From positions 1-64,000 of the IMG/VR virus record IMGVR_UViG_3300005095_000008: a stretch of DNA of 64,000 nucleotides; one strand, given 5' to 3'. This DNA is from a virus. A model generated the notes under the pieces. That model worked only from the letters and a program-made list of their open reading frames with translations. It had not been told where the DNA came from and ran no database searches. A program made the position numbers and the translations under genes. This document shows positions 1-64,000 of the stretch, piece by piece. The first letter of the stretch is position 1; each line of letters begins with the position of its first letter.

Positions 1-39
1 ATAGTATTGGTTGAATAAAATTAAACATAGGAGCATGCT

Positions 40-462
40 ATGGCTGATATAAAAGCACCTGGCGCTGATAGTTTCTTTACAGAAATAGAGAATCAAACAC
101 TAGATAAAAACTTAAACATTCTCAATAGAGTCGTTGATAAAATGGTAGAGGGTGATGTACCTACTGATAATAGAGACATTAGGGTACTAAAAGAAGTGAT
201 TGAAGCAATTGATAATAAGGTAACAGAAAGAGCGAAACTTAGATTGAAACTACAAGAGAACGCTACCGCTGAAAGTAATGCAGAGATGGCTGCAGAGTTA
301 TTAAAACAAATTGCATCTAGAAAACAAGAAGCGAGTCAATATATCCCTACCAACGCCGAAAGAGAAATTCCTACTGATCTTGTAGAAAAAGTAGAAATCG
401 TTCCAGGAGAGCTAGAAATTAATCCTCCAACGCTTACATTAGATGATTTAGAAGACGCCTAA
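40..462 (+). CDS. hypothetical protein (phiKZ-like core block)
   Basis: 140-aa ORF with AGGAG SD; helical and acidic; co-oriented with the next two genes. Confidence 0.75.
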   Translation: MADIKAPGADSFFTEIENQTLDKNLNILNRVVDKMVEGDVPTDNRDIRVLKEVIEAIDNKVTERAKLRLKLQENATAESNAEMAAELLKQIASRKQEASQYIPTNAEREIPTDLVEKVEIVPGELEINPPTLTLDDLEDA

Positions 463-472
463 AGGAGGTTAA

Positions 473-1303
473 ATGTTTAATACCACAAAAACAATTTATA
501 GTGTTATGCTTGACGTAGCAAATATACTTGGTAAACCACACGTTGTTTTACCGTCAACGACATTAAATGAAAAATTTAAAGTAATGACACCAAACACAGA
601 GACTCAAAATCCTAAGTTGCGTTATTATGCGTTAGGGTTAGAATATGAAAGTCTTGTTCAGAACACAAGTATCAATATCGATATGATAAGACATAAACCT
701 ACAGATGGTTCATTATTTAGACATATTCCATTTATTGCTAGGCCTGTAGATTCAGATTTGACTGCTACAGAGCGCGATAGGTATAGGTTACGTACTACAC
801 GGTTTGTAGACGGAAAAGAGCACGCATTCTACTTTATTAAACTTATTGATGAAGTGTCTACTAATAGTAAACTACTGATGGTTTCTAATGTCAATAATGA
901 ATCGTTTCTGAATACATTCTCTACAGAAGTATCAGACATTCTAGAACCAGAAATAGAAGAGAGAGATTCTGTTGACTCGTCACAGATAGATTATATCGCA
1001 TATAGTCAACATATATCAATTACAATTACAGAAGATGAACTAAAAGAGTTGTATAATGCTACGAAACTATTATATGGCACAAATGTATTTGATGGTGATT
1101 CATTAACACTCGGAGAGATTGGTATCATATCTGGTAATGAAGCAGTAGATGAGAATGGTTTTAAAGAGATTGCAAATGCGCAAATCAATTACTTCTTGAA
1201 AATAGATCATGTCTTAACAGACATTAATCTTTTAAGTAAGTTTACGAAAACAATAGAGATGGGTGGTATGAGTCCAATGGTATTTAGGACGTATAATGAA
1301 TAA
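473..1303 (+). CDS. virion structural protein (phiKZ-like, probably baseplate-associated)
   Basis: AGGAGG SD; motif HKPTDGSLFRHIPFIARPVDSDLT..ER..YRLR recalled from phiKZ-like virion proteins. Confidence 0.65.
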   Translation: MFNTTKTIYSVMLDVANILGKPHVVLPSTTLNEKFKVMTPNTETQNPKLRYYALGLEYESLVQNTSINIDMIRHKPTDGSLFRHIPFIARPVDSDLTATERDRYRLRTTRFVDGKEHAFYFIKLIDEVSTNSKLLMVSNVNNESFLNTFSTEVSDILEPEIEERDSVDSSQIDYIAYSQHISITITEDELKELYNATKLLYGTNVFDGDSLTLGEIGIISGNEAVDENGFKEIANAQINYFLKIDHVLTDINLLSKFTKTIEMGGMSPMVFRTYNE

Positions 1304-1838
1304 GATTATCGGAATAGACCCAAGTACTAATTTTATAGGTGTAAGTATTATTACGATCAATAAGGAGTTAAATGCAGTCAAAGCGATAGAGACTACCGCT
1401 ATTGACATTTCGAAGACAGAGAGCTTCAATCCATTAAACAATAACTTGCTCTATAGATTACGAAAACTTACACAACTTATTTATAAAGTTATGGAAGAAC
1501 ACCAGCCATTGGCTGTCGGTATGGAATCTCCATTTATGAACCAATTGAGACCAGCGTCAGCATTACCATTAGGACAGTCTGTGCAAGCAATACAGCATGG
1601 AGTCTTTAAGTATAAACCACATATGGTTGTTGGTATGTATCCTCCATCCACGGTAAAAAATGCTGTCGGCGCAAAAGGTGGCGGTGATAAAGATGCAGTA
1701 CTGAAAGCGATACAGAAGATACCAGAACTAAAAAGTAAGATGAACTTTAACCTATTGACAGATCATGAAGTAGACGCGACTGCGATTGCGTACGCATTAC
1801 TACAAGACATTAGACACAATCCACTCATTTTAATTTAG
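1296..1838 (+). CDS. ruvC: RuvC-like Holliday junction resolvase
   Basis: IIGIDPS, GMESPF, PSTVK..VG...G.K and DHEVDATAIA motifs. Confidence 0.9.
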   Translation: MNKIIGIDPSTNFIGVSIITINKELNAVKAIETTAIDISKTESFNPLNNNLLYRLRKLTQLIYKVMEEHQPLAVGMESPFMNQLRPASALPLGQSVQAIQHGVFKYKPHMVVGMYPPSTVKNAVGAKGGGDKDAVLKAIQKIPELKSKMNFNLLTDHEVDATAIAYALLQDIRHNPLILI

Positions 1839-1866
1839 CGATAGAGTACCGTATGGTACTCTATCG
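1839..1866. terminator. palindromic hairpin between convergent genes (ACCRTATGGT family)
   Basis: cgatagagtacc-gtat-ggtactctatcg. Confidence 0.7.
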
Positions 1867-2658
1867 TGGAATTGCTGTACTGTGTCCAACGACACTGTGT
1901 TTATGCGTAGTAAGATTACCGAGTCTATCAGTAACATCTGCTTTCGTATTGATATTTTGTTTTGCATTAATTGTCTTTTCTACATAGACATTCTTCGTTG
2001 TGTAAACTTCTCCGTCTAATACAATCTTTGGTGCGTGTATGGTTACTTGTTTGGTGTGGTTTGTCTCTAATGTACCATCTTTAGCGTTGTGCCTGATATA
2101 GTTTTTATTTCCATCAACGACTTCTAAAATACCTTTCATTGTATCTAATGTAATATCGAATGTCGTTACTTCGCCATCATTCATAGATGTATGAATATGT
2201 AGTCGTTTATTAACAGTATCTATAACAGTATAATAACTGTTTTCATTATTAAGTGTTTCACCGTGTGTGTCTGTATTTCCATAGACATGAACGACAGTCT
2301 CTTTACGTCGCAGGTCTGATTCATACTTACCAGCTTCCCAATACCATTTATTGGCTTGTCCTACTTTGTAAAGTCTAACAGTTTCACCTTTCTTAATATT
2401 TGGAGGAGTAACTCTATTACCGCCGTCGCCACGCCATTCTGCTTCGATGGTATATTGTTTAATTGCAGAACCACTTAGCAAACTATTACCAGATTTAATA
2501 ACAGTAGTCGCTTTATCAACAAGTGTATCGCCATCTATTCCTTCTAATACACCACTATACTCACTAAGATACTCTACTGGAAAAACTGTGAGGATATTAT
2601 TACCAGTTGTAATATCTGTTACAGCGATTCCAACAGAATCCATTTTATAAGTACTCAT
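1861..2658 (-). CDS. baseplate central spike / puncturing protein (phiKZ gp164-like)
   Basis: N-terminal AEW..G.NRVTPPNIKKGETV, beta-rich middle, C-terminal HxH (THKH); close to SbcC as in phiKZ-like phages. Confidence 0.7.
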   Translation of the reverse strand: MSTYKMDSVGIAVTDITTGNNILTVFPVEYLSEYSGVLEGIDGDTLVDKATTVIKSGNSLLSGSAIKQYTIEAEWRGDGGNRVTPPNIKKGETVRLYKVGQANKWYWEAGKYESDLRRKETVVHVYGNTDTHGETLNNENSYYTVIDTVNKRLHIHTSMNDGEVTTFDITLDTMKGILEVVDGNKNYIRHNAKDGTLETNHTKQVTIHAPKIVLDGEVYTTKNVYVEKTINAKQNINTKADVTDRLGNLTTHKHSVVGHSTAIPR

Positions 2659-2714
2659 TTATAATCCTTTTGAGTCGTTATTCAATAAATCAAACAAAAA
2701 AGAAAAGTTTAGTC

Positions 2715-2738
2715 GAGGAGTGGCTTTCGCTACTCCTC
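2715..2738 (-). terminator. intrinsic terminator-like hairpin
   Basis: gaggagtggc-tttc-gctactcctc (GAAA loop on the minus strand) followed by a T-rich run on the minus strand. Confidence 0.6.
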
Positions 2739-2882
2739 TAGTTTTGGTGGAGAGAACGGATTGTTCTCTTCTAACCATTTAGGAGCAAAATACTCCACTG
2801 CTGTATAAACCATAACAGCCGTTAAATAAGCTGCTGTTCCTAGAATTGTTAGTAATCCCATATTTAATGCTAATTCTAACAT
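2730..2882 (-). CDS. small membrane protein, 50 aa (not in the ORF track)
   Basis: MLELALNMGLLTILGTAAYLTAVMVYTAVEYFAPKWLEENNPFSPPKLEE; ATG overlaps the upstream stop (TAATG); one hydrophobic segment. Confidence 0.65.
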   Translation of the reverse strand: MLELALNMGLLTILGTAAYLTAVMVYTAVEYFAPKWLEENNPFSPPKLEE

Positions 2883-3190
2883 TATGCGGCTCCTTTCAGC
2901 TGTGCTCTTGTTCTATAACGCTTAACGCGCAATTCTAGTTCGTCTAAAAGTTTCTTCTTCTTAGCAGACGGAATGTCTGCATTTTTGATCTCTTTTGACT
3001 CATCGAAAGCGATGCTAAGCGCTTCCTCAAAGTCTTCAACAATGATTGGTTCTTCCGTATGCGGGAAGAATATTTTCTCTCCGTTTTCAAAAGTCACATG
3101 TAGCGCATTATACGTTCCATCGATCATCGCGTCTAAAAGACGCGCTGCGCCTTCCTGTACAGAAGGTGTATAGCTTTCAGTATTTAACAT
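2882..3190 (-). CDS. hypothetical protein (putative early gene)
   Basis: AAGGAG SD; early-type motif at 3225-3237. Confidence 0.75.
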   Translation of the reverse strand: MLNTESYTPSVQEGAARLLDAMIDGTYNALHVTFENGEKIFFPHTEEPIIVEDFEEALSIAFDESKEIKNADIPSAKKKKLLDELELRVKRYRTRAQLKGAA

Positions 3191-3316
3191 AGTTTCTCCT
3201 TTTTAATTAGACATGTTATACTATTAATATCATATGTGAATAAAATGATAGTCGGAATATAAATACTTCTCTATTGTTAAATATAATGAATACACCTTTT
3301 ATAAAAGGAAACATAT

Positions 3317-5743
3317 ATGAAAATTACAAAACTTATATTGCATAAATATAGACGATTTATGCTCAATAACATCACTACGATTGAATACACACCAGACGCA
3401 AAGATTCAACTCATTGCTGGAACAAATGGTAGTGGTAAGTCATCGCTACTCGCTGAACTCTCTCCTCTTCCTGCGAATATCAAACTTGAGTTTTTAGAAG
3501 GCGGTTATAAAGAGATCTATATCGAACACAATAATAGTCAATACACACTCATCAGTGGTAAACTTGGTGCTGGTAAGCATCAGTTCATTGTAGACGGTAT
3601 TGAACTCAATGACGGTAATACGAAACGCGTGCAGCTCACTCTCTGTCAACAACACTTTAAACTCACGCCAGAACTCCACGAGATACTCATCGGTAGAAAG
3701 AGTTTTACATCTATGACAGTCGGTGATAGAAAACGTTGGCTATCGTCGCTTTCTACAGTAGATTACGACTATCCAATCAATATCTTTAATAAACTCAAAA
3801 TAGAGCGTAGAGATATCATTGGTGGCATTAAACTATTGAATACAAAGATATCTGCGTTAGAAACATCTATCGTATCAGAAGAACAACTCAATTATTGGAA
3901 AGAAGAGCATTCTCTTTTGAAAGAGACTATAGAATCACTTATCGCTATGAAAGAGAGTGGTTCTCTCACAACTAACTCTAATGCTAAAGAACAACTGAAG
4001 TTAAAGAGTAGACAGCTAGAACATGCGCTCTCATTTGTGAAGAAGAAAACGTCGCTAGAACTCTTAAAAGAGAAAGAGCATCAATTAGAGTTAATTAATA
4101 CTGAAATTAAACATATACTCAAACAGATAGAAGATGCTAAGAAACTTGAAGAGTCATCTGTAGATGAATTAGTAAAAGAATATACAAAACTCTCTGAAGA
4201 GAAAACAAAACTAGAAAGTAGTTTTACGTATAGCTTTCCTATAGAAAATGCAGAAACCGTTTATCGATTCTTTAAAGATAACCATTTCACTATTGTAGGA
4301 TACTTAAATAGACTCTCTGAATTTAGTGCTGTTAATTTAGAAGTAGAGCACATTAGAATGTTTAAAGATAGACTTGATAAGTGTGAACGATATAAAACAC
4401 AGATACAAACTCTGTTAGAGAGAAAGTCTAAAGTCTTACATACATTAACAGCAAATAAGAATAAACCTGAAATAGAGTGTAATAAGTGTGGTAATCGATG
4501 GAGAGATGGATTCGATGAAATGCAATATAGAGAAGTGCAAAATGAAGTAGAATCTCTGATTTCTAAACAAAACCAGAATGAAAAGATATTAACAGAAACA
4601 AAACATGCTCTAGAAGAGATAGAAACAGCCCAAAAACTATTAAACGATTTAAATGGATATATTGGTATGTCTAACATAGTAAAAACGTTTTATGAGGCAA
4701 TTCTTGAAAAACATAATTTAACACTTCCGACTGATGCGTCTCTATTAATCACAACAATCGAAGCAGAAGTAAAACAGTTAGAGGTATTTGTAGACTATAA
4801 TAAGATAGTAAATGAAATAAAAACATTAGCAGATAAGATTGAGTATCATAAACGATTAATGTCACAACTACAAAATATGAATAATGTGAATAGTGAACTA
4901 TTACACGATAAATTAGCAAGACTGTACGCAAATCAGAAGACATTAAATTACGATATCAAAGAGATGAAAGAAGCACTCTATCAGTTAGACAGAATTGAAA
5001 CACTCAAGAATGAAGTGAAACAACTCTTAACAATACTAAAACAAGAGTATAAAGAGAAACAGAAAGATAACGATAACGTATACTATATGAACGTCATACG
5101 GACTGCGAAAGCATTACTCTATGAACTAGAAGAGAAAATTCATAAAGCAAACAATGCAAATGAGAATTTGAAAGAACTCTCTAAAGAACTAAATGAGTAT
5201 ACTACCAAGAAGAGAGTCTTAGAAGTAGGCATAGATGCCTTATCTCCTACGAAAGGTTTGATTGCGAAATCTATTCTATCATTCCTTGGTGTGTTTGTAA
5301 ATAATATAAACCATATCATTAATCAGATATGGAGTTATAAGATGGAACTCTTACCTCCAGAGATTAGTGAAAAGAATGAATTAGATTATAAGTTTAGAGT
5401 CAACGTAGAAGATGTCAATACGATTGGTGATATTGGAATGGTCTCTAGTGGAATGGGTGAAGTCATTAATTTAGCATTTAGAATGGTAGTAATGCATTTA
5501 ATGGATATCAATGATTACCCATTGTATCTGGATGAATATGGAAGTAAGTTTGATCCTGTACATAGAGAGACAGCATATACAATTGCAAAAGAGTTGAGTT
5601 ATGATTATTCACAAATTTTCATGGTGAGCCATGCACAAGAGAGTTTTAGTTTGTATCAAAATGCAGACTTGATTATTCTTAGTGATGATAATTTATTCAT
5701 GGCAGAGATTACTGGTTATAATACAAAAATAAAAATAACATAG
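3317..5743 (+). CDS. sbcC: SbcC/Rad50-like SMC ATPase
   Basis: Walker A GTNGSGKSS, coiled coils with a CNKC zinc hook, signature VSSG, Walker B LYLDE, H-loop VSH. Confidence 0.92.
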   Translation: MKITKLILHKYRRFMLNNITTIEYTPDAKIQLIAGTNGSGKSSLLAELSPLPANIKLEFLEGGYKEIYIEHNNSQYTLISGKLGAGKHQFIVDGIELNDGNTKRVQLTLCQQHFKLTPELHEILIGRKSFTSMTVGDRKRWLSSLSTVDYDYPINIFNKLKIERRDIIGGIKLLNTKISALETSIVSEEQLNYWKEEHSLLKETIESLIAMKESGSLTTNSNAKEQLKLKSRQLEHALSFVKKKTSLELLKEKEHQLELINTEIKHILKQIEDAKKLEESSVDELVKEYTKLSEEKTKLESSFTYSFPIENAETVYRFFKDNHFTIVGYLNRLSEFSAVNLEVEHIRMFKDRLDKCERYKTQIQTLLERKSKVLHTLTANKNKPEIECNKCGNRWRDGFDEMQYREVQNEVESLISKQNQNEKILTETKHALEEIETAQKLLNDLNGYIGMSNIVKTFYEAILEKHNLTLPTDASLLITTIEAEVKQLEVFVDYNKIVNEIKTLADKIEYHKRLMSQLQNMNNVNSELLHDKLARLYANQKTLNYDIKEMKEALYQLDRIETLKNEVKQLLTILKQEYKEKQKDNDNVYYMNVIRTAKALLYELEEKIHKANNANENLKELSKELNEYTTKKRVLEVGIDALSPTKGLIAKSILSFLGVFVNNINHIINQIWSYKMELLPPEISEKNELDYKFRVNVEDVNTIGDIGMVSSGMGEVINLAFRMVVMHLMDINDYPLYLDEYGSKFDPVHRETAYTIAKELSYDYSQIFMVSHAQESFSLYQNADLIILSDDNLFMAEITGYNTKIKIT

Positions 5744-5746
5744 AAC

Positions 5747-5772
5747 CACACAGTAGCGTTTGCTACTGTGTG
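5747..5772. terminator. hairpin after sbcC / 3' end of the putative ncRNA
   Basis: cacacagtagc-gttt-gctactgtgtg. Confidence 0.65.
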
Positions 5773-5774
5773 AC

Positions 5775-6001
5775 TTCTAAATAGTTTTAAAAAGGAGTTG
5801 AGGCGCCTAGAGAAAATATAACAAAAAGGTAAAGTGGAGGTGATACCTTTATGACACTTTGTGTCGGTTGAATAAATAGTTTTCCATAGTCGTCTAAACA
5901 ATGGGAACCAAGGATGTGAGCAGACATGTCTAACTACTCACTAATTTATGTGGCATACTCATAAGCAAAAGGAAGACTTATGAAAAACTCTAGACGCCTC
6001 A
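5775..6001 (-). ncRNA. putative structured multi-hairpin ncRNA (unassigned family)
   Basis: 14-bp closing stem (5799-5812 with 5988-6001) enclosing five hairpins; three G-U wobbles work only on the minus strand; no credible ORF. Confidence 0.6.
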
Positions 6002-6041
6002 TAATAATAATATGCAAATGAATTATTTTTCAATTCGCTTG

Positions 6042-8552
6042 TTACCAATCGTCTACATTACCACCTGTCTCTTCATCATTTTCGTTATCGTCTGTTTTAG
6101 TCTCATCTCCTGTATCACCTTCATCTGTTTGAGGTGTCTCTTCAGTTTGTTGGTTATCGTTATAACCACCTTCATCTTCGTCATCGCCACCATCTTCATC
6201 AAACTTAGTAAAAACTTTTGTCAAGACTTTCTTAATCTTCTTATCTTTACGCAATGCAGGTTTCAAACCTTTTGCTAGCTTATCAAGATAGTCAATGTAT
6301 TCATCAAGTACGACAAACTCATATTTACTCTCATCTTCAGAAGAGTTCATAATCATAGTGTTCAACTCTGTCATATATCCATTATCGCGCATCCACTTTC
6401 TCAATAATGTATGGTATACTACTTTACGATACTCATCAATTCTATCACCTAAGTCACTTGCGAGTTCAGGTGTGATAGCATCTTCGCCAAGTACGGATTC
6501 AATAGCAGTCTCTAGATTATCTCTATAGTTTTCAAATGCTTGTGCTAGACCTTCATCTGTATTTGTTTCAATACCAGGCAATGCAATTTCAATATGCTTT
6601 ACGATATCGTTAATGATATAGTATACAATAGATTCATCTGTGAATGTATAGTCTGGGTTCGCATCTTCTAATCTCTTACGAATCTTATCTAAGTCATTCT
6701 TAACGATAGACTCTATATTTCTGAATAACATACCGTCATTTTTAATAATCATACGTACATGATTTGTTAAATGCGTTTGTAAAGTCATCTGTCTCTTTTG
6801 AATTCGTCTCGCTAGTAATGCATTATTCGTAATAATAGTAGCAGCAAACTCTACGTCTTTACCAGAATCTACGAGTTCAGGTGTGACTCCTAATGTCATA
6901 AGAATTCTATTTCTCATATCTTCTTCAAGAGACTCTTCTGGTTGCGTAATACTTCGAGAAACATCTTCTAAATCAATCTTAATGTTCGGTAGATTCGGAT
7001 GATTGAATTCATACATATATCCTAACTTATGTACCCATTGCGTTAAGTCATGTACATTCAAAATACCGATAGGCATCTCTAACTGTCTGTTCTTGAGCGT
7101 CTCTGCAATAATCCGCTCTTTCGTTCTTGCAGGGTCTGGATCTTTCTCATCTAGTTCGACCGTGAGTTTAGTCGTCGGAATACTATTCTTAATCGTACTC
7201 ATAATGTTACCAAACATAAGAATTGCTCTAATACTAGATAGAATAGACACTTTCTCTAGTAGTGATGCACCAGTACCATTGTTTCTATAATCGAATGCAT
7301 AGAACTGCACAATCTCTCTTGGTAAGAATAACATACGTGTCTTCTCGTGCTTCAATACTCTAGACAACATCGTTCTGTAGACATGTCGCACCATCGTTAC
7401 ATCAGCAATATCTTTTAACTCATCACTCTTTCGTAATACGTCTCTCAATCTTTTATCGATAATGTTATCATACATTACATCTAAATTCTTAAGAATTGTT
7501 GCTCGGTTGACTCTTTTATTCAATTCATTATTTGCTTTGTCAATGAGTGATGCTTTATAAACATCTATCAAGTCATTATCACTACCACTAAACCAATTAT
7601 CTCCTGCTACAATAGGGGAACCACTCGCATCAATGAGTACAAAATACCCTAAGTGTTCAGATGGGTCTCCAATAGCATGTACTGGAATCACAGACTCTAC
7701 AGGTAGCTTCATGACCAATGGAATTTCATCTGCTCTTAAGTTCGTCTCTTCAGCAGTAGTAACACCTAGGATTGGCGTACCTTTCGTCTCTTTTAATTTC
7801 CTAAATGCTAATTCAATATTCATATCTACATTATCGTCATATGCCTCTAGACCAATAGACATTTTTTTATGGATAGATTTTTCATTTATTTTACGCATCG
7901 CTGTCGGAACAGCTAACACTTCTAATCTATCTGTAAATTCAATTAACTCATTCACTTCTATCTTCTCTTCTAATAGACCTGCTTCTGTTTTAAACCTACT
8001 ATTCTCTTCGGTTTTAATATCAGAATGCCTTGGGAGCATAAAGTTTTTCTCTACGTATGTATCTACAAACTCTTCTACACCAACTTTATTTTTCTCTTCT
8101 GTAGAACGTTTAATGATTTCTGTTAATGCGTTATTAGGAATCAATGCTTCTATATACGCGCCTTTTGTAAAGAGTGCCTCTTTTACAATGGTTTCTAATT
8201 TACTCTCTAAACCATAGTTCTTATTGATGTGTTCTTCTATTTCTGTCAATAACAACTGGCTCGTATTAATAGACAATTCGCTATCGGTTAGTCGATAATT
8301 TAAATTTGTTGTCATCAAGTCTTTTGGTGAGATGATACTAGAGACTACAATGTCCATAGCTAAGTTTATATCTGGGAACAACTCTAATACCGATTCATTA
8401 TTTGTTAACGATGTAATAGTATTGTTACTAATCTCATTAAGGTTTACTTCATCTACAACAATGTCTTTCTTAGGTTTACTATCAGATTTTGTTTCTTGTG
8501 AAACGAGTTTATCTGAAAAGAATGGGTATTTTTTAACTCTATCTTTAGCCAT
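6042..8552 (-). CDS. portal protein (phiKZ gp129-like)
   Basis: 836 aa; motifs LFPDINLAMDIVVSSIISP, LPVESVIPVH..GDP..H.GYF and YAFDY...GTG.SLL; acidic tail; divergent from a gp128-like gene. Confidence 0.8.
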   Translation of the reverse strand: MAKDRVKKYPFFSDKLVSQETKSDSKPKKDIVVDEVNLNEISNNTITSLTNNESVLELFPDINLAMDIVVSSIISPKDLMTTNLNYRLTDSELSINTSQLLLTEIEEHINKNYGLESKLETIVKEALFTKGAYIEALIPNNALTEIIKRSTEEKNKVGVEEFVDTYVEKNFMLPRHSDIKTEENSRFKTEAGLLEEKIEVNELIEFTDRLEVLAVPTAMRKINEKSIHKKMSIGLEAYDDNVDMNIELAFRKLKETKGTPILGVTTAEETNLRADEIPLVMKLPVESVIPVHAIGDPSEHLGYFVLIDASGSPIVAGDNWFSGSDNDLIDVYKASLIDKANNELNKRVNRATILKNLDVMYDNIIDKRLRDVLRKSDELKDIADVTMVRHVYRTMLSRVLKHEKTRMLFLPREIVQFYAFDYRNNGTGASLLEKVSILSSIRAILMFGNIMSTIKNSIPTTKLTVELDEKDPDPARTKERIIAETLKNRQLEMPIGILNVHDLTQWVHKLGYMYEFNHPNLPNIKIDLEDVSRSITQPEESLEEDMRNRILMTLGVTPELVDSGKDVEFAATIITNNALLARRIQKRQMTLQTHLTNHVRMIIKNDGMLFRNIESIVKNDLDKIRKRLEDANPDYTFTDESIVYYIINDIVKHIEIALPGIETNTDEGLAQAFENYRDNLETAIESVLGEDAITPELASDLGDRIDEYRKVVYHTLLRKWMRDNGYMTELNTMIMNSSEDESKYEFVVLDEYIDYLDKLAKGLKPALRKDKKIKKVLTKVFTKFDEDGGDDEDEGGYNDNQQTEETPQTDEGDTGDETKTDDNENDEETGGNVDDW

Positions 8553-8591
8553 GTGAGCCTCACTTTTCTATTTTATTTTAAAAGGATTAAA

Positions 8592-10724
8592 ATGTTTTTT
8601 TCAGAACAATTTATGCTAGACACAATTAAGTTAGCAAAATCATTTGTGATATATTTACACGCAGAAGCGGTATCAGTAAATATAGAGTTGCAAAAGAAGT
8701 TCGGTACTACCTACCAATTTGAGAGTGAGAATATACTCACTTGGAAACACTATAAGAATATGATGGGTGAATTTCATGAGTTAGATACGATAACATTACC
8801 AGATGGTATTGACATCTTCGTACTCGAAATAGGTGAAACAAGAAAGTTAACAAAAGAGTTATTGGCAGAATATATTACAACACATGCAATTCTAAAAGAG
8901 ATGGATAAAGAGTATGACGAACTCATCGACAAGTATCCAGACTATGAGACATATATTAAAGGTGTTGTCTTTCCAGTTACGGAAGAACAAATTATTGAAG
9001 GTGTGGATGGTGAGATACTACAATACAATAGTAGATATGTAGAAGATCAAGAATACAGTCTTATTCGATCTGTAGAAGAACATTTAAAAAATCATATCGC
9101 TAGATGGCATGTAGCAGAGTATACATTAACAGATGAATTCTATATACCTGCCCTTATTGCGAGCATTACGTCAATAGCAACATTAAAGATTATAAATCAT
9201 AGACTCTCTAAACATGGTACAGAAGAGGCACACTCTACAATCATTATAGAGCACTTTAAGTCTAACTTAGCGATTCATGACGTTACAGATGTATTAGAAG
9301 ATGATGTAAGGTTATGGCTTTATAAAAATATTCGTTATATAATCAAACATATTGGTAAAGATAGTACACTAGATCTAATCGTGAAAGAGATTCTTAATAA
9401 ATCTAGCATTTTAACGAAAGAAGTGCTTGTAAAAAATAGCTTACCATATAATTTCAACAAGACAGATCTTACAAAACCATCATACACAAAGAAAACAGAA
9501 AATCTATTCTATGCTGTAAATGGCGATGTCAATAACATTATTTCCAATATTGCAAATGATACATTGCTCTATAAAGAAGTAAATGAAGAAACGTATGGGA
9601 CACAAGATTTAATCTTACAAGATGAACGTTATAGAGACTATCTTAATAATGCTGTTTCTAACCCAACAAATACGTTAGAACGTACAAAGGTAATCACACT
9701 AGAGTATGCAAATGCGTTCAATGTCTTTCCAGCAAACATGCCAGAGATAACTATTGAGAATTGGTTATATATCGCACTCAAATTTAGTCATAATGCGTTT
9801 AAAACATTTAAGGATAGTAATACACAAATAAATTACTATCTAAATGAAACTGATGCAGCATTGCTCGTTATTAAACACTTAATGGTATTAGCAAATAGAG
9901 ATAATGTGCCTGTAGATAAAATTACGTTATCTAATGTGCCAGACTACAATTTTAGTATGGATAACCTTATTATAGCTAATGCTGACGTGAAAGAAGACAT
10001 TACACGCATAGTGAATAAGATTGAACCGTATACAGGCAACAATAGCAAAGAACATATAGAATCGATTATTGATTTTTATAATACATTATGGGTATATGCA
10101 AATGATGACGATAATCCGATTAAGCGTTCCGATGTCTCTCTCATTTATGAAAGAATACGAAAACCTGTGACTATTTCTATTTCAGACACACCACAAACAA
10201 TAAACGAGATTACAAGCAATATCTATTTCAATTATAATGCTGATTATGATTATCGTGTTTCTATTGTAGAACTCATTAAGACATTTACTGGAATTAATGT
10301 AGATAAATTTACAGAGATTGAAGATATACTCACAAAGTTTAAGAATCTTGTAGACAGATTAACATCATATACCACACAAATATTGACAGATAATGCATTC
10401 GCTACTGTAAGCGCAGCTGTTGAAGACGTGGGTATTCTTTCTGACGCAAACATTATGACAATTAAAGATGGTGCATTCTATTGTTTAAATATGGTAGACC
10501 ATAATCTAGAACTTGAGGTCAATAATCATATTGACCAGATTATCGTGAGTCAAAATACAATTGCGAATGCACAACTAAATAACACCATTCCACCAGAGTT
10601 ATCTATGGAGATTATTTCTGGAGACATTCGTGAATTGAAAGTAGAAACAATGAGTCGTATGACAGAGGCGACAAATACAAATTATCTACCACACTCACTC
10701 CCATATCCACTTTCAGGAAGTTAA
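8592..10724 (+). CDS. virion structural protein (phiKZ gp128-like)
   Basis: TWKHYKNMMGEFH, LWLYKNIRYI...GK and LTSYT motifs; start moved to ATG 8592 (AAAGGA SD). Confidence 0.7.
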   Translation: MFFSEQFMLDTIKLAKSFVIYLHAEAVSVNIELQKKFGTTYQFESENILTWKHYKNMMGEFHELDTITLPDGIDIFVLEIGETRKLTKELLAEYITTHAILKEMDKEYDELIDKYPDYETYIKGVVFPVTEEQIIEGVDGEILQYNSRYVEDQEYSLIRSVEEHLKNHIARWHVAEYTLTDEFYIPALIASITSIATLKIINHRLSKHGTEEAHSTIIIEHFKSNLAIHDVTDVLEDDVRLWLYKNIRYIIKHIGKDSTLDLIVKEILNKSSILTKEVLVKNSLPYNFNKTDLTKPSYTKKTENLFYAVNGDVNNIISNIANDTLLYKEVNEETYGTQDLILQDERYRDYLNNAVSNPTNTLERTKVITLEYANAFNVFPANMPEITIENWLYIALKFSHNAFKTFKDSNTQINYYLNETDAALLVIKHLMVLANRDNVPVDKITLSNVPDYNFSMDNLIIANADVKEDITRIVNKIEPYTGNNSKEHIESIIDFYNTLWVYANDDDNPIKRSDVSLIYERIRKPVTISISDTPQTINEITSNIYFNYNADYDYRVSIVELIKTFTGINVDKFTEIEDILTKFKNLVDRLTSYTTQILTDNAFATVSAAVEDVGILSDANIMTIKDGAFYCLNMVDHNLELEVNNHIDQIIVSQNTIANAQLNNTIPPELSMEIISGDIRELKVETMSRMTEATNTNYLPHSLPYPLSGS

Positions 10725-10729
10725 ACGAA

Positions 10730-10757
10730 CTATCAGTACCCATATGGGTACTGATAG
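10730..10757. terminator. palindrome between convergent genes
   Basis: ctatcagtacccatatgggtactgatag, a perfect palindrome. Confidence 0.7.
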
Positions 10758-10758
10758 G

Positions 10759-11424
10759 TTAAATGTTCACATCTAAGTGCATTGCTTTAAAGTAACTTCT
10801 AAGTGTTTTTGTTGCTCTGCTGTTAGTAGCGTACTTTTCAATATCTTTAATAGATACGTCTCCATATTTTGCAATGAAGGCGTTCATAGCTGTAGTAGCG
10901 CCTAAATCACCAGTTCTGGCAATCATTAGTTCATCCATTGCTGCTTTATAATTTTTACCTAAGAAGATAGATAACTCTTTACCAGTAATTTTCGTTGCTC
11001 TAGATGCACCTGATACCTGATCTGTTAAATGATTTCTAGAACGTGTATGTTCTGGTAATGATATCTTCTTTACCATATGCTGTGCCAATCGCTTGAAAGG
11101 CATGTAAAAAATAAGTGACTTTACAGACGAGAGTGTTTTCTTGTTTGTTCCTGGAATATAGGTTACGACTCTCTGAAATGGTTCGTACCCTAACTCTCTT
11201 GAAATATCTAAGTTCTTTTTCGTATCTAGTGGTAATTCTGTGCCATTTGGTACAATGATAGATAATGTTTTCTTTTTAGATCTCAATGCCTCCATAAACG
11301 CATGAAACTCTTTGTCGTTCATGTCTTTAAAAAGATCAACATATAATTTATGATTGGCGTTTCCGCCAATCTTCTTAATGTACTTTAAAATTGTCTCTTC
11401 CGCTTTCTTTCTTTTTGGAGTCAT
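10759..11424 (-). CDS. virion RNA polymerase beta-subunit C-terminal fragment (phiKZ gp149-like)
   Basis: 221 aa; KRLAQHMVKK...NHLTDQVSG.S....I...E...EL...R.GD resembles the RpoB C-terminus (QPxxG..E..E.LT..SDD region). Confidence 0.75.
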   Translation of the reverse strand: MTPKRKKAEETILKYIKKIGGNANHKLYVDLFKDMNDKEFHAFMEALRSKKKTLSIIVPNGTELPLDTKKNLDISRELGYEPFQRVVTYIPGTNKKTLSSVKSLIFYMPFKRLAQHMVKKISLPEHTRSRNHLTDQVSGASRATKITGKELSIFLGKNYKAAMDELMIARTGDLGATTAMNAFIAKYGDVSIKDIEKYATNSRATKTLRSYFKAMHLDVNI

Positions 11425-11436
11425 AAACTACTCCTA

Positions 11437-12237
11437 TTATAAATATGGAACTAGGATATCATCAAGTTGAATACTGCCGATATACGTTAATCTATAGTTT
11501 TTTCTATCATTACGATGTAACAGATGCGCTGCCTGTTTCATATCGTCGCCAAACAAACCTCTTGTAGATCCAAAACTAACGAGTTCTACCAATTTACCAA
11601 AGTGCCCTTCGATATACCTATCGTTAAATAGGATACCAGAGTTATTAACTGCGTATTCATCAAACGTATTTGGCAACACCATTACGTGTGTTTTAAGGCC
11701 TTCGATATCCTGTGGTGTTGGAAATGCAGACGGTCTCTTATCAAGTGTCATAAAACCAGTTTCGCCTTCATCGAATTTCAAGAAAAGATTCGAATGGATC
11801 ATTTTACCAGCGACGATGAACTCTCTTGTTTTCAAAGAATCGCCAATAGTGTTTTGGTCAAACATTTGAGACACATCAGGAATAGCAATAATATCTTTAA
11901 ATTTAGCATCGTAGTAGTAGTATTCGATCGTTTTACGCAGCGTGAATTCCGCATGACCAATATAAATAAAACGATCTGTATCTTCTGGGTCTACAAGGTA
12001 GTTCTTAACCTCTGATGGATCTTTTTTTGCTGTGAATTTAGATTCTACCGCTAAGTTGTATACCACATCTTTTGCTGTTGTCTCGCCAGAAGTTGTGTTG
12101 CTACCAACACCCTCTGATTGTGATAGATGGAGTACTGGAACAACACCTTTTAATTCGATGGTGATGCTAATGTCATTACTAATATCTTTAGACCCGCCAT
12201 CGATGGCGAGCTTTGCTTTACGTGTTTTATAATCCAT
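11437..12237 (-). CDS. hypothetical protein
   Basis: 266-aa ORF with AAAGGA SD. Confidence 0.75.
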   Translation of the reverse strand: MDYKTRKAKLAIDGGSKDISNDISITIELKGVVPVLHLSQSEGVGSNTTSGETTAKDVVYNLAVESKFTAKKDPSEVKNYLVDPEDTDRFIYIGHAEFTLRKTIEYYYYDAKFKDIIAIPDVSQMFDQNTIGDSLKTREFIVAGKMIHSNLFLKFDEGETGFMTLDKRPSAFPTPQDIEGLKTHVMVLPNTFDEYAVNNSGILFNDRYIEGHFGKLVELVSFGSTRGLFGDDMKQAAHLLHRNDRKNYRLTYIGSIQLDDILVPYL

Positions 12238-12265
12238 AATTGTCCTTTAATCGTGTTTCATCATT

Positions 12266-13723
12266 TTAAACGGATTTCTCTTCGAAGTGATGTCTCCACT
12301 CCTTCTTCACAGTCTTCTTATCATCTTCTAACCAATATGGATGGTATTCGCCTTTTCGCATCTTAAAAAGATCTAAGACTGATAAGAACGGCAGGTAATC
12401 TTTACGGTACTGGTCAATAGTCCACCATCCTCGTGTATTTAATAGTGTCTTCCATTCATAACCAGCTTTTTGAATATCTTCATAGAGTTCTTCTGGTGTA
12501 CACCACAGACCTATTGCTTTGTATTGTGGCATATATTTTTCCATTTGTAACATTTGCGCAAGAATCTCTACAGAACGAACGAGTTGTTCATTCGTATCTA
12601 ACTTATCTCTAACTGTTGTTCTAGAGAGCGATACATCTGGTAAGAATACTGTCGCATAGTTTCTATCGTTACCAATAAGACCATACCGTTTGTTACTCTT
12701 AATGAAGTGGAAATATGTAAGCGGCATAAGAATACCGTCTGATTGAGAGACTACCAATTCAATTGTAATACCGCTAGCACCAGACTTAGACCGAAGTAGT
12801 GTTAGTTTTACAGTATTCAAATCTGTCTCTTGTAAGTCTAACTCTTTACCTCTTGGGTACTCTGGTAGTTTAGTCGCTTGGTTTTTCAATACAGAAGCAG
12901 TATGCGCATACCAAGCAGTAAGTAGTAGATAATTAAATTTACCAGTAGATCCTTTTACCTTCATTTCAGATTTCATATACTGCAAATCTTTCTCTGGTCT
13001 ACTGTATTTGTTACCACCAATCTCATTATCTTTTCCAATGTGTGCTGTAATCAATAGATTCACATTACCGAGTCTTGTTAATCTTGGCTGTTCTCCCATA
13101 AACTTAGATTTAAACAATCCACTTCTTAAGTAATAAGTAGCGGTATCGTTATCATCTTTTGTAGACTTTGCTAACATACTCATACTTGTTTCTGATTCAA
13201 ACTCTGTAAAAGAGTCTATTTCTACAAATGACGGATATTTGTTCTCATAGGTATTGCCGCTAAACTGATCTGTAAATGCGGTATACTTTACAGGTTTCTC
13301 TTTTTCTTTCTCTTTAATCAAGTCTCTGTAAGCTACGACCCATTTGTCAGCAGGAAAGTCTGCTTTCGTGATAACGTCCCAACTTGGCTCTTCTCCCTCT
13401 AGTAAAGTAGGAGATAGATACTTTGCGTGTCTTGCGAGTGCTTTCAGTCTAGCAAACTTTACATTCATCTCTGTATCGTATGTGTGCAAATACGGATCTT
13501 TATCAGTTTTGACGCGATCTGCAGCTGTAATCATCATATAGTGTATGATTGTAGATTTATAGCTATTTCCTGGCCCAATAACGCCAACGATAGAATCTAA
13601 CCCACCGTTAATAATGTTTTCTTTTCTCTTGCCTGTGATATAAATACCTGTAGGTATATCAAAAATACCAATATTAATCAAAATGTTCTCTACAGTTTCA
13701 CGCTTTAAATGCATTCGTGCCAT
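12266..13723 (-). CDS. uvsX: UvsX/RecA-like recombinase (phiKZ gp152-like)
   Basis: FDIPTG, P-loop GPGNSYKST, YDTE, Walker B VEIDS, LRSKSG.SG. Confidence 0.8.
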   Translation of the reverse strand: MARMHLKRETVENILINIGIFDIPTGIYITGKRKENIINGGLDSIVGVIGPGNSYKSTIIHYMMITAADRVKTDKDPYLHTYDTEMNVKFARLKALARHAKYLSPTLLEGEEPSWDVITKADFPADKWVVAYRDLIKEKEKEKPVKYTAFTDQFSGNTYENKYPSFVEIDSFTEFESETSMSMLAKSTKDDNDTATYYLRSGLFKSKFMGEQPRLTRLGNVNLLITAHIGKDNEIGGNKYSRPEKDLQYMKSEMKVKGSTGKFNYLLLTAWYAHTASVLKNQATKLPEYPRGKELDLQETDLNTVKLTLLRSKSGASGITIELVVSQSDGILMPLTYFHFIKSNKRYGLIGNDRNYATVFLPDVSLSRTTVRDKLDTNEQLVRSVEILAQMLQMEKYMPQYKAIGLWCTPEELYEDIQKAGYEWKTLLNTRGWWTIDQYRKDYLPFLSVLDLFKMRKGEYHPYWLEDDKKTVKKEWRHHFEEKSV

Positions 13724-13804
13724 GTTAATCCTTTAGGTTAATCTCAATATATACTCTACTTTAGAATTTATATTAAGTTGAATTAAACTATATAAAGGCT
13801 TGAG

Positions 13805-14659
13805 ATGAATTATGATCTATTAGCAGCATTAGAAGAGAAGAATATTAATTCTACTGCGTATGTAATTGCAATGGAAGAAGGTATATTTGATACAATTACT
13901 AGCGGTATTTTGAATACAGTACAGAATACTTCTAAATTGATTAGCAGGAAACGTTCAGTTTTAGTAGACCTACTCTATAGTGTAGGAACACTTTCTGAAC
14001 CAAAAGAGATTAAAAAATTCTTACATAAATCAAATAAGATTATTGACACTGTTCCATATATGGATGTAGCGGATGTATTGGTACCAAATTTCGTTGGTTT
14101 ACAAACTGATTTGAAGACACTTACAAAACTTGTAGAAAACTATTCTGTTGTTGTAGACAAGAAAGCATTTAAAGCACTTGACCATATTGATACAGTAATC
14201 TCTAATTTTATTGGTGACGAACAAACAAGAACATCGTTTAAACAAGACAAAGAAATCACGCTCCTAGATGATGAGTTTAATAAACCATTTAAAAAAGAGT
14301 TACAGGCTATGTTTGATCCTAAAGATAAATCAGAGACTGTGAAACTTTCTAAACTATTTAAGAGTAATAGTGATTTAAAAGATACGTTAACAATGTTGGT
14401 GAAGATCGATAATAGCATTAACGATAAAGACCTACTGAAGTTAAACAAACAAGTAGAAAAGATCAAAAAGAAAAGCGATATATTGTTGAAACTACTAGAG
14501 AGTGGGGAAGTAAAAGCATCTAAAGACGCATTGAACAATCTTGTAAAGTCTCTAGATACAACAGCAAACTTCTTGACAAATCTTTCTAATCTGTGGTATA
14601 CCTATTCAACGATTATGAACTTGGCACTAAAAGTAAAAGAGATTTACGAAACAGCATAG
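13805..14659 (+). CDS. virion head protein
   Basis: N-terminal ALEE/AMEE prohead-protease-type motifs; lies between UvsX and RNase H as in phiKZ-like phages. Confidence 0.6.
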   Translation: MNYDLLAALEEKNINSTAYVIAMEEGIFDTITSGILNTVQNTSKLISRKRSVLVDLLYSVGTLSEPKEIKKFLHKSNKIIDTVPYMDVADVLVPNFVGLQTDLKTLTKLVENYSVVVDKKAFKALDHIDTVISNFIGDEQTRTSFKQDKEITLLDDEFNKPFKKELQAMFDPKDKSETVKLSKLFKSNSDLKDTLTMLVKIDNSINDKDLLKLNKQVEKIKKKSDILLKLLESGEVKASKDALNNLVKSLDTTANFLTNLSNLWYTYSTIMNLALKVKEIYETA

Positions 14660-14687
14660 TATAGAGTACCGTATGGTACTCTATACT
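14658..14687. terminator. palindromic hairpin between convergent genes
   Basis: agtatagagtacc-gtat-ggtactctatact. Confidence 0.7.
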
Positions 14688-16055
14688 CTATTTGACTTTT
14701 AGTGGTATCTTATTCGCATTCAGATTACAGTAAATCATAGTTGCATTATCTGTCTCTACAATAACAGCAGTCTCTAGTAATACACCTGATTTAATCTCTA
14801 TGCGTAAAAAGACTTTAGGGTTTTTTGTTTCTAATCTCTTTAGAAAGTTTCTAGATGGTGTGTCTGTTCCTACAAAGATGTTAAACTTGAACTCACCTTT
14901 TAGTGGTTGTTTTACAACATCTTCTTTCTTAACAGAAATCTTAATCTTTTGTTTATCAGCGAGATCTGGATTGATAACTGTTTTCGTACCTGTTTGATAA
15001 AAGTGTTCTGTTAAATCAAGATAGTATGCTTTTTGTGTGTCTTGCTTATTTTGTTTTAGTAGTGTTTGTAAATCTGCACAATGTTGTGTCGCATAGATAG
15101 CTAGTCCTACAGGTTTTACTTCATAAGCAATGAGTTCTCCTAAAATAGAAGAGAGTTCTACTCTATCGTGTTTGGTTTCAATCGTATAGATATCTTCACC
15201 ATAGACTCCATAAATAGACACGACTTCTTTATTGTACATATTATCTAAATTAATAACAGAGACAACATTTTTATCACCGAGTGCTTTTCTGAATTGTCTC
15301 TTGAGTGTTTCTATTTCTTCTAATGGATAGCTAAACTTAATAGAGACAAACGCAGCGTATGATGTACGCAATCCAATTGGATCATCTTTTTTATAGTTTG
15401 CAAGGCAAGCAACAGTAGCATCTGTATCTGTCGTATTGAAAATAAGATATCTGAAATCTAACATGGTATCTTTTGTCTTTGCAGGCGTCCAATAATATTT
15501 TACATCAGATCGTTTATAGAATAATGTGCGTCCTGTCTTTAGACCAACAATTGTTCCGATATTGGCTCTCTGTAATCCAGCATTGATGTCGTAACTATAT
15601 ACACGTCTAAATGAGATTTGTTTTCGTTCTTCCATAGATATTAATTTCTTATACTGATTATCAGAGACATCAAAAGATAAACGTAACTCTTTGGAATCAT
15701 CTTTTAAGAGTTTAAACATTTTACCATCCATTGCTAATAGATGCACTTTGTCGAATTTAAAACGTTTAATGTATCTACTAATTGATGTAAGAATTCTAAC
15801 AAATAACTCATCTTTACCGCAGTTATATGTTTTATAGAAATCAAAAAAGAAACTAGGCACTACCTCTTTATGTTTAATTTTTTTAACATCTATCTTATTA
15901 ATATAACCAACATTAGATACTGTGGTATTTGTCGGTTTCTTTGCACTCTTTTTACCAATGCTATCTTTTTCGAAAAGATATCCATGTCCGCCAATGATAA
16001 ATGTTTGGTCTTCTTTCATCTTGATGTCGATATATACTACTAATGATTGTGACAT
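14688..16055 (-). CDS. RNase H-like protein (phiKZ gp155-like), divergent
   Basis: N-terminal VVYID..GGHGY, C-terminal G.DTP.RN.LKRL...P.V; size and synteny. Confidence 0.6.
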   Translation of the reverse strand: MSQSLVVYIDIKMKEDQTFIIGGHGYLFEKDSIGKKSAKKPTNTTVSNVGYINKIDVKKIKHKEVVPSFFFDFYKTYNCGKDELFVRILTSISRYIKRFKFDKVHLLAMDGKMFKLLKDDSKELRLSFDVSDNQYKKLISMEERKQISFRRVYSYDINAGLQRANIGTIVGLKTGRTLFYKRSDVKYYWTPAKTKDTMLDFRYLIFNTTDTDATVACLANYKKDDPIGLRTSYAAFVSIKFSYPLEEIETLKRQFRKALGDKNVVSVINLDNMYNKEVVSIYGVYGEDIYTIETKHDRVELSSILGELIAYEVKPVGLAIYATQHCADLQTLLKQNKQDTQKAYYLDLTEHFYQTGTKTVINPDLADKQKIKISVKKEDVVKQPLKGEFKFNIFVGTDTPSRNFLKRLETKNPKVFLRIEIKSGVLLETAVIVETDNATMIYCNLNANKIPLKVK

Positions 16056-16149
16056 TGCTTATCCCTTTATAGATTATTCACTAAAGTATAGCCATATAAA
16101 AATAAATAGGTTGACTTTAGATTGAAACCATTTATAGAAAAGGATACGT

Positions 16150-17670
16150 ATGAGTTATATTAGACCAAATATTGGAGATACAGGTGTATTTACATTAGCG
16201 ACTCCATATGATAGTATCGTATCAGATATTGAAGAGTATACAGTAGAATCTATTAGAGGTCTACAAGAGATGGTAGACGCTGGTGAAAACCCATTGCAAG
16301 TTGTATACTTAGACTTAGGTAGAACTGAAGAGGATATGAAAGACGATATTAACAATGAGATTAATATTGTAGTACTTGTAAACTCTGCTGGACAATACGC
16401 ATATATCCCAGAAGATGCGTTTATTAAAGCACCAGACGTGACTGGCATACAGTACCAAGAGAAAGCGATTGGTATTAGTTTAGGATTGCTAAAAGCAGAC
16501 ATAGATTTGGAATCGTTAAAAGACGATATTGCTGCCTATGTCAAGGACACGTTAGGTATTGTACCAGAAATTAAAGAAGTTGAAACATCTGCTATCGTCC
16601 GTCTTAATAAAAATACAAGAGAGAGTCTAGAACTTGAAAGAGAAGCATTACGTAAGAATAATCCATCTTTCAGAGCACGTTTCTTGATGTGTGAAGCAGA
16701 AAAAGAAAAACTCGCATCAGAGGTAAACAGATTAGGTTGCAGTCTCTCTAATTATCTTGCAGATGATATGAAAGCTATTTATGATAAGAACAAATATGCG
16801 ATCAATATTGAAGGAACGCTTGTAGATAACGCACAAACCATTGTGAGTGATTTAGATATTGGTAAATCTAAAGGTGTTGAATTTGATATTAATAGATACC
16901 TTGTGTTCGATAGAACAGATTCTAAATTAAAATTAATCTATACAAACACATACTCTGTTACTGTGCTAAAAGAAGTAGCATTTTCTAGTGATGTTGATTT
17001 AAGCTATACAGACGTTAATATTTATAAAACTATTAATGGTGTTATTGTTTATTTTTGGTACGCTGATAGACTAGTAACTGTTGGCTTTAACAATAATCTA
17101 GAAGAGACGATACAAATCAATGCTAGCGATCTTATAAATGAAAATATGTCTACTCCATCGCAAGTAAGAAATGACACAGTTGTGTTTCCGTACTTTGATG
17201 GTTCTGCTATCATGATTCGTTATACGACGCAGCGTATTGATGGCACACTTAGTATTGCAAACAAACAAGTATCTGGAGGTACTGTTAGCGGAGTATTAGC
17301 AAACACTGTAGGTCAATTAGCAGAACTAAAAAGCAATTCATTTGTAATATTTAAAAATGATGGCTGTAGACTTACGAAAGATGACTCTGATGAGTACACC
17401 TATATTGATAACAATGTCCGTCTAGAGACAACACCTAACTATAGATACTTTATGTCATTGGTTCCAGATCGATATGTCGTAACAAGAGAACGCACTGATG
17501 GAATAGAAGTTTTTATTGTTGATGAAACAAATACTATCGTATCTACAATTATACAAGTTCCGTATCAATATGATAAAACAGTTATCATAAACACACACGA
17601 TAAGTCTCTATTATTTATCAATCGAGAAAATACAGAAGAGCAATATCTATCGATTAAAAAAATAATTTAA
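16150..17670 (+). CDS. virion structural protein with C-terminal extension
   Basis: N-terminal P.IG..G.F.L..PY...Y.V..IR, YIP and P....Y....I..LG motifs typical of a phiKZ-like virion protein. Confidence 0.55.
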   Translation: MSYIRPNIGDTGVFTLATPYDSIVSDIEEYTVESIRGLQEMVDAGENPLQVVYLDLGRTEEDMKDDINNEINIVVLVNSAGQYAYIPEDAFIKAPDVTGIQYQEKAIGISLGLLKADIDLESLKDDIAAYVKDTLGIVPEIKEVETSAIVRLNKNTRESLELEREALRKNNPSFRARFLMCEAEKEKLASEVNRLGCSLSNYLADDMKAIYDKNKYAINIEGTLVDNAQTIVSDLDIGKSKGVEFDINRYLVFDRTDSKLKLIYTNTYSVTVLKEVAFSSDVDLSYTDVNIYKTINGVIVYFWYADRLVTVGFNNNLEETIQINASDLINENMSTPSQVRNDTVVFPYFDGSAIMIRYTTQRIDGTLSIANKQVSGGTVSGVLANTVGQLAELKSNSFVIFKNDGCRLTKDDSDEYTYIDNNVRLETTPNYRYFMSLVPDRYVVTRERTDGIEVFIVDETNTIVSTIIQVPYQYDKTVIINTHDKSLLFINRENTEEQYLSIKKII

Positions 17671-17672
17671 CG

Positions 17673-17698
17673 CATAGTGTACCATATGGTACACTATG
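17673..17698. terminator. palindrome between convergent genes
   Basis: catagtgtaccatatggtacactatg. Confidence 0.7.
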
Positions 17699-17700
17699 TA

Positions 17701-18285
17701 TTACTTTTTCATAAAATCTAAATCAATCGCTACTGCTTTACAGAAACGTATTGCTTGTGCTAAGAATGCTGTTTTTGATTTGTTACCTATTACATGCTGA
17801 TATTTCACTAACATATTCACTTTAGAGACATGTTCAGATTTAATCTCTACATCTTTACCTTCTGTTTTTAAGTTAAATGTAACTGCTTTATTATCGATTG
17901 TGAGCATTAACGCATAATCTCTTGCTGTAACTGTAAATGTATCTTTTGATACTTTCTCTTTTAAGCTACAATGTTTAAATGTATCATATTCAAAAAAGAC
18001 ACCAGAATCTTTCTGATTCAAAACTACATTTAGTAATAAGATATGTAACTTATCTAACATGTTATCTTCGTCAAATAGCAATGGTTTAAATGTGTAATCA
18101 TCACATAGACCTACATTGCTGTTTACATATTTATAGAAGTCATGTAATTCATTTACTTTATAACGTTCTTCTTTATGTTCTTTTGGTATAAATACATCCA
18201 CACCATTACAATTCTTAACAATAAATTCATCTTTAACAATTTGAAACCTAACTCGCATGTCTATCCTTTTATAAGTTTTATTCAC
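17701..18285 (-). CDS. hypothetical protein
   Basis: 194-aa ORF; start may be the ATG at 18258 (AAAGGA SD). Confidence 0.7.
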   Translation of the reverse strand: MNKTYKRIDMRVRFQIVKDEFIVKNCNGVDVFIPKEHKEERYKVNELHDFYKYVNSNVGLCDDYTFKPLLFDEDNMLDKLHILLLNVVLNQKDSGVFFEYDTFKHCSLKEKVSKDTFTVTARDYALMLTIDNKAVTFNLKTEGKDVEIKSEHVSKVNMLVKYQHVIGNKSKTAFLAQAIRFCKAVAIDLDFMKK

Positions 18286-18318
18286 ACTATAGGTATATTA
18301 AAAAATAAAAAAAGCAGC

Positions 18319-18342
18319 GTAGTGTACCGTATGGTACACTAC
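18319..18342 (-). terminator. hairpin plus T-tract
   Basis: gtagtgtacc-gtat-ggtacactac followed by a T-run on the minus strand. Confidence 0.7.
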
Positions 18343-18344
18343 AG

Positions 18345-18734
18345 CTATTTTAGCATATTTTCTATTTCTTTAGTAAGTTCTACTAGTTCTTCCATACCAG
18401 AATCCGGAAGGAATTTACTAGCGTGTTTCATGATAACTTGACTAATTTTCGTAGCTATTGGCGAGTAAGTCTTGATAAAGTCTTCCTCGATACCTATGAT
18501 TGCGTCACTCAAGTCATCGCCTTCTAGTCCAACTGTATTTTCTGTTAGACCGTTAAAGATGTCTTTAAGGACCTCATGCGTTGCTTTTGCTTCTGCAATA
18601 AGTACGTCTACCGCTTTTTGTTCAGACTCATCGTCGATGACGGTTTTTATAGCACCAACCATCTCGATGTTCTCCTCAAGCGCTTTTAGATTTTCTTCTA
18701 AATCAGCTTGAACGTCTTCCAGTACTACTGTCAT
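18345..18734 (-). CDS. acidic helical hypothetical protein
   Basis: 129 aa; SD present; several (A/G)-x-E motifs. Confidence 0.75.
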   Translation of the reverse strand: MTVVLEDVQADLEENLKALEENIEMVGAIKTVIDDESEQKAVDVLIAEAKATHEVLKDIFNGLTENTVGLEGDDLSDAIIGIEEDFIKTYSPIATKISQVIMKHASKFLPDSGMEELVELTKEIENMLK

Positions 18735-18758
18735 ATTTATCCTTTAGAATTTACTTCA

Positions 18759-19439
18759 TTATATACACACAACTGTATCGTTCTTTACATGGCCTATGTT
18801 TCTAATTCCATAGTTCTTGTCAAGTGTAACTAAGTGTAATGTGCTTCCAATAATGTCCTTTGCATGTTTTGATAGAATACTAGCGATATTTTGTGTTTCA
18901 TGCGCTTCTATCATGCCGTTTTGTTTTTGCACATACCGCAAATCTTTATCTAACTCGCTGTCTTTAGAGACTACGATTGTGACAGGCTCTACAAACCAGT
19001 ATATACCCATATCTTTACCACGTACTGGTTCAACATCTGCGATATCTGTATTGTCGAAATAACTGACTCCAAACTCTATTGTTTTGATAAATCGTTTAAA
19101 ATCATCATCGACAGAACGCTTTTGTTTTGTTAGCGCAATAAGATCTGTATAGTCGTTAAGAATACTATCTACCTTTACACTTCTACTAATGTTATTGAAA
19201 ACACGTGTTAGATGTTCATCAACCACATTGAGTGCTGCGTCATACTTACCAGTTGCAATAAAACTTTTTAGTTTTTGTTTAAACTCTTCAGGATTCATAT
19301 TGACGAGTATAGGTGTCACGACACTACCATACGAGAGTGTTTCCATGCTTGTATCTTCATTTAGCGTATTTACCACAGCAGCCATGAGAGTATTGTTTAA
19401 ACTCTCGCATCCATATCTTAGTTCTCTTAAGACTCTCAT
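18759..19439 (-). CDS. hypothetical protein
   Basis: 226 aa; TAATG-coupled to the upstream gene; AAGGAG SD. Confidence 0.75.
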   Translation of the reverse strand: MRVLRELRYGCESLNNTLMAAVVNTLNEDTSMETLSYGSVVTPILVNMNPEEFKQKLKSFIATGKYDAALNVVDEHLTRVFNNISRSVKVDSILNDYTDLIALTKQKRSVDDDFKRFIKTIEFGVSYFDNTDIADVEPVRGKDMGIYWFVEPVTIVVSKDSELDKDLRYVQKQNGMIEAHETQNIASILSKHAKDIIGSTLHLVTLDKNYGIRNIGHVKNDTVVCI

Positions 19440-20491
19440 TATAGCACTCCTTTTGCTCTATATACCACACCGTGTTTTGTTCTAAAAACCTCACCGTCTA
19501 CAATAAGTATTTGCAGTCCACCATAATACTTTAGATGGCGACGAATACGGTGTGTTAGAGAATCTTTAATAATGTCCGTCTCTTCACTAGAGACATTCTC
19601 TAATTCGACATATACTTCTGGTCGTGTACCATACATGAAAATTGTAGGTAGGTCAAAGGTGTACGCATAGAGAATGATGCGACCTTCTTTTACCTCTTCT
19701 TCTTCGATAGAGTCAAACAGTATCTTCATAATCTCTTTAAAACGAGCAAGTGATTCTGAATAGGTGTCTTTTGCAGACTTGATGTATTCATGTGCAGCTA
19801 CATAATCTTCTTTAAAGTCGTCAATTTCAATAGCAAAAACAGAATTGAACAAGTCTGTAAAGAGTTTACGGAACTCATCTGGTAAATCAGAATCTAAGGC
19901 AGATTCGTCTATAACACTACCTAGACCATTCACTAACGCTTTAAAACTGTTTATGGCTAGTTTCTGTGTCGTATAGAGGGTAGTAAACACATTGACTCTA
20001 TTACATTGTGCATGTGAATCTTGGTAAAGCTTATCTTTTACTATAAAATAGTTGATGTAGTCTTGGAAACCACCTTTCTCCATTTGCACGTACGGACCGT
20101 CACTTTTTGGAAAAAGCGCATCGTCTGTGATGACTCCATCCATATATTTTACCATTGTGTTATTAACACATTGTTCGGTTGGTTCTTCATAGGTTGGTGT
20201 TTGTTCTACGTATGTTTGCGTAGACTGTTGATATGTTTGTTGTTGGTATGTTTGTTGTGTCGGCTGTGTTTGTACGTCAGCGTATCTACCAGACACATAG
20301 ATAGATTGCCGTTGCTGTTGACCATATGGTTGAGCATATGTTTGAGGTTGTTGGTATGGTTGATCCATAGCTTGACCTGCAAACTGTTGTTGATCATATG
20401 GTTGTTGAGGATATTGTTGCTGTTGAGGTGCGACTAATCCTGTATTGTGTTGCACTGACTGTTGTTGTTGATTAAATGCTTTATACTGCAT
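19439..20491 (-). CDS. hypothetical protein with Gln/Pro/Tyr-rich low-complexity N-terminus
   Basis: ~105-aa QQQYPQQPY-type region; AAGGAG SD. Confidence 0.8.
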   Translation of the reverse strand: MQYKAFNQQQQSVQHNTGLVAPQQQQYPQQPYDQQQFAGQAMDQPYQQPQTYAQPYGQQQRQSIYVSGRYADVQTQPTQQTYQQQTYQQSTQTYVEQTPTYEEPTEQCVNNTMVKYMDGVITDDALFPKSDGPYVQMEKGGFQDYINYFIVKDKLYQDSHAQCNRVNVFTTLYTTQKLAINSFKALVNGLGSVIDESALDSDLPDEFRKLFTDLFNSVFAIEIDDFKEDYVAAHEYIKSAKDTYSESLARFKEIMKILFDSIEEEEVKEGRIILYAYTFDLPTIFMYGTRPEVYVELENVSSEETDIIKDSLTHRIRRHLKYYGGLQILIVDGEVFRTKHGVVYRAKGVL

Positions 20492-20570
20492 TTTGATCTC
20501 CTTTAAAAATTGAGCTACTATGTAGCAATATATTGGCCAATATATCTCTTTGACTCCGAAGAGTCAAATT

Positions 20571-20580
20571 AATAATATGT
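20571..20580 (-). promoter_or_regulatory. putative early (virion RNAP) promoter motif ACATATTAT
   Basis: motif recurs upstream of minus-strand accessory operons. Confidence 0.45.
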
Positions 20581-20656
20581 ATCTAAATAAATTTAGAGTA
20601 CTTATGCGTATTTATCGAGTATGTCTTTGTTACAATCTTTACAATAAATTTACACA

Positions 20657-21970
20657 TTACTCTTCCTTTAATAAATTTATAAATGTGCCATTAATATCGT
20701 TCAATAAGTCTTGATATGTTCTAAATCTAATGCTTTGGTATTTTACATCAAGATTTGTCACGCCATTTACACTAATAACTACATCATCTTTATCTTTAAA
20801 CATATTCACGCGATGTCGTTTAAACAACATTTTAAATTCTGCAAATTCATCTGCCAATAGTTTAAACGACGGGTATATGTTTATATTATGAAGTTTTATT
20901 TTAAATTCATTAACTGTTTTTATAGGTTTTAATAACATACAAACATCACTTACTTTTGTTGACGTGACTACATATTTATATTTTTCTTTTTTAAGTACTG
21001 TTTTAATAATCAAAAGATATTTTAAAATAATTATATCTAACTTATATGTCTGTTTTTGCAGAGTAATTTCCATTTTAGATAATTCTTTAATTAATTTAAT
21101 ATAATATTTAACATCAATATCTAAAATGTCTATCGCATGTTTTGCGACGCCTGTTTTATAAATTAACCTCATATCTGAATTAATATCTGCAAATTTGTTA
21201 TTAATAATTAATGATTTTGTGGTTATTATGTTAAATTCTATAACGTTTGTCGTTATAATAGCCTCGACGCAATGATATTCTTCATAATCCAATTCTGAAA
21301 ACTCTAATGTATCAATATTAAGAATAATATTTAACAAATCGACATTATTGTTTATTTTAACGTCATAATTATTTAACATAATACAATCAAATGTTTTACA
21401 AATTGCTTTATCTCTAAGACCGTGTAAAATCACGTGCGTTGCTTGAACATGACGAATTTCTGTATCTTTTAATTTTGGCACAATAAAATTACCTAACTCG
21501 TAAATATCGTTGTAACCTATAGCTTCATAGATTGCTCTAAATAAATCGTTTTCTTTTATAAGCATCTTTTTTGATATGTTTTGTAATAGAATTATATCTA
21601 ACAGATCTATTTCGTGGTTCTGTGTTTGTAATAATTTTGTATTCGTTAGATCATAATAAGTATGTTCTATATCAGCAGATATACGTTCTAGTCCACTAAA
21701 AATAATGACAAATGAGTTGTTAAAAATAACACCGTCTGCTTCAAAAATCTTCAATAATTCTTCTGTTTTTATAAAAACAATATTATCGCCAGTAACTGTT
21801 ACGTTATCTTTTCTAAAAAACTTTTTTATAGGTTCTGATACTAGAGACATATGGATAGTCTCTGTGCCAACTTCCATACCATCTACAAGTATAAAAGTTA
21901 TATTTCCTTCAAAATTAAACTCTTTAAACAAAAGTGTTTCTTCAACGCCTACCGCCTTAACTATACACAT
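20657..21970 (-). CDS. very AT-rich hypothetical protein, paralog of 24225..25514
   Basis: 437 aa; N-terminal similarity IVKAVG...GDNIVFIKTEELL...NNS. Confidence 0.7.
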   Translation of the reverse strand: MCIVKAVGVEETLLFKEFNFEGNITFILVDGMEVGTETIHMSLVSEPIKKFFRKDNVTVTGDNIVFIKTEELLKIFEADGVIFNNSFVIIFSGLERISADIEHTYYDLTNTKLLQTQNHEIDLLDIILLQNISKKMLIKENDLFRAIYEAIGYNDIYELGNFIVPKLKDTEIRHVQATHVILHGLRDKAICKTFDCIMLNNYDVKINNNVDLLNIILNIDTLEFSELDYEEYHCVEAIITTNVIEFNIITTKSLIINNKFADINSDMRLIYKTGVAKHAIDILDIDVKYYIKLIKELSKMEITLQKQTYKLDIIILKYLLIIKTVLKKEKYKYVVTSTKVSDVCMLLKPIKTVNEFKIKLHNINIYPSFKLLADEFAEFKMLFKRHRVNMFKDKDDVVISVNGVTNLDVKYQSIRFRTYQDLLNDINGTFINLLKEE

Positions 21971-22006
21971 TCCAATAGTTTACTCCTTTTTAAATAAAAA
22001 GACATA

Positions 22007-22032
22007 CGCTAGGTGGGTTAACCCACCTAGCG
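22007..22032 (-). terminator. hairpin after the VWA gene
   Basis: cgctaggtgggttaacccacctagcg followed by a T-rich run on the minus strand. Confidence 0.7.
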
Positions 22033-23280
22033 TCATCTTCGTGAACGGTATTTTCTAAGCACCGCATCGATGAACTCTCGTTCATCTCGCAATACAATAG
22101 AACTACCGAAATGTTTGTTCAACTGTTCTCGTACAGTTGTTACCTCATGTCTTTCTGTGCCGTGGAAGTACATACCAAATAAGTTAGACTTTTGTAGTCG
22201 TTTGATATGTTTCTCATTAGGATAGCCATCTACCAACATACCATCTGTATATGCGATCACAATATCATGCTTCGCAATATCGTTGATGTTTCTATCGATA
22301 GTTACTTGGAAACCTTCAGAACCAGAGTTTGGTCTGATTGTATCTAAGAGCTTTGGTTCTACAGGCAATGATAGTTTGTAGTAACCAACGCCTGTTGTGA
22401 GATACACAGAGTACTCTGGTAGAGCTCTACCTTTCTTTTTACGTTTTAGAAGGTTATTATTCATAGCGTGCAACATGACCATACCACGAGTGAATGGATA
22501 TCCACTCATAGAACCACTCAAGTCGAAGATGAAGCACACAGATGTAGCATCTCTTTTAGAAGCTTTCTTCTTCCATAACTTCTTCGCATCGTCTGAAGCA
22601 AGTGTTTTGTAGTTTAGTTTTGCACTTGCCTTTGAACTTACCAACTCTTTAAGAGACTCTTTGTCGAGGAATCTCTCTAGAGACTTTGACATATAAGAAA
22701 TCTCTTTAGACATGGTCTTTGAGATTACATTATAAGACGATGGATCTCCATTAAACGCATCATCAATGAGTCTTGGATTAGTTTTACTCACTGTATCTAC
22801 AGTGTAATAGTAACTACCTACGCCGCTATGGAATTCATTAGCGGTATCGTAAGCTTGTGTGCTACCAAACTGTGTTGGTGCGTCGCTATCGTCACTATCG
22901 CTGAAGGAGACACTGTAAGAGATATTAACAAACCATGAGTCATCAACGTCTTTAGATTTATGTTTACGCTTTGTTTTTACGACGACGTATGTTGCATCGT
23001 TTACTACTACTTCAAGAACGATTTCTCTTTCATCATCAAGTACATCTTCTTTACGGTCTCTTACTTTCCAGTCAAGACCAGCATGTGTGATGTGTTTCTC
23101 AAGCGCGTCAAAATCTTTAAACCACTTTGATGCTTTTGCTGCTTCAACAATTTTCTTCGCAAGACGTTTCTCTCCGTATAGTTCCTCTGGAAACCCAATA
23201 AAGAGCTCGCCTCTAGCGTCTCTCATAAATTGAATAATTTCCATACCGCCTCTATTTTTACAAATATTTACCTTTACCAT
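22033..23280 (-). CDS. von Willebrand factor A (VWA) domain protein, MoxR partner
   Basis: MIDAS motif FIFDLSGSM and IAYTDG; adjacent to the AAA ATPase. Confidence 0.85.
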   Translation of the reverse strand: MVKVNICKNRGGMEIIQFMRDARGELFIGFPEELYGEKRLAKKIVEAAKASKWFKDFDALEKHITHAGLDWKVRDRKEDVLDDEREIVLEVVVNDATYVVVKTKRKHKSKDVDDSWFVNISYSVSFSDSDDSDAPTQFGSTQAYDTANEFHSGVGSYYYTVDTVSKTNPRLIDDAFNGDPSSYNVISKTMSKEISYMSKSLERFLDKESLKELVSSKASAKLNYKTLASDDAKKLWKKKASKRDATSVCFIFDLSGSMSGYPFTRGMVMLHAMNNNLLKRKKKGRALPEYSVYLTTGVGYYKLSLPVEPKLLDTIRPNSGSEGFQVTIDRNINDIAKHDIVIAYTDGMLVDGYPNEKHIKRLQKSNLFGMYFHGTERHEVTTVREQLNKHFGSSIVLRDEREFIDAVLRKYRSRR

Positions 23281-23292
23281 GTTTTCTCCTTT

Positions 23293-24147
23293 TTATAGCA
23301 AGTTTAGTTTTTCTTCATTTGTTAGAACATCTTCTTTAAACAGTTTAAAGTTTTCTCGTCCATCTTCAGACAGCTCATCGCCAAATTCAGACCGCACAAG
23401 ACGGCGTTCATAATCATCTAATAGATCAACGAAGACTTTAATCTTATCTTCGTCCTCCAAGTCAATAACGTCACCATCACCGATACGCTTCTCAAGTTGA
23501 GCAAGTTCATTAATAATTCTATTTGACATAGGATACATCGTCTTGTTATTCATGTTTTCTGCATACTTCTCTAAGACTCTGTTGAGTAGTGGTGTCAACT
23601 CTACTTTAAACTCTCCATCGTCTTTAAAGCTTATTGTAACAAAACGATCGACAAATGCTCTATCACCAAGGTCTGCAGAGTAATCATTGCCGATATTCAT
23701 TGTCGCAATGAACGTGAGTTTGTCAGCATCAATAACGATAGACTCTGTAATGGTATTACCCATGTCGTCTTTAACCGCTTTGTTTGTAGTCAACGTAAGT
23801 TTTCCTAAATTATCTGGCGTTAGTGTTGGAACCAGATAGTCCTTGAGTTCCTTTGGTACTCTACCGATTTCATCAAAAATCACACAGACGTCTTCACCTT
23901 CTCTAGCGCGAAGGAATGCTTGCGTTAATGGACCTGCTGCGTATTCCATGCCACCTACTTCGTTACGTAGCCACATACCAATCGTGTATGTTTCATCGGT
24001 ACTACTTGTACCGTTAATAACAAAGATATTGTTCTCTTTGTAGTTCTCTCTAGCCCATTCATATGTAGTATATGTCTTACCAATACCAGCGTCTCCAGTA
24101 ATGATTACTGGTTTTAAACCTTTATATAGATTCAACTTTTTTTTCAT
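23293..24147 (-). CDS. MoxR-family AAA+ ATPase
   Basis: Walker A GDAGIGKT, GPL..A, Walker B IFDEIGR, sensor IATMN, DRAFVDRF. Confidence 0.9.
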   Translation of the reverse strand: MKKKLNLYKGLKPVIITGDAGIGKTYTTYEWARENYKENNIFVINGTSSTDETYTIGMWLRNEVGGMEYAAGPLTQAFLRAREGEDVCVIFDEIGRVPKELKDYLVPTLTPDNLGKLTLTTNKAVKDDMGNTITESIVIDADKLTFIATMNIGNDYSADLGDRAFVDRFVTISFKDDGEFKVELTPLLNRVLEKYAENMNNKTMYPMSNRIINELAQLEKRIGDGDVIDLEDEDKIKVFVDLLDDYERRLVRSEFGDELSEDGRENFKLFKEDVLTNEEKLNLL

Positions 24148-24206
24148 GCTATTTTCCTTTTTAACTTTAAACTATTTAGATACTTTGTATCACCTCATAA
24201 CTATGA

Positions 24207-24217
24207 ATATAATATGT
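24207..24217 (-). promoter_or_regulatory. putative early promoter motif ACATATTATAT
   Basis: identical 11-mer at 25547-25557 and 34067-34077. Confidence 0.55.
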
Positions 24218-24224
24218 ACTCATA

Positions 24225-25514
24225 TTATTTTTCAATTCTATATATGTAATTAGCAATACAATTGACTAATGAACAATATAAACCGTAAACTGCATATGTT
24301 CTAGGTATTTGCCAGTTTGTATTCGCATTCTTAATGCTGTACCTGGAATCACGTATATTCATTAGTATTGTTTTGTCATCATTACACTCCGTCATATTTA
24401 CAGAATACTCTTTAAATACCTCATTCGTTTCTGGTATAAATTTGTTTAATATTTTTAACGAAGGAAATATATCATTGTCCTTTTCTTCAATCTCTAATGG
24501 ACCATCAGCGATATCTGTATAAGTTAAACTACACTGTTCTGATCTAGGATATGCATCAAAGTTAAATAAGTATTTATTAGAATCATCTTTTCGCGTTTCT
24601 AAGAATAGGAACGCTTTTGATAATTTATAATAGATGTCTGTGTTACTTAAGTGTTCTAATGTCTTTAGGTCATTCGTATTGTGATTCTTTACAAACTCCA
24701 ATAACTTTTCAGTCCTTACTGTTAAAGTATTCAATAATTCTATAAAATAAAGCGTGTGTGTTGTTAACTTATCATTATAGATTAACGTCATAACGATTAA
24801 CTCTGTATATTTATGATAAGATTTTATACCTATGTAACATTCGTTATTATTGCTACGTACCTCACTTTCTGAATCATGAAATAATACATAATTAAATATA
24901 CTAAAGTTATCACTAAGTATCGTATTAATATATGCTATAATCTCTATCTTTTCTTCTATGTTTATGATTCTATCATCATAGATTTTAAAAGAGTTCTTAA
25001 ATGCAATACCTAAATACTTTCTATCTATTGGTAGTATATAGTCACCAATCACTTTCTCGCAAGTCATACCTATTATTCTGTATAATATTTTAAAATAATC
25101 TAATGCGTCACGCATACTAGAAAAATCATATTTCTCAATATCAAAATTACTGAACGTCTTTTTATCGCCCAACATATCATAAAACACTGCCTTATTCTCT
25201 ATAAAAGATCCTGATGCACCCATAGCAGCACCGCTAATGCTTCTTGAGTATAATAAAGAATTTTTCATTGTGATTTTAAGAGATTCTAGATTTATTAAGC
25301 TTTCTTCTGTTGTTATGATAATATTATTACCAATAAATTTATTAGATTCTAAAATATTTCGAACACGTGCGATGTGTCTCGTTATGCTACTTAAGGAACC
25401 TTCTTTTGACATTAGTATTACAATAGTCAATTCTGCGTCTTTAAGAGTGCTTTCTACGACTGTGTTAGTAACTGTACCTCTATCCTTAACAATTACAAGA
25501 TTTACCTTACCCAT
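24225..25514 (-). CDS. very AT-rich hypothetical protein, paralog of 20657..21970
   Basis: 429 aa; IVKDRG...GNNIIITTEESL...KNS. Confidence 0.7.
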   Translation of the reverse strand: MGKVNLVIVKDRGTVTNTVVESTLKDAELTIVILMSKEGSLSSITRHIARVRNILESNKFIGNNIIITTEESLINLESLKITMKNSLLYSRSISGAAMGASGSFIENKAVFYDMLGDKKTFSNFDIEKYDFSSMRDALDYFKILYRIIGMTCEKVIGDYILPIDRKYLGIAFKNSFKIYDDRIINIEEKIEIIAYINTILSDNFSIFNYVLFHDSESEVRSNNNECYIGIKSYHKYTELIVMTLIYNDKLTTHTLYFIELLNTLTVRTEKLLEFVKNHNTNDLKTLEHLSNTDIYYKLSKAFLFLETRKDDSNKYLFNFDAYPRSEQCSLTYTDIADGPLEIEEKDNDIFPSLKILNKFIPETNEVFKEYSVNMTECNDDKTILMNIRDSRYSIKNANTNWQIPRTYAVYGLYCSLVNCIANYIYRIEK

Positions 25515-25546
25515 TTTATCTCCTTTTAAACTATTTTAGGCTATAA

Positions 25547-25557
25547 ATATAATATGT
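25547..25557 (-). promoter_or_regulatory. putative early promoter motif ACATATTATAT
   Basis: repeated motif ~33 nt upstream of the start codon. Confidence 0.55.
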
Positions 25558-25588
25558 CTATAAACATTATTAGAAATAAAAATAGTCT

Positions 25589-25612
25589 ACAGACTAGCAT
25601 ATGCTAGTCTGT
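25589..25612 (-). terminator. palindrome after the major capsid gene
   Basis: acagactagcatatgctagtctgt. Confidence 0.7.
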
Positions 25613-25624
25613 AGTTAGATCACA

Positions 25625-27736
25625 TTATACGGTATGTACGTTTTGTGGGATTTTTTTGGTAACAGTTTCGAAACCTGTTACGTCAAATTCCGCCAAGATT
25701 GGAAGAAGGTTAACGAACTCAAACGCTGGTTGGTTATAGAGTGCGTTGATTGAAGTTCCATTAATAGAACGTTTTACTTCAACAGTTGGAGTTGGAACGA
25801 ATGCTCTGAATCCAAAGTTAAGTACGTTCAACGCTTTAGAGCCAGTAGTTGGCATTACCATGATTTTGTTAATGAATTGTTTACTACCAGTAGCAACAAC
25901 TTTAACATTTACATTTCCACCAAGATCAAGTGGTTGACCATCACCAGTCAATGCTGCTTTGATTTTTCTATCAGTAGCAATGATAATGGTTGGTTTAGCA
26001 CCAAGATTCATGTTGGTATTTTCGAATGCGTCAAGATATCCTGAACCGTCCATCATTTCATTTACAGTCTGTGCGATTACAGCACTAATAGCACCTTTGA
26101 TGTTAGCGGTGATATCTTTAGAGTTTGTACTGTCTACCACAGTAGCAAGATCAATCTCTTTATTTGTGTAATATGGATTAACAAGATCTTTAGCAGCACC
26201 TGCTAGTTCATTTGTTACCAATTCAATACCATTTTCAGTAGCGTTTCTTAGGAATCCTGCATACTTAAGAAGTTTGTTAATTCCAAGAACAGTACTCATT
26301 GCTCTCGCTTGGTTTCCGAAAGACTTGATTTTGTTTGCGTCATTATCAACATCTGCAGTATGGATTTGTGGCTTCAATACAGAGATTGGAGTTCTATATC
26401 CAACAGAGTAGATAGTGTTTACAGTTTCAGCAGAGAGGATATATCCAGTCTGTCTAAGGTTACTATTTGTTGCATATGCATCGACTTCATATCCGATGAA
26501 TTCCATTGCATCGATAATACCTTTAACAGTAGTGAACTTAGCATCAGTTTGTGGCACTACATTTCCAGCAGCATCACGAAGTTCTAGCAACTCGAATTTA
26601 CCTTTAGAAACAGATAGGTCTCCGATTTCTGTATTTCCAGAACCATAGAGTACACCACGTACTACGATGGTATGACCAGGCATATTAAGGTTATCAAGTA
26701 CTGCTGATGCAGAACCATCAACTTGTTTAGTGTTATCAACAGAGATAACGAGACTGTCAGATACAAAGTTAAGAGCAATGTCTTTGCTGTGTCCAGATGC
26801 AGTTGGTACCCATCTAGCAGATGTATAACCAGATACGTTGATAACGTGAGTAGAAGTATCAGTACCATCAGTGAGTGTATAGTATACATTCTCAAGGATT
26901 ACTGTGTCATCCATTGCGTCAGTGTTATCTCTAACACCTTGGCTAAGTTGCGCAGCTGTTTGAGAAATTCCCATAAGTGGTGCATCAACATCAGGTTTAA
27001 TTGGTGCAGTTCTAATAGTTTCGCCTGTAACTGTAGTATCATATGCAAGAGTATCTACGAGTACTTCTGCGTTAGTAGCGTTTAGTACAGGAACAAGTCT
27101 TGTTTTCTCACCAGCAAGAATTGAATCAGCATCAATAAGTGCTTTAACAAGTGATACAGAGTTTCTCTTAAGTCTATCTGCAGAAGCATTACTTCTAAGG
27201 TATTGACCTTCAATTTTCTCTACAGTTGCCGCAACAGCACATCCAGACACACCTGGCTTAAGTACTACAGTTGGATAGATAGTTTCGGTAAATTCATCTT
27301 GTCTTGCCATAACCATGTTAACAGCAAAAGAGTATGGTGTGTTGCTAGATACGACTTGACCGTCGAAAGATTCCATTGCTACGAGTTGGTCGCTATAAAC
27401 ATCAGACTCACCAAACGCACCTGCTTGTACTACAACTTGCTTACCAGATTCTACTGCTGGCATAACACGACGTGCTCCAATAGCAGCTGTGGTGTCTTGG
27501 TCAAGTAGTGCCCCGTATTGAGCGGCTTGGATTTGTGCGTCTTCAAGTCCTGGTACCTCGTCTAGTGCGTCACGCACAATTTCAGATACTGTATTTGTTG
27601 CCTCTTCGACGAATGCTCCGTCTACAGAAGAGTCCTCAAGTCCTAGTGCTGCTTTTGCAACAGCTTCTGGTGCAGCAATTTCTGCAGCCTGTAGACCTTT
27701 TTTAACTTCGCCTACGATTTGTCCTAGTGATTTCAT
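25625..27736 (-). CDS. major capsid protein (phiKZ gp120-like)
   Basis: 703 aa; AMESFD propeptide site, RQDEF.E..YPT, TAP, TDA.D, N.NLR..G, LNFG and NLLPIL motifs; highly biased codon usage. Confidence 0.9.
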   Translation of the reverse strand: MKSLGQIVGEVKKGLQAAEIAAPEAVAKAALGLEDSSVDGAFVEEATNTVSEIVRDALDEVPGLEDAQIQAAQYGALLDQDTTAAIGARRVMPAVESGKQVVVQAGAFGESDVYSDQLVAMESFDGQVVSSNTPYSFAVNMVMARQDEFTETIYPTVVLKPGVSGCAVAATVEKIEGQYLRSNASADRLKRNSVSLVKALIDADSILAGEKTRLVPVLNATNAEVLVDTLAYDTTVTGETIRTAPIKPDVDAPLMGISQTAAQLSQGVRDNTDAMDDTVILENVYYTLTDGTDTSTHVINVSGYTSARWVPTASGHSKDIALNFVSDSLVISVDNTKQVDGSASAVLDNLNMPGHTIVVRGVLYGSGNTEIGDLSVSKGKFELLELRDAAGNVVPQTDAKFTTVKGIIDAMEFIGYEVDAYATNSNLRQTGYILSAETVNTIYSVGYRTPISVLKPQIHTADVDNDANKIKSFGNQARAMSTVLGINKLLKYAGFLRNATENGIELVTNELAGAAKDLVNPYYTNKEIDLATVVDSTNSKDITANIKGAISAVIAQTVNEMMDGSGYLDAFENTNMNLGAKPTIIIATDRKIKAALTGDGQPLDLGGNVNVKVVATGSKQFINKIMVMPTTGSKALNVLNFGFRAFVPTPTVEVKRSINGTSINALYNQPAFEFVNLLPILAEFDVTGFETVTKKIPQNVHTV

Positions 27737-27786
27737 TGTTGTCCTTTTAAAGTATGTTTTTATAAAAACAAACTAACTGATTTGAA

Positions 27787-28362
27787 TCAGAGAGTAAGTG
27801 GTAAAATTTGAATAAAATCGGAAATGAATTGTGAATACTTGTTAAAGTCAGCACCATACACTTCGCTTTCTAAATTGATAAAATTTGCGAGTAGTACTCT
27901 TCTAAAGTGTTTCGGTCTAAGAACAAGTAGTTGCTCCCCTAGTTCAGTAAGTGATACTACAATGGTACCATCTGTAATGACTAGATAGAAAAGTGGCGTC
28001 TTTTTATGTAACGCGTCAACATCTTCGCAACTTAGTAGTTCTTGACGAATATCTTTAGGAATAAAAATACTATTCATATAAATAGCAGAAGAACCAGAAA
28101 CAATAGAACCAATTGCATCTATAGCTGTGAAAAGCGTGCCAATATTTTCTAGTTTATTCTCTAGTGAAAATTCTCTAAGAATAAGTGAAGTAGCATCTAA
28201 CATATCAGCAATGTCTCTATGTGATACTTTATCAGCGATTGTTTTAATAGATTCTAAATCTTTTTTCTCTAAAGAAGCCAATAGCTCAGACATTTCAATG
28301 TTTTGCGACTTGAAAGCTCTCTTAACGTGCGGAGGAACGACCATTAAATTGTATGGTTTCAT
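27787..28362 (-). CDS. conserved protein between DnaB and capsid (phiKZ gp119-like)
   Basis: 191 aa; synteny. Confidence 0.6.
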   Translation of the reverse strand: MKPYNLMVVPPHVKRAFKSQNIEMSELLASLEKKDLESIKTIADKVSHRDIADMLDATSLILREFSLENKLENIGTLFTAIDAIGSIVSGSSAIYMNSIFIPKDIRQELLSCEDVDALHKKTPLFYLVITDGTIVVSLTELGEQLLVLRPKHFRRVLLANFINLESEVYGADFNKYSQFISDFIQILPLTL

Positions 28363-28471
28363 ATGTATCCTTTAATATATAGTTGTTTCAGTTAAAATGT
28401 GAGTTAAATTTATTTCTAAATATAACTTTGTATGACACCGAGATAATTGATGTATTTATAAAAGGATAAAA

Positions 28472-29977
28472 ATGAAATCATTAGACGCACTATTAATAGC
28501 AATTCGACTACTATATCTAGAAAAGACAATCGAAAAAGAGAATGGGTCTAATAGTAAAGAGTTGGTACAAAATATACTAGACTTACTCGATAATGAAAAG
28601 AGAGCGCTCAATGGTTCTAATAAAGAGATGATACAGAACCTTAAAGAGTATGTGCGTACATTCGTAGATATGTTTGACAAAACAGAATATGAACCAAATC
28701 TTATTAAACAGAGTCTACTACTAATTCTAGAAAACAAAGACTTAATAGAAGAACTCATTGCAGATATTACTAGAGAGTCTACCTTAGAAGAGAAACAACA
28801 AAGAATACTTCGATTAAGAAGTCTACTCTCTAGTTACTATGGTGAAGATAAACTTAAGAAGTTATTGAATAAACTCACACATGACATTAACAATAAAAGA
28901 AACAAGATTACTGATATTGAGAAGTTTAGATTAGAAGCACTCTCGATGTTAGAAACGATTAAGTTGGGTAATGTAGAGAAAGACCCTAACATTGTAACAG
29001 AGATTGACTTGAGTGATGTAGAATCTAGTTCACAAATCATTCATGAGTTACAAGATGAAGCGAGTAGTGGTTTACTATTGAAAACTGGATTCCAAGCAAT
29101 GAACAGAGTCTTAGATGGCGGTATCCGTAGAGGAGAGTTAATTACGATTACATCTCAACAGCATAAGTATAAATCTGGATTGGCTAGAAGTCTATTCATG
29201 CAGACAATGATTCATAACGTACCGAAACTGAAAGATGAAAATAAGAAACCATTAATGATTTTCATTAGTTTTGAAGATAACGCTAGATTGGTATTGAAGT
29301 TTATGTTTGAATACTTGATGAGTTCAGAAGGTAAAACAACGAAAATTATGGACGTGAGTTCTGATGATGCAGCAGCTTATATTAAAGGCGCATTAGAAGC
29401 CAATGGTTGGAATGTAAAGTTATTAGTTGTGAATCCATCTGGTTGGGGATACAAGGATATCTTTAATACTGTAGAGAAATACGAGTCTAAAGGATTTGAA
29501 GTCTTTGGATTATGTTTGGATTACTTATCATTAGTACCTAAGATTGGCTGTATCAATAATGGTGCGACTGGTAGTGATACGAGAGACTTGTTTAGACGCG
29601 TAGGAAACTATGGTAGAGCAAGAGATATGTATGTTATCACACCACATCAGAGTAGTAGCGGTGTGAAACTATTATTAAGAAATGGTGTAACAGATGAGGA
29701 CTTAGTCAAAGAGATTTATGGTAAAGGATACTTTGCAGATAGTAGTCAACTAGACCAAGAACATGATGTGGGTATTTTAGGACACATTGCAAAAATAGAT
29801 GGAGAGTCATATCTCACATTAGCAGTAGACAAACATAGAGGGTTTGTTATTAATCAAGAGTACGCATTCTTTAGTTATAAGTTTCCAAAGAATGAGATGC
29901 CCATTCCTCCAGATATTAATGGGAAGGATATGAGTATTAAAGACTTAAGTGTTAGTGGAGACGATGATTTATTTTAA
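28472..29977 (+). CDS. dnaB: DnaB-like replicative helicase (phiKZ gp118-like)
   Basis: LKTGFQAMN..L.GG.RRGE, QH.YKS, ISFED, DYL, ITPHQ, LDQE.D and KHRG motifs. Confidence 0.88.
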   Translation: MKSLDALLIAIRLLYLEKTIEKENGSNSKELVQNILDLLDNEKRALNGSNKEMIQNLKEYVRTFVDMFDKTEYEPNLIKQSLLLILENKDLIEELIADITRESTLEEKQQRILRLRSLLSSYYGEDKLKKLLNKLTHDINNKRNKITDIEKFRLEALSMLETIKLGNVEKDPNIVTEIDLSDVESSSQIIHELQDEASSGLLLKTGFQAMNRVLDGGIRRGELITITSQQHKYKSGLARSLFMQTMIHNVPKLKDENKKPLMIFISFEDNARLVLKFMFEYLMSSEGKTTKIMDVSSDDAAAYIKGALEANGWNVKLLVVNPSGWGYKDIFNTVEKYESKGFEVFGLCLDYLSLVPKIGCINNGATGSDTRDLFRRVGNYGRARDMYVITPHQSSSGVKLLLRNGVTDEDLVKEIYGKGYFADSSQLDQEHDVGILGHIAKIDGESYLTLAVDKHRGFVINQEYAFFSYKFPKNEMPIPPDINGKDMSIKDLSVSGDDDLF

Positions 29978-29995
29978 ATAAAAATAAAATAGACT

Positions 29996-30021
29996 ATGAG
30001 TAGACCATATGGTCTACTCAT
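29996..30021. terminator. palindrome between convergent genes
   Basis: atgagtagaccatatggtctactcat. Confidence 0.7.
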
Positions 30022-39249: not shown

Positions 39250-39970
39250 TTTTAACCTTATGCACAAAACGTTCAGCATCGTTAAACGCTAACTCTGTAT
39301 CAATATTTAATAATGGTATGAGTAGTGTAATCTTACCATTTACTGTTTCGATATAACACTCATCATATTTAGTCCGTGTAAACTCTTTGACTGTCATATC
39401 TTTATAAACAATCTTAGAAAGGTTTCCAATCTCATCATAGGTATAAACCATATCATCATTTGAGATATAAATATCTTGATTACCAGAGACCATATGCTTA
39501 CATTTACATCTATCATAGTGTTGTGTATAGTGAATATATGTAGGTGTATCTTTCTCTGTTACTTCAATCGTATAAAGTTTATCATCTCTATAAGTATAAA
39601 AACGCTCCAATCTGCGTTCTCCAATAGTAACGATCTCCCTAGATAGTTTCCCATCAATATATTCGAACTCTATCTTCTTAGAACGACTCTCTCGTGTAAT
39701 AGGATATAGAGATTTATTTAACAGTATTGTCACACACTCTTTGCCATCAAAATACTCTATCATGCTCTTATCGTCAGATATATATGCATTCTTAAATTTC
39801 GTCTGTAAACGTTTTACATAAACATCATTATCAGACACAACCAGTGTATTAAGAATATTACTCACCTTACACTGTTTGATGTTACGAAGAAACCATTCTT
39901 GTACATCCATTCTAATCGCCATCGCTCTTAACGTTGTTTCATTAATTACGTTAATCTTTTTCATTGTCAC
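39236..39970 (-). CDS. hypothetical protein with YD-like repeats
   Basis: FEYIDGKL, YTYRDDKL and YTYDEIGNL segments; early-type motif at 39990-40000. Confidence 0.65.
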   Translation of the reverse strand: MTMKKINVINETTLRAMAIRMDVQEWFLRNIKQCKVSNILNTLVVSDNDVYVKRLQTKFKNAYISDDKSMIEYFDGKECVTILLNKSLYPITRESRSKKIEFEYIDGKLSREIVTIGERRLERFYTYRDDKLYTIEVTEKDTPTYIHYTQHYDRCKCKHMVSGNQDIYISNDDMVYTYDEIGNLSKIVYKDMTVKEFTRTKYDECYIETVNGKITLLIPLLNIDTELAFNDAERFVHKVKNETI

Positions 39971-40017
39971 TCCTTTTAAGTTAGTATTACTATAATATAC
40001 AAATATAAAACTTTACA

Positions 40018-40041
40018 TAGATAGACCATATGGTCTATCTA
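40018..40041 (-). terminator. palindrome at the nrdB stop
   Basis: tagatagaccatatggtctatcta. Confidence 0.65.
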
Positions 40042-41120
40042 TAATATATTTCTTTTAGTTCTGAAAGTCGCGACCTTAGATCATTCTTAAGTACACCCTT
40101 ATTGTATGCAGTATTAGATTTCTCTTGCATCGCCGTATTTTGTTTTTTAATATCGCGATAGTCATTGAACCATGTGATAACATCATTCTTTTCTCTCTTA
40201 TAAATTGGTTCTAAACCGATGTCTTTGAGACACTTGTCTGCAAAGTATTCGATTATATATTCGTTAATATCGTGTGTGAAACCTGGAATTGGTCCGTATT
40301 TAAGTAAGTAGTCAGACCACTCTTTCTCTTTTGCTACAACTTCTTTTACGTATTCATAAATGAAGTGTTCGTCATATACATCTTGAAATCCTTGCGAAGG
40401 GTCTTTACGAATGATTCTAAGGACATTCTTATTAAGAGGTACGTGAAAGTCTAATTCATCTTGTGCAATGAGTCTAAGAAGCGCAGAAAATCCTTGTACA
40501 CCGCCCTCAAAGTTTCTATTAATGTTCCACGTCGTATAGAAACTAAACGGAAACTTAATAGATTCTAATACATAAGTAGCTACAATTGCCTTAAAAAGAA
40601 TTTCATAGTTCTCTTCGCCATTCTTGATAACAGATTCAAAAAGTTCGTCTGCAAAGTCTTTTTCGTTATCAATTCTACTACGAATGAATGGGTCTGTGAG
40701 TGCTAAATTAATTTTATCTTCTGCTTCACTACCAAACATTTGACTCAAACCATAACTATAACTAGTAGCATGTACAGATTCGTTCTGCGCTACATATTGA
40801 TATGCTAATCGCATCTCTGTATTGGTAGCAGCGAGTGCTAAGTAGTTATAGATACCTACAACACCAGAATCCATAATGGTCTGGTATCCATTTGTCTTCA
40901 GAAAGATATCTTGTGCTCTCTCTGAAAGTTTATCCCATCCTGTAATATCAGAAGAGAAGTCTACTGCTGTCCATGCCCATACGTCAGAGAACCCTTTCTT
41001 AAATGTATTCATAATACTGTTATGGGAAATTTTATCTATTCTAAAGATACCTGTCTGTCCAAAGAATAGTTTACTATTATCTGTATCGATCTTCAAATCG
41101 AGTATTGTTCTGTTTTCCAT
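40035..41120 (-). CDS. nrdB: ribonucleotide reductase class I beta subunit
   Basis: D, ESVH..SY (radical Tyr), LES..F and DE...H di-metal ligands. Confidence 0.93.
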   Translation of the reverse strand: MENRTILDLKIDTDNSKLFFGQTGIFRIDKISHNSIMNTFKKGFSDVWAWTAVDFSSDITGWDKLSERAQDIFLKTNGYQTIMDSGVVGIYNYLALAATNTEMRLAYQYVAQNESVHATSYSYGLSQMFGSEAEDKINLALTDPFIRSRIDNEKDFADELFESVIKNGEENYEILFKAIVATYVLESIKFPFSFYTTWNINRNFEGGVQGFSALLRLIAQDELDFHVPLNKNVLRIIRKDPSQGFQDVYDEHFIYEYVKEVVAKEKEWSDYLLKYGPIPGFTHDINEYIIEYFADKCLKDIGLEPIYKREKNDVITWFNDYRDIKKQNTAMQEKSNTAYNKGVLKNDLRSRLSELKEIYYR

Positions 41121-41128
41121 TATATCTC

Positions 41129-43390
41129 CTAAACCTTACAACTTTCACATTCTACTTCATCGTTCTTTGTAGATTTTGCATAGTAGAGTCCTTTCATACC
41201 AAGTCTATCTGCTGTGAGAATATCTCTCAATAGATCAAATGCGGTTGTCTTCTCTGGTATATAATAAAGTGTTACACTCTGTCCTTGGTCTAACCAACGT
41301 TGTCTTACAGCTGCATTAGTTAAAATATCATTAGAATCGATATCAAATGCAAGTTCATACTTGTGTCCTAGTGTCGCTACATTTGGCGCTAACTGTGGAC
41401 AAGTATATGTGCCATCTTTCATAGCTGATAACGCATGTAGTGGTTCTGTACCTTCTGTAGAGTTCATAATGAGTGAACTCGTAGCAGTAGGCGCAATCGC
41501 CATCACTGTTGAGAATCTAGCGCCACATGCCAATAGATCTTGACGTAGTGTTTCCCAATCATAATTGAGTGGATATTCAACATCTCCTGCAAATAATTCA
41601 AATGTGAACTTTCCATCTTTATATTTTGTTTCGTTAAACTTCTTAAACCTGCCTCTCTCTTTAGCGAGTCTAATTGATGCTTTCATTAGATGGTAATAGA
41701 CTGATTCCATTACATCATTCACAAACTGTAATGTATCTTCACCACCCCATTTTAAAGTGTTTTTAGCAAGTAATTGCGCGAGGTTTGTTACACCTACACC
41801 AATCGCTCTAAACTCTTTGTTAAATCGTTCCCCTTCTTTCGTAGGATAAAACGCATAGTCAATGAGATTATCAGATGCTCTTAGTAGATTATACGCAATA
41901 CGTTCTCTCTTTTCGTCATCATGGTAAAACCAACGCATAAGGTTAATAGAACTAAGATTACAGAGTGCGATATAACCAGGTTCATACTCTTCTGTAAGCG
42001 TAACTTCATCGGTAGACATATTTTCAGAAAGTTCGAAGTCTTTGAATTCTACAGCTTTTGTAGGAAGATAGATTTCATTACAGAGATTAGAGCTGTAGAT
42101 CTTATGATTAAAGTTATTTTGCTTCTCTACATTCTCTTCTAAGAAGATATAGATATTACCTGTTTCGAATCTTTGTTTTACGAGTTCGAATAGATAGTCA
42201 AGTGCATTGACTGTTTTCTTCATAATGCCTTGTTTCTTCTCGTACTCTTCATAGAGCGTATTGAATGCTTCGCCAGTAGTCTCTTCTAATAGAGGTACTT
42301 CTTTAGGATCAAAGAGTGTCATCTCTTGATCGTTGAGTGCTCTCTCTAAAAAGAGTTTATTAATCTTGACACCATACATAAGTCCTCTAGCACGTCTATC
42401 TTCTGTACCACCCTCTTCTTTAAGCTCAAGCATATCAGGAGCATCATAGTGCCATAGAGAGAAGTAGACTGCACACGCACCGGGTCTGGTTCCATCTTGG
42501 TTATAGGCTTTTACGCCTGCTTCTGTAAGCTTAATGAATGGAATTGGTCCAGAAGAAGTTCCTGTTGTTCCAATAAGAGAATTTGACGCTCTTACAGAAG
42601 TAATATCTGTAGCGAGTCCACCAGAGTGTTTTGAATACAAGAACAAGTTAGAGTTAGTCTTATTGATTCCTCTAGAGTTATCTGGCATCTTAGAGACGAC
42701 ACAGGATGACATCTGTGGATTGTACGAGAGTGAGTTTTTAAACTTTGGTGTGGCTTCAGAGAACTCATGTTGAGATACATCATCATAACGTTCTTTAATT
42801 AGAGCCATTCTGACGTCTTTTGGTTCTTTCCAGAAGGCGAACATAGCCAAACGCATGAAACCGTGTTGAGGTAGCTCTAGGATACGTTTACGAGTATATC
42901 TTTTCGCTTGCTTGTCGAAGAATACCCTAAGACCAAGATAATTAATATCGAAATCTCTCTCTTGTACGATATAAGAGTTTAATTCGATGATTTCTTGTTC
43001 TGAAAACGAGTTTACTACTTCTTTATCATAGACTTTATATTTCACACCTTTTTTAAGGACATCTCCATAGAATGGATATTTATCTCTTTTCATTCCCCAT
43101 AGTTCTTTATACTGTTTTAGAATTAGTAGGTTTCGAGCAACGGTATCTGCTAAAGGAAACTCTTTAGAAATCATATTCTCTACAGTGTTTAGTACTTCAT
43201 TATAGAGTTTTGTGATTTGGATCTTATCATAGATTTTGAGTTTGACACTTTTGAGTATCTCTTCTACCATGATTTCATTATTTTCAGCCGCCCACATCAA
43301 TACTTTATGCAACTTCTCTTCGCTAAATGGTTCTGTTCTTCCGTCACGTTTAATAACTGTGTGACTTTTGCCATCCATAAGTGTTATCAT
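41129..43390 (-). CDS. nrdA: ribonucleotide reductase class I alpha subunit with ATP cone
   Basis: VIKRDG ATP cone, SSC, SNLCNEI, CNL.S, APTATS, LYY and C-terminal CESC; start moved to 43390. Confidence 0.95.
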   Translation of the reverse strand: MITLMDGKSHTVIKRDGRTEPFSEEKLHKVLMWAAENNEIMVEEILKSVKLKIYDKIQITKLYNEVLNTVENMISKEFPLADTVARNLLILKQYKELWGMKRDKYPFYGDVLKKGVKYKVYDKEVVNSFSEQEIIELNSYIVQERDFDINYLGLRVFFDKQAKRYTRKRILELPQHGFMRLAMFAFWKEPKDVRMALIKERYDDVSQHEFSEATPKFKNSLSYNPQMSSCVVSKMPDNSRGINKTNSNLFLYSKHSGGLATDITSVRASNSLIGTTGTSSGPIPFIKLTEAGVKAYNQDGTRPGACAVYFSLWHYDAPDMLELKEEGGTEDRRARGLMYGVKINKLFLERALNDQEMTLFDPKEVPLLEETTGEAFNTLYEEYEKKQGIMKKTVNALDYLFELVKQRFETGNIYIFLEENVEKQNNFNHKIYSSNLCNEIYLPTKAVEFKDFELSENMSTDEVTLTEEYEPGYIALCNLSSINLMRWFYHDDEKRERIAYNLLRASDNLIDYAFYPTKEGERFNKEFRAIGVGVTNLAQLLAKNTLKWGGEDTLQFVNDVMESVYYHLMKASIRLAKERGRFKKFNETKYKDGKFTFELFAGDVEYPLNYDWETLRQDLLACGARFSTVMAIAPTATSSLIMNSTEGTEPLHALSAMKDGTYTCPQLAPNVATLGHKYELAFDIDSNDILTNAAVRQRWLDQGQSVTLYYIPEKTTAFDLLRDILTADRLGMKGLYYAKSTKNDEVECESCKV

Positions 43391-43473
43391 CTCTATTCCT
43401 TTAAAATTATCAAAAAATAATAGTAATTTTTTATGCATTAAAATATGATGTATCGGAATAAAAATAAAAAAGC

Positions 43474-43500
43474 CTCTACAGACCATATTGGTCTGTAGAG
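43474..43500 (-). terminator. hairpin plus T-tract
   Basis: ctctacagacc-atatt-ggtctgtagag. Confidence 0.7.
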
Positions 43501-43513
43501 TTTATGTTATTTA

Positions 43514-44746
43514 TTACGCTTCTTTAAGATTTTGAAGGTATACTTTGCCTAATCCATCTACTGCAGTTGGAATGTTCCAATATGTTTTTGTAAGAACGAG
43601 TAATGTAAACGGAAGATATGGATAAATGCCTACAGTCTCCCATTTAGCAGCTTCATCGATTTTATCAATCTCTTTTGAGCCTTTTTTAAGAATATTAAAA
43701 ACAGATTCCTTAACTTTCTTACGATTTTGAACAATTTTTAGAGCTTCATCACATAATTTAATAAGTTCTTTCAGATCTGGTGTCGTGAAAGTTGGTGTGA
43801 TTCCAAAACCATCTACCATGCTAAAAGGAATGCTGCGCGTTGTATAATGATACGGCATCATATCACTTGTAATATGCAAAGGTTTACATCTATTCAAAAA
43901 CCAGGCTTGATTATTTGTGGCGCCAACAAGCAAGTAATCCCTATCTCCGCTTTTACAAAAGAATTTAAATACTTTCTCAATCCATGAACGTTGTACTTGT
44001 TTAAGTGCTGATGTGTTATCGAAAATCTGTTCGACATCACCATCTTTTGTCATCATAGATATGATTGCGTTTGTTGTTTTATCAATAAAGTCTGCAGAAC
44101 CATATTTCTTAATAATACCATTCATTGCTTTAATTGGATCTTTTGTTCCACCGAATCCCATGATACCGATAAATTTACCTGTTTGCCAGCCAATCACATT
44201 TGTATCAGATATTTCACTAAGAGTCAGTTTCTTACCTGATTTCTCATATTCTTCAAGTTTAGATTTTGTATCTTCAAGGTCTGTAAATAACTTATCTATA
44301 ACAATGTTTAATTTATCCATAAATTTTAAAAGACTAGCTTCTAATCTAGCAAATGTTTTGTTAATTGCGATAATTATTTTCGTAATTGCTGATTTTGATT
44401 CTTCTACGGCAGAAATAAGACTAGATGTTGGGTCTGTAATTTCTTCAAGTCCAATTTCAGAGAAGTCTAAACCTTCAAAACCTAATACATCGAATGATTT
44501 TTGTACGCTTGTCAAATATTGTGCAACAAATAATTTATCTACTGTTCCGTTTTCTAAAGCTACTTCTGCTGTTTTAATATCTTTCTCAAGCATAGCTACT
44601 TGTTGCTTACCATCTTCAATAGCAGCATAAATTTTTAGAATTTCTGCTTCAGCCATTGATTGTTCTTCCATTGCTAAAACTGTGCTCTCAAACGTAGAAA
44701 CTTTTTCAAATGTTTCTTCCATTGCAATTTCGTCAAATAATTTCAT
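43514..44746 (-). CDS. internal head / ejection protein candidate
   Basis: acidic N-terminus with AMEE twice, GLEE and AVEE, then a basic segment, as in phiKZ inner-body protein families. Confidence 0.65.
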   Translation of the reverse strand: MKLFDEIAMEETFEKVSTFESTVLAMEEQSMAEAEILKIYAAIEDGKQQVAMLEKDIKTAEVALENGTVDKLFVAQYLTSVQKSFDVLGFEGLDFSEIGLEEITDPTSSLISAVEESKSAITKIIIAINKTFARLEASLLKFMDKLNIVIDKLFTDLEDTKSKLEEYEKSGKKLTLSEISDTNVIGWQTGKFIGIMGFGGTKDPIKAMNGIIKKYGSADFIDKTTNAIISMMTKDGDVEQIFDNTSALKQVQRSWIEKVFKFFCKSGDRDYLLVGATNNQAWFLNRCKPLHITSDMMPYHYTTRSIPFSMVDGFGITPTFTTPDLKELIKLCDEALKIVQNRKKVKESVFNILKKGSKEIDKIDEAAKWETVGIYPYLPFTLLVLTKTYWNIPTAVDGLGKVYLQNLKEA

Positions 44747-44773
44747 TTTTTAAACCTTTAGTATTTATTTCAT

Positions 44774-45613
44774 TTAAACGTATCTAAACCCTAGATTTTT
44801 CAATCTATTATACCACCCTCTCTTAAAGCGAGCGTATCTCTTTGGATTGTTCTTTATTAATCTATTGTAAAAGTGATACATTTCAGCCAACATCAATTGG
44901 TTCAAAATTTCATCAGAACCTTTAAACGTCCTCACAGCTGTTCTTGTTTTTTTACCAAGAATACCATCTGCTTTCAACTTCAATGCTTTCTGTAATACTT
45001 TTACACCTCTTGCCTTTCCACCATTTACAGAATTAGAAAAGAAAGTCAGCGCGCTATTGTAAAATTTCATCTCTTCAAAGATAGCATTCAACTTCTTATC
45101 TAAGAAATGTTTTACATAAAATGCATAGGCTAAAATTCTAATCTGTTCTTTCTCATCATTACTCAATAAGTAATTCAATTTAATAGCATTTCCTGGCGTT
45201 TCTCTTAACGCATATTTCTTAAAGAGTGAGTCAATATACTTAATAATTTTACTATTTGGAAATGATTTCTTATAAACACCATACGGTGATGTATAAGCAG
45301 ACTCTCTTCTATTCCAGTGTATCACTGTGCCTTCAGCTCTTCCAAGGTACTCTAGTATCCTATCTTCTAATCGAATGTGTTTTTCTTTTTCTATCAATAA
45401 CTTTGCAATGTTATCGAAAAATACATACTTGTCTATTTTTAGTAATGCGTCTAATGTTCTGTATCCAACGATACCATCTTCTACGACATTACCGTTAGAT
45501 AGATTAATCGCTTTTTGTAATAGTAAATCTAATTTTTGTTCTAACAAAAACTCTACTGTTAAAAATAAATCAGTATCAGCATGCTTCTTAAAAAGTGCTA
45601 ACGAGCTCTTCAT
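44774..45613 (-). CDS. endolysin, GH108-like with peptidoglycan-binding domains
   Basis: EG...YGV catalytic region, two LQKA..DGI.G..T repeats, C-terminal RFKRGWYNR. Confidence 0.8.
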   Translation of the reverse strand: MKSSLALFKKHADTDLFLTVEFLLEQKLDLLLQKAINLSNGNVVEDGIVGYRTLDALLKIDKYVFFDNIAKLLIEKEKHIRLEDRILEYLGRAEGTVIHWNRRESAYTSPYGVYKKSFPNSKIIKYIDSLFKKYALRETPGNAIKLNYLLSNDEKEQIRILAYAFYVKHFLDKKLNAIFEEMKFYNSALTFFSNSVNGGKARGVKVLQKALKLKADGILGKKTRTAVRTFKGSDEILNQLMLAEMYHFYNRLIKNNPKRYARFKRGWYNRLKNLGFRYV

Positions 45614-45614
45614 A

Positions 45615-45863
45615 TCAATCTCCTGTTGTCTCTAATACATACGGTATATCAATTGTTTTATATTCATCTTGCATAAAATAAAATGGTTGTGTTATTGTTA
45701 CTCTCTCTCCATGCTTTGCTTCAAACCAAGGTTCTTCTAACACACCGTCTGTAGAGACATAGAGAAGTGCGTGTTTTGCCTTCATAATATTTTGTATAAT
45801 AATAGTACCATCACCAGGATCTAGCAATACAGGTACTTCTCTCTCTAATGTTACAAAATCCAT
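45615..45863 (-). CDS. hypothetical protein
   Basis: 82 aa; GAGGAG SD. Confidence 0.7.
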   Translation of the reverse strand: MDFVTLEREVPVLLDPGDGTIIIQNIMKAKHALLYVSTDGVLEEPWFEAKHGERVTITQPFYFMQDEYKTIDIPYVLETTGD

Positions 45864-45888
45864 AGGTTCTCCTCTGTTCTAAATATAG

Positions 45889-45920
45889 ACATGAGACTGT
45901 CAATTTAGACAGTCTCATGT
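45889..45920 (-). terminator. hairpin
   Basis: acatgagactgtc-aattta-gacagtctcatgt. Confidence 0.65.
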
Positions 45921-46372
45921 TAGTTAATCGTAATTGGAGGTTGTTTAATCTCAAAATCTACACCAGAGAAATCAAGACTATCTAACTTCTCTTTAATAGA
46001 CATAAGTTCGTCATGCTCTTCTTTACTCAAACCACTTCCAACAGCTACAGTTGGAACTGTTGATGTTTGATTCAACACGGTAGCACCATTTATCTTTACA
46101 AATGGGCTTTCATAATCATCAGAGAACAAGTTAAACTTTACATCTAGATCGCAACCATCTGCAACAACAACCCACCCATTCGTCATAAAGTAGAAAGCTG
46201 GTGCGGATGCATTATTACCTAGATCATCTCCACCAACAACGCGCATCGCTCTTAAATAATTAGGATGATCTACCGCCCAACGTTTCCACGCAGAGTATAG
46301 ATCTACACGTACATCAATGGACGTCTCATCTGTTATGGTTATCTGTTTAGTCGTACCATTGAATGTTATCAT
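45920..46372 (-). CDS. putative virion accessory protein
   Basis: DLYSAWKRW...GGD...F..NGW; paralogous to the N-terminus of 46382..47725. Confidence 0.6.
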   Translation of the reverse strand: MITFNGTTKQITITDETSIDVRVDLYSAWKRWAVDHPNYLRAMRVVGGDDLGNNASAPAFYFMTNGWVVVADGCDLDVKFNLFSDDYESPFVKINGATVLNQTSTVPTVAVGSGLSKEEHDELMSIKEKLDSLDFSGVDFEIKQPPITIN

Positions 46373-46381
46373 GTTCTATCC

Positions 46382-47725
46382 TTAATTATTTACATATGTC
46401 ATTTCTGTGTTCGCTACGAGAGATAGTTTAATAGTTTTAGAACGTGTGATTGTACCTGTGGCTACGACATATTGCGCAGAATCTAGACCAATACCTACGA
46501 GTGTAACAGGAGCGTCTGTTCCTTCTGTTCCAGCTCCACGCTGATCGTTACTGTCAAAGTCATAATCAAATGGAATACTTGCATTACCATCAATCGTTCC
46601 AGCAATTGGAATACCACTAGCATCTTCAACAGTGATAGCATTATCAGTACCAAAATCATTACCATTGCCGTCTGTCGTAAAGAATAAATGATAGATCGCT
46701 TCTGGGTCTGCTTGTAATGGTGCGTTAAACTCAAGAATACCAGCAGATGTAAATGGATTTACTCTTTCACTTCCGCTATCATCAATAAAGACAACTCTGT
46801 TTGAATCTTCTTGACGTACATTGTCGATATAACCATTGACGTAGAGTGTGTCACCAATAAAATACATAAGTGTATCGGCAGTGTCACCACGAACATCACC
46901 TTCGCCATTATCGATATCTGACTCTTGTCGCATAAGATATTGGTGTTTCTCATAAATTTGCTCTAGTGTCTTGTTATCACCTTCTACAATAACAGAGAAG
47001 TCATAGTTAGTACCACCAACATCTCTCTGTTGTGCGTCATCATAGTATGTAATCGTGATATTATCATACGGCGCTTGTGCGATTTCAGCATCGCTATGTG
47101 TAACTTTTGTATCTAGCTTATCTGATAGCGGTAGTGCGTATTTCTTATAAGTAAGCGCTGAAATATTCTGACCTACAATAAGATCATATTGATCGTATGT
47201 CTTTTGTTCTTCACGTAGGAAGATTGTAAATGCATTTCTTTTATCAAAATCGCCATTATCAGCGTCTCCATAAATTTTAATACATTGATTTACTTCACCT
47301 GGTAGAATCGTATCTACTGGAGAGTTTGGGTCTCCTTGAATATAATATGCTTGGTCAACAGTAGGATCATAGAACGCACCAAGTGATGTAATATTCATCC
47401 ACTCTTCTGCAGTCGTACCATCATCTTTCTTAACAGCAAATCCACCATCTCTAATAAGATTGATAGTATCAACATCTTTCCATTTCCAACCATTTACGAG
47501 GTCGAACTGTGTCCCTGATGGACCATCAATTGGTGTGAATGGGAATGGATGTCTAATCAATGTATCATCACTTTTCCATTCTTCTTTTGTAAATGAATAG
47601 ACAGCTTGCAACGCGACGCCATCATCCGATAGGTTGCCTGCTTTAATCAATTCGATTGTTCTATTTGCTGTATCAAAATTAAGCTCTGTTCCTTGATTCA
47701 AATCATCTGGATCTATAATCTTCAT
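46382..47725 (-). CDS. putative virion structural protein
   Basis: 447 aa; acidic and beta-rich; VYSFTKEEW..NGW. Confidence 0.6.
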   Translation of the reverse strand: MKIIDPDDLNQGTELNFDTANRTIELIKAGNLSDDGVALQAVYSFTKEEWKSDDTLIRHPFPFTPIDGPSGTQFDLVNGWKWKDVDTINLIRDGGFAVKKDDGTTAEEWMNITSLGAFYDPTVDQAYYIQGDPNSPVDTILPGEVNQCIKIYGDADNGDFDKRNAFTIFLREEQKTYDQYDLIVGQNISALTYKKYALPLSDKLDTKVTHSDAEIAQAPYDNITITYYDDAQQRDVGGTNYDFSVIVEGDNKTLEQIYEKHQYLMRQESDIDNGEGDVRGDTADTLMYFIGDTLYVNGYIDNVRQEDSNRVVFIDDSGSERVNPFTSAGILEFNAPLQADPEAIYHLFFTTDGNGNDFGTDNAITVEDASGIPIAGTIDGNASIPFDYDFDSNDQRGAGTEGTDAPVTLVGIGLDSAQYVVATGTITRSKTIKLSLVANTEMTYVNN

Positions 47726-47728
47726 TAC

Positions 47729-47917
47729 TTACCTTTCTTTTAATTTCTTTAATTTTATTGTAAAATTGCTATTAATAATTAAAAAATAATTATCTATTTC
47801 TAAAATTTTATCAGCTTCGATTCCGTATAATAGTGCGACTTCTTTACTTACTTCAGGAACATCGAATGTCATTCCTAAATATTTGCCATCAGTTGTTTCT
47901 ACAACTTTGACTCTCAT
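47729..47917 (-). CDS. small hypothetical protein
   Basis: 62 aa; AAAGGA SD. Confidence 0.65.
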   Translation of the reverse strand: MRVKVVETTDGKYLGMTFDVPEVSKEVALLYGIEADKILEIDNYFLIINSNFTIKLKKLKER

Positions 47918-47928
47918 AATTTATCCTT

Positions 47929-49482
47929 TTATGGGTTTATATAGGCACTATCTGGAATTTGCTTTATTGGAAGAGTTGCGTTTGTTCCATCGAGCTGTAC
48001 TGTTAACCTAATAGGCGCATAATCTTTATTATAAATAATAAGGACTGCATTATCGTAATTACCTTGGTAATCAATAACAACATCTCCAGAACTTGATTCT
48101 ATTGCATAAATCTCCTCATTTAAATCTTCTGTATATAACCGCACCTCTGTGTTGTCAACCAAACCAGTTATTGTTAGTGTTCCAGCAGCCTGTATGTCAA
48201 CTTGTCCATTATCTGTTCCTGGATCATTTGCGTCTAATTGACATGAAGTAGCGATAATTGTGACTTTTGTATTTGGATTATAATTATAGACTTTTCCATA
48301 ACACCGAACGTCAGACATTTTTATAACAACATCTTCATCGCAATCTATCCATATATTACCATCGACAATATGGTTAATGTAATCTGTATCGTCCTTAAGT
48401 CTAATAGAATTATCAGTTTTGGTAATAGAACCACCGCCTTGTAGTGTGTCATTAACACGTTCTACTTCTGCTGGTACAGAAAGCTCATAAGCATTAGAAC
48501 CGTTACAATTTTCAATATGTAGCTCACCTGTACCAACAAACTGAATGTGGATGTCACGTAGCTCATCTACGCGTTTAAACTTTATATTATCCAATAATAA
48601 AGTATAATCAGTGGCATCAGTCGCTTGCACTATCCTGATAGCACAATTCTTATCTTCATATACCGTACCAATTAAGTTATCTAAAGCGATTTGTTGATTT
48701 TCAACTGTGTCTGCTTCTAGTGTAACTTCGGCTAAGGTAGTTCGTTCAAAAATATCGCGTAGAATATCTTCACCCCATATCTCATGGTTTTTTATAAACC
48801 ATAAATTCGCCCATGTTTCACGAATAGCTGATTTGATTGTTCCTTCGTTATATGACTTCAAATCATCATCGGTATTACCTATAACAATATCTCCAGAGTG
48901 ATTTGGGAACACATCAGTTCCGTTTAACTGTACTGTCTCTTGTAAGACACCATTAATATAAAAATCAACAGCGTTATAGCCATTTCTTTGGTATTCCCAT
49001 GTACCTGTTAAGAAATAGTTTCTGTTTACTTGTGCTTGTAAATTAGACTGTGCGATTAGAAACGGTTGTCCGTCATCAGCTGCTTGCCAGGTAATCGCTT
49101 TACCGATTCCTACAAAAAAAGCAAAGTTATTGACGTACGCGCCTTCTTCAAAAATACAACTAGGCGTAATATTCTGGCTAAATCGACACCATATCCCAAG
49201 TGTCTTTCCAGTAGCGCCATATGTGTTAGGTACGTCAGTATTGATGTCTGCAGCATTATCAAATGACGCACCATTCTCACGGTCTTCATATGACGTTGAA
49301 TCATTTGATTTTAAAGCGTATGTAAAACCTTCACAACAGGGTTCTTCTACCCATGTATAGTTTCCACCATTAACTTTGGTTGGTGTCTCTGTTGTAACAC
49401 CATCTTCTTCCGCACCTTTATAATCGAGCGTAATCAAATGTGTCATGCCTAGGTCGCCTATTAACAAATCGTTAAGCGCCAT
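47929..49482 (-). CDS. LamG/concanavalin-A-like domain virion protein
   Basis: TLGIW..F, YFLTGTW...FYING.L and IVIG pattern. Confidence 0.65.
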   Translation of the reverse strand: MALNDLLIGDLGMTHLITLDYKGAEEDGVTTETPTKVNGGNYTWVEEPCCEGFTYALKSNDSTSYEDRENGASFDNAADINTDVPNTYGATGKTLGIWCRFSQNITPSCIFEEGAYVNNFAFFVGIGKAITWQAADDGQPFLIAQSNLQAQVNRNYFLTGTWEYQRNGYNAVDFYINGVLQETVQLNGTDVFPNHSGDIVIGNTDDDLKSYNEGTIKSAIRETWANLWFIKNHEIWGEDILRDIFERTTLAEVTLEADTVENQQIALDNLIGTVYEDKNCAIRIVQATDATDYTLLLDNIKFKRVDELRDIHIQFVGTGELHIENCNGSNAYELSVPAEVERVNDTLQGGGSITKTDNSIRLKDDTDYINHIVDGNIWIDCDEDVVIKMSDVRCYGKVYNYNPNTKVTIIATSCQLDANDPGTDNGQVDIQAAGTLTITGLVDNTEVRLYTEDLNEEIYAIESSSGDVVIDYQGNYDNAVLIIYNKDYAPIRLTVQLDGTNATLPIKQIPDSAYINP

Positions 49483-49496
49483 CTTTTATCCTTTTT

Positions 49497-50033
49497 TTAT
49501 TTATTTTTTAACAGTTTAGACATCTGATCTGTTTTATTTTTACTACCTACTGATGAACCGACCCAAAATGATACAACCATAATAATTACTGTTTTTATAA
49601 ACTCTATCGTGTTCTGAACAATAGGCCTATTTACATCTAATAGATCTGTAAATGATGCTAAGAACAAGTAACCAAATCCAATAAACAAGATTACTAAACT
49701 TAAAATAGGAACGAATCGTGTAAGAAATTTATCATCACTCGTGGCTAAAAATTCTGTTAGTTCTCTAGCATCTTCAAAATCATCAGTCTCGATAATGTCA
49801 TAGTCTTTAAATGTTAAATCTAATTCTTTTAACGTGTCTGAATCAATACTCTTTAAAAACTGCACGTCATCTTCTGTTAATTTATATTCTTCATCAGTGA
49901 TGTCAATTTTATACTTAGAAGATACATATGTTAAAAAATCTTTCTCTTCTAACTCTTCCATTTTTTCATAAATATCATGCAGTACGTAATAGAGTTCATT
50001 ATCGCGCAGCTGCTTCATTATATTCTTATACAT
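49497..50033 (-). CDS. holin-like membrane protein with soluble N-terminus
   Basis: two TM segments followed by VVSFWVGSSVGSKNKTD. Confidence 0.6.
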   Translation of the reverse strand: MYKNIMKQLRDNELYYVLHDIYEKMEELEEKDFLTYVSSKYKIDITDEEYKLTEDDVQFLKSIDSDTLKELDLTFKDYDIIETDDFEDARELTEFLATSDDKFLTRFVPILSLVILFIGFGYLFLASFTDLLDVNRPIVQNTIEFIKTVIIMVVSFWVGSSVGSKNKTDQMSKLLKNK

Positions 50034-50069
50034 AAATATCCTTTTTTAATGTATTTCAACTAAACATTA

Positions 50070-50097
50070 CTATAGAGTACCATATGGTACTCTATAG
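50070..50097 (-). terminator. palindrome after tail fibre 1
   Basis: ctatagagtaccatatggtactctatag. Confidence 0.7.
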
Positions 50098-50098
50098 G

Positions 50099-53000
50099 TC
50101 ATGAATTGTTTTCTAATTCATTTAAACGTTTTTCCAAAGCGTCTATTAAGTTTTGTTGTTTTTCTGCTGTTTCGATTAAAACGTCAATTCGCTTATCTTG
50201 TTCATTAATGTGCGAATCTAATTCTTGGATCGCTTTGGTAACAATTGGCATAAGCTCTGCGTATGCAATTGTATATTTTTCTGGATTTATATCGTCAAAT
50301 AAGCTTGTGTCTTTAAGTACTGGAAATTTCTCAATAAGCTCTTTGAAATCTTGCGCGATAAAACCAATTTGTGTTCCTTTTCGACCAGGTGAACCATCAC
50401 GTCTGTTCCATTCAAATGTTGAAGGCTTTAAGAACCTAATCGCGTCTAACCCAACAGGAATCTCTTGAATGTTTTTCTTATCACGTTTATCAGAGAGAGA
50501 TGATATTGATGAAACGTTACATCGTAAGGTTTCAATAGTTGAATCTCCTAAAACAACGACATTGCTTTCGCTCGCGCTGTTTGGTTCTGCGTTATAACCT
50601 AGTAATGTAACATAACTTCCAGTAAGGCCAGTGTTACCAGAATAAGCGCCTACAACAGTACATTTTTCTCCGCCTTTCCAGCTTCCTCCTGCGTCGTAAC
50701 CAATAAGCGTATTATAATTACCGATATCATCACTATCTGGAATACCGGCAAACGCGCCTATTGCTGTGTTTGCGACACTATCTTCAATTAGACTTACTGA
50801 ACCTCCTAATGCTTTTCTACCGTATGTTGTTGTATTTTCTACCATACTAATATATTTAACTGTCGATAGGCTTCCGTTAGCTTCTGTTGCGTTAACCAAA
50901 ACTCTAGAATTTCGATGTGTAAATGAACTAATAGCAGAACCATATTCTACTGTACTAGTTGTAACCATAAGAGATGAAGACGGGATTGTATTATTTTGCA
51001 TATTTGCTGTTAATAACACATAACTATCGGCCGATACGATGTTCCATTCTGTGTTCATGCTGGCTACGCTATCATAACCATTCCTATCACGCAGCCATTC
51101 CCATAGATAATCAGCTCTATCTGGTTCTCCAGCATGTGTTTGCACACAAGAGTCAGAAACAAGCTGTAAACCTGCTTGATTTGTCTTTCGTCTTAAGCGG
51201 AATCCTGGACCATAAATAACATCTTGCTCTAACCCAACACCAGACTCAATAGATCCTGCAAAGTAGTTAGGAACATCACTATGGATATAAACGCCATATG
51301 TCGAACCGCTAAGTTCGTCGTCGTAAGACCCGTAAAATAAATATGATTTTTCACATTGATCTGCATAAGAAAAATCTATACGACTTTTAACTCCGTATGC
51401 GGTATTTAAAGTAGCAGCGTGACTGTCTATATGAACAAAACCATATAAACCTGTTGCTATATATGTACCATTATCATTATCAACATCAATATCGTCAGTA
51501 ACCCAATATTCAAAATGTCCAGCAGTTGCTTCTCCTGAACGTCCTGCTGTAGGACTTTTTGTAATATATGTTTTTACTCCAATCTCTTTGCTAAATGCAT
51601 TTACGCTATCGATAGTATTTGTATTCTTTACACTAAGACGATTTATCGTTCCATATACTTCATATGGCTCACTTGTTTCTTGCGTAATTAAATAGTTATA
51701 CAAACCTGTGATACTATCAGGAGCTCCTGTGTTGTGATATGCGATATTATATAAACCTTTACCATGTGTAAAATCATCACCAAATTCACTATAGTTAACA
51801 AATGATTCAAATATTAAGTCGTTGTCATTTCTTTCTGTATTTCCTGCAAAACGTGTATCGAAGTATAGATGTCTATACGTGCGAGTATCTGTAAGCGACG
51901 CAGCATTATCTAATCTGAATGTCTTACGATTAAAGATTATTGAATCGTCTATCCCATCATTAGTAATATCATAATAACGTGTATCGATAGGATTGCCATT
52001 AATAGCCCAATAATCTTTACCATCGTTATAGACCCATTCAATATACGACATAAGTGTATCGTTAACATGCGGTTGAATTGTAAATTTTTCACCTGTGTCG
52101 TATAAATTTAAAATAACGTCTGTATTGTTACCATTTAATGTGTATAGTCCCAATTCATTATGTTTTAATATACTAAACTTGTCGTCTCTATCGCCAATGT
52201 ATAATTGACCTTTAAGATAACTTTCAACGTCACTATCGATGTATATGCCATACACATTTTCATTAACAGTGCTATTGTATTTACCATAGAATAAATACGA
52301 CGCGTCTACATTATCAACGTTATTAAAGTTTAATTCTGCATTATACCCATATACGCTATTAAAAGTTGCAGTGGTACTTTGTACGTCAATTATTGATCTA
52401 ACACCATATGCATTTGTAGCACCATTATCCACGTCCGTATCACTGTTATAATACGTTAATGCATTATAGGAACCAATCATTTCATATGTTGAATCTGACG
52501 TTGGAGATTTCTTAATCCTAACAGACGATCCGATTTCAGAACTCACGCCATCGATATGTGTTGCATCTAAATTAATATCAATATCAATACCTAACAGTTT
52601 ATCGATAACTGTTCCTGGATATGATTGCATAAAGTTATTTATACCAACGGCGTTCGTCAAGTTTTGTGTGCCAAGTATAAATTTATTATTAATACCAATA
52701 GCTGCTGTAGCGTCTGTACCTACTGCCGTAGTGTTAGAAAAACCAGATACGATATAGGTTTTATCATTAAGATCTGTGTTGTTTATAAATACACTACTTA
52801 AACCAAAATGAGCAGTATCTACATCGCCACCTAAAGTTTGATCTCCGCTTAATGTTAGTGATTTAATGTTAAAACCACGTAACGTCAATGGTGTTGTTAA
52901 CTGTACATCATATGTAATTGTGTCAATCTCATGACCATTATATTTCCATATGTCAGCACCTCTTGTATAATCATTTTTATACCACTCAATAGTCTTACCG

Positions 53001-55516
53001 TTAGTAGGTGTAATAGTAAATTTACTATTATCATCTGTCATATCCATTTTAACAGATGTATCTGACGACATAAACTCTAATTCGTTACTATATAGCCTTA
53101 AATAATTTTGTGTGGCTAAATCACCTATCTTCCATTCTTTACTCGTAGGCGTTTCAATTATATCGCTTGCTTTTAATACTATATTGCCGTTTTGGAATAA
53201 CTCTAATACGCCATCTCCATTTTGTCGGATACCAGTGCCTGCATCGCCTAGAATGATAGCTTTATCATTATTTAAACTAGAGCCATAACCTGCAGTTCCT
53301 ATTCCGATTAATAAAGAGCCACCAAGGTAATTGTTGATTACAGATTCAATATATATACCCCAGGAGTAGTCGGCTAATTTGCCAGTTACTGCTCCATAAT
53401 ATAAAATTGAATTCGACATTACACTATCTGCTGTATTATATACATTAGCTTCATTTACAACAACAGTTCGTTGGTTAGAGTTACTATTATTCGATATGAA
53501 ACGACTACTAGAAACAACCGCATACTCTATGCCATTATCATTACCAGAATCACTAGCCTCAATTTCAATTATATTTTCATTTCCATATGCAAAAGTTAAA
53601 TTAGACGATACTGCTTTACTAACGATTCTATTTCTATTTCCTACCAATACTGTTTCTGATGTTGCATGTGTAGCATAATCAAATATCTCACTCAATGTGT
53701 TATAAAACTTTCCTACAACATCGCCATTACTAAGAATATTAGTCTTCGTATAGCTATTTTCAACATTCTTCACAGTATTATTAATTTGTGTTGTTGAAAG
53801 TTTATGACGCAATACACCATCGACTGGTTCATTTACAAATAGCTCGCTGCTATCTTTAGTTAAGTCAAATGTATAAGTTGTTGTATCTAAAACAATATTA
53901 TCTGTTAGTGCTGAATAATTACCTATATAGCTATGATTATCTGTTAAAGTAACATCATCAGCAGTTAACACTAATGATTTATTATATAAGATACTGTCAC
54001 TATCGTTAACATTAAATGTATTTATATAGCTGTATGTTTCTATTGGATTATCGTCAATTAACCAAGCGCTTCTTTGAAGTACGCTGTCATAATGAACATA
54101 TTCTAATATCGACCCTGTTATATCGTTTAAAAGTGGTCTAAATTGGAAACCTGCGCTCGTTGATTTTTGTTCGATATGTAACCATTGCACAGTATCGGTT
54201 AAACTTACTGCAGAATCACTTACTCTAACTTCATTATTCGTATTTAGATTTTGTATAATTAATGTTTGATCTGGAATAAATACATAATCTGTTGTATAAG
54301 AGATAACTTTCGCATCATTAACATATAAACGCATACTGGTTGAGTCTGTTGCAATACCAGTCGTTCCTGTCTGGAATGCTAAAGAATTTTCGACAAGGTT
54401 GCCTCTTGCTATAGCGTCCCTACCAATCGTAACATTTGTTTTTGTCCAAATCGTATCTCCGATACCGACCGATGGAACACCATAAGTGCACCAAAGTAAT
54501 TGGTGTCCTTTAGCATACAACTTATTGTCGACGTCATCGTTATATTTATACAGAAGACCATAAAAGTTATTATAGTCAGTACCGTCATCATTTAACGCGT
54601 TATATCGCGATACACCCCATACATTTGTTAACTTATCAGAATTAAAGCCAGGTCCGTACAAACCAGAATTAGAAATAGAACTATTTTGAAAAATCTTTCC
54701 TGATAATCTCGTATCGATATCGCTACGAAGTAATTGATACGCATGAACACCATCTACCTTATCGGCATCCAAACCACTACCAGACCCATCTCCACTACTC
54801 AACGCGCTAAGTAAACTCTCTGCTGGCAAACTCTCTGCTAATTGAGCAGGTGTACTCATTCTTACATAGTTATCTGTGCTATTATCGCCTTGCTCTACCT
54901 GTGTTAAAATATAACCAATATTATCATTTGTTTCAGTATTCGTTAGTCTTACTGTATTAACTGTAATGTCAGCATTAGAATCTCTAACAGCAATCGTGTT
55001 TGGAACGCTATAGGTATTGATAGACGCACCTGTCATATTTAATGCTGTATCAGCCATGATGTTTAAAATATTAAAACAATCATTTTCTAAATCATGTTCA
55101 ATGTGATATACAAAACCTGGCTTTAAAAACCCATTCTCAAGTTCTGCACCATTTCGTTTTAATGGTTTCTTATTAGAACTTCCTAATATTTGTATTGTTA
55201 CAGCACTAGTGTTTGTTTGTTCTACTTGGAACTTAAATGAACAATTCGTTGTTTCTATATAGCTTGCATTTGTTTTTCCATATTTATTTTCTAATATCAA
55301 ATCATTGTCGCCCGTTGCTTTAAATACGTTTTGCAGACGTAATTCATTTATAGCATAAACGAGCTCTTTAGATCCAAATGCAGCATAATCATTAGTTGCT
55401 TCGTTTAGTATTTCTTTTAAATTATCTACAACTGTATTAATTTCTGTTGAATATATCTGTCCTTGATGCGACGCATCATAGTCTTGTTTACGTTCGATAT
55501 TTCTAATGCTAGCCAT
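50099..55516 (-). CDS. long tail fibre 1 with C-terminal peptidase S74 chaperone
   Basis: 1805 aa; GSGLDADKVDG, NTAIG-type repeats, SDKRDK...IGFIAQD followed by a coiled coil. Confidence 0.88.
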   Translation of the reverse strand: MASIRNIERKQDYDASHQGQIYSTEINTVVDNLKEILNEATNDYAAFGSKELVYAINELRLQNVFKATGDNDLILENKYGKTNASYIETTNCSFKFQVEQTNTSAVTIQILGSSNKKPLKRNGAELENGFLKPGFVYHIEHDLENDCFNILNIMADTALNMTGASINTYSVPNTIAVRDSNADITVNTVRLTNTETNDNIGYILTQVEQGDNSTDNYVRMSTPAQLAESLPAESLLSALSSGDGSGSGLDADKVDGVHAYQLLRSDIDTRLSGKIFQNSSISNSGLYGPGFNSDKLTNVWGVSRYNALNDDGTDYNNFYGLLYKYNDDVDNKLYAKGHQLLWCTYGVPSVGIGDTIWTKTNVTIGRDAIARGNLVENSLAFQTGTTGIATDSTSMRLYVNDAKVISYTTDYVFIPDQTLIIQNLNTNNEVRVSDSAVSLTDTVQWLHIEQKSTSAGFQFRPLLNDITGSILEYVHYDSVLQRSAWLIDDNPIETYSYINTFNVNDSDSILYNKSLVLTADDVTLTDNHSYIGNYSALTDNIVLDTTTYTFDLTKDSSELFVNEPVDGVLRHKLSTTQINNTVKNVENSYTKTNILSNGDVVGKFYNTLSEIFDYATHATSETVLVGNRNRIVSKAVSSNLTFAYGNENIIEIEASDSGNDNGIEYAVVSSSRFISNNSNSNQRTVVVNEANVYNTADSVMSNSILYYGAVTGKLADYSWGIYIESVINNYLGGSLLIGIGTAGYGSSLNNDKAIILGDAGTGIRQNGDGVLELFQNGNIVLKASDIIETPTSKEWKIGDLATQNYLRLYSNELEFMSSDTSVKMDMTDDNSKFTITPTNGKTIEWYKNDYTRGADIWKYNGHEIDTITYDVQLTTPLTLRGFNIKSLTLSGDQTLGGDVDTAHFGLSSVFINNTDLNDKTYIVSGFSNTTAVGTDATAAIGINNKFILGTQNLTNAVGINNFMQSYPGTVIDKLLGIDIDINLDATHIDGVSSEIGSSVRIKKSPTSDSTYEMIGSYNALTYYNSDTDVDNGATNAYGVRSIIDVQSTTATFNSVYGYNAELNFNNVDNVDASYLFYGKYNSTVNENVYGIYIDSDVESYLKGQLYIGDRDDKFSILKHNELGLYTLNGNNTDVILNLYDTGEKFTIQPHVNDTLMSYIEWVYNDGKDYWAINGNPIDTRYYDITNDGIDDSIIFNRKTFRLDNAASLTDTRTYRHLYFDTRFAGNTERNDNDLIFESFVNYSEFGDDFTHGKGLYNIAYHNTGAPDSITGLYNYLITQETSEPYEVYGTINRLSVKNTNTIDSVNAFSKEIGVKTYITKSPTAGRSGEATAGHFEYWVTDDIDVDNDNGTYIATGLYGFVHIDSHAATLNTAYGVKSRIDFSYADQCEKSYLFYGSYDDELSGSTYGVYIHSDVPNYFAGSIESGVGLEQDVIYGPGFRLRRKTNQAGLQLVSDSCVQTHAGEPDRADYLWEWLRDRNGYDSVASMNTEWNIVSADSYVLLTANMQNNTIPSSSLMVTTSTVEYGSAISSFTHRNSRVLVNATEANGSLSTVKYISMVENTTTYGRKALGGSVSLIEDSVANTAIGAFAGIPDSDDIGNYNTLIGYDAGGSWKGGEKCTVVGAYSGNTGLTGSYVTLLGYNAEPNSASESNVVVLGDSTIETLRCNVSSISSLSDKRDKKNIQEIPVGLDAIRFLKPSTFEWNRRDGSPGRKGTQIGFIAQDFKELIEKFPVLKDTSLFDDINPEKYTIAYAELMPIVTKAIQELDSHINEQDKRIDVLIETAEKQQNLIDALEKRLNELENNS

Positions 55517-55585
55517 TATTGTATCCTTTTTTATATTTATAGTGGTTAAACTAATTCAATAAAATGGTCTATGAACCAAAATACG

Positions 55586-55613
55586 CTATAGAGTACCATA
55601 TGGTACTCTATAG
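55586..55613 (-). terminator. palindrome after tail fibre 2, identical to 50070-50097
   Basis: ctatagagtaccatatggtactctatag. Confidence 0.7.
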
Positions 55614-55614
55614 G

Positions 55615-58600
55615 TTAATTGTTTTCTAGTTCTTCGATTCTAGATGTAAGGTCATTGATGACTGATAGCAGTTCTGAAATTGTTTTTTGTTGTTGTTCTA
55701 CTTTTTCATCTAGCTCTTGAAGTGCTTTTGTAAGAACTGGAATCATGGCTGTTTCAGTAATGATAAGTCTTTCTTTATTCTTATCTTTTACTATTACATT
55801 TTCACCAAAGTATTCTAATTCTTTCTCAAGCACTTCTTGTGCACCAAACCCATAATGCTTTATAGTATCTTTTTTGGTACCATCAGGTTTTCTATCTTCG
55901 TATCTAAATCTATCATCATAGACATACGATATTGGTCTAAGTTCTTTTACAAATTCCAATGATGATGGTAATGTTTCTATATCTGTTTTATCTCGTAAGT
56001 CAGATGGTGTATCCCATTGAACTTTACACAGAGCAGATGTGATGTTAGCATTACCCATAATGATTTGGTTATCATCTAAGATATCAAAATCACCTTGACC
56101 ATCACCTGCTTGATAACCGATCGCAATAGAGTTTGTAACTGTTACTTCTTCTTCTGGACCAACATCATTACCAATAAACACACATTCAACAAGATCAAGA
56201 CATGTATTCGCAGACCAATGTCCTATTACAACGCTATCTTTATAATAAGAGTTTTTAGACATAGTGTTAGTACCTATCGCAATATTGTGCTGCGAGAAGT
56301 ATGGTGTTTTTAAAGCGTTAGATCCGATTGCGATATTATTATAGTGCGCGTCTACATATCTGTTATTATCAGAGTCAGTCGGTTCTGGTGTTGGACTATA
56401 AAATGCATAATCGCCAATGGCGATATTCTTAGAGCTATCATTACCATCAACTCCTGGAGCCATCATACCCATTGCGTATGCGCCAACAGCCGTATTAAAC
56501 TGTTGTATAGCGTCAGATGTGCCTGTGTATGATAATGCATGATAGCCAATAGCAATTGCATAGCTTAGTATATTTGCATTTAATCCTGCGTTAAGACCAA
56601 TAAAAGAGTCATAATAACTTACGTCAATGATTGGTTCGATAGATCCTGCCATGTATTTTAAACGCCGACTTGATAATATAAGCTCACTATCGTAGGAATC
56701 ATTTAACGTTATAGAAAACGTACTTGTGTCTGTACCGATGCCATTATTCGCAATAATCTCTCCACCAAAATACGATGGAAAATTACCATCGATATATATA
56801 CCGTATATCTTGCTTGTATTAGAGCTATATGTAGAATTACCATAAAACATAGCTGCTGTTCCAAAATCTCCAGAATCAGAATCAATGTTTATAGTCGACA
56901 TATAACCAGCTAATATATCGCTTGTAGCGTATTCTGAATCTATTTGAATTTTAGATCTAAACCCGCTTATGGTGTCAGCGCCATTATCATATGCATTATC
57001 ATCATCATCTGATTTAGAGAAATAGTCAATATCAATAAGAACATCATTTCCTATAAGAACACCAGAGTGTTTACTTCTAGGGTCTTTATTTAACGATACC
57101 TTAGACCCATAGAAATTTGTTATTTCGTTAAAGTCTAAACATGTTGTCGTAAATTGTGTTCCTATCAAACTTGTTATGACCGATGCGTTAGATGATGCTG
57201 ACAAACTTAACATTGTTTCATAAGAATTTTCTTTTCTAGCGTCATAAGATATTGTTAAAGGACCTCCTAAATATGAAAATGCTGTTGACGGTAAATATAA
57301 GTTATATGCTATCGATGGTGTGTTCGTCTCATATCTACCTTCATATAAGGCGTAAATGTTATTAGCGTCATCGTATGTGATATTAATACGAGAAGAATGT
57401 CCATACGCTTCTGTATAGATATTTTCTGGGTTCTGTACATCTAAACTTGAGACTGTTCCTACTATACTTTCAGCATCATTTCTGCCAGTATCAGCAATAT
57501 CCTGAACTCTTACCACATTATATGCGCCCCATAATTTACCACTAAGAGACGGATTTACTGATTTTATTACTTCTGATTTGCTTCCAATAAAAACACCGTC
57601 ATCATAACTACTTGTTAATAGATCAATTTTAGAATATGTTGCGACCGTCTCAGTGTACACTTGAGCATCTGACTCGATAGTAAGTTTGTTATTAATCCCA
57701 AAAACATTTTCACACGACATTGCTTCTAATACAGTTTCATTTAGTATCGTATTTGCCGCAGTCAAATCCGTAGCGAATTTAGTATATTTCTTATATGCGT
57801 TAACAGTTAGTGTGTTACTGTTTAATGTTGTATCAGGAGAGTATGAATTAAAATTATAGGTAATGTTATGTATTGTATCTTCACTAATATCTACTGTACC
57901 ATTATCACAATTAAAAATGATAGATTGTGCCGTGCTCGAGTCCGATGCAAACTCGTAATCAAGCGTTCCGCTATCAGTAACAGAACTATCTGAACCAACA
58001 ACATCGCCTTCTAAAAGAATGCGTTTATCGTTAATTGTCCAGTAATCTCCATTATCACCATCATTCCTCCATTTTAACGAACTAAATGACGTACTGTTAT
58101 CTTTAGGTGTTATTTCAAAAATTGGGTCAACGTCATATAAGTTAAGATATATACGCAAATCATTATTTGACGCGCCCTTCAATGTTATTTCGTTACGACG
58201 AATTGTAGTGCGTTTATCGTCTTCCATACCTATCGTTAAAGTAGTATCGTTATACATATAGACATTATTTGTACTATCAAATATTAATCTATCAATTCCA
58301 TTATTCGCCATTGCAAAGAAACCAGTCGTGTTAATTCTTGAAGACGTGTTTCTAAAATCAATATCCTTTGGAATAGACATGGTATCTGTAGTAAACTCAT
58401 ATCTATACGCTATAGCGCCATCTGCTTGCAGACCTGGGTTAATAACTATATTACCATCAGCTGTAACTAAATTGTACTCTGACGTAATCTCTTCTACCGT
58501 ATCAAAGCCTAAATCTGTCGCTAAATCTAGCAAATACACATTGGTGCGAATACGTTCTCCAGCATGTGTCATAAATATAGAGTCTGACGCGTATACGAGA

Positions 58601-61600
58601 CCACCTTGGTTCGTTACACGTCTTATTGAGAATGAATTATCACTCCCATTATAACGCATAATATATTCACCTACTTCTGCACCACTATAGATAGACCCTC
58701 TAAGGTAGTTTGGTACATTAGAGTCAATATAGACACCATAGCTGTTAGGTAGTATTGGACCATCATATATTCCGTAATAGAGTGCGTTTCTATTACTGCC
58801 TACGCCATCTTGTGAAGTTATTTTAGCATAATTAGCATATAAAGTATTAAATGTATTTTCACTACTACCTGTGCGTATATTAGAATATGTTCCAGCAACA
58901 TCGACTGCGCCATTATCATGGTCTGAATCTACGATATAAACTTCATTATATGCCGCCCTAATATAGCCAGAATCCTTTACAGATGCGTCGCTCTTAAGAA
59001 CTCTATTATATACTCCAATAGTGTTATTTTGTGGTGATGTAGAGTATAAATACACGTTATTGCGAGTTCCATAAATTGCTCCAGTAACTTTAGCATCGTT
59101 TTTAATATATAAAACACTTCTTACTGATGTAGCATACACATACTCACCAGAATTAAGTTTTGGATAAATCATATAATTTGTTACATCATAACAGCTAGTA
59201 TTATAATATGCGTTATCGTACATATTGTAAGCATAAAGTTTTTTATCGTTTAAATCTACAATTGGTTCATAATTTAAAAAACGATATGTGACTTTATGTT
59301 CTCTATCGTCTGTTAATGTAAAATCACCAGTAATCGTTACTGCTTTATTTTCAAATGTTCTGTATTCGTCACTAAACCCTATTGCTGTATCCCGTCGAAT
59401 TGTATCAATTTCGTTATCGTTATAGATCCAAATATCAGTTTTTCGTAGAGAATCATCTCTAACCCATTCTAATGTTTTTTTGTAACTATCATTTACAGAC
59501 GGACGCATAATAAATCCACTACAGTTATCTCTGTTGTTAAGTTCCATTTCAACGACATCGATACCGTCATTTGTTCCGAGATAAATATTATTGCTGTTGG
59601 AAATAATTGTGTATAGACTACCATCATTTTGTCCGAATTTCCACATATGACCTTTAGCGTTTACATTGCTACCTGTAGCTTGTAGAAATATATTACTATC
59701 GTGGAATAACTCTAATACACCATCTCCATTTTGTCTAATGCCTGTACCAGAGTCTCCTAAGATCAATGCTTTACTATTATCCATACTAGAAATACTAGAT
59801 GTTCCAATTTGTACAGAGCCTGCAAAGTAGTTAGGTGTATCTGAATCGATATAAATACCCCATGCATTCTGTAAAATAGTATTTTCCATATATGAACCAT
59901 AAAACAACGCATTAAAATTAGAAGTTACTTCCCCATTCGTTTCGATACGCGATGATGTCCCAATAATCGAATCAAATGTATTGTTGTTGTTACCAGCATA
60001 AATTTTAGAATACGTAGCAACAATATCGGCAGCGCCATTATCATGGTCAGCTTCTGTGATGTATATTTCATTATGCGTTGCTCTAATATATCCAGAATCC
60101 TTTACAGATGTGTCGCTCTTAAGAACTCTATTATAAGAACAGACAGTATGGTTTTGTTGCTCGCTAGAAAAACTATATACGTCATTACGCATACAATATA
60201 TCACATCACTTACTTTTGAATCATTTTTTAAATGTGTAATATTCATACTGCCATATATATAATTATAATTTCCTTCTTCTAAAACTGGATAATTATAAAC
60301 ATTTGTTACACTATATGCGTCATTATGGTAATGTGCTTCGTTATAAATATTTTCTATAAAAAAGTTATAACCATTTGTATCTACATTTGCTTCATAATCG
60401 AACAACAAATATTGATTTCTATGTAACGCATCGTTAGTGAGTGTTACGTCACCTATTGCTGTTGTGAATTGACTTTTCAACGAAATCGTAGCGTCATAAA
60501 CAGTAAATGTTAAATTAGCGTCAATTGTAGCAATTTCATTACCATTATATGTCCAAATATCTGTTCCTCTGGTGCTATCGAATTTAACCCACGAAAGTCT
60601 TTTATAGTCCGTACCACTTTCATCACTTTGCGAAATGTTAAACGCACTACCATCGTCAAGAAGATTCATACGTATAGTTGTGTCTGGAGAAATAAAATTA
60701 ATTTCGTTTTTATATAAATTTAAATAAAGTTTATTATAAATATCACCAATGCGCCAAGTTCTCGGTGTAGGTGTTTCTATTGCATTAGAGTTAGCTTGTA
60801 AAAATATATTTTCATCTTGAAAGAACTCTAATACGCCTGTGCCATTTTGTCTAATGCCTGTACCAGAGTCTCCTAAGATCAATGCTTTACTATTATCTAA
60901 AGCACCAAATAAATTACACGTGCCAATACCTAACGAATTTGCGGTCCAAATACTATCTCCTATAGAAACCGTAGGCGTTCCGTTATTAGCCCATACAAAT
61001 TGATGTCCACCAGCCATTTCACCATATGTGCCATTATTAGAATGGTAATATGCTGCACCATATAAATTTCCAAAGTCACTGCCGTTAGCGTTTAGATAAT
61101 ACGCTTCTCCAATTGACCAAATATGACTCACTTTTGTAGAATCATATACGCCATATAAACCAGCTGTTCTATTGTCCGTGTCGCCTTGTGTTATTTTACC
61201 ATAAATTTTATCATCAATATCACTTCGTAGGTATTGATCTGCTGTTACACCACCTAATGTATCGATACCATCTACATATGTGCTAATAATATTATAACAA
61301 TTATTATCTTTATCGTGCTCTATCTCGTAGACCATGCCAGCTTTAATGTCACCAGCTTCTAATGAGTTCCCATTTTTATATAGTGGTTTTGATAGTGCGC
61401 TACCAGTGATTTTAATTTCTACTTCGCCAGTATTGTCTTCTTCAGCTTGAAACTTAAAAATACAACTAGAATTTAAAATATAACTCGCATTTGTTTTACC
61501 ATATTTATTCTCTAGTGTTAGTTCATTTGTACCAGTTGCTTTAAATACTGACTTTAACCTCAATTCATTTAATGCATAGACCAACTCTTTCTCACCAAAG

Positions 61601-61737
61601 GCGGTGTAATCTCCACCTGCTTCGTCAATTATCTGTTTTAAATTACCAACAACAATATTTACCTCATCGGCATATAGTTGTCCTTGATGAGAATCGTCAT
61701 AATTATACTTCTCTTCAATGTCTTTTATACTGGCCAT
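55615..61737 (-). CDS. long tail fibre 2 with C-terminal peptidase S74 chaperone
   Basis: 2040 aa; N-terminus paralogous to fibre 1; NIAIG repeats; SDLRDK...YGFGAQE. Confidence 0.88.
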   Translation of the reverse strand: MASIKDIEEKYNYDDSHQGQLYADEVNIVVGNLKQIIDEAGGDYTAFGEKELVYALNELRLKSVFKATGTNELTLENKYGKTNASYILNSSCIFKFQAEEDNTGEVEIKITGSALSKPLYKNGNSLEAGDIKAGMVYEIEHDKDNNCYNIISTYVDGIDTLGGVTADQYLRSDIDDKIYGKITQGDTDNRTAGLYGVYDSTKVSHIWSIGEAYYLNANGSDFGNLYGAAYYHSNNGTYGEMAGGHQFVWANNGTPTVSIGDSIWTANSLGIGTCNLFGALDNSKALILGDSGTGIRQNGTGVLEFFQDENIFLQANSNAIETPTPRTWRIGDIYNKLYLNLYKNEINFISPDTTIRMNLLDDGSAFNISQSDESGTDYKRLSWVKFDSTRGTDIWTYNGNEIATIDANLTFTVYDATISLKSQFTTAIGDVTLTNDALHRNQYLLFDYEANVDTNGYNFFIENIYNEAHYHNDAYSVTNVYNYPVLEEGNYNYIYGSMNITHLKNDSKVSDVIYCMRNDVYSFSSEQQNHTVCSYNRVLKSDTSVKDSGYIRATHNEIYITEADHDNGAADIVATYSKIYAGNNNNTFDSIIGTSSRIETNGEVTSNFNALFYGSYMENTILQNAWGIYIDSDTPNYFAGSVQIGTSSISSMDNSKALILGDSGTGIRQNGDGVLELFHDSNIFLQATGSNVNAKGHMWKFGQNDGSLYTIISNSNNIYLGTNDGIDVVEMELNNRDNCSGFIMRPSVNDSYKKTLEWVRDDSLRKTDIWIYNDNEIDTIRRDTAIGFSDEYRTFENKAVTITGDFTLTDDREHKVTYRFLNYEPIVDLNDKKLYAYNMYDNAYYNTSCYDVTNYMIYPKLNSGEYVYATSVRSVLYIKNDAKVTGAIYGTRNNVYLYSTSPQNNTIGVYNRVLKSDASVKDSGYIRAAYNEVYIVDSDHDNGAVDVAGTYSNIRTGSSENTFNTLYANYAKITSQDGVGSNRNALYYGIYDGPILPNSYGVYIDSNVPNYLRGSIYSGAEVGEYIMRYNGSDNSFSIRRVTNQGGLVYASDSIFMTHAGERIRTNVYLLDLATDLGFDTVEEITSEYNLVTADGNIVINPGLQADGAIAYRYEFTTDTMSIPKDIDFRNTSSRINTTGFFAMANNGIDRLIFDSTNNVYMYNDTTLTIGMEDDKRTTIRRNEITLKGASNNDLRIYLNLYDVDPIFEITPKDNSTSFSSLKWRNDGDNGDYWTINDKRILLEGDVVGSDSSVTDSGTLDYEFASDSSTAQSIIFNCDNGTVDISEDTIHNITYNFNSYSPDTTLNSNTLTVNAYKKYTKFATDLTAANTILNETVLEAMSCENVFGINNKLTIESDAQVYTETVATYSKIDLLTSSYDDGVFIGSKSEVIKSVNPSLSGKLWGAYNVVRVQDIADTGRNDAESIVGTVSSLDVQNPENIYTEAYGHSSRINITYDDANNIYALYEGRYETNTPSIAYNLYLPSTAFSYLGGPLTISYDARKENSYETMLSLSASSNASVITSLIGTQFTTTCLDFNEITNFYGSKVSLNKDPRSKHSGVLIGNDVLIDIDYFSKSDDDDNAYDNGADTISGFRSKIQIDSEYATSDILAGYMSTINIDSDSGDFGTAAMFYGNSTYSSNTSKIYGIYIDGNFPSYFGGEIIANNGIGTDTSTFSITLNDSYDSELILSSRRLKYMAGSIEPIIDVSYYDSFIGLNAGLNANILSYAIAIGYHALSYTGTSDAIQQFNTAVGAYAMGMMAPGVDGNDSSKNIAIGDYAFYSPTPEPTDSDNNRYVDAHYNNIAIGSNALKTPYFSQHNIAIGTNTMSKNSYYKDSVVIGHWSANTCLDLVECVFIGNDVGPEEEVTVTNSIAIGYQAGDGQGDFDILDDNQIIMGNANITSALCKVQWDTPSDLRDKTDIETLPSSLEFVKELRPISYVYDDRFRYEDRKPDGTKKDTIKHYGFGAQEVLEKELEYFGENVIVKDKNKERLIITETAMIPVLTKALQELDEKVEQQQKTISELLSVINDLTSRIEELENN
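59726..59781. repeat. 56-bp exact direct repeat (second copy 60842-60897)
   Basis: ccattttgtctaatgcctgtaccagagtctcctaagatcaatgctttactattatc. Confidence 0.9.
60842..60897. repeat. 56-bp exact direct repeat (second copy 59726-59781)
   Basis: identical sequence 1116 bp apart. Confidence 0.9.
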
Positions 61738-61791
61738 GACCGTATCCTTTTTACTGTAAGTTATAGTCTATAGACTAATTCAATAAAACAA

Positions 61792-61824
61792 CTCACTACC
61801 AATCCAAAACGGATTGGTAGTGAG
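61792..61824 (-). terminator. hairpin
   Basis: ctcactaccaatcc-aaaac-ggattggtagtgag. Confidence 0.65.
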
Positions 61825-61835
61825 GACATTTTGTC

Positions 61836-62789
61836 TTAATTTAATTCTGTAGGCAACGTTACTGGTAGTTCCGAACCACCATCTTTTTGTTTTATAAATA
61901 ACCAATATATCCATTCTTCATTATTGGTTGCTAATTTTGATTTTGCGCGTACTGTAACAAATCCACGTGCATCATACTCTGGATTTGTTATTTCGTATAC
62001 ATCACTATCTTCAATCGTTTCTACAACGACATCGTCTCGAATAATTTCAATAATAGAACCTGTGGCGTTACTAGCCTTCTCTATCTCAATTCGTATCTTA
62101 TCTTCTGTGTTATACGTTCCATTTGCAGTACTTGTATCTGTACTATCTGGATAATATTTTGGCACGTATTTTGTAAGTTTAGAACGTGGAGTGTAAATAA
62201 ATGCGCTAGACGCAACACTAGCATCGCCATTCCACATATGATATTGTGCTGTGATTTTATAAATACTATTTTCGTCTAAAATAATATCTACATACAGGTA
62301 TGATAAATTATCTTCATCGTTTGGTCTAAATAAAACCACATTCTCATCAAGGTCTTGTATAAGCCAACTCACACTCTTTATTTTCTCTTCAGAGTTCTGG
62401 AATACTTCTTTTAGTCTCACGTAGAAGTTTGTAAATGGAACTTCGTTATTTTCGTATGGCTCATCGAAGTAAAACTGCGGTGGCATGATACGTCTAGGTT
62501 CTTTTGTATTAAACCAGTCATCGTTTGCTTCGTCTGTATGCGCGATTGGTACATTAGACCAATTGCTTAAACCAGCAATATCTGAAATCGTTCTTGCTCT
62601 AGCGATATACTCTTGCCCAAGTTCCATTTGCTTATCAACGAGTAGGATGTAGAGATGCTCTGTATCTTCTCCTGTGTCAACGAATGGGTTTTCAAAGTTT
62701 GGATCGTCTGCTGTTGTCACCTGCCACTCTGTTGAGAGGTGTGTGTCATCAGGACTCAATTCAAACGGATTGAGTTTTAGAATTATCAT
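61836..62789 (-). CDS. putative virion structural protein (Ig/FN3-like N-terminus)
   Basis: HLSTEWQV...F......Y.ARAR.....S.WS pattern; start moved to ATG 62789 (GGAG SD). Confidence 0.6.
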   Translation of the reverse strand: MIILKLNPFELSPDDTHLSTEWQVTTADDPNFENPFVDTGEDTEHLYILLVDKQMELGQEYIARARTISDIAGLSNWSNVPIAHTDEANDDWFNTKEPRRIMPPQFYFDEPYENNEVPFTNFYVRLKEVFQNSEEKIKSVSWLIQDLDENVVLFRPNDEDNLSYLYVDIILDENSIYKITAQYHMWNGDASVASSAFIYTPRSKLTKYVPKYYPDSTDTSTANGTYNTEDKIRIEIEKASNATGSIIEIIRDDVVVETIEDSDVYEITNPEYDARGFVTVRAKSKLATNNEEWIYWLFIKQKDGGSELPVTLPTELN

Positions 62790-62809
62790 AGCGTCTCCGA
62801 TCTTCAAGT

Positions 62810-63680
62810 TTGATTTTGACTAAGTTATCAAACAAAGGAATTTTTGAAGAATTTTATTTCTCACACAAAAGAACTCTTGGCAAATTTATTCTCTAGGTCA
62901 TCAGACCATCCTCATCAAACAATTTTCAAAATTCTCTTACTATAAATCGCGCGGTCACGCGTGTGCGTGTGCGCGGTTCAAAGATAATATTTAATAATAA
63001 ATTATTAAATATATTATATAAATATATCAAAGATATTAATTATCTAAATTAATAAATTAATTTATCTAATTAAATAACAACTAAAGAATAATATATATAC
63101 TTAAAGAAAAAGAAAAAGACTCTATGTATATATATATTAACGTAGTTAATATATATATACATAGAGTCCAAAAGAAAAAGAATTTTTTTAGAAAAAAAAA
63201 TTCTAAAAATCTCTATTTAGTGATGAGTCAAAAGGATTTCTGAAAGAGAAATCCGTTGAAAATTTAGAGAAAATAAAAAATCTAAAGAATGTCTATTTAG
63301 TGAATCTCTCGAATTAGAAAAGATAAAATTGAGAAATGAAATTTCGAAAGTTTAGATTTGAGAATGAGAGAACAGAAGTCAAACTGAATTTAGAGTGTCG
63401 AATCGACACTCGATGATTTTGACTCTAGATGTGAAAATAGTATTAAAATAGTAGAATTATAAATTGAGTATATAATTTAGTATATGTTTAAATTAACAGA
63501 ATGGTATCTAGAATCCATTTTCATAGGCTTACTAATATGAAGACATAGGTGAAGTACTTAAAACGATTTAAGGGTGATTTTTAAGAGTAGTGATTTAAAG
63601 TGAAATCGTTGACAGATATTTGTTTTTATTCGTTCAAAAGTTTCTTCTTTTGAATAAAAACAAATATAAAAAACAAGAGA
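62810..63680. other. large non-coding region, putative replication origin
   Basis: GC-rich patch, then an extremely AT-rich stretch, a 24-bp-arm perfect inverted repeat and further hairpins. Confidence 0.5.
63118..63168. repeat. perfect inverted repeat with 24-bp arms and a 3-nt loop
   Basis: gactctatgtatatatatattaac-gta-gttaatatatatatacatagagtc. Confidence 0.95.
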
Positions 63681-63710
63681 TAGATACAGACCAAAATGGT
63701 CTGTATCTAT
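63680..63710 (-). terminator. hairpin plus T-tract
   Basis: atagatacagacc-aaaat-ggtctgtatctat. Confidence 0.7.
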
Positions 63711-63998
63711 TTAAACTTTTAAGTCTAATCTGTTAACTTGTTGCATAATGATTGTTTCTGATGTTCTAAAGATATCTGCTAAAACGAGAGAATCTAGTGT
63801 TTTTCTATCATAAACGACTTCTTTTAATTTATCTCCTGGAATGAGAATATCGAGTGCTTTTCCTTTTAATTCAGAGATTTCTGTATTAAGTACGTCAAAA
63901 TCTGAAGATGTGACTGTGAGTGGTTCAAATATAGTTACGGTGTCATCTGGAGGAGGTATTACTGTTAAGAGATGAGCCACTACGAAGGTTTGAAGGGT
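63711..63998 (-). CDS. 3' end of a gene running off the window
   Basis: reading frame stays open from the window edge to the stop at 63711. Confidence 0.65.
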   Translation of the reverse strand, partial: TLQTFVVAHLLTVIPPPDDTVTIFEPLTVTSSDFDVLNTEISELKGKALDILIPGDKLKEVVYDRKTLDSLVLADIFRTSETIIMQQVNRLDLKV

Positions 63999-64000
63999 TT

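Follow-up and report, generated by a model that had tools for sequence, protein, structure and literature searches.

Among the closest described systems are RNAs that display anti-SD sequences. In the account given in PMC3868564, RNAIII, RsaE and the icaR 3'UTR, the last with the motif UCCCCUG, expose pyrimidine-rich motifs, in hairpin loops or a 3'UTR, that pair with SD sequences, block initiation and create a substrate for RNase III. The c4 RNA of phages P1 and P7 is described as an antisense RNA whose loops carry the segments that occlude a phage mRNA's ribosome-binding site (PMC12197685). On the side of the mRNA, the STAB-SD, which stabilises mRNAs in Gram-positive bacteria, is reported as a non-initiating SD-like sequence near the 5' end that binds the 3' end of 16S rRNA and blocks RNase J1 (PMC4113751); our literature search found no RNA that competes with the 30S subunit for a STAB-SD. 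In the giant phages, the relevant parts of PMC11512511 describe 11 mapped sRNAs in 201phi2-1, one of them conserved upstream of a tail gene, with three of the units being intergenic and the function given as unknown. According to the same source, these are short units of Pseudomonas phages that run from a start site to a terminator, were identified by cappable-seq and derive mostly from 5'UTRs, and the mapped sRNAs of giant phiKZ-like phages are few and of unknown function (PMC11512511).

Our study concerns a stretch of 64,000 nucleotides (the window), which corresponds to positions 1 to 64,000 of the IMG/VR record IMGVR_UViG_3300005095_000008. The source record, 87 kb long and 92% coding, comes from an uncultivated giant phage, a phiKZ-like jumbo phage of an AT-rich, probably Gram-positive host, which is presumed to be virulent. 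Phages of the giant phiKZ-like group direct transcription with a programme of their own, and little is understood of how they shut down their early messages. A preliminary description of the window had proposed a multi-hairpin RNA with anti-SD-like loops downstream of the portal gene, and we present here a computational analysis of that locus.

Locus and predicted fold of the element

The element lies in the 298-nt gap where two convergent genes meet, an SbcC-like ORF (3317..5743, plus strand) and a portal-like ORF (6042..8552, minus strand). The only ORFs of the gap encode 46 and 61 aa, both on the minus strand, and neither matched a PHROG or Pfam family; when the mini-ORFs of both strands were inspected by eye, none was kept in the relative L002 (see below), and the ATG of a 6-codon mini-ORF on the plus strand is hit by deletions in the strain variant X1. 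No conserved ORF was found in the gap, in line with the earlier statement that it holds no credible one. The element also belongs to no known RNA family in Rfam, a comparison that the preliminary description had suggested: a search of positions 5000-7000 with the Rfam 15 covariance models (E up to 10) gave five matches, all far under the gathering score, and the sole match touching the gap was to a Tetrahymena snoRNA model (18.7 bits vs a gathering score of 100). At the gathering score the whole window gave no match, the L002 gap had no Rfam match either, and no tRNA or tmRNA was found. The element is present as one copy in the 87 kb.

The wheel-like fold that had been proposed was borne out by structure prediction, with the hairpins at the same positions, and of the two strands of the segment 5741-6000, the minus (portal-sense) one gives the better fold. 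In the predicted wheel, a 13-bp closing stem (P1) surrounds five or six hairpins; a single-stranded tail of 24 nt and then a terminator follow it. For 5744-6041, the folding z-score is -7.03 on the minus strand and -4.47 on the plus strand, and none of 200 shuffles folds as well on either strand; when the terminator is left out (5773-6001), the values are -5.88 on the minus strand vs -2.69 on the plus strand. As a control we folded ten other gaps, where z ranged from -1.99 to +0.36 in 19 of the 20 strand-folds, and the lone exception (z -5.08) is a group I intron. The comparison of both strands, also suggested earlier, therefore shows the minus strand to be the more stable one in the window; in the X1 variant, both strands fold about equally well.

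Following the minus strand from its predicted 5' end, the 5' strand of P1 (GAGGCGUCUAGAG, 5988..6000) pairs with 5800-5812, with a possible extra pair between U6001 and A5799. The first hairpin, H1 (5958..5984), has 8 bp (9 bp in X1) and a loop, CUUCCUUUU (5967-5975), with P(unpaired) of 0.94, and it is followed by H2 (5947..5957), a weak 4-bp hairpin that is lost in X1 (5954 C>T). H3 (5916..5941) has 8 bp and a loop, UUAGACAUGU (5924-5933), with P(unpaired) of 0.80; it is kept in X1, where 5936 A>G turns a U.G pair into C-G. The junction AUCCUU (5910-5915) and the three-part hairpin H4 (5910-5877), which together span 5877..5915, are identical in X1. The small predicted hairpin H5 (GACAC/GUGUC, 5853..5865) appears to be dispensable, because indels remove it in X1. 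H6 (5825..5850) has 7 bp and the fully exposed loop UCACCUCCACUU (P(unpaired) 1.00), which includes UCACCUCC at 5836-5843 and is the same in X1. The 3' strand of P1 (CUCUAGGCGCCUC, 5800..5812) carries in X1 the change 5806 C>T, which converts U.G into U-A. Beyond P1, the single-stranded tail AACUCCUUUUUAAAACUAUUUAGA (5776..5799) contains a conserved anti-SD segment; P(unpaired) is 0.97 over ACUCCUUUUUAAA, and the tail is the same in X1.

The strain variant, found in DNA contigs of the runs X1 and X2 (~97%), retains the main helices: P1, H1, H3, H4, H6 and the terminator all persist. The G.U pairs that exist only on the minus strand were seen as described, at 5994/5806, 5936/5921, 5773/5746 and others, and at four stem positions (5806, 5936, 5976 and 5773) such a wobble pair of the window is a Watson-Crick pair in the variant. 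Our choice of strand leans on the promoter, the terminator and four vs one wobble changes, a 4:1 split that is not significant alone. Over the RNA span, window and variant differ by 12 substitutions and 7 deletions, none of them in the five displayed segments. It is important to consider that the whole gap shows 13 substitutions and 18 deleted bases in 298 nt, whereas the adjoining 444 nt of SbcC show no difference in X1; since the gap diverges more than its neighbour, the overall constraint is loose.

Transcription signals and conservation

The early-type motif that had been noticed just upstream of the stem was found again in a motif scan of the 87 kb, as GCATATTATTAT on the minus strand (6004..6015, read 6015-6004), directed into the element. 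In the 87 kb there are 14 occurrences of the motif CATATTAT, of which ten are intergenic, nine of these on the minus strand; among the 13 minus-strand sites judged intergenic, 12 have a T followed by a purine at motif positions 15-16. The element's copy has the spacing seen at these 12 sites, and its T-purine falls on G6000. Early motifs of jumbo phages are described as conserved AT-rich motifs of about 10 nt that precede early operons, with their centre near -10 (PMC7598289). Taken together, the motif spacing and this -10 rule (PMC7598289) place the predicted transcription start at G6000 of the minus strand, the first base of P1. The ACATATTAT(A/T)T motif fits the definition of an early (virion RNA polymerase) promoter in its intergenic enrichment and in its orientation with the downstream genes, and the element's copy, in which a G replaces the first A, would thus be a promoter of the virion RNA polymerase type. 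A sigma-70-type scan also gave a match on the minus strand, TTGAAA-18 nt-TATTAT (10/12), whose -35-like hexamer TTGAAA (6028..6033) corresponds to the TTGAA previously described as late-type.

At the other end, the hairpin at 5747-5772 that was said to close the element reads as an intrinsic terminator of the minus strand (5724..5775), with a 12-14-bp hairpin (5773-5746) and a U-rich run, and it overlaps the SbcC stop codon. In the terminator scan, this site (5775-5744, minus strand, a 14-pair hairpin with a T-rich tail) is the only one in the gap; the other site of the scan, 5332-5311, lies on the minus strand within the SbcC gene. The scan gave no terminator-like site on the plus strand, and no early-type motif was seen on the plus strand at the gap. 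The element thus carries, as sequence signals, both a promoter of its own upstream and an intrinsic terminator at the 3' end of the same strand, as looked for in sRNA genes. Because no terminator stands between the portal stop codon (6042) and 5773, portal transcripts must also carry the element as their 3'UTR.

Relatives of the locus proved to be few. A single-protein portal search of viral_contigs and metagenome_contigs found none, and portal searches with the A1 alignment gave 6 loci in viral_contigs and 22 in metagenome_contigs, all of them at most 39% identical except L002, the sole close relative found (also listed as L008; portal 57% identical). Three further close homologues of the portal protein are recorded without an accession. 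No match came from genome_contigs in the A1 portal search, from viral_contigs in a search with the SbcC-like protein or from the phage collection in a blastn comparison with 5600-6200. Two DNA motif scans returned 35 and 4 stretches, and both motifs occur together only in L053, which is the L002 contig.

The flanks of the element are conserved in L002. A 20-nt promoter block (CATATTATTATTATGAGGCG) is identical in the window and L002 and is unchanged in the strain variant. P1 has 10 bp in L002; both partners differ at positions 8-10 and a single partner at position 7, and every pair is maintained. The CUCCUUUUU tail is kept as CGCCUCACCUCCUUUUUAGAAAAC at the same place, within the L002 tail CACCUCCUUUUUAGAAAAC, which is followed by a terminator hairpin. 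The interior of L002 is different (62 nt vs 175 nt in the window) and is without anti-SD loops; the inner hairpins of the window cannot be aligned to it, and its AAAUAGUU words stand in sense orientation, not antisense. A similarity between the two interiors appears only after reverse complementing (score 23, which 9 of 500 shuffles reach). At eighteen loci of more distant relationship, this position is occupied by 43-141 nt, mostly a bare hairpin, and a search for a 16S-like word in the distant record G002, with 7 one-mismatch hits vs 6 in the reversed control, revealed no analogue. In L002, conservation covers the promoter block, P1 and the tail and does not extend to the inner hairpins; the covariation seen is that of one stem, P1, with one relative and one strain variant as comparators. 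The early motif, the gap's only terminator, the better fold of the minus strand and the flanks conserved in L002 support a minus-strand transcription unit, and a structured non-coding RNA gene on this strand is, from the sequence, fairly well supported.

Anti-SD segments and complementarity to early leaders

The predicted RNA displays four pyrimidine-rich segments, CUUCCUUUU, AUCCUU, UCACCUCC and the tail ACUCCUUUUU, which we take to resemble the 3' end of 16S rRNA. These four SD-complementary words within 230 nt form the only such cluster in the 87 kb on either strand. On the minus-strand RNA, all four have P(unpaired) of 0.75-1.0; on the plus-strand RNA, AAAAGGAAG is at 0.90 and the other three SD-like words are at 0.35-0.44. 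The unpaired probabilities and the uniqueness of the cluster agree with the exposed anti-SD-like segments of the preliminary description, and the fold so predicted would provide the single-stranded, pyrimidine-rich seed complementary to SD regions that characterizes the class of anti-SD RNAs. The word CACCTCC (GGAGGTG) has a single occurrence in the 87 kb, in the H6 loop of the element, and GGAGG-type sites are absent from the phage's own ribosome-binding sites.

Every exact match to phage leaders that had been described was recovered. The leader of 2882..3190 has a 10-nt match, and GAGGTGATAC stands in those of 23293..24147 and 30588..31535, with a third copy at 64933..65775; further matches are one of 12 nt, TCTAAATAGTTT, one of 13 nt to 20657..21970 and 11-nt matches to 2882..3190 and 33526..34032. 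Counting segments of at least 10 nt complementary to leaders, we identified nine distinct ones on the minus strand and two on the plus strand. In the dinucleotide-shuffled control, the mean was 2.7 and the maximum 8, so that none of 1000 shuffles reaches nine, a value that 1.3% of 3266 control windows also attain. When the matches are split by zone the excess is weak, since 457 of 2000 shuffles reach the observed value in the SD zone and 77 of 2000 in the upstream zone.

Ranked by duplex energy, the ten leaders that carry the early motif take places 0, 1, 2, 6, 9, 11, 13, 42, 75 and 80 of 82 (p 0.0095 in a Mann-Whitney test). In the module shared by early leaders, GAGGUGAUAC stands near the 5' end and is followed by a hairpin, by UCUAAAUAGUUU and by the ribosome-binding site AAAGGA. 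In three early leaders, GAGGUGAUAC lies ~7 nt from the predicted start, and the H6 loop is its exact complement. Because the three best targets all share this one module, they amount to about one observation, and this module, repeated three times, accounts for most of the matches other than generic SD complementarity. The complementarity to leaders is real, moderately above the controls and strongest for the leaders with early promoters.

Two other relationships were considered and rejected. Pairing of the tail in cis with the SD of the portal gene was set aside, given that the portal leaders (AAAAGUGAGGCUCACAUG in the window and UUUAGGAGUUAAUCAUG in L002) are without specific complementarity to it. 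A simple duplication of a leader does not fit either, since on either strand the two leader motifs stand in the element in the reverse of their order in the leaders.

Possible roles and comparison with known systems

We tentatively favour, at somewhat less than an even chance, a stand-alone sRNA gene on the minus strand that is also the portal 3'UTR and acts by anti-SD or leader pairing. An RNA of ~255-260 nt would start at about G6000 from the early-type promoter and end at the terminator (5773-5746), and late portal transcripts would carry the identical sequence as their 3'UTR. Its 5' end would be locked in the 13-bp P1, with the hairpins inside and the 24-nt free tail and the terminator hairpin after it. 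The exposed segments could base-pair with SD regions and with the shared early-leader module, and this pairing would compete with 30S subunits and lower the translation or stability of phage early mRNAs, of host mRNAs, or of both. As the anti-SD sequence is generic, the RNA would need high abundance to matter, and an early-type promoter that drives a repressor of early mRNAs is not an obvious design. Of the multi-target antisense RNA proposed in the preliminary description, what stands is the discrete structured unit on the minus strand, the exposed anti-SD segments and the preference for early leaders; the mechanism, like expression, exact ends, targets and effect, is something we infer.

The element may also be a phage-made mimic of the 16S rRNA 3' end, with a stem, a single-stranded ...CACCUCCUUU-like tail and four displayed copies, a proposal that we judge unlikely and that presumes the likeness of stem and tail to the 16S 3' end. 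An RNA made early would then vie with 30S subunits for SDs and strip ribosomes from the STAB-SD-like GAGGUGAUAC of early mRNAs, leaving them open to a 5' exonuclease or RNase III and thereby timing the switch from early to late expression. Its targets might instead be host mRNAs that have strong GGAGG sites, or, in a further version, a host nuclease directed at UCCUU or anti-SD sequences might be drawn to it as a decoy.

It is somewhat unlikely, in our estimation, that the region is only a structured 3'UTR with its terminator, which would protect the portal mRNA from 3' exonucleases and keep the convergent transcription units of SbcC and portal apart, the anti-SD words and leader matches being incidental and no separate RNA acting in trans. 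Portal transcripts necessarily include the region, distant relatives have just a terminator hairpin at this position, the interior varies among relatives and strains, and the zone-split statistics are weak, as this explanation would predict; however, it does not account for a promoter block that is identical despite 57% portal identity, for a predicted start that is exactly the first base of P1, for the conserved single-stranded tail between P1 and the terminator, or for a four-word anti-SD cluster that occurs once in the record. The region could also be a DNA-level element or remnant, such as an invertible inverted-repeat segment, the scar of a mobile insertion or decayed early-leader modules, with the stems being palindromes. 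The terminator loop of X1/X2 is the exact reverse complement of the window's (5758-5761, GTTT in the window vs AAAC), which indicates that hairpin flips occur in the lineage; the reverse-complemented likeness of the L002 interior also speaks for such an origin, as do the resemblance of the plus strand at 5775-5797 to the early-leader module (AAATAGTTT plus SD) and the fact that the element is an insertion relative to the distant relatives. We nevertheless regard this origin as quite improbable, because the element is single-copy, a promoter and a terminator bracket it in one orientation, the C.A mismatches of the window's stems in DNA become G.U solely in the minus-strand RNA, and the SD-like word of the plus strand is conserved, yet is followed by no usable start codon in either phage.

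There is a slim chance that the functional molecule is a plus-strand RNA, an extension of the SbcC 3'UTR that acts as an SD/GGA decoy for 30S subunits or a CsrA-type protein. The record-unique density of SD-like words, the exposure of AAAAGGAAG on the plus fold and the equally good plus fold of the strain variant are compatible with it, but such a transcript would enter the portal gene antisense, the window's z is much weaker on the plus strand, L002 retains one SD-like site only, and Rfam gave no match to a Csr or Rsm family. With three of its four GGA-containing words mostly paired, and neither an early-type motif nor a terminator found on the plus strand, the CsrA sponge offered earlier as an alternative is disfavoured. 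The other alternative of that description, a portal-bound packaging RNA as in phi29, found no support and has next to no probability: just the portal-adjacent position and the multi-helix fold suggest it, while Rfam was searched up to E 10 without a match, L002 as the nearest relative has a different interior, the 18 distant loci have just 43-141 nt here, and no phiKZ-like phage is known to use a pRNA.

If it is expressed, the favoured minus-strand RNA is a candidate through which phiKZ-like phages would control translation or mRNA stability at the level of RNA, and it offers a defined promoter and ends, a conserved seed and predicted targets, which include three early leaders that resemble Gram-positive 5' stabilisers; if it is merely a structured 3'UTR, the finding would be an ordinary one. 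Among known systems, the phi29 pRNA is alike in being a multi-hairpin RNA beside packaging genes, although the element is without an Rfam match to it. The likeness to CsrB, RsmY and RsmZ, through repeated GGA words, exists on the plus strand only and is opposed by the element's strand signals and pairing probabilities. The likeness to the STAB-SD belongs to the proposed targets, the three early leaders with GAGGUGAUAC, and not to the element itself. Like c4, the element would be a phage RNA with complementary segments in its loops; c4 is processed from an operon of a temperate phage and has one dedicated target (ant), whereas the element has several generic anti-SD segments together with the complement of a leader module. 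With the sRNAs of 201phi2-1, it shares the form of a short unit with a start and a terminator in a giant phage, known in our case from sequence alone; unlike them, it lies at the 3' end of the portal gene, a place for which the parts of PMC11512511 that we draw on describe none. The nearest parallel in action is with the staphylococcal anti-SD RNAs, with which the element shares several exposed anti-SD words and the possible double existence as stand-alone RNA and 3'UTR. It differs from RNAIII, RsaE and icaR in having no sequence or Rfam relationship to them, in its motif (CUCCUUU/CACCUCC, not UCCCC) and in being encoded by a jumbo phage. If our reading is true, a virulent jumbo phage would be added to the staphylococcal RNAs and 3'UTRs from which anti-SD regulation is known.

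Location, predicted fold and transcription signals of the element

The whole virus record comprises 87,030 bp (G+C 34%), its first 64 kb being the window. Its 836-aa ORF at 6042..8552, minus strand, has a hit to PHROG 3004, a virion structural protein, at E 9.5e-134. A tblastn search with it gave 257 matching records for the portal-type protein that phiKZ-like jumbo phages encode; Bacillus phage AgentSmith is the best cultured match (35.5%), and one homologue is annotated "portal". A gap of 298 nt (5744-6041) separates this gene from a convergent SbcC-like ORF (PHROG 77) of 808 aa at 3317..5743, plus strand. The gap's minus-strand ORFs of 46 and 61 aa matched no PHROG or Pfam family, ARAGORN identified no tRNA or tmRNA in the region, and Rfam gave no match at gathering score in the entire window and just five, each sub-threshold, at E up to 10 in 5000-7000. 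The element is outside every curated RNA family.

Folding of the minus, portal-sense strand from 6000 to 5735 predicts a stem of 13 bp, P1 (6000-5988 paired to 5812-5800), that closes the structure around hairpins H1 (5984-5958, 8 bp), H3 (5941-5916, 8 bp), H4 (5910-5877, 5+4+3 bp) and H6 (5850-5825, 7 bp), together with a weak hairpin of 4 bp (5957-5947) and a small one of 5 bp (5865-5853); an unpaired tail (5799-5776) and a 12-bp terminator hairpin (5773-5746) follow. These are the helix positions of the preliminary description, and its proposal that the gap is structured agrees with folding of both strands, which is far better than chance, the minus strand being ahead: z for 5744-6041 is -7.03 on the minus and -4.47 on the plus strand (0/200 shuffles as good on either), and for 5773-6001, with the terminator left out, -5.88 versus -2.69 (60 shuffles). 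As controls, both strands of ten further intergenic gaps were folded, a 903-nt gap being excluded for its length; 19 of these 20 folds had z from -1.99 to +0.36. The lone outlier (z -5.08), which came to notice as the one additional gap that folds strongly, matches the group I intron family (Rfam RF00028, 92.5 bits, E 6.8e-23). This intron lies beyond the window at genome 72978-73257, minus strand (L075 8978-9257), and is flanked by ORFs 71988..72935 and 73246..74415, which are probably two exons of a single gene.

Across the record the motif ACATATTAT(A/T)T recurs. There are 14 copies of CATATTAT, 10 of them in the intergenic 8% of the sequence, and 9 of these 10, on the minus strand, precede minus-strand genes. 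When the 13 minus-strand sites judged intergenic are aligned, 12 read T and then a purine at positions 15 and 16, pointing to a fixed start site; the extended early-type motif is ACATATTAT(A/T)T-N3-T-(A/G), as at window 20580, 24217, 25557, 31610, 34077 and 40000. A review of jumbo-phage RNA polymerases describes, for each such phage, an AT-rich motif of ~10 nt before early operons, centred near -10 (PMC7598289). The copy GCATATTATTATTATG (6015-6000, minus strand) reads into the element, and the shared motif spacing would put the transcription start at G6000, exactly where P1 begins. A simple scan also listed a sigma-70-like TTGAAA-18-TATTAT (10/12) at 6033-6004 and a terminator-like site at 5775-5744, both on the minus strand, and no terminator-like site on the plus strand. 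The stretch from the portal stop to 5773 lacks a terminator, so that the element must also be part of portal transcripts, as their 3'UTR.

Conservation in a strain variant and in relatives

A ~97% variant was found in two DNA runs (X1/X2) of one 2025 study; across the RNA span, 12 substitutions and 7 deletions totalling 18 nt set it apart from the window. Stem positions 5806, 5936, 5976 and 5773, minus-strand-only wobbles in the window, are Watson-Crick pairs in the variant; a change at 5954 disrupts the weak 4-bp hairpin, and hairpin 5865-5853 is lost through indels. The reconstructed variant retains P1 (10-11 bp), H1 (9 bp), H3, H4, H6 (6 bp) and the terminator. No difference falls in the 40 nt with the promoter or in the five displayed segments; by rough arithmetic, the chance of sparing these 56 displayed nucleotides is ~0.02. 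The terminator loop (5758-5761) is GTTT in the window and AAAC, its exact reverse complement, in the variant with the stem intact, and has thus flipped between strains.

Four close portal homologues are in the protein collection (57, 57, 55 and 49% identity), and DNA was compared for one, L002 (= L008), an IMG/VR contig (36.8 kb) in which the genes follow the window's order. Its portal-downstream gap of 186 nt, without Rfam matches, has on the portal-sense strand a 20-nt block, CATATTATTATTATGAGGCG, identical to the window's, a P1 of 10 bp enclosing 62 nt, and the tail ACCUCCUUUUUAGAAAAC followed by a terminator hairpin. Positions 1-6 of P1 are identical; window U.G, C-G, U-A and A-U at positions 7 to 10 are U-A, U-A, G.U and U-A in L002, so that three pairs have changed on both sides and none is lost, and this G.U pairs solely on the portal-sense strand. 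In 18 more distant loci (portal at most 37% identical) this place holds 43-141 nt, mostly a lone hairpin, so that promoter, wheel and tail are an addition in this small clade. One distant-relative group (L003, L016, L018 and L027, about 8572-8718) has in its ~140-nt gap, on the opposite strand and preceded by an AGGAG site, a short ORF that by eye spans 11 codons and is unrelated to the element.

Anti-SD words and complementarity to early leaders

We counted the Shine-Dalgarno (SD) words AAGGA, AGGAG and GGAGG in 230-nt windows on both strands of the entire record, and the element is the sole place on either strand with four sites per 230 nt (plus 5/8680, every one at the element; minus 0/8680), against a plus-strand background of 0.8 per kb. 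The anti-SD-like segments described earlier as exposed on the minus strand are indeed predicted to be so, with mean unpaired probabilities of 0.94 for CUUCCUUUU, 0.75 for AUCCUU, 1.00 for UCACCUCC and 0.97 for ACUCCUUUUU. GGAGGTG/CACCTCC occurs once in 87 kb, in the H6 loop; in the listed upstream regions, most ribosome-binding sites of the phage itself read AAAGGA(G/T). Both UCACCUCCUUU (L002 tail) and AUCACCUCC (window H6 loop) match the textbook 16S rRNA 3' end.

Every exact leader match previously claimed is present in the sequence. Early genes 23293..24147, 30588..31535 and 64933..65775 (the last beyond the window) have one leader module in common: promoter, predicted start, GAGGUGAUAC at about +7, hairpin, (U)CUAAAUAGUUU and AAAGGA site. 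It occupies window 24148-24217 and 31536-31610 and genome 65776-65847, minus strand, before three unrelated early genes, its hairpin being GAUACA..UGUAUC with a variable loop, followed by CUAAAUAGUUUAAA and then by the real AAAGGA site. GAGGUGAUAC has its complement in the H6 loop, and (U)CUAAAUAGUUU and the AAAGGA site have theirs in the tail.

Distinct complementary segments of at least 10 nt were counted against the -80..+6 regions of 82 ORFs. The claimed leader complementarity exceeds dinucleotide-shuffled controls overall, with 9 segments for the minus-strand RNA versus a mean of 2.7 and a maximum of 8 (0/1000 reach 9; plus-strand RNA, 2 segments), but 9 is also reached by 1.3% of 3266 control windows overlapping no leader, mostly in one AT-rich gap, and the excess is weak by zone: 2 versus 0.92 in the SD zone (457/2000 shuffles reach the observed value) and 5 versus 1.83 in the upstream zone (77/2000). 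When leaders are ordered by the energy of their duplexes with the exposed segments, the 10 early-motif leaders rank 0, 1, 2, 6, 9, 11, 13, 42, 75 and 80 of 82 (Mann-Whitney p 0.0095), the top three being one module and hence non-independent. The module is absent from the only two other early-motif leaders in L002's 36.8 kb, and the AAAUAGUU word is in sense orientation there, a poor fit with a conserved antisense role for it. The 903-nt AT-rich stretch at 62808-63710, in which no ORF reaches 50 aa, has on both strands the record's highest counts of 10-mers complementary to gene leaders and contains two ATATATTAT copies (63009+, 63096-); small genes or additional RNAs may lie there.

Alternative readings and known systems

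The best-supported reading of these sequences is a candidate non-coding RNA gene on the portal-sense strand that is also the portal 3'UTR, with a putative conserved core of promoter, stem locking the 5' end and single-stranded anti-SD tail before the terminator, and an interior apparently expanded with extra anti-SD loops in the window's phage. The element may instead be a plain structured 3'UTR: the gap is more diverged from the variant than the adjoining SbcC (0 differences over 444 nt in X1), which speaks against strong constraint, and the interior could not be aligned to that of L002 in the same orientation. Weak similarity to the L002 interior appears only after reverse complementing (score 23, reached by 9/500 shuffles), which, with the flipped terminator loop, would fit a DNA-level element, invertible or a remnant, as a less likely reading. 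A plus-strand decoy RNA may also be considered, since both strands of the variant fold about equally well; the plus strand's weaker z in the window, its missing terminator-like site and the pairing of three of its four SD-like words (unpaired probability 0.35-0.44) argue against it.

The 5'-proximal SD-like word of the shared leader module resembles the STAB-SD stabilisers of Gram-positive bacteria, elements to which the 3' end of 16S rRNA binds and which block RNase J1 (PMC4113751). None of the main texts searched describes a phage RNA mimicking the 16S 3' end or competing for STAB-SD elements. For phiKZ-like phages sRNAs have been reported, none with a known function (PMC11512511). The element is like phage antisense RNAs that present complementary segments in loops, such as c4 (PMC12197685). 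The closest likeness in action would be to staphylococcal anti-SD RNAs and 3'UTRs, whose exposed pyrimidine motifs base-pair with SD regions, prevent initiation and bring in RNase III (PMC3868564); by analogy, the exposed anti-SD segments of the element would act on SD regions by pairing.
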